Positions 1 to 32,688 of a DNA stretch of 32,688 nt are shown here, one piece after another (the stretch's first letter is position 1; each line of letters begins with the position of its first letter). The stretch is from Candidatus Beckwithbacteria bacterium (lineage in GTDB: Bacteria > Patescibacteriota > Microgenomatia > UBA1400 > UBA1449). The notes below the pieces were generated by a model. It did not search any database and was not told where the DNA came from. It saw only the letters and a program-made list of their open reading frames with translations. The translations under genes were made by a program, and so were the position numbers. Location of the stretch: positions 1 through 32,688 of the forward strand of contig JAAZND010000027.1 of the NCBI GenBank assembly GCA_012798485.1. Reading direction: 5' to 3'.

Positions 1-216
1 ATGCCTTTTTCTAGCTTTAATTTTTCTTTGAGTAGATACTGCTTGAGCATGAATAGCTACATAGATATTTTTCCAACGATTTCGTTTTAACTCTCTGCTG
101 ACAGTTGAAGGTTGACGATTTAATCTGTGAGCAATTTGTCTAATTGAAATATTTTGTGACTTCCAAATAGCAATCAGATCTCTTTCTTTAGAAGTCAGTT
201 TGTTTATTTTTTTCAT
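1..216 (-). CDS. IS30-family transposase, N-terminal HTH part (partial)
   Basis: Manual translation (absent from the ORF track): MKKINKLTSKERDLIAIWKSQNISIRQIAHRLNRQPSTVSRELKRNRWKNIYVAIHAQAVSTQRKIKARKRH. 'LTxxER...SIRQIAxxLxRxxSTVSRELKRN' is the typical IS30 HTH. An alternative in-frame ATG is at 225. Confidence 0.88.
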   Translation of the reverse strand, partial: MKKINKLTSKERDLIAIWKSQNISIRQIAHRLNRQPSTVSRELKRNRWKNIYVAIHAQAVSTQRKIKARKRH

Positions 217-260
217 ACTTTGCATTTTACTGCAAAGTGTTGCTTTTCCATTTAGAACTT
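1..260 (-). mobile_element. IS30-family insertion sequence, left end (continues beyond window start)
   Basis: Transposase N-terminus at 216..1. Upstream lies an IS30-like terminal IR candidate (minus strand AAGTTCTAAATGGAAAAGCAACACT, ~260..236), where racemase similarity stops abruptly. The partner IR is outside the window. Confidence 0.8.
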
Positions 261-728
261 AGGGATGGTAAAACAACTTCAACTTTATTTTGATTTAATT
301 GATTTTGATATAGCCTTGTTTGAATTGTCATTGGCGATGCTAATAAACCAATTTTTTTATATTTGCCTAAACTTACTTCATTAACTACAGCATCGATCAT
401 AGAAATAAATGGTTTTTCTGTCTGATTTTGTAATTCCGGTAATATTAAATGTGCCATATTGCAAGCCATAGCAAAATAGCAAACTGGTATCTGCGACAAT
501 CTACTTACTCTATCTCGCAAAATAGAAAGCGCTACATTTTTATTTTTTTTATTGCAAAAAAAATCAGGCACCGGAATTGAGTCGATAATAATTTCCGGAT
601 AATCATTGTTATTTGCTGCGCCAAAGATACTCCCGACTTGCTTCGATTATCAACTGATACAGCTGAGCTGAAGCATCGAGCCCCATACCACCTAAGACAC
701 CAATAATTTTATGATTTATTTTTTTCAT
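261..728 (-). pseudogene. Aspartate/glutamate racemase family gene, frameshifted and IS-interrupted
   Basis: ATG at 728 with SD AGGAGA gives MKKINHKIIGVLGGMG.. (racemase N-terminal motif), which stops at TAA 611..609. The shifted frame continues ..NDYPEIIIDSIPVPDF..ACNMAH..KIGLLAS.. (ORF 227..571). The C-terminus with the second catalytic Cys is replaced by IS30 sequence. Confidence 0.85.
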
Positions 729-754
729 ATATTCTCCTATTTAAATTAATTAAC

Positions 755-980
755 AAAAAACCCTTGCAGCTCACCAAAAAAAATTGGTTAGTCACAAGGG
801 CTTTCAAAAATTGAAGGCGGTGCCACCTTGTTTTATCAAATTGTCACCAATTTGAACTTAACAACCGACTCTTAAAAATGACATCGGTTTGAAGTGTGGT
901 TACGGACTTCTACCGGGAAAAACTACTCAGTGTAAACTTTTTGCCTTTCCAGCTCCAGGGCCCATTCTCCCTATCAACGC
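755..980 (-). promoter_or_regulatory. T-box riboswitch with intrinsic terminator
   Basis: Minus strand shows T-box ACAAGG-TGGCACC-GC (831..817) pairing with GC-CCTTGT, terminator CCCTTGTG...TGCAAGGG-TTTTTT, an AGTAG box, a CCGTAAC box, and 5' GCGTTGAT-AGGG-AGAATGGG-CCCT-GGAGC as Stem I with GA/K-turn. Confidence 0.9.
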
Positions 981-1017
981 TCTTCTATAAGAAATTAGAA
1001 CATAAATCAAAAAATAG

Positions 1018-1091
1018 TGTCAGAGGTGGGAGTCGGACCCACGACCTCAGCGTTATGAATGCTGTGCTCTAACCAACTGAGCTACCCTGAC
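1018..1091 (-). tRNA. tRNA with CAT anticodon (elongator Met or Ile2)
   Basis: GTCAGGG TA GCTC AGTTGGTTA GAGC A CAGCA TTCATAA CGCTG AGGTC GTGGG TCCGACT CCCAC CTCTGAC A forms a cloverleaf. CCA is not encoded. Confidence 0.93.
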
Positions 1092-1097
1092 ATAACT

Positions 1098-1186
1098 AAT
1101 TTAAAATGCAAAATGAAAAATACAAAATTTAAAGAAGAAAAATAAATTAAAAATAATTTTTAGTTTTTCATTTTTAATTTTAAATT
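1098..1186. repeat. AT-rich imperfect inverted repeat between the two tRNA genes
   Basis: AATTTAAAATGCAAAATGAAAAAT.. resembles the reverse complement of ..AGTTTTTCATTTTTAATTTTAAATT. Confidence 0.45.
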
Positions 1187-1189
1187 AAT

Positions 1190-1266
1190 TGGTAGCGGGT
1201 CCCCGGTAACGCTCCAGAGGTTAAGCGAGGTTATGAGCCTCGCGGGATACTTACCCCCCACCCGCT
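1190..1266 (-). tRNA. tRNA-Met(CAT), probable initiator, atypical
   Basis: AGCGGGT/ACCCGCT acceptor stem plus A-CCA, anticodon arm CGAGG-CTCATAA-CCTCG, short D arm and non-canonical T loop AGCGTTA. Confidence 0.82.
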
Positions 1267-1347
1267 ATATGCAAACTACGAAACAAAATATATCTTATCA
1301 AATTTACCTTTTTTAAGCAATTTTAATTTAGAGAAAAATTATAGGAT

Positions 1348-1722
1348 TTATAAAAACAAATTCAACCAATTTTGCAAATTATTGCTTGTTTTTACAAGTT
1401 CTTTATTTTGAGAACTATATAGTCGATAGGCAGAAGCATTATTTTCCTCCTTGAGACTATTTGGTAAAACCACCATTTTTTCTCCAGGTTTAATCATTTT
1501 TAATTTATCTCTAATTTCTTTTTCAATATATTGAGCATCTTTTCTCTTATTTTGATCTTGAAGATAAAAAAATTTTTCTTTTTTTAAATCTTCAACTTTA
1601 TCTTGAGCCAATTTAATTCTTTCTTCCACTTTAATAACCCTAAAACTATTTTCAATAATACCCACCACAAGAAACATGATGACACAAACAAAAAAAATGG
1701 TGAGTAAGCGACCGAATCTCAT
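1348..1722 (-). CDS. Septum formation initiator (FtsB/DivIC family)
   Basis: N-terminal TM helix, coiled coil, and the DivIC-type motif YIEKEIRDKLKMIKPGE. Confidence 0.85.
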   Translation of the reverse strand: MRFGRLLTIFFVCVIMFLVVGIIENSFRVIKVEERIKLAQDKVEDLKKEKFFYLQDQNKRKDAQYIEKEIRDKLKMIKPGEKMVVLPNSLKEENNASAYRLYSSQNKELVKTSNNLQNWLNLFL

Positions 1723-1723
1723 C

Positions 1724-1752
1724 TTTACAAAAATCCTCAGTTTTGCTATTAT
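1724..1752 (+). promoter_or_regulatory. Sigma70-type promoter of the recombinase gene
   Basis: TTTACA (1724-1729), 17 nt spacer, TATTAT (1747-1752) with extended TG. It overlaps a minus-strand TATAAT (1753..1748) facing the divIC-like gene. Confidence 0.55.
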
Positions 1753-1796
1753 AAGCTAAGTTTTTTATAAAATAATTTCTGTCTCAAAATTACATC

Positions 1797-2657
1797 ATGG
1801 CTCTTAACCTAGATCAAACTCATCAAAACTTTTTAAACTTTCTGCAAGAAAAAGGTAGAGCTTCTGCTACTATTTTAGCATACGGTAATGATATTGAGCA
1901 GTTTTTAACTTTTCTCAAAGGAAAAAATATCAATGAAATAGAACAAGTCTCTGTTAATGATATTGAGGACTTCAAAAACCATCTTTTGCAAAATAAATAC
2001 ACTACTAAATCGGTTGCAAGAAAATTAAATTCAATCAAAACTTATTATAAATATTTAGAAAAAGAAGGTTTAATTAAAGAAAATCCTAGCCAAAAAGTTG
2101 AACATCCTAAATATATTCTCACACCTCCTAGGATTTTAACCAAAATGGAATATCGCAGTCTAAGAGATGTGGTAAGAAACGATCCTAGAATGTATGCTAT
2201 TGTAGAGCTATTTTTACAAACCGGCATTAGAATTAGCGAACTGGCAAGATTAAAACTTAAAGACATCCAAAACAACAAAATTACTATCAATGCTTATGAA
2301 TCTCATATTACTCGTACTATTCCTTTAAACAAACCAGCTCAAAATGCCATTAATGAATGGTTAATGCTTCGCACTCAAAGCGAAAATGATGAATTATTTA
2401 TTACCAAGACGGGAAAACCATTTCAAGTAAGAAATATCCGCACCTCCATGGATCGTTATTTTCGCCTGGCTGATATCAAAAATGCCACCGTTAATGATCT
2501 TAGACATACTTTTATTGCTCATCAACTTAAAGCTGGAACTCCTTTAATTTTGGTTTCAAAACTGGCTGGGCACAAAAGATTGTCTACTACAGAAAAATAT
2601 CTTGAATTCATCAAAGAAAGCAATGGGCAGGAAAACATGAAACTTGAAGCTTTATAA
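1797..2657 (+). CDS. XerC/XerD-like tyrosine recombinase
   Basis: Core-binding domain (TILAY..D, SVARKLNSIK..Y), TGIRISE, LRHTF, LAGH..STTEKY. Confidence 0.9.
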   Translation: MALNLDQTHQNFLNFLQEKGRASATILAYGNDIEQFLTFLKGKNINEIEQVSVNDIEDFKNHLLQNKYTTKSVARKLNSIKTYYKYLEKEGLIKENPSQKVEHPKYILTPPRILTKMEYRSLRDVVRNDPRMYAIVELFLQTGIRISELARLKLKDIQNNKITINAYESHITRTIPLNKPAQNAINEWLMLRTQSENDELFITKTGKPFQVRNIRTSMDRYFRLADIKNATVNDLRHTFIAHQLKAGTPLILVSKLAGHKRLSTTEKYLEFIKESNGQENMKLEAL

Positions 2658-3608
2658 TTTTCTCTGAAATTGAAAATCCCAGATCATCTGTGATATTTTG
2701 GGTACCACTTCTAAAACTTCACTTTCCTTAATCCCTTCAGTTAAAATACATAAACCATAAGGATTAGCAGCTAAAACCAAACCACAATCACTGTAAATCT
2801 GAATCCCATTTCCGATTTTATGGACCACTTGAACATTTGCAGGAATTCCTGCTGGGATACGATCTTCATATTCGGTTTGAGTCAAACTATCCAAAAATAA
2901 TTGTTTATCACTTTGATTTTGAAAAATTTTATTATTATAAATATCAATCAATAACAACGTCATATCTTTAGCTGAGGTTGTATTGTCTTCTATATTTGTC
3001 TGATTCATTTTTCTAGAAGAAACAAAAGCTTGAATTTTGTCTATACCTGCTTTTTGGGCTAAAACATAAACCGCAGTATTGTCACTATATTTTCCCGCAA
3101 AAGATACCAAATCCTGATAAGTATATTGCGAACCGAATTGTTGATTAATCAAAGTTCCACTTCCATCCTGAACATCCTTCCTTGCCAAAGTATAAACTTC
3201 CCCTAAGTCTTGCTCTCCATTTTCTACTTGTCTTAAATATTCAACCACAATAGGAATTTTATTAATTGAAGCTGCTGGATAAGTTTTATCATAATTTTCT
3301 CCTAACACATAATTATCTTTGATAGAATAAAACAGCCAACCATATTCACCTTGTTTATCGATTAGTAAATTGTTAATCTTTGCTTTCAATTCTTCAGCAG
3401 AAAGATTGGTCCATTGAGACACATAGCTATTTTGATCATTGCGCTCAGCAGTAAATTCATATTTTTTCTCTGGTAAAATTTGGATGTTAAAATTCTTAGC
3501 AGGTTGATTCAAAAACCAAATCAAAAAACAAAGTATAGAAATAAATAAAAATAACCAAAACGGTTTTCTCTTGTGTAAATTAGAATTTATTTGTTTTAAA
3601 TCTTGCAT
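2652..3608 (-). CDS. Membrane-anchored serine hydrolase, class A beta-lactamase-like
   Basis: N-terminal TM helix and motifs AASINK (SxxK), SDN, HKIG. Confidence 0.88.
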   Translation of the reverse strand: MQDLKQINSNLHKRKPFWLFLFISILCFLIWFLNQPAKNFNIQILPEKKYEFTAERNDQNSYVSQWTNLSAEELKAKINNLLIDKQGEYGWLFYSIKDNYVLGENYDKTYPAASINKIPIVVEYLRQVENGEQDLGEVYTLARKDVQDGSGTLINQQFGSQYTYQDLVSFAGKYSDNTAVYVLAQKAGIDKIQAFVSSRKMNQTNIEDNTTSAKDMTLLLIDIYNNKIFQNQSDKQLFLDSLTQTEYEDRIPAGIPANVQVVHKIGNGIQIYSDCGLVLAANPYGLCILTEGIKESEVLEVVPKISQMIWDFQFQRKL

Positions 3609-3614
3609 ATATTT

Positions 3615-4562
3615 TTAGGAAAGAAGTTTTTTTATCTCAGGCAAAAATAAAAGTCCTTGTTTAGGTCCAACCTTACTTACAACAGAAGCGGCATTATAAG
3701 CGGCGATTTTTAAACTATCGGCGATAGAAAACCCAAGAATTTGTCCAGCCACAAAAGAAGAACCAAAGCTATCACCAGCCCCAGTTTCTTCAACAGTTTT
3801 CGCTTTTACAATATCCTGAAAATAGATTTTTTTATCTTGAGTAAAAACTCGAGAACCTTTTCTGCCTTCCGTAATCAACACCATTTCACAGCCCAATTTT
3901 AACACGTCTTTCTGTTTAAATTCTTCATTGCCATCTTTGCCAAGCAAATCCAAAAATTCTTGTTTGTTTAAAATTAAGATATGAATAAAAGGTAAAAAAC
4001 TCAATAATGTTTTTCTGTCCTCAAGCTCACTTCCTCCTGGATTGAAAGCAATTTTAATTTGCTTATTTTTTGACAAACCAATCATCTTGGCAAGCAATTT
4101 AAAATCTCCTCCCAAACTTGAAGCATAAATCCAATCAGCATCAAGTCGATCCCAGTCAACTTTATACCAAGACAATAAATTAGAGGCAGCTCGATGTACC
4201 AAAATAGTTCTTCCCCCATCCTGGCCTACCAACACTATACTACTACTGGTGGGTTTTTTAGCTGTTGCTTGTAAGTGGACAAGGCTTACGCCTTCATCTC
4301 GAAGTTTAGCTCTCACAATTGAAGCCCAATAGTCTCGTCCCACGCAAGCTATGAGTCCAGTTTGCAAACCCAAACGCTCGAAACAAACAGCTACATTGGT
4401 AGCTCCACCTCCAGTTGTCATAAGATTATCATCAAGATTAATTTTCCCGCCATATTCGGTACACAACATCGGTCCTTCTTCTTTTTTATAAATTTTAAAA
4501 TCTGCAGAAGTTAAATAAATATCAATGGTAGCACTACCAAAACATAAAACATTAAATTTCAT
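3615..4562 (-). CDS. PfkB-family carbohydrate kinase
   Basis: GGGATNVA, NPG, N..E, ETGAGDSFGS motifs. Confidence 0.92.
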   Translation of the reverse strand: MKFNVLCFGSATIDIYLTSADFKIYKKEEGPMLCTEYGGKINLDDNLMTTGGGATNVAVCFERLGLQTGLIACVGRDYWASIVRAKLRDEGVSLVHLQATAKKPTSSSIVLVGQDGGRTILVHRAASNLLSWYKVDWDRLDADWIYASSLGGDFKLLAKMIGLSKNKQIKIAFNPGGSELEDRKTLLSFLPFIHILILNKQEFLDLLGKDGNEEFKQKDVLKLGCEMVLITEGRKGSRVFTQDKKIYFQDIVKAKTVEETGAGDSFGSSFVAGQILGFSIADSLKIAAYNAASVVSKVGPKQGLLFLPEIKKLLS

Positions 4563-4598
4563 GGTCTCATTTTAACAAAGAAGCTAAATTGTTAAAAG

Positions 4599-5528
4599 TC
4601 AGCTAGTAATTTGTAAAATTTTTTCTTCAATTCCTTTTTGATCAAGTTGATAATAATGTAAAAGTTCATCTAAACTACGACTCGACTGACCAAATTCACC
4701 CTTAACTCCATGACAAAAAACCGGCACAGGAAATTTTTCTGCCAAAAACTGAGCAATCCTACTTCCCAGTCCGCCAATAATCTGATGATCTTCAATGGTT
4801 AAAACTTTTTTGGTTTTTTGCGCTGACTGTAAAACCAAATCTTCAGCCAAAGGTTTAAGGCTATTTAAATTGATCAACTCAACATCAAGCTTTCCTACTA
4901 AGTTATTCGCTGCTTGCAAAGCAAAATAAGCCATCGGGCCAGCGGTAATAACTGTTAAATCACTACCTGGTCTCAAAACCTCTACCTGACCAATTTTAAA
5001 ATCACTGGTAAAGTTGGGTAGTTCATATTTGGATAAACGAATATAAACTGGCCCTTTTTGCTTAAAGCTTTCAAAAACCGCCTGTTTAGCTTGATTGTAA
5101 TCAGCTGGAGTTAAAACAGTTAAATTAGGTAAAACTTGAGTAATGGCCAAATCTTCCAAAGCTTGATGACTTCCTCCATCAGCAAAATTAGAAAAACCAG
5201 TATGATGTCCAGCAATTTTAACATCCAAATTTTGCAAACAGACAGAAATTCTTAATTGATCCCAATTGCGGGCTGGAGAAAAACAAGCAAAGGAAGACAC
5301 AAAAACAGTTTTACCTGTCATTGCAATTCCAGCAGCAATTCCCATCATATTTTGTTCTGCCACCCCACATTGAACTGCACGATTGCTAAATTTATCAAAA
5401 AACCAATAGCAGCGAGTTGATTCTTTTAAATCTGCTGTAATTACAAAAACATCTCTTTCTTTTCCTCCTAATTCCAAAAGACCTTGACCAAATCCATCAC
5501 GTAAAGAATATTTTTTTTTAAATTTCAT
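4599..5528 (-). CDS. Transketolase, C-terminal subunit
   Basis: GVAEQNM, DGGSHQALED, PVYIR, EDHQIIGGLGS. Confidence 0.93.
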   Translation of the reverse strand: MKFKKKYSLRDGFGQGLLELGGKERDVFVITADLKESTRCYWFFDKFSNRAVQCGVAEQNMMGIAAGIAMTGKTVFVSSFACFSPARNWDQLRISVCLQNLDVKIAGHHTGFSNFADGGSHQALEDLAITQVLPNLTVLTPADYNQAKQAVFESFKQKGPVYIRLSKYELPNFTSDFKIGQVEVLRPGSDLTVITAGPMAYFALQAANNLVGKLDVELINLNSLKPLAEDLVLQSAQKTKKVLTIEDHQIIGGLGSRIAQFLAEKFPVPVFCHGVKGEFGQSSRSLDELLHYYQLDQKGIEEKILQITS

Positions 5529-6432
5529 AGTTAGTTCGTAATTCTTTTAAAGCTTTAATTAATTCTTCTTCCGTGGGAACTCTTCCATGCCACACGGGGT
5601 CATCTTGCATGAAGCTTACTCCTTTCCCCGCAATGGTATGAGCAATAATCATCACGCTATGGTTATAAATAGCTTTAGCCTTTAAATAGGTATCAATAAA
5701 ATCATCAATATCATTCCCATCACATTCCAAAACCAACAAACCAAAAGCTTCATATTTTTCTTTCAAAAATTCAATCGGCATAACTTCATAAGTATAGCCA
5801 TCTATTTGAATTTCATTGCGATCCAAAATAAAAATCAGATTATCCAATTTATATTTTTGGCAAAACATATAAGTTTCCCAAACTTGACCTTCTTGCTGCT
5901 CTCCATCAGAGGTAATACAGACAACATAATTTTGATCTCCATTTTGCTTATGCGAAAAAGCCATTCCAGCAGCTAAACTAACTCCTTGTCCCAAAGAGCC
6001 AGAAGTGTTTTCTACTCCAGGTAAGTTCTGATTTAGTAAATTGGAAGAGAAATCTTTAGCTTTACCACTCCAACGTAAATCATTGAAAGCAATATTCTCA
6101 GCTTTGTAATATCTTTGAAAATGAGGGTGACCCTGAAGAGAAGAACCAAAATCTCGAAGAGTTAACAATTTTTTGGTGGGAAAAAATCCTCTCTGAGCTA
6201 AGGTGGCATATAAAACTGGACAAATATGACCATTTGATAAAATTAATTTGTCTCGATCTTGCCTCCATGGGTTTTGCGGATCGATATTTAAAAGATAAAA
6301 ATAAAGAGCAGTAAAAATATCAGCCATGCCCAAGGCTCCAGCAGCATGACCAGTTTGAGCTTGATAAAGCATCTTTAAAATATCTTGACGGACAACGCTC
6401 GCTATACCTTCTAATTTGGGCAGATTATGCAT
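5518..6432 (-). CDS. Transketolase, N-terminal (TPP-binding) subunit
   Basis: RDKLILSNGH, LQGHP, SGSLGQG, SDGEQQEGQVWE..DRN, GKGVSF, WHG. Confidence 0.93.
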   Translation of the reverse strand: MHNLPKLEGIASVVRQDILKMLYQAQTGHAAGALGMADIFTALYFYLLNIDPQNPWRQDRDKLILSNGHICPVLYATLAQRGFFPTKKLLTLRDFGSSLQGHPHFQRYYKAENIAFNDLRWSGKAKDFSSNLLNQNLPGVENTSGSLGQGVSLAAGMAFSHKQNGDQNYVVCITSDGEQQEGQVWETYMFCQKYKLDNLIFILDRNEIQIDGYTYEVMPIEFLKEKYEAFGLLVLECDGNDIDDFIDTYLKAKAIYNHSVMIIAHTIAGKGVSFMQDDPVWHGRVPTEEELIKALKELRTNYEI

Positions 6433-6469
6433 AGCCCTATTTTATACTAAAAAAAGATTTAAGATAATG

Positions 6470-6475
6470 TATAAT
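6470..6475 (+). promoter_or_regulatory. -10 element upstream of fluoride riboswitch 1
   Basis: Perfect TATAAT 5 nt before the aptamer 5' end. Confidence 0.6.
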
Positions 6476-6480
6476 AATAT

Positions 6481-6543
6481 AAGCGATGAAGCTCGCTTAT
6501 GCGGTTAGCGCTAATAGCTTCTACTTTATAGTAGAGGCTTTTT
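6481..6543 (+). promoter_or_regulatory. Fluoride (crcB-class) riboswitch with terminator, upstream of the dynamin gene
   Basis: AAGCGA-TGAAGC-TCGCTT (P1 and loop), short P2 GCG/CGC, and 3' CTAATAGCTTCTAC (pseudoknot GAAGC/GCTTC) match consensus GGCGATGgNGTTCGCC...GCTRATGACNcCTAC. Overlapping terminator AGCTTCTAC-TTTATA-GTAGAGGCT-TTTT. Confidence 0.85.
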
Positions 6544-6547
6544 ATAT

Positions 6548-8305
6548 ATGAAACAAAAAAACATATTTACAGAATTTAAAACAATAATCGAAAACCTAAA
6601 AATAGTTGCAAACAGTAGTCAAAACACTCTAATAACTGAAGAAGTTAAAAAACTAGAAGTAAAAATTGCTAAAAAGGAATTTTTATTAATTATTTTAGGT
6701 CAATATAAAAGAGGTAAAAGCACTCTTATAAATGCTCTACTAGCGCAAAAATTATTGCCGACCTCAATAATACCCCTAACCTCCATTATCACAATAATAG
6801 CTTATGGAGATAAACCAAAGTGTGTTGTTGAATTTTTTCATAAAAAACCAAAAATACTTTCTATTTCTAAACTCCCAGAATTTATTACCGAGGGGAAAAA
6901 CCCAAAAAATATTAAAGGGGTTAAAAAGGTGTTTATAAATTTACCCAATGATTTTCTAAAACAAGGAATTCGCTTAGTAGATACCCCAGGAGTAGGCTCA
7001 ATTTATCAACACAACACTGATTTAAGCTATAAGTTTGTTAAACAAGCAGATATGGCAATTTTCTTAATAAGTCCAGACCCTCCTATAAGCCAAGCTGAAT
7101 TAAAATTTTTACAAACAATAAAAAATGATTTAGCTAAAATCATTTTTGTACAAAATAAAATTGACCAAATTGAAGCTGGAGATTTACAAAAATCTTTTCA
7201 ATTTAGCCAAAAAGTTATTAATGAGGTTTTTGATAATAAAAAAATAAGACTTTATCAAGTTTCTGCCAAAAAAGGACTCGAGGGTAAAATTGAAAACAAT
7301 CCCGATAAAATACAAACCAGCAATATTATAAAACTAGAAGAGCAGCTTAAAAATAAATTCCTTTCCAAAAAAGACAATATTTTAATATTATCCCTAATTA
7401 TCAAAATCCAAAATCTTATTAAAGAACTTGAATTTGAAATAAAATTAAAACAAGAATCTCTAAGATTGCCAATTGAAAAATTAAAAGAAAAAACTGAATT
7501 ATTCCATCAAGAAGCGTTAAAAATTAAACAAGAAAAAGAAGATAGTAATTATATTCTTCAAGGTCAAATAGAAAAAATAATCAAAGAAACTTTAGTTAAA
7601 GACCTGGAAGATTTACAAAAAATTGAAATCCCCAATTTAAGACTTATGTTTAAAAATTTTACCCAAACCAATCTTAATTTGTCTGGATCTGAGTTATTAA
7701 AAACATTTAATCAGTTTATCGAAAAAACAATAAAAAATATCTTTAAGCAATGGCGTAAAGAAGAAGAAAAAAAGCTACAAAAAATTTTAAATAAAATTAT
7801 CATTCGCTTTTCTCATCAAAACAATCTTCGTATCCAAAAAATTAAACAAATATCATCTGAAATTTTTAATTTTGAGATTAATAAAATTGAAGATAATCTT
7901 CTATTTGCTAAAGAATTCGAATTTAGATTTGCCTTTGATGAATATAAAATTAACCTTGACTTTTATAGTCCACTAATTTCAAAATTACCAAAATTTCTCT
8001 CTCATAAATTGCTTTATCCCAAAATGGAAAGGGATTTATTGAATGAGCTCGATCGGCATTGTGGTCGTTGTCGTTATGATTTTAGTCAAAGAATTAATAA
8101 AAGTATCCTTGATTATCATAACAAATTAGAAAGAGACTTAGAACAAGCTATTAAAAATATTGAGATAATTTTGATAAAAACCATAGAACAAAAAGGAGAG
8201 CAAGAACAACAAGAGAAGATTATAAGCCTTAAGCTCAATCAACAAAGGTTAATGCTTAACAAAATAAAGAAAAAATTATTAGAAATCAATCGCTATGAAC
8301 TTTAA
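6548..8305 (+). CDS. Bacterial dynamin-like GTPase
   Basis: G1 GQYKRGKS, G2 LPTSIIPLT, G3 DTPG, G4 NKID, VSAK, followed by a long helical coiled-coil trunk. Confidence 0.9.
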   Translation: MKQKNIFTEFKTIIENLKIVANSSQNTLITEEVKKLEVKIAKKEFLLIILGQYKRGKSTLINALLAQKLLPTSIIPLTSIITIIAYGDKPKCVVEFFHKKPKILSISKLPEFITEGKNPKNIKGVKKVFINLPNDFLKQGIRLVDTPGVGSIYQHNTDLSYKFVKQADMAIFLISPDPPISQAELKFLQTIKNDLAKIIFVQNKIDQIEAGDLQKSFQFSQKVINEVFDNKKIRLYQVSAKKGLEGKIENNPDKIQTSNIIKLEEQLKNKFLSKKDNILILSLIIKIQNLIKELEFEIKLKQESLRLPIEKLKEKTELFHQEALKIKQEKEDSNYILQGQIEKIIKETLVKDLEDLQKIEIPNLRLMFKNFTQTNLNLSGSELLKTFNQFIEKTIKNIFKQWRKEEEKKLQKILNKIIIRFSHQNNLRIQKIKQISSEIFNFEINKIEDNLLFAKEFEFRFAFDEYKINLDFYSPLISKLPKFLSHKLLYPKMERDLLNELDRHCGRCRYDFSQRINKSILDYHNKLERDLEQAIKNIEIILIKTIEQKGEQEQQEKIISLKLNQQRLMLNKIKKKLLEINRYEL

Positions 8306-8495
8306 TTTTATAACCGTTATTATTGGATTAATCTTTTCACCTCTTGCCGCTATTATGGCTTTTATTATTACTTATCAAGAATACTCACATCACTTTTCAG
8401 ATAAGAAAGAGCCTTTAAAATTATCTAGTCAAGCAGCCTTAATGACATTAATCTTTTTTTTAATTCTCTGTTTAATTATTGGTTTGTTAATTTAG
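8295..8495 (+). CDS. Small two-TM membrane protein, translationally coupled to the dynamin gene
   Basis: Start overlaps the dynamin end by 11 nt. Two hydrophobic helices flank the polar loop TYQEYSHHFSDKKEP. Confidence 0.75.
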   Translation: MNFNFITVIIGLIFSPLAAIMAFIITYQEYSHHFSDKKEPLKLSSQAALMTLIFFLILCLIIGLLI

Positions 8496-8508
8496 ACTAT
8501 TGCTACTT

Positions 8509-9381
8509 TTATTCAAATAATGGTAAATCATATTTTTCTAAATGTTTTAAAATAGTCACCGCCTGATAAGTTTGCTCAATATTGGCAATCCCAATAAATT
8601 GGGAGCGAGCAAAGCCACCATTTCCTTTCTGGCAAGCAATTAAAAAAGATAATAAAGAAGATTGTCTGGGAATTGAAATCTTTAATAAAATAAAACTCTC
8701 AACTGCCCAAAAATATTCCTCTAAATAATTAGCTCTCTCTATTTGTCTTTTTAAAAAATTTATAGTTTTTTTTAGTTTTACTAAGGGATAGTTAAGTTTT
8801 TTAAGAATTTTTAAGGCATAATATGTTGTAGATAATTCTGAACCTTTTATATTTCCAAAACCACCATCTGTATTTTCCAACGATAAAATGAAGTCAATAA
8901 TATTTTGATTTGCTTCATTTATATTAAAATTTTTACATAAAAAGGTTAAATAATATAAATCTTTTACTTCTCCTTCAACCAAGTCTAGGTAAAGCGTGTT
9001 GACTGAATTATCAGATAGTAAAAATTTTGTTTCAGCTTTAGCCTTAAATTTCTTTTTTTTAAAAATGTTTTTATTTGTAGTATTTTCTAAAATAAAAGGG
9101 GAGTATTTTTTAAATTCACTAATATCAATTTTTAATGCTTTATATGTTTGAACTGCAAAAAACAAAGATGAAATACACTTTAAATTTCCCTCCTTATCTT
9201 CATTTTTAAAAAAACGCATAATTTCGCTTATGGGTATTTGTTTACTATTAAGTAGTTTAAGCGTTTCCACAGCACACATGGTGTCTAAGGCAGATGATGG
9301 TGTAACTCTGGCAAAAAAATAACCACCATCCGAAAGATGGCGAGCCTGGAGATATTGAATAATGTGATTTTTATTAAACAT
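8509..9381 (-). CDS. Prenyltransferase/squalene-cyclase-repeat (alpha/alpha barrel) protein
   Basis: Three PFTB-like repeats: YLQARHLSDGGY..DTMCAV, FILSLENTDGGFG..TTYYAL, FLIACQKGNGGFA..QTYQAV. Confidence 0.8.
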   Translation of the reverse strand: MFNKNHIIQYLQARHLSDGGYFFARVTPSSALDTMCAVETLKLLNSKQIPISEIMRFFKNEDKEGNLKCISSLFFAVQTYKALKIDISEFKKYSPFILENTTNKNIFKKKKFKAKAETKFLLSDNSVNTLYLDLVEGEVKDLYYLTFLCKNFNINEANQNIIDFILSLENTDGGFGNIKGSELSTTYYALKILKKLNYPLVKLKKTINFLKRQIERANYLEEYFWAVESFILLKISIPRQSSLLSFLIACQKGNGGFARSQFIGIANIEQTYQAVTILKHLEKYDLPLFE

Positions 9382-9464
9382 AAAAAAGCTCCTACTAAAT
9401 TTTATAATAGTAGAAGCTATTAGTTTCTGTTTTCGGTAGAAACAATTAGGTGAGCCTCATCACA
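9382..9464 (-). promoter_or_regulatory. Fluoride (crcB-class) riboswitch with terminator, upstream of the barrel-protein gene
   Basis: Minus strand GTGA-TGAGGC-TCAC (P1), P2 GTTTCT/AGAAAC, 3' CTAATAGCTTCTAC. Terminator AGCTTCTACTA-N10-TAGTAGGAGCT-TTTTT abuts the ATG. Confidence 0.87.
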
Positions 9465-9532
9465 ATAATATTTTTATATTATCATAAAAAACTAGTCTTT
9501 TGCAAAATTAAGTTCATAAATAAGTTTAAAGA

Positions 9533-10171
9533 CTAAAAAAGTTTTGCCAGTCTCTGAAGTCTAAAAAGGTTTTTGGGGTAATTTTGCCAAAGATAAGAAT
9601 TAACCGCCACACCATCAGCTCTCGCCTGAAAACATTGTTTGGCACTATCAAAGTTTATTCCACCGTCAATAATAATTTCCGCTTTTTTTCGGCAGTTTTG
9701 CCGTACATAGTTTATTTTCTCTAAAACTGAAGAATTAAATTTTTGATGAGCAAACCCAGCTTTTACAGCCATTAATAAAATCTGATCAAATTGATTTAAT
9801 AAAGGAACTTTAACCTTGAAAATATCTGTATCCAAATCAATTGCAATTCCTGTTCTTATTTTTTTCTCCCTTAATTCTTGTAAAAAATTTTTTACTTCTT
9901 TTAGTTTTTCAAGGTGGATGGTAATCAAACTCACTTTATTTTCAAGGCAAATTGCAATCCAATCCATGGGGTTTTCCACCATCAAATGAACATCACAATT
10001 GATGTTTTCAAAACTCATTAACCATTGATTGGGAAGAATAGTTTGATTATCCGCAAAGTTTTTTTCAATAACGTCAATTTGAATTCTGTTACCATATTGC
10101 AGGGATTTTAAAATTTTATGACTAAAAGCAGGATATTCTTTTTCTAGAATAGTTGGGATTATTTGTTTCAT
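9533..10171 (-). CDS. rpe: Ribulose-phosphate 3-epimerase
   Basis: IIPTIL, QIDV, DVHLMVENP, LLMAVKAGF..Q, DGGIN. Confidence 0.88.
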   Translation of the reverse strand: MKQIIPTILEKEYPAFSHKILKSLQYGNRIQIDVIEKNFADNQTILPNQWLMSFENINCDVHLMVENPMDWIAICLENKVSLITIHLEKLKEVKNFLQELREKKIRTGIAIDLDTDIFKVKVPLLNQFDQILLMAVKAGFAHQKFNSSVLEKINYVRQNCRKKAEIIIDGGINFDSAKQCFQARADGVAVNSYLWQNYPKNLFRLQRLAKLF

Positions 10172-10183
10172 AAGAAAAAATTT

Positions 10184-11380
10184 TTATTGCTCTAAAATTT
10201 CAATTCCTGGTAAATTACCTTTTTCAATATATTCAAGCATAGCTCCCCCACCAGTGGAGATATGGGTAATATTTTCTAAGTGATTATGTCCCTCAATGCT
10301 TGAAAGTGTATCTCCACCACCCACAATACTGATCAAATGTTTATGAGCAATAATAGCTTCGTAAACTGCTTCTGTGCCTCTAGCAAAAGCCTTAACCTCA
10401 TTAACTCCCATTGGGCCATTCCAAATTACAGTTTTAGCCTCGGCAATAATGCGAGCATATTCTCTCTGGGTTTGTCTGCCAATATCTAAAATTTGAAATT
10501 GTTTTGGCATTTCCTCTATTACCACTTCTCCAATTTTCACTCCAGAAGACAAGTTTCCAACAATAGCATCAGTAGGCATAAAAAGCTTGGTGTCAGCTCT
10601 TGTGGCTTTCCAGATTAAGCTCTGGCAAATACGTAAGGATTCCGGAGAATACATAGATCTACCAATATGAAAACCAAAGGCTTTAAGAAAAGTATTGGCT
10701 ACTCCTCCACCCAACAAAACATAATCAGCCATGGTCATTAATTTTTCCAAAACTGGAATTTTGGTAGCAGCCTTAGCCCCACCCACAATTGCTACCAGTG
10801 GTCTTTGTGTTTCTTTAATTGCCTTACCTATCATTTCTATCTCTGTTTGTAGTAAATAACCAGCATAAGAAGGCAGTATTTCTGCAATTCCCACCACACT
10901 ACTATGAGCTCGATGACAGGAACCAAAAGCATCATTGACAAAAATATCTCCCAGTTGCGCTAATTTTGCTGAAAAACTGCGGGAATTAATTTCTTCACCC
11001 AGTTCAAATCTCACGTTTTCAAGCATAATTACCTCACCATTTTGACAGTCTAAAATTTTCTCTCTTTCAGCAAGACTATGATACTTTTCAGCAAAAATCA
11101 CATTTCTTTTAATTTGTTTTTGCAAATACAAAGCAATCGGGCGCAAAGAAAATTCTTCACTTGCCACACCAGGCTCTGGTCTTCCAAAATGAGACATAAT
11201 AACCAATCTTTTGGGTTTTTGCTTCAAAATATAATCAATTGTTTTTAAAGACAAACCAATACGCGTATCATCTTTTACCCTATATTCTCCATTTTCTTTT
11301 TTGACTGGAACATTGTAATCAACTCTTAAAACCACCCCCTTGTTCTCCAACTTAATATCTTGAATTTTTCTAAGTTTCAT
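10184..11380 (-). CDS. pgk: Phosphoglycerate kinase
   Basis: RVDYNVP, SHFGRP, LENVRF, NDAFGSCHRAHSS, WNGPMG, STGGGAMLEY. Confidence 0.97.
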   Translation of the reverse strand: MKLRKIQDIKLENKGVVLRVDYNVPVKKENGEYRVKDDTRIGLSLKTIDYILKQKPKRLVIMSHFGRPEPGVASEEFSLRPIALYLQKQIKRNVIFAEKYHSLAEREKILDCQNGEVIMLENVRFELGEEINSRSFSAKLAQLGDIFVNDAFGSCHRAHSSVVGIAEILPSYAGYLLQTEIEMIGKAIKETQRPLVAIVGGAKAATKIPVLEKLMTMADYVLLGGGVANTFLKAFGFHIGRSMYSPESLRICQSLIWKATRADTKLFMPTDAIVGNLSSGVKIGEVVIEEMPKQFQILDIGRQTQREYARIIAEAKTVIWNGPMGVNEVKAFARGTEAVYEAIIAHKHLISIVGGGDTLSSIEGHNHLENITHISTGGGAMLEYIEKGNLPGIEILEQ

Positions 11381-11523
11381 ATTTGAAAAGGTTTTACAAA
11401 ATAACTCTGGGTTTTTTATAAATCTCTCTTATTTATATTTATAGTTTTAAAATAAAGCTATTTTTATTTAACCACAAAAAAGAAAAGATATTCAATTGGA
11501 ACTTTTATTGTTATACTTTTATT

Positions 11524-12834
11524 ATGCAACAACACCCTATTCCTCAGAATGTTTCTAAATATCAGTTTCGTCTTATAGGCGATATGACCATCAAACAGTT
11601 TGCTTTTTTAGGTGGTGGCATTATCCTAGCTTTCTTGGCTTATAAATTTCCCCTGCTTCCCACCATTTTAAGGCTGCCATTTGCTTTTGCTTTTGCTGCA
11701 TCTGGGGCAATGATTGCATTTGTGCCTTACGAAGAAAGAACGCTGGATATTTGGATTGTTAATTTTTTTAAATCCATTTATACTCCCACTCAATTTTTAT
11801 GGAAAAAGAGACTGGAATTGCCAGATTATTTTAATTTTAAAAAAAAATACAAACATGATTATGTGAGATCAGAGTTTTCCCAAAATGATAAAACTCAACT
11901 AGAAAAATACATTAACTCCCTCAACGCCAACCACGATGATCCTTTTAGCAAGGTGGAAAATCAAAAGATACAACAGATCAATAATTTGTTTAATCCAAAC
12001 CCTGTAAGTTTTGCCAATATTTCTAATCAATATTTTAAAACTAGCAACAACACCCCTCACGCTAACAGCTCCCTCATTAGGCCATCTCAACAGCCAATAG
12101 TAAGAATTCCTTCCCTAACTCAGGTAAGTCGTCCCACAACAGCTCCAGTTCCACAGGCAAAAATCAATAATTTACCCCCAACTCATGATCAAGTGGCTAA
12201 AACTATACAAGACCCCAAGTCACAACCAGCAATAACTATAAATAATCCAGTTAGATCAGCTATCAATATTCCAAGACAACAAGTTGTTTTTAAACAACCC
12301 TTTGCTCAAAAACAAACACCACAAATACCCTCTCAAAACACCACTCCCGATATATTGCCAAACCCAGTTGTAAAACCCAAGCAAGAAACAGTGATAAAAA
12401 TAGATACAACCCAACAAATCAACCAGAAACCCACAATAAAAATTCAGGCAGCACCATCACTCACTCCACCTATAAAAATGAAAAGTCTTTTTCCTGATAA
12501 AAACCCTAAAAAAATAGAACCACAATACCTATCAGATATCCAAATGCCTATTAATCCAGATGTTGCCAATACCATTGTGGGTATCACCATCGATACCCAC
12601 AACAAATTAATTACTAATGCTATTCTGGAGGTCTTGGATAAAAACAACCTTCCTATAAGAGCTTTTAAATCAAATGCTGTGGGACAGTTTTTTGTCTCTA
12701 CTCCAATAAAAAATGGCACCTATACAATAAACACTGAGCATCCAGATTATATTTTTGATACAATAAAGTTTGAGGCCAGCGGTAAAATTATCGCTCCTCT
12801 TAAAGTTGTGGGGAAACCCAAAAACAATCTATAA
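11524..12834 (+). CDS. PrgI-family membrane protein with Pro/Gln-rich linker and C-terminal beta-sandwich domain
   Basis: HPIPQNV..YQFRLIGDMTIKQF followed by two TMs (PrgI), a low-complexity P/Q/T linker, and a carboxypeptidase-regulatory-like end (G.....NAILEV....RAFKSNAVGQF....NGTY). Confidence 0.8.
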   Translation: MQQHPIPQNVSKYQFRLIGDMTIKQFAFLGGGIILAFLAYKFPLLPTILRLPFAFAFAASGAMIAFVPYEERTLDIWIVNFFKSIYTPTQFLWKKRLELPDYFNFKKKYKHDYVRSEFSQNDKTQLEKYINSLNANHDDPFSKVENQKIQQINNLFNPNPVSFANISNQYFKTSNNTPHANSSLIRPSQQPIVRIPSLTQVSRPTTAPVPQAKINNLPPTHDQVAKTIQDPKSQPAITINNPVRSAINIPRQQVVFKQPFAQKQTPQIPSQNTTPDILPNPVVKPKQETVIKIDTTQQINQKPTIKIQAAPSLTPPIKMKSLFPDKNPKKIEPQYLSDIQMPINPDVANTIVGITIDTHNKLITNAILEVLDKNNLPIRAFKSNAVGQFFVSTPIKNGTYTINTEHPDYIFDTIKFEASGKIIAPLKVVGKPKNNL

Positions 12835-12837
12835 AAC

Positions 12838-13965
12838 ATGCCCAATATTGCCATTCCTATCAAAGCCAGTACTCAGGAACATCTTGATATTGAAGACATT
12901 CAAGATGACATTGTTATTCTCAAAACTGGAGCTTGCAGTTTAATTATTCAAGTAACAGCTATTAATTTTGGTTTATTATCTGAGGAGGAACAAGATGCGA
13001 TTATTTTTGCCTATGCTGCTCTTTTAAATTCTCTCAATTTCCAGATTCAAATCCTCATTAGATCTAATATTAAAGATGTCACAGACTATATTCGCCTAGT
13101 ACAAAAACAGGAGCAAAAATTAAGCCAACAAATCAACACCACCAATATAACTGACCAAAAAAGACGCAAAATGCTTTTATTAACTCAACTGCAAAAATAT
13201 CGTGAATTTGTCGAAAGAACCGTAAGGGATAATCAGGTGTTAGATAAAAAATTTTATATCTGTATTCCTTTTTCCGTTTTGGAATTGGGCTTATCAACTA
13301 CTTTATCAGATAATTTTAAAAAAAATAAAAAATTGCCTTTTCCCAAATCTTATATTTTAGAAAAGGCTAAAATGTCCCTTTACCCAAGGCGTGATCATCT
13401 TTTTAGACAATTTGGTCGGCTTGGTCTTCAAACTAGACAACTTAACACCCAACAACTACTGGAGCTGTTTTACAATTTTTACAACCTTGAATCTATTGGC
13501 CAAAGATTTATTCCTTCAAAAGAATACAACACCCCAATTGTTCAAGCGGGTTTAGGTAAAGATAAAAAAGGTAGCTATTATCAAGAGCCAAAAAATCCTT
13601 TTCAAAGGTTTGAGACGGGCAATTTGGGAAACATCACCCCAACGGGTTCAGCCACTGCTTTCCCAGGCAAAACTAAACGCGACAACATTCAATTTAACCA
13701 AAGTTTTCTTAACCCCAACCAAAACAACCCTTCTACCACCCAACCAATGAATCCTAATCAGGTTATGGGGGTAAATAATTATCAAAAACCCCAGAACCCG
13801 GCTTCTCCAACCACTAATAATATGACTGCCCTCAATCAAACTCAAACCATCAGCACTGGAGTTTTATCAAAACTAACACCAAATCAAAATAGCAAAACAG
13901 TTTTTGAAAAACCCAAACCCACCAAAGCCGATCAAAGCTTTGGTTATGACCAAGCTAATTATTAA
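12838..13965 (+). CDS. T4SS-associated protein resembling the VirB4/TraC N-terminal region, with disordered N/Q/T/P tail
   Basis: STQEHLDIEDIQDDIVILK, INFGLLSEEEQDAII..Y..LLNSL.F.IQI; lies between the prgI and virB4 genes. Confidence 0.7.
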   Translation: MPNIAIPIKASTQEHLDIEDIQDDIVILKTGACSLIIQVTAINFGLLSEEEQDAIIFAYAALLNSLNFQIQILIRSNIKDVTDYIRLVQKQEQKLSQQINTTNITDQKRRKMLLLTQLQKYREFVERTVRDNQVLDKKFYICIPFSVLELGLSTTLSDNFKKNKKLPFPKSYILEKAKMSLYPRRDHLFRQFGRLGLQTRQLNTQQLLELFYNFYNLESIGQRFIPSKEYNTPIVQAGLGKDKKGSYYQEPKNPFQRFETGNLGNITPTGSATAFPGKTKRDNIQFNQSFLNPNQNNPSTTQPMNPNQVMGVNNYQKPQNPASPTTNNMTALNQTQTISTGVLSKLTPNQNSKTVFEKPKPTKADQSFGYDQANY

Positions 13966-13981
13966 TTATAAAAATAAAACT

Positions 13982-15799
13982 ATGGCACTATTTTCTTTTC
14001 CTTTAGGAAAGGGGCGTAAACCAGAAACAAAAGACCCAGAACAACAACAACTCGAGGAGGCGCAAAACAAAATTACTAAAGGCTTAACCTCTATTCAAGA
14101 TATTATTGCCCCCCCCTCTATTGAGGTTGACTTTTCCGATCTCAAAATCGGACAACTTTTTTACCGCACTCTTTTTGTGGCTGGCTATCCCAGATTTGTT
14201 AGCGCCAACTGGTTGGCTCCATTAATTAACTTCGATCATCCTCTTTCCATTTCGATGTTTATTTACCCGGTTGATGGTAAGGGTATTTTAGATGAACTAA
14301 AAAAGAAAATTGGCGAAATGGAGGCAGAAATTCAAACCGACCTACAAAGAGGTAAGATTCCCGATATTTCTACTCAAGTTCAACTGGAAGACGCCAAAAA
14401 TCTTCAAGAACAACTTGCCAAGGGAGCTGAAAGATTTTTTCAATTTGGTTTGTATGTCACAATCCCGGCAGAAAGCAAGAAGGAGTTGGATTTTATTACC
14501 AAGCAAGTCCAGTCTAATCTTGGGGCGCTTTTGATTATTTCCAAACCTGCCACACTCCAAATGGAAGAGGCTTTCAAAACCACTATTCCCATCTGTGAAG
14601 ACAAGTTGCAAATTCATCGAAACATGGATACCACTTCTCTAGCTACCACCTTCCCCTTTACCTCTTCTGAGTTAACAGACAACAAGGGCATTATGTATGG
14701 CATTAACGCCCACAACGACTCTTTGATTATTTTTGACCGTTTTTCTCTAGAAAACGCTAATAGTGTGGTTTTTGCCAAATCCGGCGCGGGAAAGTCTTAT
14801 ACTATCAAACTTGAGGCATTAAGATCAATGTTTTTTGATACCGAAGTTATTGTTATTGATCCAGAAGCAGAATATAAAAATCTCTGTGAAATTGTGGGTG
14901 GTGAACATATCACTTTTTCTTTCAATTCTCCCGCAAAACTTAATCCTTTTGACCTTTCTCAAGTTTATGAAGAAGGCGAAAACGAATTAGGTTTAAAAAT
15001 TTTATCCCTACATTCCTTATTTAAAATTATTATGGGAGATATCACCCCCATTGAAGAAGCCATTCTTGATCGAGCCCTAGTTTTAACCTATAAACAGAAA
15101 GAGATAACTCCAGATCCACAAACCCAAAGCAAAGAACCACCACTTTTGGAAGATTTGTATAAGGTTTTAATTGGGATGGAAGAACAAAAAGCTGCTTCCA
15201 TGGCTGCTAGGATTGAAAAGTTTCTTAAAGGAAGTTTAAAGGGAATTATTGACCAACACTCAAATGTGGATCTTGGTAATCAGTTTACTGTTTTTGATAT
15301 TAAAGAGTTAAGCGATGAATTAAGACCAATCGCCATGTTTATCATTCTTGACTATATTTGGACAAAAGTTAAAAAAGATCTTAAAAAAAGACTTCTAATT
15401 GTAGATGAGGCATGGTATTTGATGAAATACCCAGATTCAGCCCTCTTCCTTTATGGAATGGCAAAAAGAGCAAGAAAATATTATTTGGGGGTCACAACCA
15501 TCACTCAAGATGTTGAGGATTTTTTAGCTACCGATATGGGCAAGGCCATTGTCACCAACTCCTCTATTCAGGTTTTAATGAAACAATCCAGCGCAGCTAT
15601 TGATAAACTAGTTAAGGTTTTTTACCTTTCTCAGGGAGAGAAAAATCTACTTTTGTCGGCTGGCGTTGGTGAGGGTTTGTTTTTTGCTGGAGCCAACCAT
15701 GTGGCCATGAGGGTGGTTGCCTCTCCAGAAGAGCATCGGTTAATCACCTCAAACCCACAGGAAATTTTGGAAACAAAACAAGCAACCAACTATGGTTAA
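13982..15799 (+). CDS. virB4: VirB4/TraC-family conjugation-type ATPase
   Basis: Walker A AKSGAGKS, IDPEAEY, LNPF, Walker B IVDEAW, RARKY, TQ. ATG 13982 is preferred over the track's TTG start at 13904. Confidence 0.88.
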   Translation: MALFSFPLGKGRKPETKDPEQQQLEEAQNKITKGLTSIQDIIAPPSIEVDFSDLKIGQLFYRTLFVAGYPRFVSANWLAPLINFDHPLSISMFIYPVDGKGILDELKKKIGEMEAEIQTDLQRGKIPDISTQVQLEDAKNLQEQLAKGAERFFQFGLYVTIPAESKKELDFITKQVQSNLGALLIISKPATLQMEEAFKTTIPICEDKLQIHRNMDTTSLATTFPFTSSELTDNKGIMYGINAHNDSLIIFDRFSLENANSVVFAKSGAGKSYTIKLEALRSMFFDTEVIVIDPEAEYKNLCEIVGGEHITFSFNSPAKLNPFDLSQVYEEGENELGLKILSLHSLFKIIMGDITPIEEAILDRALVLTYKQKEITPDPQTQSKEPPLLEDLYKVLIGMEEQKAASMAARIEKFLKGSLKGIIDQHSNVDLGNQFTVFDIKELSDELRPIAMFIILDYIWTKVKKDLKKRLLIVDEAWYLMKYPDSALFLYGMAKRARKYYLGVTTITQDVEDFLATDMGKAIVTNSSIQVLMKQSSAAIDKLVKVFYLSQGEKNLLLSAGVGEGLFFAGANHVAMRVVASPEEHRLITSNPQEILETKQATNYG

Positions 15800-16899
15800 T
15801 CCAGTTTTACGGGCATAATAATGTGTAATAAATTCTTGTCTTCTTTATTTCTTAAAACCACAGGGGCTAAGCTACCATTAAAAGTAATTTCGGTTATGCC
15901 ATTTTCCACCAGATTGAAAAAGTCCAAGAGATAATGAAAGTTAAAACCCACAATTAAACCATCCCCCTCTTGATTTATATCCACAGAAACCTCCCCTTCT
16001 CCACTAAAATTTGCCTGGGTCAACATTTTTAACTTTTTTTTCTCAATTTCCCACTTTACAATATTGGCGCTTTGTCTTGCAAACACCGCCATTTGTTTAA
16101 CCGCAAAAAGAAGGTCTTCTTTGTCTCCGGTAATTTTTAAAGAAAAACTTTCGGGAATAATTTTGCGAAAATTAGGATAGTCTCCTTGTAAAATTCTGAT
16201 AGAAACAATCCTATCTTCTCCCCTGATCCACAATTGTCCTTGTGTCTTATCAAATCCCAAGCTAATGTTTTCACCTTCAATATCTTTGATAATTTCCAGA
16301 AGTAATTTGGCTGGAATCACTAAATCTCTTTCCCACCCCCCTTCAAATTCAAGAGAGCTCAAACTCAACCTGAATCCATCGGTTCCAATTAATTGCAACA
16401 AGTTGCCCTCTTGATGGAAAAGGATACCTGTCAAGATTGGTCTAGAATCGTCGGTAGCCACAGAAGGGGTGGTTTTTTTTAGGGCCTCATTAAATTTTTC
16501 TGCTTTAATAAGAATTTTTTGTTCGGTTTCTTCTATTTTAAAATCCGGGTAGTCATTAAAATCAACCAAAGGGAAACTAGCCTTGCTTTGCTTTTGTTCT
16601 ACAATAATCTTATCTTTGGTAAAATTTAAAAAAACCACTCCATCTCTCAATGTTTGTAAGTATTCCAAGATTGTGCCCACATTAATAGCATAAACCCCTT
16701 CTTTGCCTTTTTCCTTATTTTCAATCTTGACATTAACCATGATGGCGGAGTTTAGATCGGTGGCTCTTATTTCCAGGTTGTTGTTTTTGATTTTAAGTAA
16801 GGCGTTGTTTAGAATGGGTAATTGAGGATTATTTTTAATGATTCTTAGACTAATTTGTAACGCCTTTTTAAAACTAGAATTATTTAAAGATATTTTCAT
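15796..16899 (-). CDS. dnaN: DNA polymerase III beta clamp
   Basis: LPILNN, ATDL, SRPILTG, TDGFRL, GDYPNF, IMPV; located downstream of dnaA. Confidence 0.96.
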   Translation of the reverse strand: MKISLNNSSFKKALQISLRIIKNNPQLPILNNALLKIKNNNLEIRATDLNSAIMVNVKIENKEKGKEGVYAINVGTILEYLQTLRDGVVFLNFTKDKIIVEQKQSKASFPLVDFNDYPDFKIEETEQKILIKAEKFNEALKKTTPSVATDDSRPILTGILFHQEGNLLQLIGTDGFRLSLSSLEFEGGWERDLVIPAKLLLEIIKDIEGENISLGFDKTQGQLWIRGEDRIVSIRILQGDYPNFRKIIPESFSLKITGDKEDLLFAVKQMAVFARQSANIVKWEIEKKKLKMLTQANFSGEGEVSVDINQEGDGLIVGFNFHYLLDFFNLVENGITEITFNGSLAPVVLRNKEDKNLLHIIMPVKLD

Positions 16900-16959
16900 A
16901 TTTTACTTCCTTTTCTTATTTTAACTTTTGAACAATTTATTATAAACGATAAAAAACAA

Positions 16960-17194
16960 AAACATATATATTTATATTAGTAGTTATTAGCAGGCTTGTG
17001 GATATGTTGAAAAAAGCATTTTTTCAGGCTTTAATAACTGTGGAAAACTGGTTGACAAGTTGTTTAAAAGATTTTTTACTTTTTTAAAATTATTCCCTTC
17101 TTTTCCACAAAAACAAGCAGGTTGTTTAAAAAACACAACGTTTTTCAACAGTTTTTCTACAAAATTTCAACACCTTATCCACAAGTTATCAACA
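16960..17194. other. oriC: DnaA-box cluster, DnaA-trios and AT-rich unwinding region
   Basis: TTATCCACA 17175-17183, TTATCAACA 17186-17194, TTTTCCACA 17101-17109, TTTTCAACA 17142-17150. Reverse boxes TGTGGATAT 16997-17005, TGTTGAAAA 17005-17013, TGTGGAAAA 17039-17047. TAG-type trios at ~16975-16992 next to a TATATA tract. Confidence 0.9.
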
Positions 17195-18595
17195 CTAACC
17201 ATAAATTTTCTGTCTTAAGCTTGAGATTTCCTCTCTAATATTTTCTGATTTATTGGCCAATTTATCAATTTTTTCCACAGCATGCATCACGGTTGTGTGA
17301 TCTCTTCCTCCAAACATCATACCAATTTCTGTATATGGCATATTAAGATCGTGTTTTAATAAATACATCGCAAACTGCCTTGGAACCACAATTGGCTTAC
17401 TTCTTTTGGGACCATAAAGAGCGTTAATTGATAAATCAAAATATTTTGACACCCCACTCACTATTTCTTTGGGATTAATATAAACCCTGGGTTTTAAGTT
17501 TTTTTCAGCTGGAATTTCTTGATTGAGTTTTTGCAAAACTATATTTTTTAATGTTTCTGTGGGCTTTATTTCTTGGATAGCGTAAACTTGACTTAAAAAC
17601 CCCTGGAGCTTTCTGGTAGAGGTAATATGTTTGGCAATAATTTGGGCAATATCCATAGGTAAATCTTTTTGCATTTGTTTGGCTTTAATTAATAAAATAG
17701 CTGTTCTTAGTTCAAAATTGGGGGTCTGAATATCGATAGTCAATCCCTCTTCAAATCTTGACCTAAGCCTGTCTTCTAGGAGCTTAATTTCGTGGGGAGG
17801 GCGATCCGAGGTTAGAATTATCTGGCCGCCAGCTGCCCTAATTTCATTAAAGGTGTGGAAAAATTCTTCTTGGACTGTATTTTTGCCGGCAATAAATTGA
17901 ATATCATCAATCAAAAGAATATTAACTTTACGATATTTGTTTCGAAACTTGGGTGTGTTTTTTCCTCTGATAGCCTCAATAATTTCATTGGTAAAGGTTT
18001 CACTCATACAATACTTTAGTTTGGTTTCTGGTTCGTTTTGTAAAATACGAATAGCCACCGCCTGCATAAGGTGAGTTTTTCCCACCCCAACATCCCCATA
18101 TAAAAATAAAGGATTGTAGGCTTTCCCTGGATTTTTGGCTACTGCAATGGCTGCAGCATAAGCCACTTCATTGGTTGGAGAAACAGCAAAATTTTCAAAA
18201 GTATAATCCTTGTTTAGCCCCCCCCTACTAATATTGTTTTTCAAAATATTATCTTGATTTTGTTGTTTGAGGTAATTTTCTGTTGCCTCACTAAATAAAG
18301 GGGTTTCTTGGCCTAGTGAATTGTTTTTGGGGCTTATTTCCTCTTCAATGATTAAATTAATAACACACTGAGAATTTAAAATTAGGCCCAGTGTTTGATG
18401 AAGACTTTTTAAATATTTCCCCTCCAATGTTTGTTTTATAAAGGCATTGGGGCTGGCGATAGTGACAATTTTATTCTCTCCATTTTCCTCAACTGTTTTG
18501 AGGTGGGTGTTTTTAAAAAACAAATTAACAGGGGTATTTCCCAACTCTAGTTCTAATTGTTTAATGGTTTTTTGCCAGACATCATTGTAGTCCAT
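17195..18595 (-). CDS. dnaA: Chromosomal replication initiator DnaA
   Basis: YNPLFLYGDVGVGKTHL, LLIDDIQF, QEEFFHTFN, RLRSRF, GGRDHTTVMHA. Confidence 0.98.
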   Translation of the reverse strand: MDYNDVWQKTIKQLELELGNTPVNLFFKNTHLKTVEENGENKIVTIASPNAFIKQTLEGKYLKSLHQTLGLILNSQCVINLIIEEEISPKNNSLGQETPLFSEATENYLKQQNQDNILKNNISRGGLNKDYTFENFAVSPTNEVAYAAAIAVAKNPGKAYNPLFLYGDVGVGKTHLMQAVAIRILQNEPETKLKYCMSETFTNEIIEAIRGKNTPKFRNKYRKVNILLIDDIQFIAGKNTVQEEFFHTFNEIRAAGGQIILTSDRPPHEIKLLEDRLRSRFEEGLTIDIQTPNFELRTAILLIKAKQMQKDLPMDIAQIIAKHITSTRKLQGFLSQVYAIQEIKPTETLKNIVLQKLNQEIPAEKNLKPRVYINPKEIVSGVSKYFDLSINALYGPKRSKPIVVPRQFAMYLLKHDLNMPYTEIGMMFGGRDHTTVMHAVEKIDKLANKSENIREEISSLRQKIYG

Positions 18596-18604
18596 AATGG
18601 CTTG

Positions 18605-18648
18605 AACATACCAAAGTTATCCACACAAAGTCAAGAGGAGTTTCCACA
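18605..18648 (-). promoter_or_regulatory. dnaA promoter with embedded DnaA boxes
   Basis: Minus strand TTGACT (18634..18629), 18 nt spacer, TGG-TATGTT (18610..18605). Perfect TTATCCACA (18617-18625) in the spacer and a second box GTTTCCACA at 18640-18648. Confidence 0.7.
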
Positions 18649-18793
18649 AAAAATGTTTTTTATTAGTTTTCATTTTAAAATAAGATGTTATAATAAGTTT
18701 TATAAATAAAATGTTTTTAGTTAGGTCAAAGTACTAAGACGAAAAGTACTTATTTTTTATCGCTTTTTGTTTTTTGTATTTTGTTTTTAAAAA

Positions 18794-18952
18794 GTGCCAA
18801 AAAGAGTTTATCAACCAAAAAAAATTAAACGTATTCGTACTCATGGATTTTTGAAAAGACTTAGTATGGCTTCGGGCTTGGATGTTTTAAAAAGAAGAAG
18901 AGCCAAAGGAAGAGCGAAACTAACGGTTGCCAAAAAATTAAAACAAAAATAA
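18794..18952 (+). CDS. rpmH: 50S ribosomal protein L34
   Basis: Not in the ORF track. GTG start, [52 protein letters not shown]; divergent from dnaA. Confidence 0.95.
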
Positions 18953-18959
18953 TTAATTA

Positions 18960-19301
18960 ATGCCCTTTGTTTTTACCAAACTACCAAATGATTTGATTTA
19001 TGTGGTTTTAAAAAGTGGTAAAGCAGTTGATTTCACCAATTTTTATTTTAAGTATATAAGCAATCAAGAAATGGGTCTTAGGTGGCAAGTAGTTTTTTCC
19101 TTAAAAATAGATAAAAGAGCTTGTGTACGCAACAAGAACAAGCGAATTGTGAAAGAGTGCGTTAGAATGGCTCTAGTAAATGCTAGAACCAATAAAAATC
19201 TTGATTTATTGATTGTTATAAAAAAAAGAATTGATCTGCTTGATTTTAAAACAATAAAAACTGAAATAGGGCAAGGGATTAACAAACTTAATTATCTTTA
19301 A
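18960..19301 (+). CDS. rnpA: Ribonuclease P protein component
   Basis: SLKIDKRACVRNKNKR (RNR-like motif); position between rpmH and yidC. Confidence 0.85.
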   Translation: MPFVFTKLPNDLIYVVLKSGKAVDFTNFYFKYISNQEMGLRWQVVFSLKIDKRACVRNKNKRIVKECVRMALVNARTNKNLDLLIVIKKRIDLLDFKTIKTEIGQGINKLNYL

Positions 19302-19399
19302 AATTAGACTTGTATTAAGATAATAGCTGCTCAAAATTATCAAAAAATTAATATTATTTATTATAGTTTGTTAGAATTATTTTTTAATAAACCACAACT

Positions 19400-20182
19400 T
19401 TGAATATTTGGTACCTTTTTCTTTACCAACCCCTTGTTAATATTTTAATTTTTGCTTACTTAGCTCTGGGAAATAACTTGGGGCTTGCTATTATTGCCAT
19501 TACCGTTTTAATTAGAATAGCCTTAGTTCCCTTGACAAAGCCCAGTATGGATTCTGCTGCTAAAATGCAGCAACTTCAACCAGAAATAGCAAAATTAAAA
19601 GAGCAGTATAAGGATGATAAACAAGGACTGGCTCAGGCTCAGATGGATTTGTATAAAAAATACAATATAAATCCTTTTGGTGGGCTTGTACCAGTGATTG
19701 TGCAGTTTGTCATTTTGATTGCTTTATTTCAAGCTTTTAACAATGTTTTAAAAACAGATATTGTTATTAACGAATTAAATGGGGTTTTGTATCCATTTTT
19801 AAAATTAGCTGAAAACATTAAACTTAACACCAATTTTTTGTATTTAGATTTAACTAAACCAGATGTTTTCCCTTTACCGTTTAAAATCGGGCCATTGGCT
19901 GTTTTTCCGGGATTTTTTCTAATTCTGGCTGCTGTTTCACAATATTTTTCTTCCAAACTAATGACACCTGCCTTACCCAAGCAAACAGAAAGAAAATTAA
20001 CAGATCAAGAAGAAATGACCACGAGCATGCAAAAACAAATGACATTGTTAATGCCAATTATGACCCTGATTATTGGTTTAAATTTTGCCTCTGGTTTGGT
20101 TTTGTATTGGGTGACTTTTTCTCTTGTGATGATTGCACAGCAATTAATTAGTAAAAACAAAAAGAAGTTAAAAATTAATTAG
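19400..20182 (+). CDS. yidC: Membrane protein insertase YidC/Oxa1 (short form)
   Basis: GLAIIAITVLIRIALVPL, MQQLQPEI..LKEQYK, LYKKYNINP, SGLVLYW, QQ; TTG start. Confidence 0.93.
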   Translation: MNIWYLFLYQPLVNILIFAYLALGNNLGLAIIAITVLIRIALVPLTKPSMDSAAKMQQLQPEIAKLKEQYKDDKQGLAQAQMDLYKKYNINPFGGLVPVIVQFVILIALFQAFNNVLKTDIVINELNGVLYPFLKLAENIKLNTNFLYLDLTKPDVFPLPFKIGPLAVFPGFFLILAAVSQYFSSKLMTPALPKQTERKLTDQEEMTTSMQKQMTLLMPIMTLIIGLNFASGLVLYWVTFSLVMIAQQLISKNKKKLKIN

Positions 20183-20210
20183 CTTAAATTCTGAAGCTTA
20201 GAATTTAAGC
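20182..20210. repeat. Inverted repeat between yidC and jag
   Basis: GCTTAAATTCT-GAAGCTT-AGAATTTAAGC, with no U tract on the + strand. Confidence 0.6.
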
Positions 20211-20221
20211 ATTAAAACAAT

Positions 20222-20674
20222 ATGGCAACAGAAATTGTAGAAAGTTTGCAAAAAATCTGCAAAGACTTATTGGAAAAATTAGAAATAAAAGGAAAAATAA
20301 CAATTGAACAAGGTGATGAACGCTATTTGGTTAACTTTGAAGCTGAGGAAACAGGAATGCTGATTGGTTATCATGGAGAAAATATTGAAGCTATTCAAGT
20401 GGTTTTAACCCAGATGATTTATCATCAAACCAAGCAATGGATCCGTATTGATGTTAACGTGGGTGATTACTGGCAGAAAAGAGAAGAAAAATTAAAAGCC
20501 ATGGCTGATCGAGCAGTAGAAGAGGTTTTGTTTTCCAATAAAAGTTGTACTATGCCAGAGATGACAAGCAAGGAAAGAAGAATTGTGCATCTTTATCTTA
20601 AGGAAAAAGTCGAAGTTAAGACCGAGTCTGTGGGTGAGGGTGAGGCAAGAAGATTGGTGATTTTCCCTCAGTAA
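20222..20674 (+). CDS. jag: Jag/KhpB RNA-binding protein (KH + R3H, no Jag_N domain)
   Basis: GMLIGYHGENIEAIQ (KH), MTSKERRIVH (R3H), TESVGEG..RRLVI. Confidence 0.9.
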   Translation: MATEIVESLQKICKDLLEKLEIKGKITIEQGDERYLVNFEAEETGMLIGYHGENIEAIQVVLTQMIYHQTKQWIRIDVNVGDYWQKREEKLKAMADRAVEEVLFSNKSCTMPEMTSKERRIVHLYLKEKVEVKTESVGEGEARRLVIFPQ

Positions 20675-20704
20675 TTTCTTTTGTCTGCAAAATGGGTTAA
20701 AATG

Positions 20705-20736
20705 AAAGAGTGTTTTTTTACAAACACTCTTTTTTT
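20705..20736 (+). terminator. Intrinsic terminator-like hairpin after jag
   Basis: AAAGAGTGTTT-TTTAC-AAACACTC followed by a T run directly before the flippase ATG. Confidence 0.6.
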
Positions 20737-21984
20737 ATGAAAATCAATTTAACAGATTTTAAAACTAGAATATTTATCAATACTTCCTCTCAATTACTAT
20801 CCAGAGGTTTTATTATCCTCACCAGTCTTTTAACTACTCTACTACTTAGGCGTTATCTTGGACAAAGCGGCTATGGTTTGTATGTTTACATTTTAAATTT
20901 TGTGATGCTTTTGGTAGCCTTTACTGATATGGGATTACACTTAACCACAGTTAGAGAAGTGGCTGTTAAAGAGGAAAAAGAAAAAACTTTAGGAACAGCT
21001 GTGTTTGTTAGTGTTTTACTGCTTTTTTTAGTTTTAGTTTTTTTATTATTATTTTTTCAACTTGATTTATTGCCAACCAACATCAAGTCTTCTTTGTTAA
21101 TTTTAGTTTTTTTATTTAGCTTTTTGGCCCTGAAGGAGATTTTTGTTACTGTTTTACATTCTCTGGAGAAATTATATTTAAGTAGTTTTTTAAGTCTTAT
21201 TTTTGGAGTGATTCAATTACTAACTATAGCTTTAGTTATTTTAAGCAAAAAAGGAATATGGGAAGTTTTTCTTTACAATCTTATTGGTTTTGCTTTGGTT
21301 TTAATTATCAATTTTCTTTTAATGTTTCGAAAAAAATTATTTGTTTTTAATTTTAATTTAAAACAAGCTAAAGGTTTATTTTTTAAAGCCGTGCCCTTAG
21401 GTGGAATGCTGGTTTTATTTACCATTTATTCAAAAATAGATACTTTGCTTATTGAGCATTTTTATTCTGTGGCAGAAGTTGGGGTTTATGGGTTGTGCTA
21501 CAAAATTTACGATAATCTGGTTTTACCAGCAGCTTTTTTAATGAATGCTTTTTTACCAGAATTTAGTAAGCTGGTTAACAAAGACAGAATCGCCTTACTG
21601 AAAATTAGTAAGGTTAGCGCTTTTATTTTACTTGCTACATCTATTGTTTTGTTTGTTATCGTTTATTTGTTGTCTCCTTTTATTTTTAAGATTTTAACAG
21701 GCGAGAGTGGGGGACCAGAAGTTTTGATTTTAAGAGTTTTAGCCATTTCTTTATTTTTTGCCTATCTTAATCATTTAACCGGCTATTTAATTATAGCCTT
21801 GGGAAAACAGATTGTTTCTCTAAAAATTTCTATATTAGCATTACTTTTCAACTTTGTTTTCAACTGGTTTTTTCTCCCGGTTTACGGGATTGTGGCAAGC
21901 GCGGCGATTACTGCTTTGACGGAATTTTTGGTTTTGTTTTTTTCATTTCTTGCCATCAGAAAAAGTTTTATAAAAGTTGATTAA
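20737..21984 (+). CDS. Polysaccharide flippase (Wzx/MOP superfamily)
   Basis: RRYLGQSGYGLY, TDMGL, YSKIDTLLI...EVGVY, LPVYGIVASA and many TMs. ATG 20737 is preferred over GTG 20710. Confidence 0.88.
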   Translation: MKINLTDFKTRIFINTSSQLLSRGFIILTSLLTTLLLRRYLGQSGYGLYVYILNFVMLLVAFTDMGLHLTTVREVAVKEEKEKTLGTAVFVSVLLLFLVLVFLLLFFQLDLLPTNIKSSLLILVFLFSFLALKEIFVTVLHSLEKLYLSSFLSLIFGVIQLLTIALVILSKKGIWEVFLYNLIGFALVLIINFLLMFRKKLFVFNFNLKQAKGLFFKAVPLGGMLVLFTIYSKIDTLLIEHFYSVAEVGVYGLCYKIYDNLVLPAAFLMNAFLPEFSKLVNKDRIALLKISKVSAFILLATSIVLFVIVYLLSPFIFKILTGESGGPEVLILRVLAISLFFAYLNHLTGYLIIALGKQIVSLKISILALLFNFVFNWFFLPVYGIVASAAITALTEFLVLFFSFLAIRKSFIKVD

Positions 21985-21999
21985 CAACTTGAGGGTTTT

Positions 22000-23199
22000 A
22001 TGGATAAGCTTCAAATTCTTAAAAAGCTACAAATTCTAAGTTTTTATCTTGTGCTTATTTTGCTACCTACCCAACTAGGAAAACACTATTGGCTCTCTGA
22101 GTCTTTGGTTAGGGGATTTAGAGTTGATTATGTGACTATTTGTTTTTATCTGACTGATTTTTTAATCTTGATTTTTGTAAGCCTGGAATTTTTACTTAAT
22201 AAAAAGATTAAGAAGCAATTTTTTTACCTTCCTTTAATTATTTTAACCTGGAATTTTATACAGCTGTTTTGGACGCCGTTGAAGATTTTTCAAGTCTTCT
22301 TTAGTGTAAAAGTTTTTATATTTTTAATTTTTGCCTTAATTGTTGCCAGAAAAAAATTTAATTTTTCTGTTATCTCTAAGATTTTTAGCTTTCAACTTCT
22401 GTTTCTATTTTTATTAAGTTTAGCGCAGTTTTTACTAACTCATTCTGTGGATGGTATTTTTTATTTTCTGGGAGAAAGACGTTTTAATCTTTTAACACCC
22501 GGAATTGCCCAAGAAAATTTGGGTGGCAGACTTTGGCTTAGGCCTTATGCCACTTTTTCTCACCCTAATGTTTTGGCTGGATATGTAGTTTTAGTTTTAA
22601 CTTTTCTTCTGTTAAATTTAAAAAAGGTCAATTTAAAACTAGTTTTAATTTCCTTGTTAGCTGGAATATTAACGCTTATGTTAACCTTTTCAGTAGCTGG
22701 TATGGCGGTTTTTTTAATTGCCGGGATATTATTGCTATTACTAAAATTTAAAGAAGGCTTTCTTTTGCAAAATAGTAAAAAAATGCTCTTACTGAGTTTG
22801 GTTTTCAGTTTTTTGGCTCCAATCTTACTTTTGTTATTTTCAGACAACAATGAAGCAGTGTGGTTGAGAAATTTAATTTTTTTAAACAATTTACAAAACT
22901 TACCACAAAATTTTTTGCTTGGAGTTGGCTGGTTTGGTAATTTAGTTTTGAAAAATCCCAATCTTTCTGTTAAATCGGTCCAACCAATTCACAATTTTTT
23001 TTGGCAGCTGCTTTTTTCTGTAGCAATTTTGCCGTTAGCCTTACTTATGGTTAAATATGGTAGGAGGTTTATAAATAATTTAACTAAGCAGCAAGTGATT
23101 CTATTAATTTTAATTTGCTTACTTGGGGCTTTTGATCACTACTTATTAAGTTCTCAACAAGGTATACTCCTTATGCTAGTTTTACTCTGCTTAAAATAG
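22000..23199 (+). CDS. O-antigen ligase/polymerase family membrane protein
   Basis: Multi-TM protein with RPYATFSHPNVLAGY, LTFS, LLGVG.FGN, PIHN. Confidence 0.8.
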   Translation: MDKLQILKKLQILSFYLVLILLPTQLGKHYWLSESLVRGFRVDYVTICFYLTDFLILIFVSLEFLLNKKIKKQFFYLPLIILTWNFIQLFWTPLKIFQVFFSVKVFIFLIFALIVARKKFNFSVISKIFSFQLLFLFLLSLAQFLLTHSVDGIFYFLGERRFNLLTPGIAQENLGGRLWLRPYATFSHPNVLAGYVVLVLTFLLLNLKKVNLKLVLISLLAGILTLMLTFSVAGMAVFLIAGILLLLLKFKEGFLLQNSKKMLLLSLVFSFLAPILLLLFSDNNEAVWLRNLIFLNNLQNLPQNFLLGVGWFGNLVLKNPNLSVKSVQPIHNFFWQLLFSVAILPLALLMVKYGRRFINNLTKQQVILLILICLLGAFDHYLLSSQQGILLMLVLLCLK

Positions 23200-23220
23200 T
23201 TTTTCCTGTATAATCTGCTT

Positions 23221-23655
23221 ATGTCTATTTTCAAACAAATTATTATTAATACTGACGGTGGCGCCAGAGGAAATCCTGGACCAGCCGCTATTGGTATTGT
23301 TTTCACAAATGAAAATAATATTTTGCATGAATATGGAGAATATATTGGAGAAAGTACGAATAATATGGCAGAATATTTAGCTTTGAAAAAAGCTTTGGAA
23401 ATTTTTTTACAAAAAGAATTTAAGACAATTGAACTGGTATTTTTGTTGGATTCAGAACTCGTAGTCAGACAGCTGAACGGCCAGTACAAAGTTAAAAACG
23501 TGGAATTAAAAGTGATTTTTAACCAAATTGTAAATTTATTACAAAAAATTAAACAAGCTGGTGTGCAAACAATTGTCATTAAACACATTTTGAGAAATTT
23601 AAATAAAAGAGCTGATCAATTGGTTAATCAAGCTATTGATGATCAGTTAAATTAA
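23221..23655 (+). CDS. Ribonuclease HI family protein
   Basis: TDGGARGNPGPAAIG, TNNMAEY, DSELVVRQLNGQYKVK, NKRADQLVN. Confidence 0.92.
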   Translation: MSIFKQIIINTDGGARGNPGPAAIGIVFTNENNILHEYGEYIGESTNNMAEYLALKKALEIFLQKEFKTIELVFLLDSELVVRQLNGQYKVKNVELKVIFNQIVNLLQKIKQAGVQTIVIKHILRNLNKRADQLVNQAIDDQLN

Positions 23656-23729
23656 GATTTATCTCTTCATGTTTCTATTTGCCAGACAAAAGCACAAAAT
23701 TTTATTGGGTAGGCTTTATAATTTCTTTC

Positions 23730-23759
23730 TTGATATTTACTCTTCGAATACGCTATGAT
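23730..23759 (+). promoter_or_regulatory. Putative sigma70 promoter for the SDR-DUF4012 gene
   Basis: TTGATA, 18 nt spacer, TATGAT. Confidence 0.5.
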
Positions 23760-23870
23760 GTTGGTAGATTCAAAATTAAAAATAGCGCTCGAATTATATC
23801 CGCATAATTTAAGCAATGATTTTATAGATTAAATTTAACAAAATACTTATTTTTTAATAAACGCTGCCCA

Positions 23871-26800
23871 ATGTCTCAATCTTTAGAAAAATACCAGAAC
23901 AAAGATAAAGATTTAATTACTATTTTAGTAGGTGGTGGAGCTGGTTTTGTCGGTTCTCATCTTTGCCAAATGCTTTTGGAGCAAAACTGTTATGTTTATT
24001 GTGTTGATAACTTTTTAAGTGCTAAAGAAAAAAATATTAAAACTTGTTTAGCTAACCCTCGTTTTAAACTGATTAAGCATGATCTTTCCGAAAAGAATAG
24101 TTTAAGGATTGACAGACCCTTGGATTACGTTTTTCATCTTGCTGGTATAGAGCCATATATCAATGGACTCAATTTAGACTTACCCACCTTGATGGTTAAT
24201 TCTTTTGGTACAAGAACTTTATTAAATCTGGCTCACAAACACCAAGCCAAATTTTTGTTGGGTTCTTCTGAAGATATTTTTCATGAATTTCATCCTGGAC
24301 CTAAATTTACTGATTATTTTCAAAATAGAATCAATGAGGGAGAAACAATTTTTGCTCAGGCTAAAAAATTTGCTGAAGAACTAGTGGTTGAGTTTGCCAA
24401 AGAAAAAAATCTGGATGCCAGAATTGTCAGAATGGGTTTTGTCTATGGGCCAAGACTAAATATTCAAAGCGGTAATCTGATGGTTAAAATGATGGCCCAA
24501 GCTGTATTTGAAAATAGAGTTTTTCTGCCTAATGATGGAATGTCGATTATTTATCCGACTTTTATCAGTGATGTGGTTTTTGGCATGATCAAAGCCATGT
24601 TTTCCCAAAGTAGTAAAGGTAGAATTTATGGCTTGATTAATCCGGAACCCAAGACTTTGTTGCAAATTGCTTATACTCTTAAGGATTTATTACAAGTAGA
24701 TTTAAAGTTTAATTTTTATCAAGATCCAGCCATTTCCAAGGATTTAAAACTTAAACAGGAGATTTTGCAAAGTCAAGAAGCCTTGGGCTGGTATGCTCGG
24801 GTAGATCTTGAAAAAGGATTACAAAAAACAATTGAGTGGTTAAAAACTCAGACAGATATTAAAAATTATTTAACCCAGCATCAAGATAAACGCCTAAGTT
24901 CAGTCAAAGTCGCACAAATAACAAGACCAATTGTGAGCATTGTTGAGGAAAAGAAAGAAAAACCACAAGTAATTTTAAATCAGAATAGAATTGTTAATAA
25001 AACCATTTTAGAGCCCCAAAGACTGGTAGAGCAGAGCAGTAATCTCAATCCACCCAATTTTTCTATAGCGACTCATTATCAGACAGAACCAGTCAAAGTT
25101 AATTTACCCAATCCTGTTAATAGTTTTAATAACTTAAAAAAAGAAATACTACCGTCTCATTTTTCTTCGCTTACTATTCAGCCAGCAGTCATTAATTTCC
25201 CTTTCTGGCATAAACTTAAAGAGTTATTTACACCCAAAATTAAATCCAATTTTAAAAACCAAGAACAGCCCAAAAACAAGGTTAAAATATTTAAGTTTTT
25301 TATAGCTTCCTGCTTATTTTTTCTGGTTTTAGTTTTATTTTTTTCTCCACTGCTTATTTTTAGATTATCAACGTCTTTTAGTTTATCCAGTTTAGCTGAA
25401 GCTGAAAAATACTACGAACAACATGAATTTGCAGTTATGCAAAAAAAGATTGAAAAAACAAGTCAAATATGGAAAAAAACTAATAATCTATACGCCTTAG
25501 CTTCGTGGCAAAATAATTTGTTGAATTTAAATTTTAGTGATGAAGTACTGTTTTACCAAAACCACATGGACGAAATAGCTTTGATTTTTACTAAACTGAA
25601 TGAAGTTAATAATAACTTGGAACAATTACATAATATTATTTTTGGCAAAGAATTGGGGGACAGTAAACAATTTTTAGAAAATATTAACCTAGAGCTGAAT
25701 ACTATTATGCAGACCAGCTCCATTCTTAAGGCCGAAAATGGTTCAAGAGTCGAAAACCTTAGTCTGTTTCAAAAAATTGAAGAGATGAGGAGCAAAACAG
25801 AACAGGGTTTGATTTTTGCTCAAATTGTTCCAGATATTTTTGCCTTTAATGATAAGAAAAAAATCATGTTTTTAATCCAAGATAGTCAGGAATTGAGACC
25901 AACTGGAGGATTTATTGATAGCGTGGGAATCGCAACAATTGAAAAAGGTAAAATTTTAGATTTTGAGGTGAAGAATGTCTATCAGCTTGATGCTTTACTA
26001 AAAGGGAAAGTTGAGCCTCCTGAGGAATTAGTAAAGTATTTAAAAGAGAAAAACTGGTATTTGCGTGATAGTAATTTTGATCCAGATTTTAGTCAATCAG
26101 CTTATCAAGCTTTATGGTTTTTGGATAAAGAAATGGGCATTACTGCCGACGGAGTAGTAGCAGTTAACCTGGATTTTTTCAAAAAAATATTGAGTCAAAC
26201 TGATGGTGTCTTTTTACCTGAGTTTAACGAAACCATTACGGCTGATAATTTTTTAAGTAGAGTCAATCAATATGCTGAATTAAATCTTTTTGATGGTCAA
26301 AATAACAACCAGAAAAGTTTTTTACAAACCTTTAGTGAGCATTTTTTTGAGAAGTTAAAAGTGTTTCCTACAAATCAGAGACAAAATTTAGTTTTACAAA
26401 CAGTGAAAGCTTTTGAAGAAAAAGATTTATTAATGCTGTTGCCGGATACCAATAGTGCAGCAGTTTTGGCAGCTCAAGGCTGGGATGGGACTTTACGTGA
26501 AACTCCAAATGAGCTTTTGGAGTTTGGCAAAGTGAATGTGGCTGATTATCTGATGATAGTTGATACTAATGTGGGGATTAATAAGGCAAATTATTTGGTT
26601 CAGAGAAACTTGAAACACAATATTATTATTGATGAAGGCGGTAATGTAAAAGTGGAAGCTGCTGTTAATCTGCAAAATCTAGCTTCCTCTCAAGTTTGGC
26701 CAAACGGAACTTATAAAAATTACTTACGTTTTTATTTGCCTAGTCAGGCTAAATTTAACACTTTGACTTTAGATGATAAGAAAATTTTTTCCTCCAAAAT

Positions 26801-27116
26801 AGAACTGGAGAAAATTGGCACTAAACAAGTGGTGGGAACTTTAGTAGAGATTAAACCTCAAGAAAATACTACTATAAAATTGACCTACATGCTTAGTGGT
26901 AAAATTTCCTTGAATAATCAATCTAATTACGTTTTTTATCTACAGAAACAGCCAGGGATAGGTGCCCCTAATGTGACAGTGAAAATCAATTATCCACAAG
27001 CTTTAAAAGTGGCTAAGCTTTCATCAGAAGCAACGATGCAAAATAATAGTTTGCAGTTTTTGGCTACTCTTAATAAAGATCGAGTCTTTGCAGTTTCCTT
27101 TTCTCCTAAAAACTGA
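23871..27116 (+). CDS. Fusion of NAD-dependent epimerase/dehydratase-like domain, TM helix and DUF4012-like extracellular domain
   Basis: N-terminal GGAGFVGSHL, VFHLA, VYGPR. Single TM at ~aa 475-497. C-terminal Q...ELRPTGGFI, WYLRDSNFDPDF, DGVVAV, NKAN, YKNYLRFYLP, QKQPG. Confidence 0.82.
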   Translation: MSQSLEKYQNKDKDLITILVGGGAGFVGSHLCQMLLEQNCYVYCVDNFLSAKEKNIKTCLANPRFKLIKHDLSEKNSLRIDRPLDYVFHLAGIEPYINGLNLDLPTLMVNSFGTRTLLNLAHKHQAKFLLGSSEDIFHEFHPGPKFTDYFQNRINEGETIFAQAKKFAEELVVEFAKEKNLDARIVRMGFVYGPRLNIQSGNLMVKMMAQAVFENRVFLPNDGMSIIYPTFISDVVFGMIKAMFSQSSKGRIYGLINPEPKTLLQIAYTLKDLLQVDLKFNFYQDPAISKDLKLKQEILQSQEALGWYARVDLEKGLQKTIEWLKTQTDIKNYLTQHQDKRLSSVKVAQITRPIVSIVEEKKEKPQVILNQNRIVNKTILEPQRLVEQSSNLNPPNFSIATHYQTEPVKVNLPNPVNSFNNLKKEILPSHFSSLTIQPAVINFPFWHKLKELFTPKIKSNFKNQEQPKNKVKIFKFFIASCLFFLVLVLFFSPLLIFRLSTSFSLSSLAEAEKYYEQHEFAVMQKKIEKTSQIWKKTNNLYALASWQNNLLNLNFSDEVLFYQNHMDEIALIFTKLNEVNNNLEQLHNIIFGKELGDSKQFLENINLELNTIMQTSSILKAENGSRVENLSLFQKIEEMRSKTEQGLIFAQIVPDIFAFNDKKKIMFLIQDSQELRPTGGFIDSVGIATIEKGKILDFEVKNVYQLDALLKGKVEPPEELVKYLKEKNWYLRDSNFDPDFSQSAYQALWFLDKEMGITADGVVAVNLDFFKKILSQTDGVFLPEFNETITADNFLSRVNQYAELNLFDGQNNNQKSFLQTFSEHFFEKLKVFPTNQRQNLVLQTVKAFEEKDLLMLLPDTNSAAVLAAQGWDGTLRETPNELLEFGKVNVADYLMIVDTNVGINKANYLVQRNLKHNIIIDEGGNVKVEAAVNLQNLASSQVWPNGTYKNYLRFYLPSQAKFNTLTLDDKKIFSSKIELEKIGTKQVVGTLVEIKPQENTTIKLTYMLSGKISLNNQSNYVFYLQKQPGIGAPNVTVKINYPQALKVAKLSSEATMQNNSLQFLATLNKDRVFAVSFSPKN

Positions 27117-27198
27117 TAAAATACGCTTATCATTATTCAAATTTAAATATTTAAACGGACTTAATCTTTAAGATTATATTTAAAGATTAAACTAGGAA

Positions 27199-27876
27199 AT
27201 GGCAAATAAAATTATTCTAAAAGCTTATAAAAGAGAATTAGTTGGTAAAAAAGTGAAAAAATTGAGAAAAGAAGGCAAAATTCCTGCCAATATTTATGGG
27301 AAAAACATTGCTTCTCAAGCAATTATGGTTGATCTTCTAGATTTTAAAACTGTTTATAAAAGCGCAGGTGAAACTTCCATTATTAGCCTGCAGCTTGAAA
27401 ATGAAGAAAAAGATAGACCAGTGTTGATCGCTGATCTTCAAGCTCATCCAATTGATAAAAAAGTTTTACATATTGATTTTCGCCAAGTAGATTTGAAAGA
27501 AAAAATTACTGCCAATATTCCACTTGAATTTGTAGGGAAAGCTCCAGCCGAAACGCTGGGGGCTTCTATTGTACCTATCAGACAAGAAGTTGAAGTCGAA
27601 GCCTTACCAACCGATTTGCCAGAGAAATTTGAAGTGGATTTAAGCAAGTTGACAGAAATTGGTCATACCCTAACTGTTAAAGATTTGGTAGTAGATACTG
27701 CTAAAGTCAAAATTTTAACAGAAGAAGGGGAAGTTTTAGTTAAAGCTGAGGAACAAAAAGAAGAAGTGGTGGAGGAAGCTCCAGCAGAGGCTACTACCGA
27801 AGAAGGCGCTGAAAAAGTCGGTGAAGAGGTAAAGAAGGAAGGAACTAAAGAAGAAGCCAAACAAGAAACTAAATAA
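27199..27876 (+). CDS. rplY: 50S ribosomal protein L25 / Ctc (long form, acidic tail)
   Basis: LRKEGKIPANIYG, QAHPI...LHIDF, VEALPTDLP. Confidence 0.95.
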   Translation: MANKIILKAYKRELVGKKVKKLRKEGKIPANIYGKNIASQAIMVDLLDFKTVYKSAGETSIISLQLENEEKDRPVLIADLQAHPIDKKVLHIDFRQVDLKEKITANIPLEFVGKAPAETLGASIVPIRQEVEVEALPTDLPEKFEVDLSKLTEIGHTLTVKDLVVDTAKVKILTEEGEVLVKAEEQKEEVVEEAPAEATTEEGAEKVGEEVKKEGTKEEAKQETK

Positions 27877-27898
27877 TAAAAATTGCTTTGAATTTTTT

Positions 27899-27924
27899 AA
27901 AACCCCGCTTTAGCGGGGTTTTTT
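27899..27924. terminator. Bidirectional intrinsic terminator
   Basis: AAAACCCCGC-TTTA-GCGGGGTTTTTT between convergent genes. Confidence 0.9.
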
Positions 27925-28744
27925 ATTGGCAAATGTGTAAATACTGATCTTCGATTTGAGGGTTAAGCCATTTGACTAAAGTGATTGTTTGTTGACAATT
28001 GCTTGTCTGCTTTAGCTCTGACTCAAGCTTAGCTTTTTGTAAAAGCAAGGTCAGAGAATATGGGTATTTTCCTAATTTTTGATCAATTTCTGCCAAAAGT
28101 TTTTTTTGTCTGGGGATAAACTCGACCAAATTGATTGTTTGTTGCATTTTTTTTTCAAAAAAAATATTCAGATAAAATTTTTTTAAAAACTGATTTTGTT
28201 GTTTGCCAATCTTGAGGAATTGTTGTGCTAGTTCTGCTTGTCCAAAATTCAAACTTTGAGAAGCAAAATCAAAAGAGCTGGAAGGCAAGGAAGGAAAAAA
28301 GTTTAAGTTTTGAATTTCCTGCTTAAAAGGTTGCTGGGCAAGTCGATTATTTAAAACAAAAAGATTAAGAAAGTAAGAAGACAAAAAGAAAGTAATTAAA
28401 AAATAAAAACGATAATGCCAAGTAAAATGCAGGATTTTCCTGCCCATCTTTTTGAATAAATATTTGAGAGTTTTGTAAATTTTTAAACAAAACAGATTTG
28501 CCTTTTTCAATAATTTAACAAAAAGAACTTGCAGATATTGATAAATTTTAAAATTTTTGTGAATCTGTTCTTTAAAGGACTCGGATTTTTCTAGTAAGAT
28601 TTTTTTACTATAAAGAAGTAAATTTTTAATTTTTTTTAAAAACAATTTAATGTTTTGTTGATAATATAAGATTTTTTCTTTTTGAACTTCTGTTTTTTGC
28701 TGCTGTTTTTTAATTTCGGCAATAATTTCTCTTCGATTTTTCAT
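27923..28744 (-). CDS. Hypothetical membrane protein (basic N-terminal helices, one TM, TPR-like C-terminus)
   Basis: 273-aa ORF co-oriented with uppS. TM FYFLITFFLSSYFLNLFVL; C-terminal 'KYPYSLTLLLQKA...WLNP' is TPR-like. Confidence 0.6.
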   Translation of the reverse strand: MKNRREIIAEIKKQQQKTEVQKEKILYYQQNIKLFLKKIKNLLLYSKKILLEKSESFKEQIHKNFKIYQYLQVLFVKLLKKANLFCLKIYKTLKYLFKKMGRKILHFTWHYRFYFLITFFLSSYFLNLFVLNNRLAQQPFKQEIQNLNFFPSLPSSSFDFASQSLNFGQAELAQQFLKIGKQQNQFLKKFYLNIFFEKKMQQTINLVEFIPRQKKLLAEIDQKLGKYPYSLTLLLQKAKLESELKQTSNCQQTITLVKWLNPQIEDQYLHICQ

Positions 28745-28759
28745 GTTAATAAGGGTTTT

Positions 28760-29458
28760 TTAAGCTCCCCTTCGGCGTTCTCTTTGACTATAATCTGCTA
28801 AAATTTGATCAAGTTCTTGAGTAGTTAAATCCGGCATAAGAGTTTGGGTAAAACTAAGCTCACTATATTGATTTTGCCATGATAAAAATCCAGAAAGTCT
28901 TTGTTCTCCGCCAGTGCGAATAATTAAATCAGGATCGGGCACAGAAGCAGTATCTAAAAATTGGACAAAATCTTCTTCAGTTAAGTTTTCAATATTACTT
29001 TGATCATATTTACCAGACTTGATCATTTTTTTGATTGCTCTTACGATTTCATCTCTACCGCCATAATTAAGCGCAATTGTCACTGTTAGTTTAGTATTTT
29101 GCGCTGATGCTTGAGCTTTCTCATTAATAGCTTTGACAAGATCTGTTGGGATTTTGGACAAATCACCGATAGTTTGTAATTTAATTCCTGCCTGATTGTA
29201 TTTGTCAGCATTTCTTTGAGTTAGTTCTTTTAAAATTGTAAAAATAGCGTTAGCAAAATCCTGACCTCTTTTCCAGTTTTCAGTTGAAAAAGCCCAGAAA
29301 GTGAGATAAGGAATGCCTAAGTTAAGGCAGTGAAAAATAAGCTCATCAATTTTTTGATTAGCCACAAATTTGTGACCAGCAATAACGGGTAGTCCTTGTT
29401 TTTGTGCCCAACGGCGATTACCATCGACAATAAAAGCAATATGTTTGGGATAGTTCAA
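28760..29458 (-). CDS. uppS: Undecaprenyl/polyprenyl diphosphate synthase
   Basis: PKHIAFIVDGNRRWA, AFSTENWKR, NYGGRDEI, PDPDLIIRTGGEQRLSGFL. Confidence 0.96.
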   Translation of the reverse strand: MNYPKHIAFIVDGNRRWAQKQGLPVIAGHKFVANQKIDELIFHCLNLGIPYLTFWAFSTENWKRGQDFANAIFTILKELTQRNADKYNQAGIKLQTIGDLSKIPTDLVKAINEKAQASAQNTKLTVTIALNYGGRDEIVRAIKKMIKSGKYDQSNIENLTEEDFVQFLDTASVPDPDLIIRTGGEQRLSGFLSWQNQYSELSFTQTLMPDLTTQELDQILADYSQRERRRGA

Positions 29459-29509
29459 AGTAAATGGCTAAATTGTCAAATTGTTAATTTATTTAACTTA
29501 TTTTACAAT

Positions 29510-30256
29510 TTAAAAACCTAGATTTAAGCCACCAATATATTGAATAATCTGCATGAGCCAGAAAGAGACAAAGATAATGATGAAACCAATTATAGCAGAG
29601 GTAAGAGTTTTTTGTCCCTTTTCTATTTTTTCTTGATTACCAGCAGAGGTAAGAAGATTAAAACCAGAGAAAAGGATAAGTAAAAACAAAACTACTCCAG
29701 CAATAGCTAAGAAGTATTTAAAGACAATAGAAATCACATTTCCTAGATTTCCATATTTTGTGCTAATTGAATCTGAAAGCTCAGAAATTTTAAAACTAGA
29801 AGAGGAACCTTTATTGTCATATTGAGGAGCTGGCTCAATATCTGAAGTTTTTGTTATAGGTCCAGCAGCAAATCCATCCTTTATTTTTGTATCATCTTGT
29901 TTTGTATTGATGTTTTTAGGATAAAAGTAGACTTGATATGTATTGTCTTTGTAGTAACAAGTAGCTTTACTATAATCATTATTAGAAAAGCCTGTTTCTG
30001 CCGTAACCCAATCTTTAAAATTGGGTGATTCTCTACATTCTTTTTCTGTTTTACTTAAACTAGCATCTTCTAAAATTGGCAAATTACACGATCCTTCTAG
30101 ACATTTTAAACCATTATTACAAGTTCCAGAAGAAAAAGTTCCAATAGAATAGCAACATGGTTGGCTTTCCCCACCACAATCTGCAGCATAGAGCACTTTA
30201 TCAAAAATGATAAATAAACAAATGAGGATAATTGGTAAAAAAATGAATTTGTTCAT
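29510..30256 (-). CDS. Pilin-like protein (C-terminal VirB2/TrbC-like two-TM tail) with Cys-rich N-terminal domain
   Basis: Signal-like MNKFIFLPII..LYA, CGGESQPCC, and C-terminal SG..LTSAGNQEKIEKGQKTLTSAIIG. Start 30256 is preferred over 30295. Confidence 0.78.
   Translation of the reverse strand: MNKFIFLPIILICLFIIFDKVLYAADCGGESQPCCYSIGTFSSGTCNNGLKCLEGSCNLPILEDASLSKTEKECRESPNFKDWVTAETGFSNNDYSKATCYYKDNTYQVYFYPKNINTKQDDTKIKDGFAAGPITKTSDIEPAPQYDNKGSSSSFKISELSDSISTKYGNLGNVISIVFKYFLAIAGVVLFLLILFSGFNLLTSAGNQEKIEKGQKTLTSAIIGFIIIFVSFWLMQIIQYIGGLNLGF
29529..29668. repeat. 140-bp perfect direct repeat, copy 1 (identical to 31301-31440)
   Basis: Base-by-base identity from CCACCAATAT to AAAACCAGA, offset 1772 nt. 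Confidence 0.92.
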
Positions 30257-30260
30257 AAGC

Positions 30261-31205
30261 TTAGAATCCAGGTATTTGTAATATTTGTACACCAATTAAT
30301 TTAAGCAAAAAGATAGCAAAAATAATAAAGAGCAAACCACTAACAGCAGAGAAAATGGTATCCTTGGCTTTATTAATATTTTCTGGATTACCAGTGGAGG
30401 TGATCAAAGAAATACCACCCATAACAATAAGAAGAAAAGCTATGCCTCCACCAATACCAACAGCAAAAGTCAAAAGCCAGTTAATAAATCCTCTTGGTTC
30501 ATAAGGCAGACAACCTAGAGCAGTTTTAATACCTGCGCCATATGAATTAGAACAGTTTTGAACATAAATCTTCATCGGGTCTATGGCTTGTCTACAGTCA
30601 CAGGTTGGTTTTCCATCAGAATCAATATTTGTGACAGCTTCCAATACATTAGGACATCGATTATTTTTATCACAAGATTGAATAATATCTTTAGATAAAC
30701 ATTTTTCAGTTGTTGGATCATAAATCATTCCTTTGGCTTCACATTGTTCTTTTTTTGAATTTTTAATACATTTACCGTATCCTCCAGAAGAATTCCCCCC
30801 ACTAGAAGTATTACATACTAAATCTGAGCTTTTGCAAAAAGGAGCTGCTGGACAACAATCACTTCCTTCCTTGATTCCACAATTATTAGTTGATGAGTTT
30901 TTAGGTTTACATATGTTTCCTTCACAATATTCAGTCGAATTGTCACATTGATCTTCAAATATTGATAAATTTTCAAGCTGACAATCTGCATACATACCAA
31001 GATCTATATATTTACTGATTTGGCAACCATTTCCATTGTCTGTGGGGACTAAAGGAATTTGACATATCGATGGGTTAGTATTCTCTGGTTTGGATGATGC
31101 TTGAAAGTATGATGGGCAGCAATCTTTTGCTAAAATACCCTGCTTAAAAAAAAATATAAAGGTAAAGATAAATAAAAAAACAAAAAATATTTTTATACTT
31201 TTCAT
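30261..31205 (-). CDS. Pilin-like protein with highly Cys-rich N-terminal region
   Basis: Signal-like MKSIKIFFV..ILA, about 20 Cys, GIKTALGCLP, and C-terminal TSTGNPENINKAKDTIFSAVSGLL. Start 31205 is preferred. Confidence 0.8.
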   Translation of the reverse strand: MKSIKIFFVFLFIFTFIFFFKQGILAKDCCPSYFQASSKPENTNPSICQIPLVPTDNGNGCQISKYIDLGMYADCQLENLSIFEDQCDNSTEYCEGNICKPKNSSTNNCGIKEGSDCCPAAPFCKSSDLVCNTSSGGNSSGGYGKCIKNSKKEQCEAKGMIYDPTTEKCLSKDIIQSCDKNNRCPNVLEAVTNIDSDGKPTCDCRQAIDPMKIYVQNCSNSYGAGIKTALGCLPYEPRGFINWLLTFAVGIGGGIAFLLIVMGGISLITSTGNPENINKAKDTIFSAVSGLLFIIFAIFLLKLIGVQILQIPGF

Positions 31206-31281
31206 AATTATTTTAAAAACACAAAATTTGTATATCTGATATGTTAATTTTACTGGAACTAAGCTTAAGAAGCAATGTGTT

Positions 31282-32679
31282 TTAAAAACCAAGGTTAAGT
31301 CCACCAATATATTGAATAATCTGCATGAGCCAGAAAGAGACAAAGATAATGATGAAACCAATTATAGCAGAGGTAAGAGTTTTTTGTCCCTTTTCTATTT
31401 TTTCTTGATTACCAGCAGAGGTAAGAAGATTAAAACCAGAAAAGAGCATAAGAAGGAATAAAATAATTCCGGTAAAGCCCAAAAAATATTTAAAAACAGC
31501 AGAAACTACAGCCCCTAGATTTTCATATTTTGCATTGATGGGATCTGAAAGATTTGAAATAGAAAAATTGGAATTATTTCCTGATGAATTATTTTTCAAT
31601 CCCTCGATGCGATTATTTAATTCCTGAGAATGAGGATTCAGACTTTGAGATTCTTTAGCTAGAGAACTAGCATTACCTTGATGATTAGTTGTGGAACCTT
31701 TTGAAGAAGTTGTATTACCTCCAGTACCTTTGTTATATGGGGAGTAATCATAAGGTTTAGCTAGAGAGCTGGCGTTGCCAGTATAAACAGAAGCTTCTGT
31801 TGTTAGTGATTCTCTATTTCCATTTTTATAATAAGGAGAATAATAGGCATTTTCATAATAACAGACTTGTTGAGATTCTATAAATTGTCCATCAGTAGCT
31901 ATACATGTTTCTTCAATTGACATTTGCTTGATTAGATTAGGGTTATTTATAGCATCATCCCCTGGATAATCAGGAGTCCCAGTAGTATAAAAACAAATTC
32001 CCTCAGAGATAAATCCTCCAGTTAAAGCACATAAGGCTTCATCAGAAATAATCATAGGTCCTGGATAGCTTGTCCCCGCCTTGCTATAATTATTAGGGAT
32101 TTCTTGGGCTATACTGGTTAGATCTTCTTGGATATCAACTTCCTCTTCCGGTAAAAGTTGAATGGTTTCCAATGGATTTATACTTGAGTAATCTACTGTG
32201 TTTTGGATTGTTTCAAGATTTATCAGTCTATATGGAGCAAGACATCCTTGTCCCGCCACCCATATTTTATTATTTTGTTGACAAGTATTGCTTAGATTTT
32301 GTCCAATATCTGAATTATACTCAAAAATATCAAGGCTATTTATTGTTATGTCAGTATTTGTATCGTTTTGAAAAGTGAGACTGTTTTGATAGACACAGTT
32401 ATTGTTTTCCAAAACACCTTTTTCACAAGTGCCGTTGGTAGGGTAATAGAGAGTGTTGCATTCAAGAGTATATTCATTCTGGGTAAGACCTTGAGAAAAG
32501 AATAGCTCACCATTTTCACTAATACAGTTTTGACTAAAGTTGGCGATATATTGATTGATAGGATCAGAGAAAGCTAAAATTTTTTCATCAGTTAGAATAA
32601 GAAAAATATTAAATAAAAAAAATAACACAATAAATATGCTGACATGTTTAATTTGTGTTGTGATTTTTTGATTGTTCAT
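31282..32679 (-). CDS. Pilin-like protein with large acidic, Cys-containing N-terminal region
   Basis: Signal-like N-terminus ending KILA, Cys pairs, a S/T/G/N-rich linker, and the same C-terminal pilin tail as 29510..30256. Confidence 0.78.
   Translation of the reverse strand: MNNQKITTQIKHVSIFIVLFFLFNIFLILTDEKILAFSDPINQYIANFSQNCISENGELFFSQGLTQNEYTLECNTLYYPTNGTCEKGVLENNNCVYQNSLTFQNDTNTDITINSLDIFEYNSDIGQNLSNTCQQNNKIWVAGQGCLAPYRLINLETIQNTVDYSSINPLETIQLLPEEEVDIQEDLTSIAQEIPNNYSKAGTSYPGPMIISDEALCALTGGFISEGICFYTTGTPDYPGDDAINNPNLIKQMSIEETCIATDGQFIESQQVCYYENAYYSPYYKNGNRESLTTEASVYTGNASSLAKPYDYSPYNKGTGGNTTSSKGSTTNHQGNASSLAKESQSLNPHSQELNNRIEGLKNNSSGNNSNFSISNLSDPINAKYENLGAVVSAVFKYFLGFTGIILFLLMLFSGFNLLTSAGNQEKIEKGQKTLTSAIIGFIIIFVSFWLMQIIQYIGGLNLGF
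31301..31440. repeat. 140-bp perfect direct repeat, copy 2 (identical to 29529-29668)
   Basis: Base-by-base identity with copy 1. Confidence 0.92.
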
Positions 32680-32688
32680 AATTTTTTC

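Follow-up and report, generated by a model that had tools for sequence, protein, structure and literature searches.

The window analyzed here is the whole stretch of 32,688 nt of contig JAAZND010000027.1, from a Candidatus Beckwithbacteria genome of 1.17 Mb in 117 contigs (GCA_012798485.1). Near its left end, on the minus strand, two tRNA genes with the anticodon CAU are followed by a T-box leader (982-755), by the 5′ portion of a gene for an amino-acid racemase (738-264), and by the left end of an IS30-family element (263-1), within which the contig ends. The tRNA-Met (CAU, A73) at 1017-1091(-) is found by ARAGORN and by Rfam (1018-1091) and bounds the leader. The second CAU tRNA, at 1192-1272(-), is detected by ARAGORN at a relaxed threshold and is missed by default ARAGORN and by Rfam. 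It has an A1-U72 end pair, A73, an encoded CCA and, in the T-loop, AGCGUUA in place of the usual letters. It is kept at 88-99% identity in 11 relatives and occurs in 14 of 31 genomes, counting G000 and two genomes with split halves. In the latter (G024 and G007), some 225-260 nt separate the two halves, a spacing suggestive of an anticodon-loop intron. This tRNA may be the initiator tRNA, since there is no other candidate among the 37 tRNAs of the genome. Three families of the order preserve the arrangement odd CAU tRNA, tRNA-Met, Trp T-box (G026:C5, G014:C1; L115, L116). A promoter scan shows no sigma-70-like promoter in the interval from tRNA-Met to the leader; the promoter-like site nearest to it, which is also the only one on the minus strand, is at 1365-1338, upstream of both tRNAs, so that the leader may be co-transcribed with them.

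The minus strand from 982 to 755 forms a complete T-box leader (Rfam RF00230), which agrees in position with a sequence-only reading that had placed a T-box at 755-980. In a permissive scan of 600-1300 (701 nt), RF00230 matches 986-793(-) from end to end (model positions 1-219) with 51.4 bits and an E-value of 2.8e-10; the E-value is 1.1e-10 when the whole genome is searched. The curated cut-off, a gathering score of 93, is not reached because 72 distal positions of Stem I are replaced by 4 nt. For the same reason of score, a default Rfam scan of the window lists tRNA-Met at 1018-1091 alone and no T-box. The covariance-model check thus gives a full-length match from which the distal part of Stem I is missing. 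At the level of sequence, the leader is confirmed as a genuine T-box RNA switch, putatively for tryptophan, with a mini Stem I and a transcription terminator.

Stem I (982-952, minus strand as for all parts below) is ultrashort, with 31 nt from base to base; it is supported by the sequence, by the RF00230 alignment and by covariation in 10 homologues. Its letters, read correctly at the outset, are GC-GUUGA-UAGGG-AGAAUGGG-CCCUG-GA-GC at 980-952. The basal pair joins GC 980-979 with GC 953-952; a K-turn-like element places GUUGA 978-974 opposite GA 955-954, with the UGA/GA letters of a K-turn flanking the hairpin. The hairpin has 5 bp (5′ arm 973-969, 3′ arm 960-956) and an 8-nt apical loop, AGAAUGGG, at 968-961. 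The presumed specifier UGG (Trp) at 964-962 is followed by a purine, G961, and then by the stem, and it complements the anticodon CCA of the tRNA-Trp of the genome. The double T-loop motif responsible for tRNA-elbow binding is missing from this Stem I, as judged by our own regular expression for the AG bulge and the distal loop rather than by structural alignment. A longer Stem I folded farther upstream is ruled out: only 37 nt separate the base of Stem I from the end of the tRNA-Met at 1017, which leaves no room for one.

Stem II spans 951-916 in the RF00230 alignment. The letters AGUA at 927-924 align with identical letters of the Rfam Stem II consensus and, in our reading, would be the S-turn side of Stem II; a GUAG, UUAG, or CUAG motif occurs at the matching place in the 10 homologues. 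The Stem IIA/B pseudoknot (915-891) is made of the hairpin CGG-UAGAAGU-CCG (915-903), whose loop letters GAAGU pair with ACUUC at 895-891. The leaders L043 (AAAGU with ACUUU) and L044 show compensating changes in this pairing. An extra hairpin (888-864), whose letters AUGUCA...AGAGU are a motif specific to the lineage, separates the pseudoknot from Stem III; it is an insertion in the cmscan alignment, outside the Rfam consensus. The corresponding motif, (G/A)UGUC(A/G)...(A/G)GAG(C/U) with four to five complementary flanking bases, is found in 27 of the 97 leaders of the order, with long stems as well as with short ones. Stem III is at 856-836, by the RF00230 alignment and the fold.

The antiterminator (831-794, RF00230 alignment) comprises the helix ACAAGG/CCUUGU, the T-box bulge, and an inner hairpin. 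The bulge has 7 nt, UGGCACC at 825-819, with UGGC at 825-822. With the helix enforced in a constrained fold, the antiterminator has -8.1 kcal/mol, and L032 and L033 have compensating changes in the helix (GAGG with CCUC). The intrinsic terminator (804-755) consists of a hairpin at 804-761, with -21.7 kcal/mol in RNAfold, and UUUUUU at 760-755. The two structures have 804-794 in common, including CCCUUG; since the 5′ arm of the terminator contains the 3′ strand of the antiterminator, the folds are mutually exclusive. The unconstrained fold of the leader (RNAfold) leads to the terminator. The terminator call rests on RNAfold and not on a simple terminator scan, which leaves the 804-755 hairpin unlisted and lists instead a small helix inside the antiterminator. 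The RF00230 alignment, the covariation and the folds agree on the combination proposed from the letters: the specifier is apical on an ultrashort Stem I, and a classical antiterminator/terminator follows.

Given such a sensor, the control might be translational or dual, as in the actinobacterial class III T-boxes, with the hairpin and U-run being incidental. The Shine-Dalgarno sequence AGGAG (738-734) lies 17 nt past the U-run and, like the AUG (728-726), falls outside both alternative structures. Moreover, all 10 homologues retain a hairpin (-19.1 to -34.5 kcal/mol) with T4-T7 behind it despite unrelated sequences in the upper stem, and a terminator-like hairpin with a T-run is present in 73 of the 81 short-type matches of the order (see below). 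We give that reading almost no weight and retain control by transcription termination.

Nine further leaders have a loop of the form AGAAUGG(G/U). Four of them (L016, L021, L043, L044) come from the order sample and five (L032, L033, L034, L036, L039) from an exact-pattern scan, with the loop and the IIA loop, of 185,579 species genomes. The scan returned eight loci, namely the five new leaders, two repeats (L016, L021), and L037, a match in high-G+C DNA that has no T-box features and was set aside as a chance occurrence. Two of the new leaders, L032 and L033, bear the name Candidatus Dojkabacteria. The loop AGAAUGGG is identical in L016, L021, and L044, and the loop of L043 is AGAAUGGU. In the 10 leaders, the hairpin stem occurs with at least seven different sequences and is paired in all (examples are UAGGG/CCCUG, GGGG/CCCC, GUUGGG/CCCAAC, GAUAGG/CCUAUC, and AUCAGG/CCUGGU). 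The comparison uses a 38-column loop-anchored alignment in place of whole-leader MAFFT alignments, because the latter misplaced Stem I of L021 and L030 (the racemase-like ORF of L030 itself looks frameshifted and was used for its N-terminal motif alone). In this alignment, 91.7% of the cells pair versus 69.3% in shuffles, a value reached by 0 of 500 of them; as the leaders are related, the shuffle figure overstates the significance, and the control with slid registers, which pair at 16.7-53.3%, is the fairer one. Changes on both sides are seen at five of the six pairs of the Stem I hairpin. The alignment of homologous leaders proposed earlier yields a hairpin that covaries in 10 leaders.

The loop AGAAUGGG contains four triplets to be considered, UGG, AAU, AUG, and GAA. 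The identical loop stands directly upstream of trpS in L044. The genes right after L043, L044, L023, and L047 pass the NCBIfam model TIGR00233 (trpS), those of L044 and L043 with 262-268 bits against a cut-off of 176.75. The loops of L023 and L047 are AAGGUUGGG and AUGGUUGGA, and UGG is the sole triplet common to the four apical loops before a trpS confirmed in this way. Counting the window, trpS is downstream in six of the 10 leaders: directly in L043 and L044, as a later gene in L034 and L036 and as a fusion in L032 (these three by tblastn), and via contig C15 in the window. As for the other four, L016 precedes a PPDK_N-like gene and L021 a weakly TrpD-like gene, and L033 and L039 have no gene within the stretch examined. 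The bulge is UGGC in eight of the 10 leaders and UGGU in two. In this genome (ARAGORN), G73 is found in the tRNAs for Trp, Asn, Asp, Gln, and Ser, A73 in those for Met and Glu, and U73 in those for Gly, Thr, and Cys; the tRNA-Trp (CCA) is on contig C29 (6072-6143). Since the C of UGGC pairs only with G73, UGG (Trp) and, by wobble, AAU (Asn) are left among the triplets of the loop.

A genuine T-box with another specifier, AAU (Asn), AUG (Met), or GAA (Glu), is one alternative. All three triplets are within AGAAUGGG, tRNA-Asn has a G73 compatible with UGGC, and the register of the specifier is not fixed, since the presumed CGC of L022, an argH leader, is one position farther from the stem than UGG is here. 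Against it, the A73 of tRNA-Met, of the second CAU tRNA, and of tRNA-Glu does not allow pairing to the C of UGGC; a reading of AAU requires a G-U wobble with the anticodon GUU; the three triplets, unlike UGG, are not common to the four trpS-linked loops; and none of asnS, metG, or gltX is downstream of any of the 10 leaders, six of which have trpS. Such a specifier is therefore very improbable. UGG, the codon chosen in the sequence-only reading, stands as the probable specifier, with the same loop before trpS in L044, with no other triplet shared by the four trpS loops, and with trpS in the interrupted operon of the genome itself. The two further points made there, that UGGC would pair with a G73 as in tRNA-Trp and that both neighboring CAU tRNAs have A73, hold for the tRNAs of this genome.

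The gene behind the leader starts with the AGGAG and AUG given above and belongs to the Asp/Glu-racemase family (PF01177). It is a pseudogene, with a frameshift near 640 and a cut at ~264. Logan contigs from four runs, which belong to three studies, span the frameshift site and have no indel there. An intact orthologue, L080 (genome G008), passes TIGR00035 ('amino acid racemase') with 138 bits against 93; it is preceded by a short-stem leader with UGG and UGGC and is followed by a 505-aa TrpRS, with overlapping stop and start. The TrpRS of G008 (L114:155-1672(-)), whose reading frame overlaps the stop of the racemase under T-box control, is extended by ~170 aa at its N-terminus; the TrpRS of L032 forms the C-terminal portion of a protein of 862 aa. 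In the window, the racemase homology ends at 263, where the IS30-family element starts with the N-terminus of a transposase containing HTH_38 (Pfam). The left end of this element is found on 10 other contigs (98.6-100% identity) and the right end on six, so that the ends recur on 16 other contigs in all (98.4-100% identity), which explains the contig break. The element is probably the main cause of the assembly being in 117 contigs. Among the Logan contigs of the four runs, none crosses position 264 from the racemase into sequence other than the element.

The remainder of the operon is on contig C15, where the right end of the element (C15:5797-5938), the last ~60 codons of the racemase, and trpS follow each other in the same orientation; the trpS product has 68% identity to the TrpRS of L023 over all 342 residues. 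Hence, trpS of the genome itself lies behind the racemase split by the IS30 element. Because C15 carries the end of the racemase and trpS, and because G008 keeps the order intact, the ancestral unit, as reconstructed from these contigs, is leader - racemase - trpS, interrupted in this population. A Trp leader also precedes a PPDK_N-like (PEP-utilizing) protein in L016, and the gene of L021 has a sub-threshold likeness (48.5 bits) to the anthranilate phosphoribosyltransferase TrpD; both may be additional members of a Trp regulon.

With the IS30 element at ~264 separating the leader from trpS, the rest of the racemase and trpS on C15, and the frameshift near 640 invariant in the contigs of the four runs from three studies, the leader could be a decaying relic, a sensor intact in sequence that regulates nothing useful any more. 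We regard this as unlikely. All the conserved elements of the leader are intact and its loop is identical to that of its relatives; the IS copies are 98.4-100% identical, and thus the insertion is recent; and the transposase and trpS are co-directional with the leader, so that readthrough could still reach trpS. This copy may nonetheless be heading toward decay, with the operon broken by the IS30 element and the first gene a pseudogene.

The anatomy of the leader, its homologues and their covariation, the match to tRNA-Trp and the operon point to a Trp-specific T-box that acts by transcription attenuation with a sensor of the class III kind and that once controlled racemase and trpS, an interpretation in which we have high confidence. 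For tRNA binding, for what Stem II does, and for termination itself, the model is drawn from the solved class III complexes and the T-box literature. The anticodon CCA of uncharged tRNA-Trp would pair with the UGG that the K-turn-based mini Stem I displays in its 8-nt apical loop, and the S-turn of Stem II together with the stacked IIA/B pseudoknot would clamp the codon-anticodon duplex, with no contact to the elbow. According to PMC10482949, class III sensors accommodate the anticodon stem-loop in a groove flanked by Stem I and Stem II and, lacking the elbow motif, bind tRNA tightly, with an affinity about six times that of the elbow-binding ones. UGGC in the T-box bulge would then pair with GCCA, the free 3′ end of the tRNA, a pairing expected to stabilize the antiterminator, weak at -8.1 kcal/mol, in competition with the strong terminator (-21.7 kcal/mol) and to let RNA polymerase read on. 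A charged tRNA-Trp would be unable to cap the bulge, and transcription would stop at the U-run 760-755; the discriminator domain is described in PMC7778990 as rejecting aminoacylated 3′ ends. The unit under control would be the racemase gene followed by trpS, with the IS30 copy now between the leader and trpS. The review PMC7583486 calls the elbow-binding motif essential in transcriptional T-boxes, where fast association of the tRNA is important; in view of that kinetic argument, efficient co-transcriptional sensing by a short-stem design is presumptive.

In a sample of 61 genomes of the order, RF00230 matches at E ≤ 0.01 occur in 45 genomes (97 matches), with matches above the cut-off in six of 61; in a sample of the phylum, the corresponding numbers are 51 and five of 151 genomes. 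Counts across kin are not independent. With matches above the Rfam cut-off so few next to the significant ones, standard pipelines miss most T-boxes, and regulons, of the Candidate Phyla Radiation (CPR). By our own regular expression, 16 of the 97 matches fit the AG bulge and distal loop, 13 of them with a terminator-like hairpin and T-run, and 81 lack the elbow-binding motif, 73 of these (in 40 genomes) with such a hairpin and T-run. The T-box motif was not found in three of the 81 short-type matches; our own finder of K-turn hairpins, which is noisy, reports a hairpin in 53 of the 81, several of them wrong picks. By these sequence counts, the short sensor with a terminator is the majority T-box form in this order. 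The earlier view of the leader as an unusual subtype consequently stands relative to the literature and fails within the lineage.

Where the downstream gene is a recognizable aminoacyl-tRNA synthetase (Pfam), the cognate codon is found next to the stem in the apical loop: UGC before CysRS (L042), UCC before SerRS (L024), ACC before ThrRS (L050), AUC before IleRS (L025, L026, L048), GAC before AspRS (L092, L094), and GGC before GlyRS (L029, L055, L056, L066, L095). The apical loops of sister leaders have 5-10 nt. The only other T-box of the genome of the window, on contig C25 at 1976-2155(+) (L002:1501-1680), precedes a glyQS-type GlyRS gene. It has GGC-A in a tiny hairpin loop directly after an extended -10 promoter, a UGGA bulge, and then a terminator. 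In L029, L055, L056, L057, L066, and L095, there are 47-61 nt from Stem I to the bulge, which leaves no space for a long Stem I and no room for a Stem II. As read from its letters, the glyQS-type leader fits none of the four described T-box classes. The T-boxes with a long Stem I (L003, L004, L005, L007, L008, L010, L012, L014, L015, L020) mostly precede proteins of 270-375 aa without a Pfam match at E ≤ 1e-5, several of which share a motif like ...LVADQHA...; these proteins, on such sequence criteria, are an apparent uncharacterized family under T-box regulation.

Taken more broadly, and with somewhat less than even confidence, we propose that the CPR runs its whole T-box repertoire on mini Stem I sensors and terminators, that the glycine leaders drop Stem II, and that the Trp regulon includes a racemase. 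If this is true, the repertoire would cover Trp, Ile, Ser, Cys, Arg, Asp, Thr, Tyr, Val, and Gly; docking of the tRNA elbow would be dispensable for co-transcriptional sensing of tRNA; and the glycine leaders without Stem II would be the smallest natural tRNA sensors. A racemase co-transcribed with trpS in the Trp regulon of auxotrophs would suggest salvage of D-tryptophan when tRNA-Trp is uncharged; the regulon seen here links an uncharacterized amino-acid racemase to the supply of tryptophan. Short sensors combined with terminators for many amino acids would offer a natural test of the kinetic argument found in PMC7583486, and the short-stem family a test of the minimum of RNA needed for reading a tRNA.

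A full-text literature search gave no paper on a T-box in the Candidate Phyla Radiation, Patescibacteria, or Saccharibacteria. Among listings and abstracts, there was none on an ultrashort or class III T-box with a terminator, and older T-box papers may mention such leaders. Four classes of T-boxes are distinguished in PMC10482949, I and II generally acting by transcription termination, III and IV mostly on translation initiation; the structure of the ileS T-box from Nocardia farcinica (PDB 6UFM) is cited there. PMC7583486 associates a short Stem I with translational control, which can tolerate slow binding, and reviews connect such a design with isoleucine-specific T-boxes that act on translation in Actinobacteria.

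With the class III ileS T-boxes of Actinobacteria (Nocardia farcinica, Mycobacterium), the leader shares a short Stem I without the elbow-binding double T-loop, an apical-loop specifier, the K-turn, Stem II with the predicted S-turn, the IIA/B pseudoknot, and the UGGN bulge. It differs from them in its apparent output, an intrinsic terminator instead of a sequestrator of the Shine-Dalgarno sequence; in its amino acid, Trp (and many others in the sister leaders) instead of Ile before ileS; in its loop of 8 nt versus penta- or hexanucleotides; in the extra hairpin between the pseudoknot and Stem III; and in its CPR host. With class I (the type of the RF00230 seed, as in Bacillus subtilis tyrS and the Trp leaders of Firmicutes), it has in common the Stem II domain, Stem III, the antiterminator/terminator, a UGGN that covaries with the discriminator base, and the control of an aminoacyl-tRNA synthetase operon, whereas the ~70 nt of distal Stem I with the AG bulge and distal loop are absent, and the specifier is in a terminal loop instead of an internal one. 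With class II (Bacillus subtilis glyQS), the transcriptional output is common; the leader of the window has a Stem II, unlike class II, whereas the T-box of C25 is glycine-specific without Stem II, as class II is, and differs from it in that the long Stem I is missing too. On the evidence of its parts, the leader at 982-755 is thus class III in its sensor and class I in its output, with a predicted specificity for tryptophan.

What the first reader, a model, noticed from the sequence alone, without database searches (positions are those of the whole stretch)
6470..9470. Candidate new fluoride-response system: twin fluoride riboswitches driving a dynamin-like GTPase, a micro-membrane protein and an alpha/alpha-barrel protein
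Seen: both ends of this convergent three-gene block carry a crcB-class aptamer (6481-6524 +, 9464-9410 -). The two share an identical 15-mer, CTAATAGCTTCTACT, but differ in P1 with compensatory pairing (GCGA/TCGC vs GTGA/TCAC) and in P2, and each has a terminator overlapping the pseudoknot strand just before the ATG. Established: fluoride riboswitches are ON switches that usually control exporters (Fluc/CrcB, CLC-F) or fluoride-sensitive and stress proteins such as enolase, pyrophosphatase and USP; bacterial dynamin-like proteins remodel or repair membranes. No Fluc or CLC-F is recognisable in this window. Inference: all three genes are fluoride-induced parts of one module that acts by membrane remodelling or a new export route. 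I do not know of a description of it, but I cannot search the literature.
Basis: partly seen in the sequence, partly recalled or inferred. Interest (0 to 1): 0.92.

Follow-up and report, generated by a model that had tools for sequence, protein, structure and literature searches.

The report
Fluoride-riboswitch island with three uncharacterised genes
Two diverged but genuine-looking fluoride riboswitches switch on an inserted block of three genes (a dynamin-like GTPase, a tiny membrane protein and a ring-shaped protein of unknown activity) that turn up under fluoride riboswitches in many other bacteria and archaea, pointing to an unstudied part of the cellular response to fluoride.

Summary
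Both ends of the convergent block carry a crcB-type aptamer. RF01734 scores are 28.1 and 22.6 bits, below the gathering score of 34, but these are the two best hits in the 1.17-Mb genome. Both have P1, an intact pseudoknot and a terminator/SD-sequestering hairpin. The 3.1-kb block is an AT-rich insertion between rpe and tktN, which are adjacent in 5 of 5 same-family relatives.

The main result is comparative. Of 149 loci encoding relatives of the toroid protein with enough upstream sequence, 113 have a fluoride aptamer within 400 nt upstream and 131 have one upstream on the same strand. In 5 of 16 loci tested, that leader passes Rfam's own threshold. Dynamin-like homologues sit beside the toroid gene in 43 of 160 loci, and small-protein homologues occur in 28. 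Neighbours include enolase, pyrophosphatase, Na+/H+ antiporter, MFS, USP and CrcB.

In the window's order, the only other aptamer of this type drives the only CrcB gene found.

Fluoride control and regulon membership are therefore well supported. What the proteins do is unknown. I found no paper linking them to fluoride. Membrane remodelling or a new export route remains untested.

The parts
6433..9532 (.). Inserted block: two riboswitch leaders plus three genes, lying between tktN and rpe
   Evidence: In 5 of 5 same-family relatives pgk-rpe-tktN-tktC are contiguous, with about 13-55 nt between rpe and tktN. GC is 0.23-0.29 inside the block against 0.30-0.39 in the flanks. Contigs of run X1 bridge both junctions.
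6441..6468 (+). Promoter-like site of leader 1 (TTTATA, 16 nt spacer, GATAAT)
   Evidence: This is a consensus match only. Such sites are not enriched in the region (24 found against 17.2 +/- 4.4 in shuffles).
6473..6530 (+). Fluoride-type aptamer 1. P1 is 6482-6485 with 6494-6497. The second stem is 6501-6503 with 6509-6511. The pseudoknot is 6488-6493 with 6516-6521.
   Evidence: RF01734 28.1 bits, E 2.3e-6. Adapted model R1 gives 42.8 bits, but this sequence was in R1's training set. Fold.
6516..6543 (+). Terminator/sequestrator hairpin 1 (10-bp stem, T-run). Its 5' arm is the pseudoknot 3' strand. Its 3' arm holds GAGG, which ends 10 nt before the ATG.
6548..8305 (+). Dynamin-like GTPase, 585 aa, of the BDLP/IniA/mitofusin class
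   Evidence: Dynamin_N 93.4 bits. G1, G3 and G4 motifs are conserved in at least 28 of 31 homologues. PDB profile search: Nostoc BDLP 7e-43, IniA 6.9e-25. The AF2 model (pLDDT 81.9) shows a G domain, a helical stalk and a low-confidence aromatic tip loop at 448-471.
8295..8495 (+). 66-aa protein with two hydrophobic stretches, overlapping the GTPase gene by 11 nt
   Evidence: Its family of 29 members (28 other loci plus the window) has a conserved loop, (F/Y)LI(T/S)YxEY, followed in most members by xHH(F/Y)..KK. No Pfam or NCBIfam family above cut-off.
8509..9381 (-). 290-aa alpha/alpha-toroid protein (TOR) of unknown activity
   Evidence: PF00432 54.3 bits. AF2 pLDDT 91.7. Best PDB matches are prenyltransferase beta subunits at TM 0.4-0.69 and about 15% identity. 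No invariant Cys or His among 37 relatives.
9382..9418 (-). Terminator/sequestrator hairpin 2 (11-bp stem, 10-nt loop, T-run). Its 3' arm holds AGGAG at 9393-9389.
   Evidence: Not called by the simple terminator scan, whose loop limit is 8.
9404..9473 (-). Fluoride-type aptamer 2. P1 is 9463-9460 with 9453-9450. The second stem is 9443-9438 with 9428-9423. The pseudoknot is 9458-9453 with 9418-9413.
   Evidence: RF01734 22.6 bits, E 1.8e-4. R1 gives 43.7 bits (in the training set). Fold.
9478..9506 (-). Promoter-like site of leader 2 (TTTGCA, 17 nt spacer, GATAAT)
   Evidence: consensus match only.

Best explanation
The block is a horizontally acquired fluoride-response island. Each of its two convergent transcription units starts with a diverged fluoride (crcB-motif) riboswitch of ON design.

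Without fluoride, the strand AGCUUCUAC pairs downstream to form a hairpin with a U-run. That hairpin also buries the Shine-Dalgarno sequence, so transcription stops and translation is blocked. With fluoride, the same strand is held in the aptamer pseudoknot, the hairpin cannot form, and the genes are expressed.

The outputs are three proteins. One is a BDLP/IniA-class dynamin-like GTPase with an aromatic tip loop, translationally coupled to a 66-aa two-helix membrane protein. The other is a cytosolic alpha/alpha-toroid protein that lacks the zinc ligands of prenyltransferases. All three families are recurrent, so far undescribed members of the fluoride riboswitch regulon in CPR bacteria and Chloroflexi. 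The toroid protein, the core member, extends to Bathyarchaeia.

Shown here: the RNA architecture, the insertion, and the conserved association with aptamers and with known fluoride genes.

Inferred: that fluoride is the ligand, and that the proteins mitigate fluoride stress at or near the membrane. The GTPase and mini-protein would act in membrane remodelling or repair, by analogy with stress-induced IniA. The toroid protein would be an independent binding or enzymatic factor. I put about 0.85 on fluoride-controlled regulon membership and about 0.25 on the membrane-remodelling part.
For: RNA:
- RF01734 is the best family for both leaders, and they are the two best hits in the genome.
- P1, the pseudoknot and an overlapping terminator are present in both.
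- In an alignment of 135 unique aptamers from these loci, the GAUG of the P1 loop and the A, U, C, C, U, A, C positions of the 3' tail are invariant, including the A and U that correspond to the A40-U48 linchpin named in PMC11077080.
- 96.4% of P1 and pseudoknot cells pair, and 6 of 10 pairs show double changes.

Ligand:
- Aptamers of the same subtype stand before CrcB (L014, and G117, which was not in the training set), pyrophosphatase (L095), Na+/H+ exchangers, MFS and MutS-like genes.
- The G117 crcB leader has the same P1, pseudoknot and platform as window leader 1.
- Toroid-gene leaders pass Rfam's gathering score in 5 of 16 loci scanned: 50.9, 50.7, 49.8, 45.2 and 41.5 bits.

Association:
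- 103 of 161 good aptamers lie directly before toroid genes, 12 before GTPase homologues and 8 before the small protein.
- 113 of 149 loci have an aptamer within 400 nt upstream of the toroid gene, 131 of 149 have one upstream on the same strand, and 18 have none.
- A GTPase homologue is present in 43 of 160 loci, and the small protein in 28 other loci.
- Starting from the GTPase instead, the one other strong hit among 200 further genomes of the class of G205 has aptamer-TOR-aptamer-GTPase-small protein.
- Neighbours include enolase (16 loci), MFS (52), Na+/H+ exchanger (15) and USP (11). Enolase, Na+/H+ antiporters and pyrophosphatase are named as riboswitch-associated in the passages of PMC11139923 that I read.

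Insertion.

GTPase integrity and class.
Against: - Neither leader reaches Rfam's gathering score of 34.
- No binding, termination or expression data exist. No RNA run holds the block.
- My aptamer set was selected by a script that required pairing, so the percentage paired is partly circular. R1 was trained on that set.
- The loci were collected through the toroid protein, so the counts describe that family only. The GTPase-first sample has just two strong hits, one of them the centre genome.
- 18 of 149 toroid loci show no aptamer.
- 117 of 160 loci lack the GTPase, so the three genes are not an obligate unit.
- Much of the shared aptamer subtype could reflect transfer of gene plus leader as one cassette, so kin are not independent.
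- Nothing shows what any of the three proteins does, or that they raise fluoride tolerance.
- Leader 1 has no wobble pair in its pseudoknot. PMC11077080 reports that a weak (wobble) top pair is needed for switching. Here that pair is U-A, which I did not see tested in the passages read.
Confidence: 0.8

Rival explanations
1. The three proteins are not resistance factors. They are fluoride-sensitive targets that are over-produced to compensate for inhibition, as is proposed for enolase and pyrophosphatase. The GTPase in particular would be poisoned by metal-fluoride transition-state mimics.
For: The review passages in PMC11139923 describe over-expression of inhibited enzymes as one explanation for riboswitch-linked enolase and phosphatases. 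Enolase, pyrophosphatase and phosphoglycerate-mutase-type genes share these loci. That GTPases bind aluminium and magnesium fluorides is established knowledge (recalled).
Against: Compensation makes sense only for enzymes the cell needs anyway. Here the genes sit behind ON switches and so should be silent without fluoride. They are absent from 200 other genomes of the order and the GTPase subfamily from 400 other genomes of the phylum. They arrived by insertion. The toroid protein has no recognisable phosphoryl-transfer site.
Confidence: 0.12
2. The functional core is a new fluoride export or permeability route. The 2-TM mini-protein, which elsewhere is usually paired with an MFS transporter, forms or assists a channel or transporter. 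The GTPase and toroid protein are accessory.
For: MFS is the commonest neighbour (52 loci). It is tightly linked to the small protein in both gene orders, and in Dehalococcoidia the pair has its own aptamer. The small protein has a conserved polar loop between two hydrophobic helices. Six of 10 other toroid-carrying genomes show neither CrcB nor CLC.
Against: The window genome has no homologue of that MFS, so here the mini-protein would have to act alone. CrcB is nearly absent from the whole order regardless of the module. CrcB or CLC coexist with the toroid gene in 4 of 10 genomes. No transport evidence of any kind exists.
Confidence: 0.12
3. The two leaders are decayed or re-purposed relics: ordinary attenuators, or aptamers for another ligand. 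The similarity to the fluoride motif is then without regulatory meaning in this genome.
For: Both score below Rfam's gathering threshold. Leader 2 has a mismatch at the base of P1 in the Rfam alignment. The base that the Rfam consensus shows as G before AUG in the 3' tail is A in both.
Against: The same A occurs in a toroid leader that passes the gathering score (L095, 41.5 bits) and in 29 of 161 good aptamers. All invariant positions of the 135-aptamer alignment are kept. Pseudoknot pairing is intact in both. A near-identical design drives CrcB in G117. Two chance matches flanking one inserted block, both upstream of families that carry the motif elsewhere, is very unlikely.
Confidence: 0.06

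Closest known systems
Fluoride riboswitch (crcB motif, Rfam RF01734), transcriptional ON type as studied in Bacillus cereus
   Same: P1 with an 8-nt loop beginning AUG, a second stem, a 6-bp pseudoknot between the loop and the 3' tail, conserved tail positions, and a terminator whose 5' arm overlaps the pseudoknot strand. The mechanism is as described in the abstract and passages of PMC11077080.
   Different: Scores are below the curated threshold. The top pseudoknot pair is U-A (120 of 135 in this set) where B. cereus has a U.G wobble, and the next pair is C-G. The linker is short. The hairpin also sequesters the SD and ends a few nt before the start codon. The genes controlled are not among the known cargo.
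IniA / IniBAC of mycobacteria and Nostoc BDLP (bacterial dynamin-like proteins)
   Same: Dynamin_N G domain with G1-G4 motifs, a helical stalk, and profile matches to BDLP (7e-43) and IniA (6.9e-25). As with IniA, whose PDB name is 'isoniazid inducible gene protein', expression is tied to a chemical stress.
   Different: About 585 aa and at most weakly similar outside the G domain. Induction would be by an RNA switch for an inorganic anion. The partner genes are a 2-TM mini-protein and a toroid protein, not IniB/IniC. No membrane activity has been shown.
Protein prenyltransferase beta subunits and class II terpene cyclases (alpha/alpha toroid, PF00432)
   Same: Fold and repeat signature: PF00432 at 54.3 bits, with Foldseek top hits to GGTase and FTase beta subunits.
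   Different: Similarity is loose (TM 0.4-0.69, rmsd 5-9 A, about 15% identity). There is no invariant Cys or His that could make the zinc site. It is a single 290-aa domain with no alpha-subunit gene nearby. The context is fluoride stress, not lipid modification.
Known fluoride regulon cargo (Fluc/CrcB, CLC-F, Na+/H+ antiporter, enolase, pyrophosphatase)
   Same: Same type of leader, and these genes share loci with the three families elsewhere.
   Different: None of this known cargo is under a riboswitch in this genome. It has one enolase with no aptamer and no CrcB, CLC or module-type MFS.

Membership tests
Fluoride riboswitch (RF01734) | Reaches Rfam's curated gathering score of 34 bits. 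This is an operational cut-off, not a structural feature. | tested here: not met
   28.1 and 22.6 bits. The whole-window gathering scan found nothing. Homologous leaders of the same gene family pass in 5 of 16 loci scanned.
Fluoride riboswitch (RF01734) | P1 helix closing an 8-nt loop, plus a 6-bp pseudoknot from that loop to the 3' tail | tested here: met
   Both leaders pair at 4 of 4 (leader 1) or 3-4 of 4 (leader 2) P1 positions and at 6 of 6 pseudoknot positions. There is covariation across 135 aptamers, with a selection caveat.
Fluoride riboswitch (RF01734) | Conserved unpaired nucleotides of the ligand pocket and the A-U linchpin in the 3' tail | tested here: met
   Every invariant column of alignment A2 is present in both window leaders. 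The linchpin is named in PMC11077080. The assignment of the Mg-coordinating phosphates is recalled.
Fluoride riboswitch (RF01734) | Expression platform mutually exclusive with the pseudoknot (ON switch) | tested here: met
Fluoride riboswitch (RF01734) | Binds fluoride selectively | not testable with these tools
   The only evidence is indirect: the same subtype drives CrcB and pyrophosphatase genes.
Bacterial dynamin-like protein | Dynamin-type G domain with G1-G4 motifs | tested here: met
   Dynamin_N 93.4 bits against a cut-off of 27. GxxxxGKS, DTPG and NKxD are conserved.
Bacterial dynamin-like protein | Helical neck/trunk with a membrane-binding tip | tested here: inconclusive
   The AF2 model has long helices at 275-439 and 482-584 and a low-confidence aromatic loop at 448-471. 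There is no TM segment. Membrane binding was not tested.
Bacterial dynamin-like protein | GTP-dependent membrane remodelling | not testable with these tools
   -
Protein prenyltransferase beta subunit | Alpha/alpha toroid fold with PFTB repeats | tested here: met
Protein prenyltransferase beta subunit | Zinc site of Asp, Cys and His (recalled as defining) | tested here: not met
   No Cys or His is among the invariant or 90%-conserved columns of 37 relatives. It is therefore not filed as a prenyltransferase.
Fluc/CrcB or CLC-F exporter | A PF02537 or PF00654 domain in the block or genome | tested here: not met
   No match in the genome at E <= 1. Genome completeness is 95.8%.

The most novel reading that the evidence does not exclude
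The toroid protein, with the dynamin-like GTPase and the 2-TM mini-protein as bacterial add-ons, is an exporter-independent way of coping with fluoride that is shared by bacteria and archaea. It could work by binding fluoride or metal-fluoride species, or by changing the membrane so that less HF gets in or damaged membrane is shed. In this tiny genome it would be the only fluoride defence.
Probability: 0.22. Interest if true: 0.85.

Novelty: new variant of a known kind. Interest (0 to 1): 0.62.

Why it matters
Fluoride riboswitches are a reliable pointer to genes that matter under fluoride stress. That is how the Fluc and CLC-F exporters were recognised (PMC7266159, passages read).

Here the pointer falls on three families with no assigned function. 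One of them, the toroid protein, is the first gene after the switch in over a hundred loci from CPR bacteria, Chloroflexi and Bathyarchaeia. A dynamin-like GTPase under control of an anion-sensing RNA has not been described in the papers I could search.

If these proteins raise fluoride tolerance, they would reveal a defence beyond export, pH control and enzyme over-production. This is relevant to organisms engineered for organofluorine chemistry (topic of PMC11139923). It would also give bacterial dynamins a defined physiological trigger.

The work further shows that Rfam's model under-detects two aptamer subtypes: the AT-rich CPR type and the Chloroflexi type with an extra hairpin.

Tried and rejected
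- **Rfam hits in 60 relatives.** Three weak hits (18-22 bits) lie in what reads as coding sequence. I dismissed them as chance.
- **Direct homologue searches in the order.** 0 of 200 other genomes for either protein. This showed rarity but gave no context.
- **Module replaces a missing exporter.** Rejected as an argument, because CrcB is above cut-off in only 1 of 120 other genomes of the order, and exporters coexist with the toroid gene in 4 of 10 genomes.
- **The U-A/GCUC pseudoknot subtype marks a new ligand class tied to the toroid gene.** Rejected, because the same subtype precedes Na+/H+ exchanger, MFS, MutS-like, GAF, pyrophosphatase and (in G117) CrcB genes.
- **Toroid protein is a prenyltransferase.** Rejected for lack of zinc ligands.
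- **Mobile-element ends.** No convincing terminal repeats were found.
- **NCBIfam and the protein atlas.** They gave no functional name.
- **Sequencing runs.** 15 holders were listed and no RNA holder among them. The laid contigs only show presence and bridging.
- **Papers not held.** Baker et al. 2012 and Ren et al. 2012 are not held.

Full report
**What is in the window**

The region holds a 585-aa gene (6548-8305, +) and a 66-aa gene (8295-8495, +) that overlaps it by 11 nt. A convergent 290-aa gene lies at 8509-9381 (-). Pfam assigns Dynamin_N (2.1e-26) to the first and the prenyltransferase alpha-alpha toroid (1.9e-14) to the third. The 66-aa protein matches nothing above cut-off, and NCBIfam adds no functional name. 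The flanks are the N-terminal transketolase subunit (5518-6432, -) and ribulose-phosphate 3-epimerase (9533-10171, -).

**The two leaders**

At Rfam's gathering threshold the window shows only a tRNA. With permissive filters, RF01734 is the best family in each leader. Leader 1 (6473-6530 +) scores 28.1 bits, E 2.3e-6. Leader 2 (9404-9473 -) scores 22.6 bits, E 1.8e-4. The gathering score is 34. In the whole genome (1.17 Mb, 117 contigs, 95.8% complete) they rank first and second, and the next hit scores 12.3 bits.

Each leader has three elements: P1, a second stem, and a 5' pseudoknot strand (GAAGCU or GAGGCU) complementary to AGCUUC in the tail. The tail is also the 5' arm of a strong hairpin followed by a U-run and, a few bases later, the ATG. 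The 3' arm contains GAGG or AGGAG, so the hairpin should both terminate transcription and hide the ribosome-binding site. The shared 15-mer is confirmed. Promoter-like sites lie just upstream of both leaders, but these are consensus matches only.

**The block is an insertion**

All five same-family genomes have pgk-rpe-tktN-tktC in a row, with about 13-55 nt between rpe and tktN. In the window, 3.1 kb lies between them. That stretch is 23-29% GC against 30-39% in the flanks.

Neither the GTPase nor the toroid protein was found in 200 other genomes of the order. The GTPase subfamily was not found in 400 other genomes of the phylum. Contigs of a public run bridge both junctions without differences, though that run may be the window's own source.

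**Relatives of the toroid protein**

The word-indexed search gave 41 unnamed relatives. A profile search of 1.84 billion representatives gave 239 at E <= 1e-30 and 1202 at E <= 1e-10.

Scans of genome and metagenome contigs with the alignment returned 160 loci. They come from CPR groups, many Dehalococcoidia and other Chloroflexi, many Bathyarchaeia, Syntrophales and others. A script that requires the aptamer core, pseudoknot pairing and P1 found 163 candidates in these loci plus the window, of which 161 are good.

The first ORF downstream of the 161 good aptamers is:
- a toroid homologue in 103 cases;
- a Na+/H+ exchanger in 12;
- a GTPase homologue in 12;
- a GAF protein in 9;
- the small membrane protein in 8;
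- an MFS transporter in 4;
- a MutS-like protein in 2;
- single cases of CrcB, inorganic pyrophosphatase, a phosphoglycerate-mutase-type phosphatase, TerC, MoxR, HEAT and NUDIX proteins.

Counting by locus, 149 have at least 150 nt upstream of the toroid gene. Of these, 100 have a script-detected aptamer within 400 nt. A covariance model built from the aptamers adds 13, giving 113 of 149. A further 18 have an aptamer farther upstream on the same strand, and 18 have none.

**An independent check with the curated model**

I gave 16 of the 160 loci to Rfam at its gathering threshold. The leader of the toroid gene passed in five: L045 50.9, L044 50.7, L100 49.8, L099 45.2 and L095 41.5 bits. Leaders of CrcB, pyrophosphatase, Na+/H+ exchanger, GAF and MFS genes passed too. 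The L095 leader has the same A-for-G change and the same U-A top pseudoknot pair as the window leaders, so these features do not disqualify an aptamer. In the other 11 loci the toroid leader stayed below threshold or was not available.

**Covariation**

In the alignment of 135 unique aptamers, the AUG of the P1 loop and seven tail positions are invariant. For P1 plus the pseudoknot, 96.4% of cells pair. Six of 10 pairs have changes on both sides, and sliding the partner by one to three columns drops pairing to 38-56%. Because the script selected for pairing, the percentage is inflated. The double changes and the invariant unpaired positions are the more telling part.

**The ligand**

The pseudoknot subtype seen here is U-A on top, where the Rfam consensus has U.G. 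It precedes every gene class in the set, so it is not specific to the toroid gene.

In the window's own order, the adapted model found one aptamer among 140 other genomes. It lies directly upstream of the only CrcB gene found above cut-off among 120 genomes of that order. That leader was not in the training set. It has the same P1, pseudoknot, hairpin and spacing to the ATG as window leader 1.

PMC11077080 (abstract and passages read) reports that the top pseudoknot pair must be weak for switching. A U.G wobble works, and G-C gives constitutive read-through. U-A is weak but I did not see it tested there.

**Co-occurrence of the three genes**

By tblastn, a GTPase homologue lies in 43 of 160 loci, most often immediately after the toroid gene. 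By clustering of ORFs, the GTPase is in 47 other loci and the small protein in 28.

A recurrent arrangement in CPR-like contigs is aptamer-TOR-GTPase-MFS-small protein-enolase. Chloroflexi have aptamer-TOR-aptamer-GTPase, followed by an unknown 249-aa protein, enolase and the small protein. Bathyarchaeia have aptamer-TOR-DUF6062, often followed by NUDIX, and no GTPase.

I also started from the GTPase profile. Among 200 further genomes of the class of G205, the one other strong hit has aptamer-TOR-aptamer-GTPase-small protein. A weak generic dynamin hit has none of these.

The window genome lacks the MFS. Its single enolase has no aptamer. So its whole detectable fluoride regulon is these three genes.

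**The proteins**

*GTPase.* It keeps G1, G3 and G4 in at least 28 of 31 homologues and has no TM segment. Its profile matches Nostoc BDLP (7e-43), the Campylobacter DLP pair, IniA (6.9e-25) and mitofusins. The model (pLDDT 81.9) shows a G domain, a long helical stalk and a low-confidence tip loop (448-471). That loop is F/Y-rich in CPR-type sequences and W-rich in Chloroflexi, as expected of a membrane-inserting paddle. Membrane insertion is an inference.

*Small protein.* It has two hydrophobic helices and a conserved loop.

*Toroid protein.* It models confidently (pLDDT 91.7). It resembles prenyltransferase beta subunits only loosely and has no conserved Cys or His. I therefore do not file it as a prenyltransferase.

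**Exporters**

No CrcB or CLC was found in the window genome, but CrcB is almost absent from the whole order. Of ten other toroid-carrying genomes, two have CrcB, two have a CLC and six have neither. Their completeness is not given. The module is therefore neither a strict substitute for exporters nor dependent on them.

**Literature**

These searches found nothing relevant:
- 'fluoride riboswitch' with dynamin (0 papers);
- with prenyltransferase (1, irrelevant);
- with GTPase and hypothetical (1, irrelevant);
- fluoride plus riboswitch plus dynamin-like (0);
- with Chloroflexi (1, irrelevant);
- a broader regulon search.

Passages of the 2024 review PMC11139923 list exporters, Na+/H+ antiporters, pyrophosphatase, HAD phosphatases, enolase, formate hydrogen lyase and chorismate mutase. 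Passages of PMC2864571 and PMC7266159 name mutS, K+/Cl- transport and formate hydrogen lyase, and use the term 'super-regulon'. The founding paper and all supplements could not be read, so an earlier listing of these families cannot be excluded.

**Verdict**

The riboswitch observation is confirmed, and the claim of a co-regulated, recurrent gene set is supported and widened. The functional claim (membrane remodelling or export) is open. I rate it a new variant of a known kind: ordinary fluoride-riboswitch logic pointing at effectors that nobody seems to have studied.

Noticed in passing
L023:5859-5927 and 6845-6913; L139:5833-5901 and 6860-6931; many Dehalococcoidia loci in alignment A2: Chloroflexi/Dehalococcoidia aptamers carry an extra hairpin between P1 and the second stem. 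Rfam's gathering scan missed both L023 aptamers and two of three in L139, so this subtype seems under-detected by RF01734.
   Followed up: partly
L099:2070-3498, L102:3532-4960, L166:4035-5491 and others: An MFS transporter is the commonest neighbour (52 loci). It is tightly linked to the 2-TM small protein in either order, and in Dehalococcoidia the pair has its own fluoride aptamer. It is a candidate fluoride-related transporter pair that is absent from the window genome.
   Followed up: partly
L075:6792-7505, L044, L045 and 25 further loci: DUF6062 follows the toroid gene directly in 28 loci, mostly Bathyarchaeia, often with a NUDIX gene next.
   Followed up: no
L124:1-12783: One 12.8-kb metagenome locus holds six fluoride aptamers, standing before phosphoglycerate-mutase-type, TerC, Na+/H+ exchanger-USP, toroid and GTPase-enolase units.
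   Followed up: no
L164:4966-5673, L138:5135-5800, L124:8858-9607, L166:6746-7090, L168:1748-3298: Further proteins directly under or next to fluoride aptamers have no known fluoride link: a GAF-domain protein (9 aptamers), an unknown 249-aa family, a 114-aa family without Pfam match, and a MutS domain V protein.
   Followed up: no
window 8496-8508: The stop codons of the two convergent units are only 13 nt apart with no terminator between them. Read-through from either side would make antisense RNA to the other.
   Followed up: no
window 6469-6498 and 9408-9574: In run X1 a contig of depth about 200 matches 30 nt of leader 1 with two differences, against about 7 for the window's organism. Depth also rises over leader 2. 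This suggests a far more abundant organism in that sample with a near-identical aptamer half.
   Followed up: no
window 4599-6432 and 9533-11380: Transketolase is split into separate N- and C-terminal genes. Together with rpe and pgk it forms a conserved gene string in the family, and the island interrupts it.
   Followed up: partly
window 11524-12834: A 436-aa ORF with an N-terminal hydrophobic region and a long Pro/Gln/Thr-rich low-complexity stretch. Not analysed.
   Followed up: no
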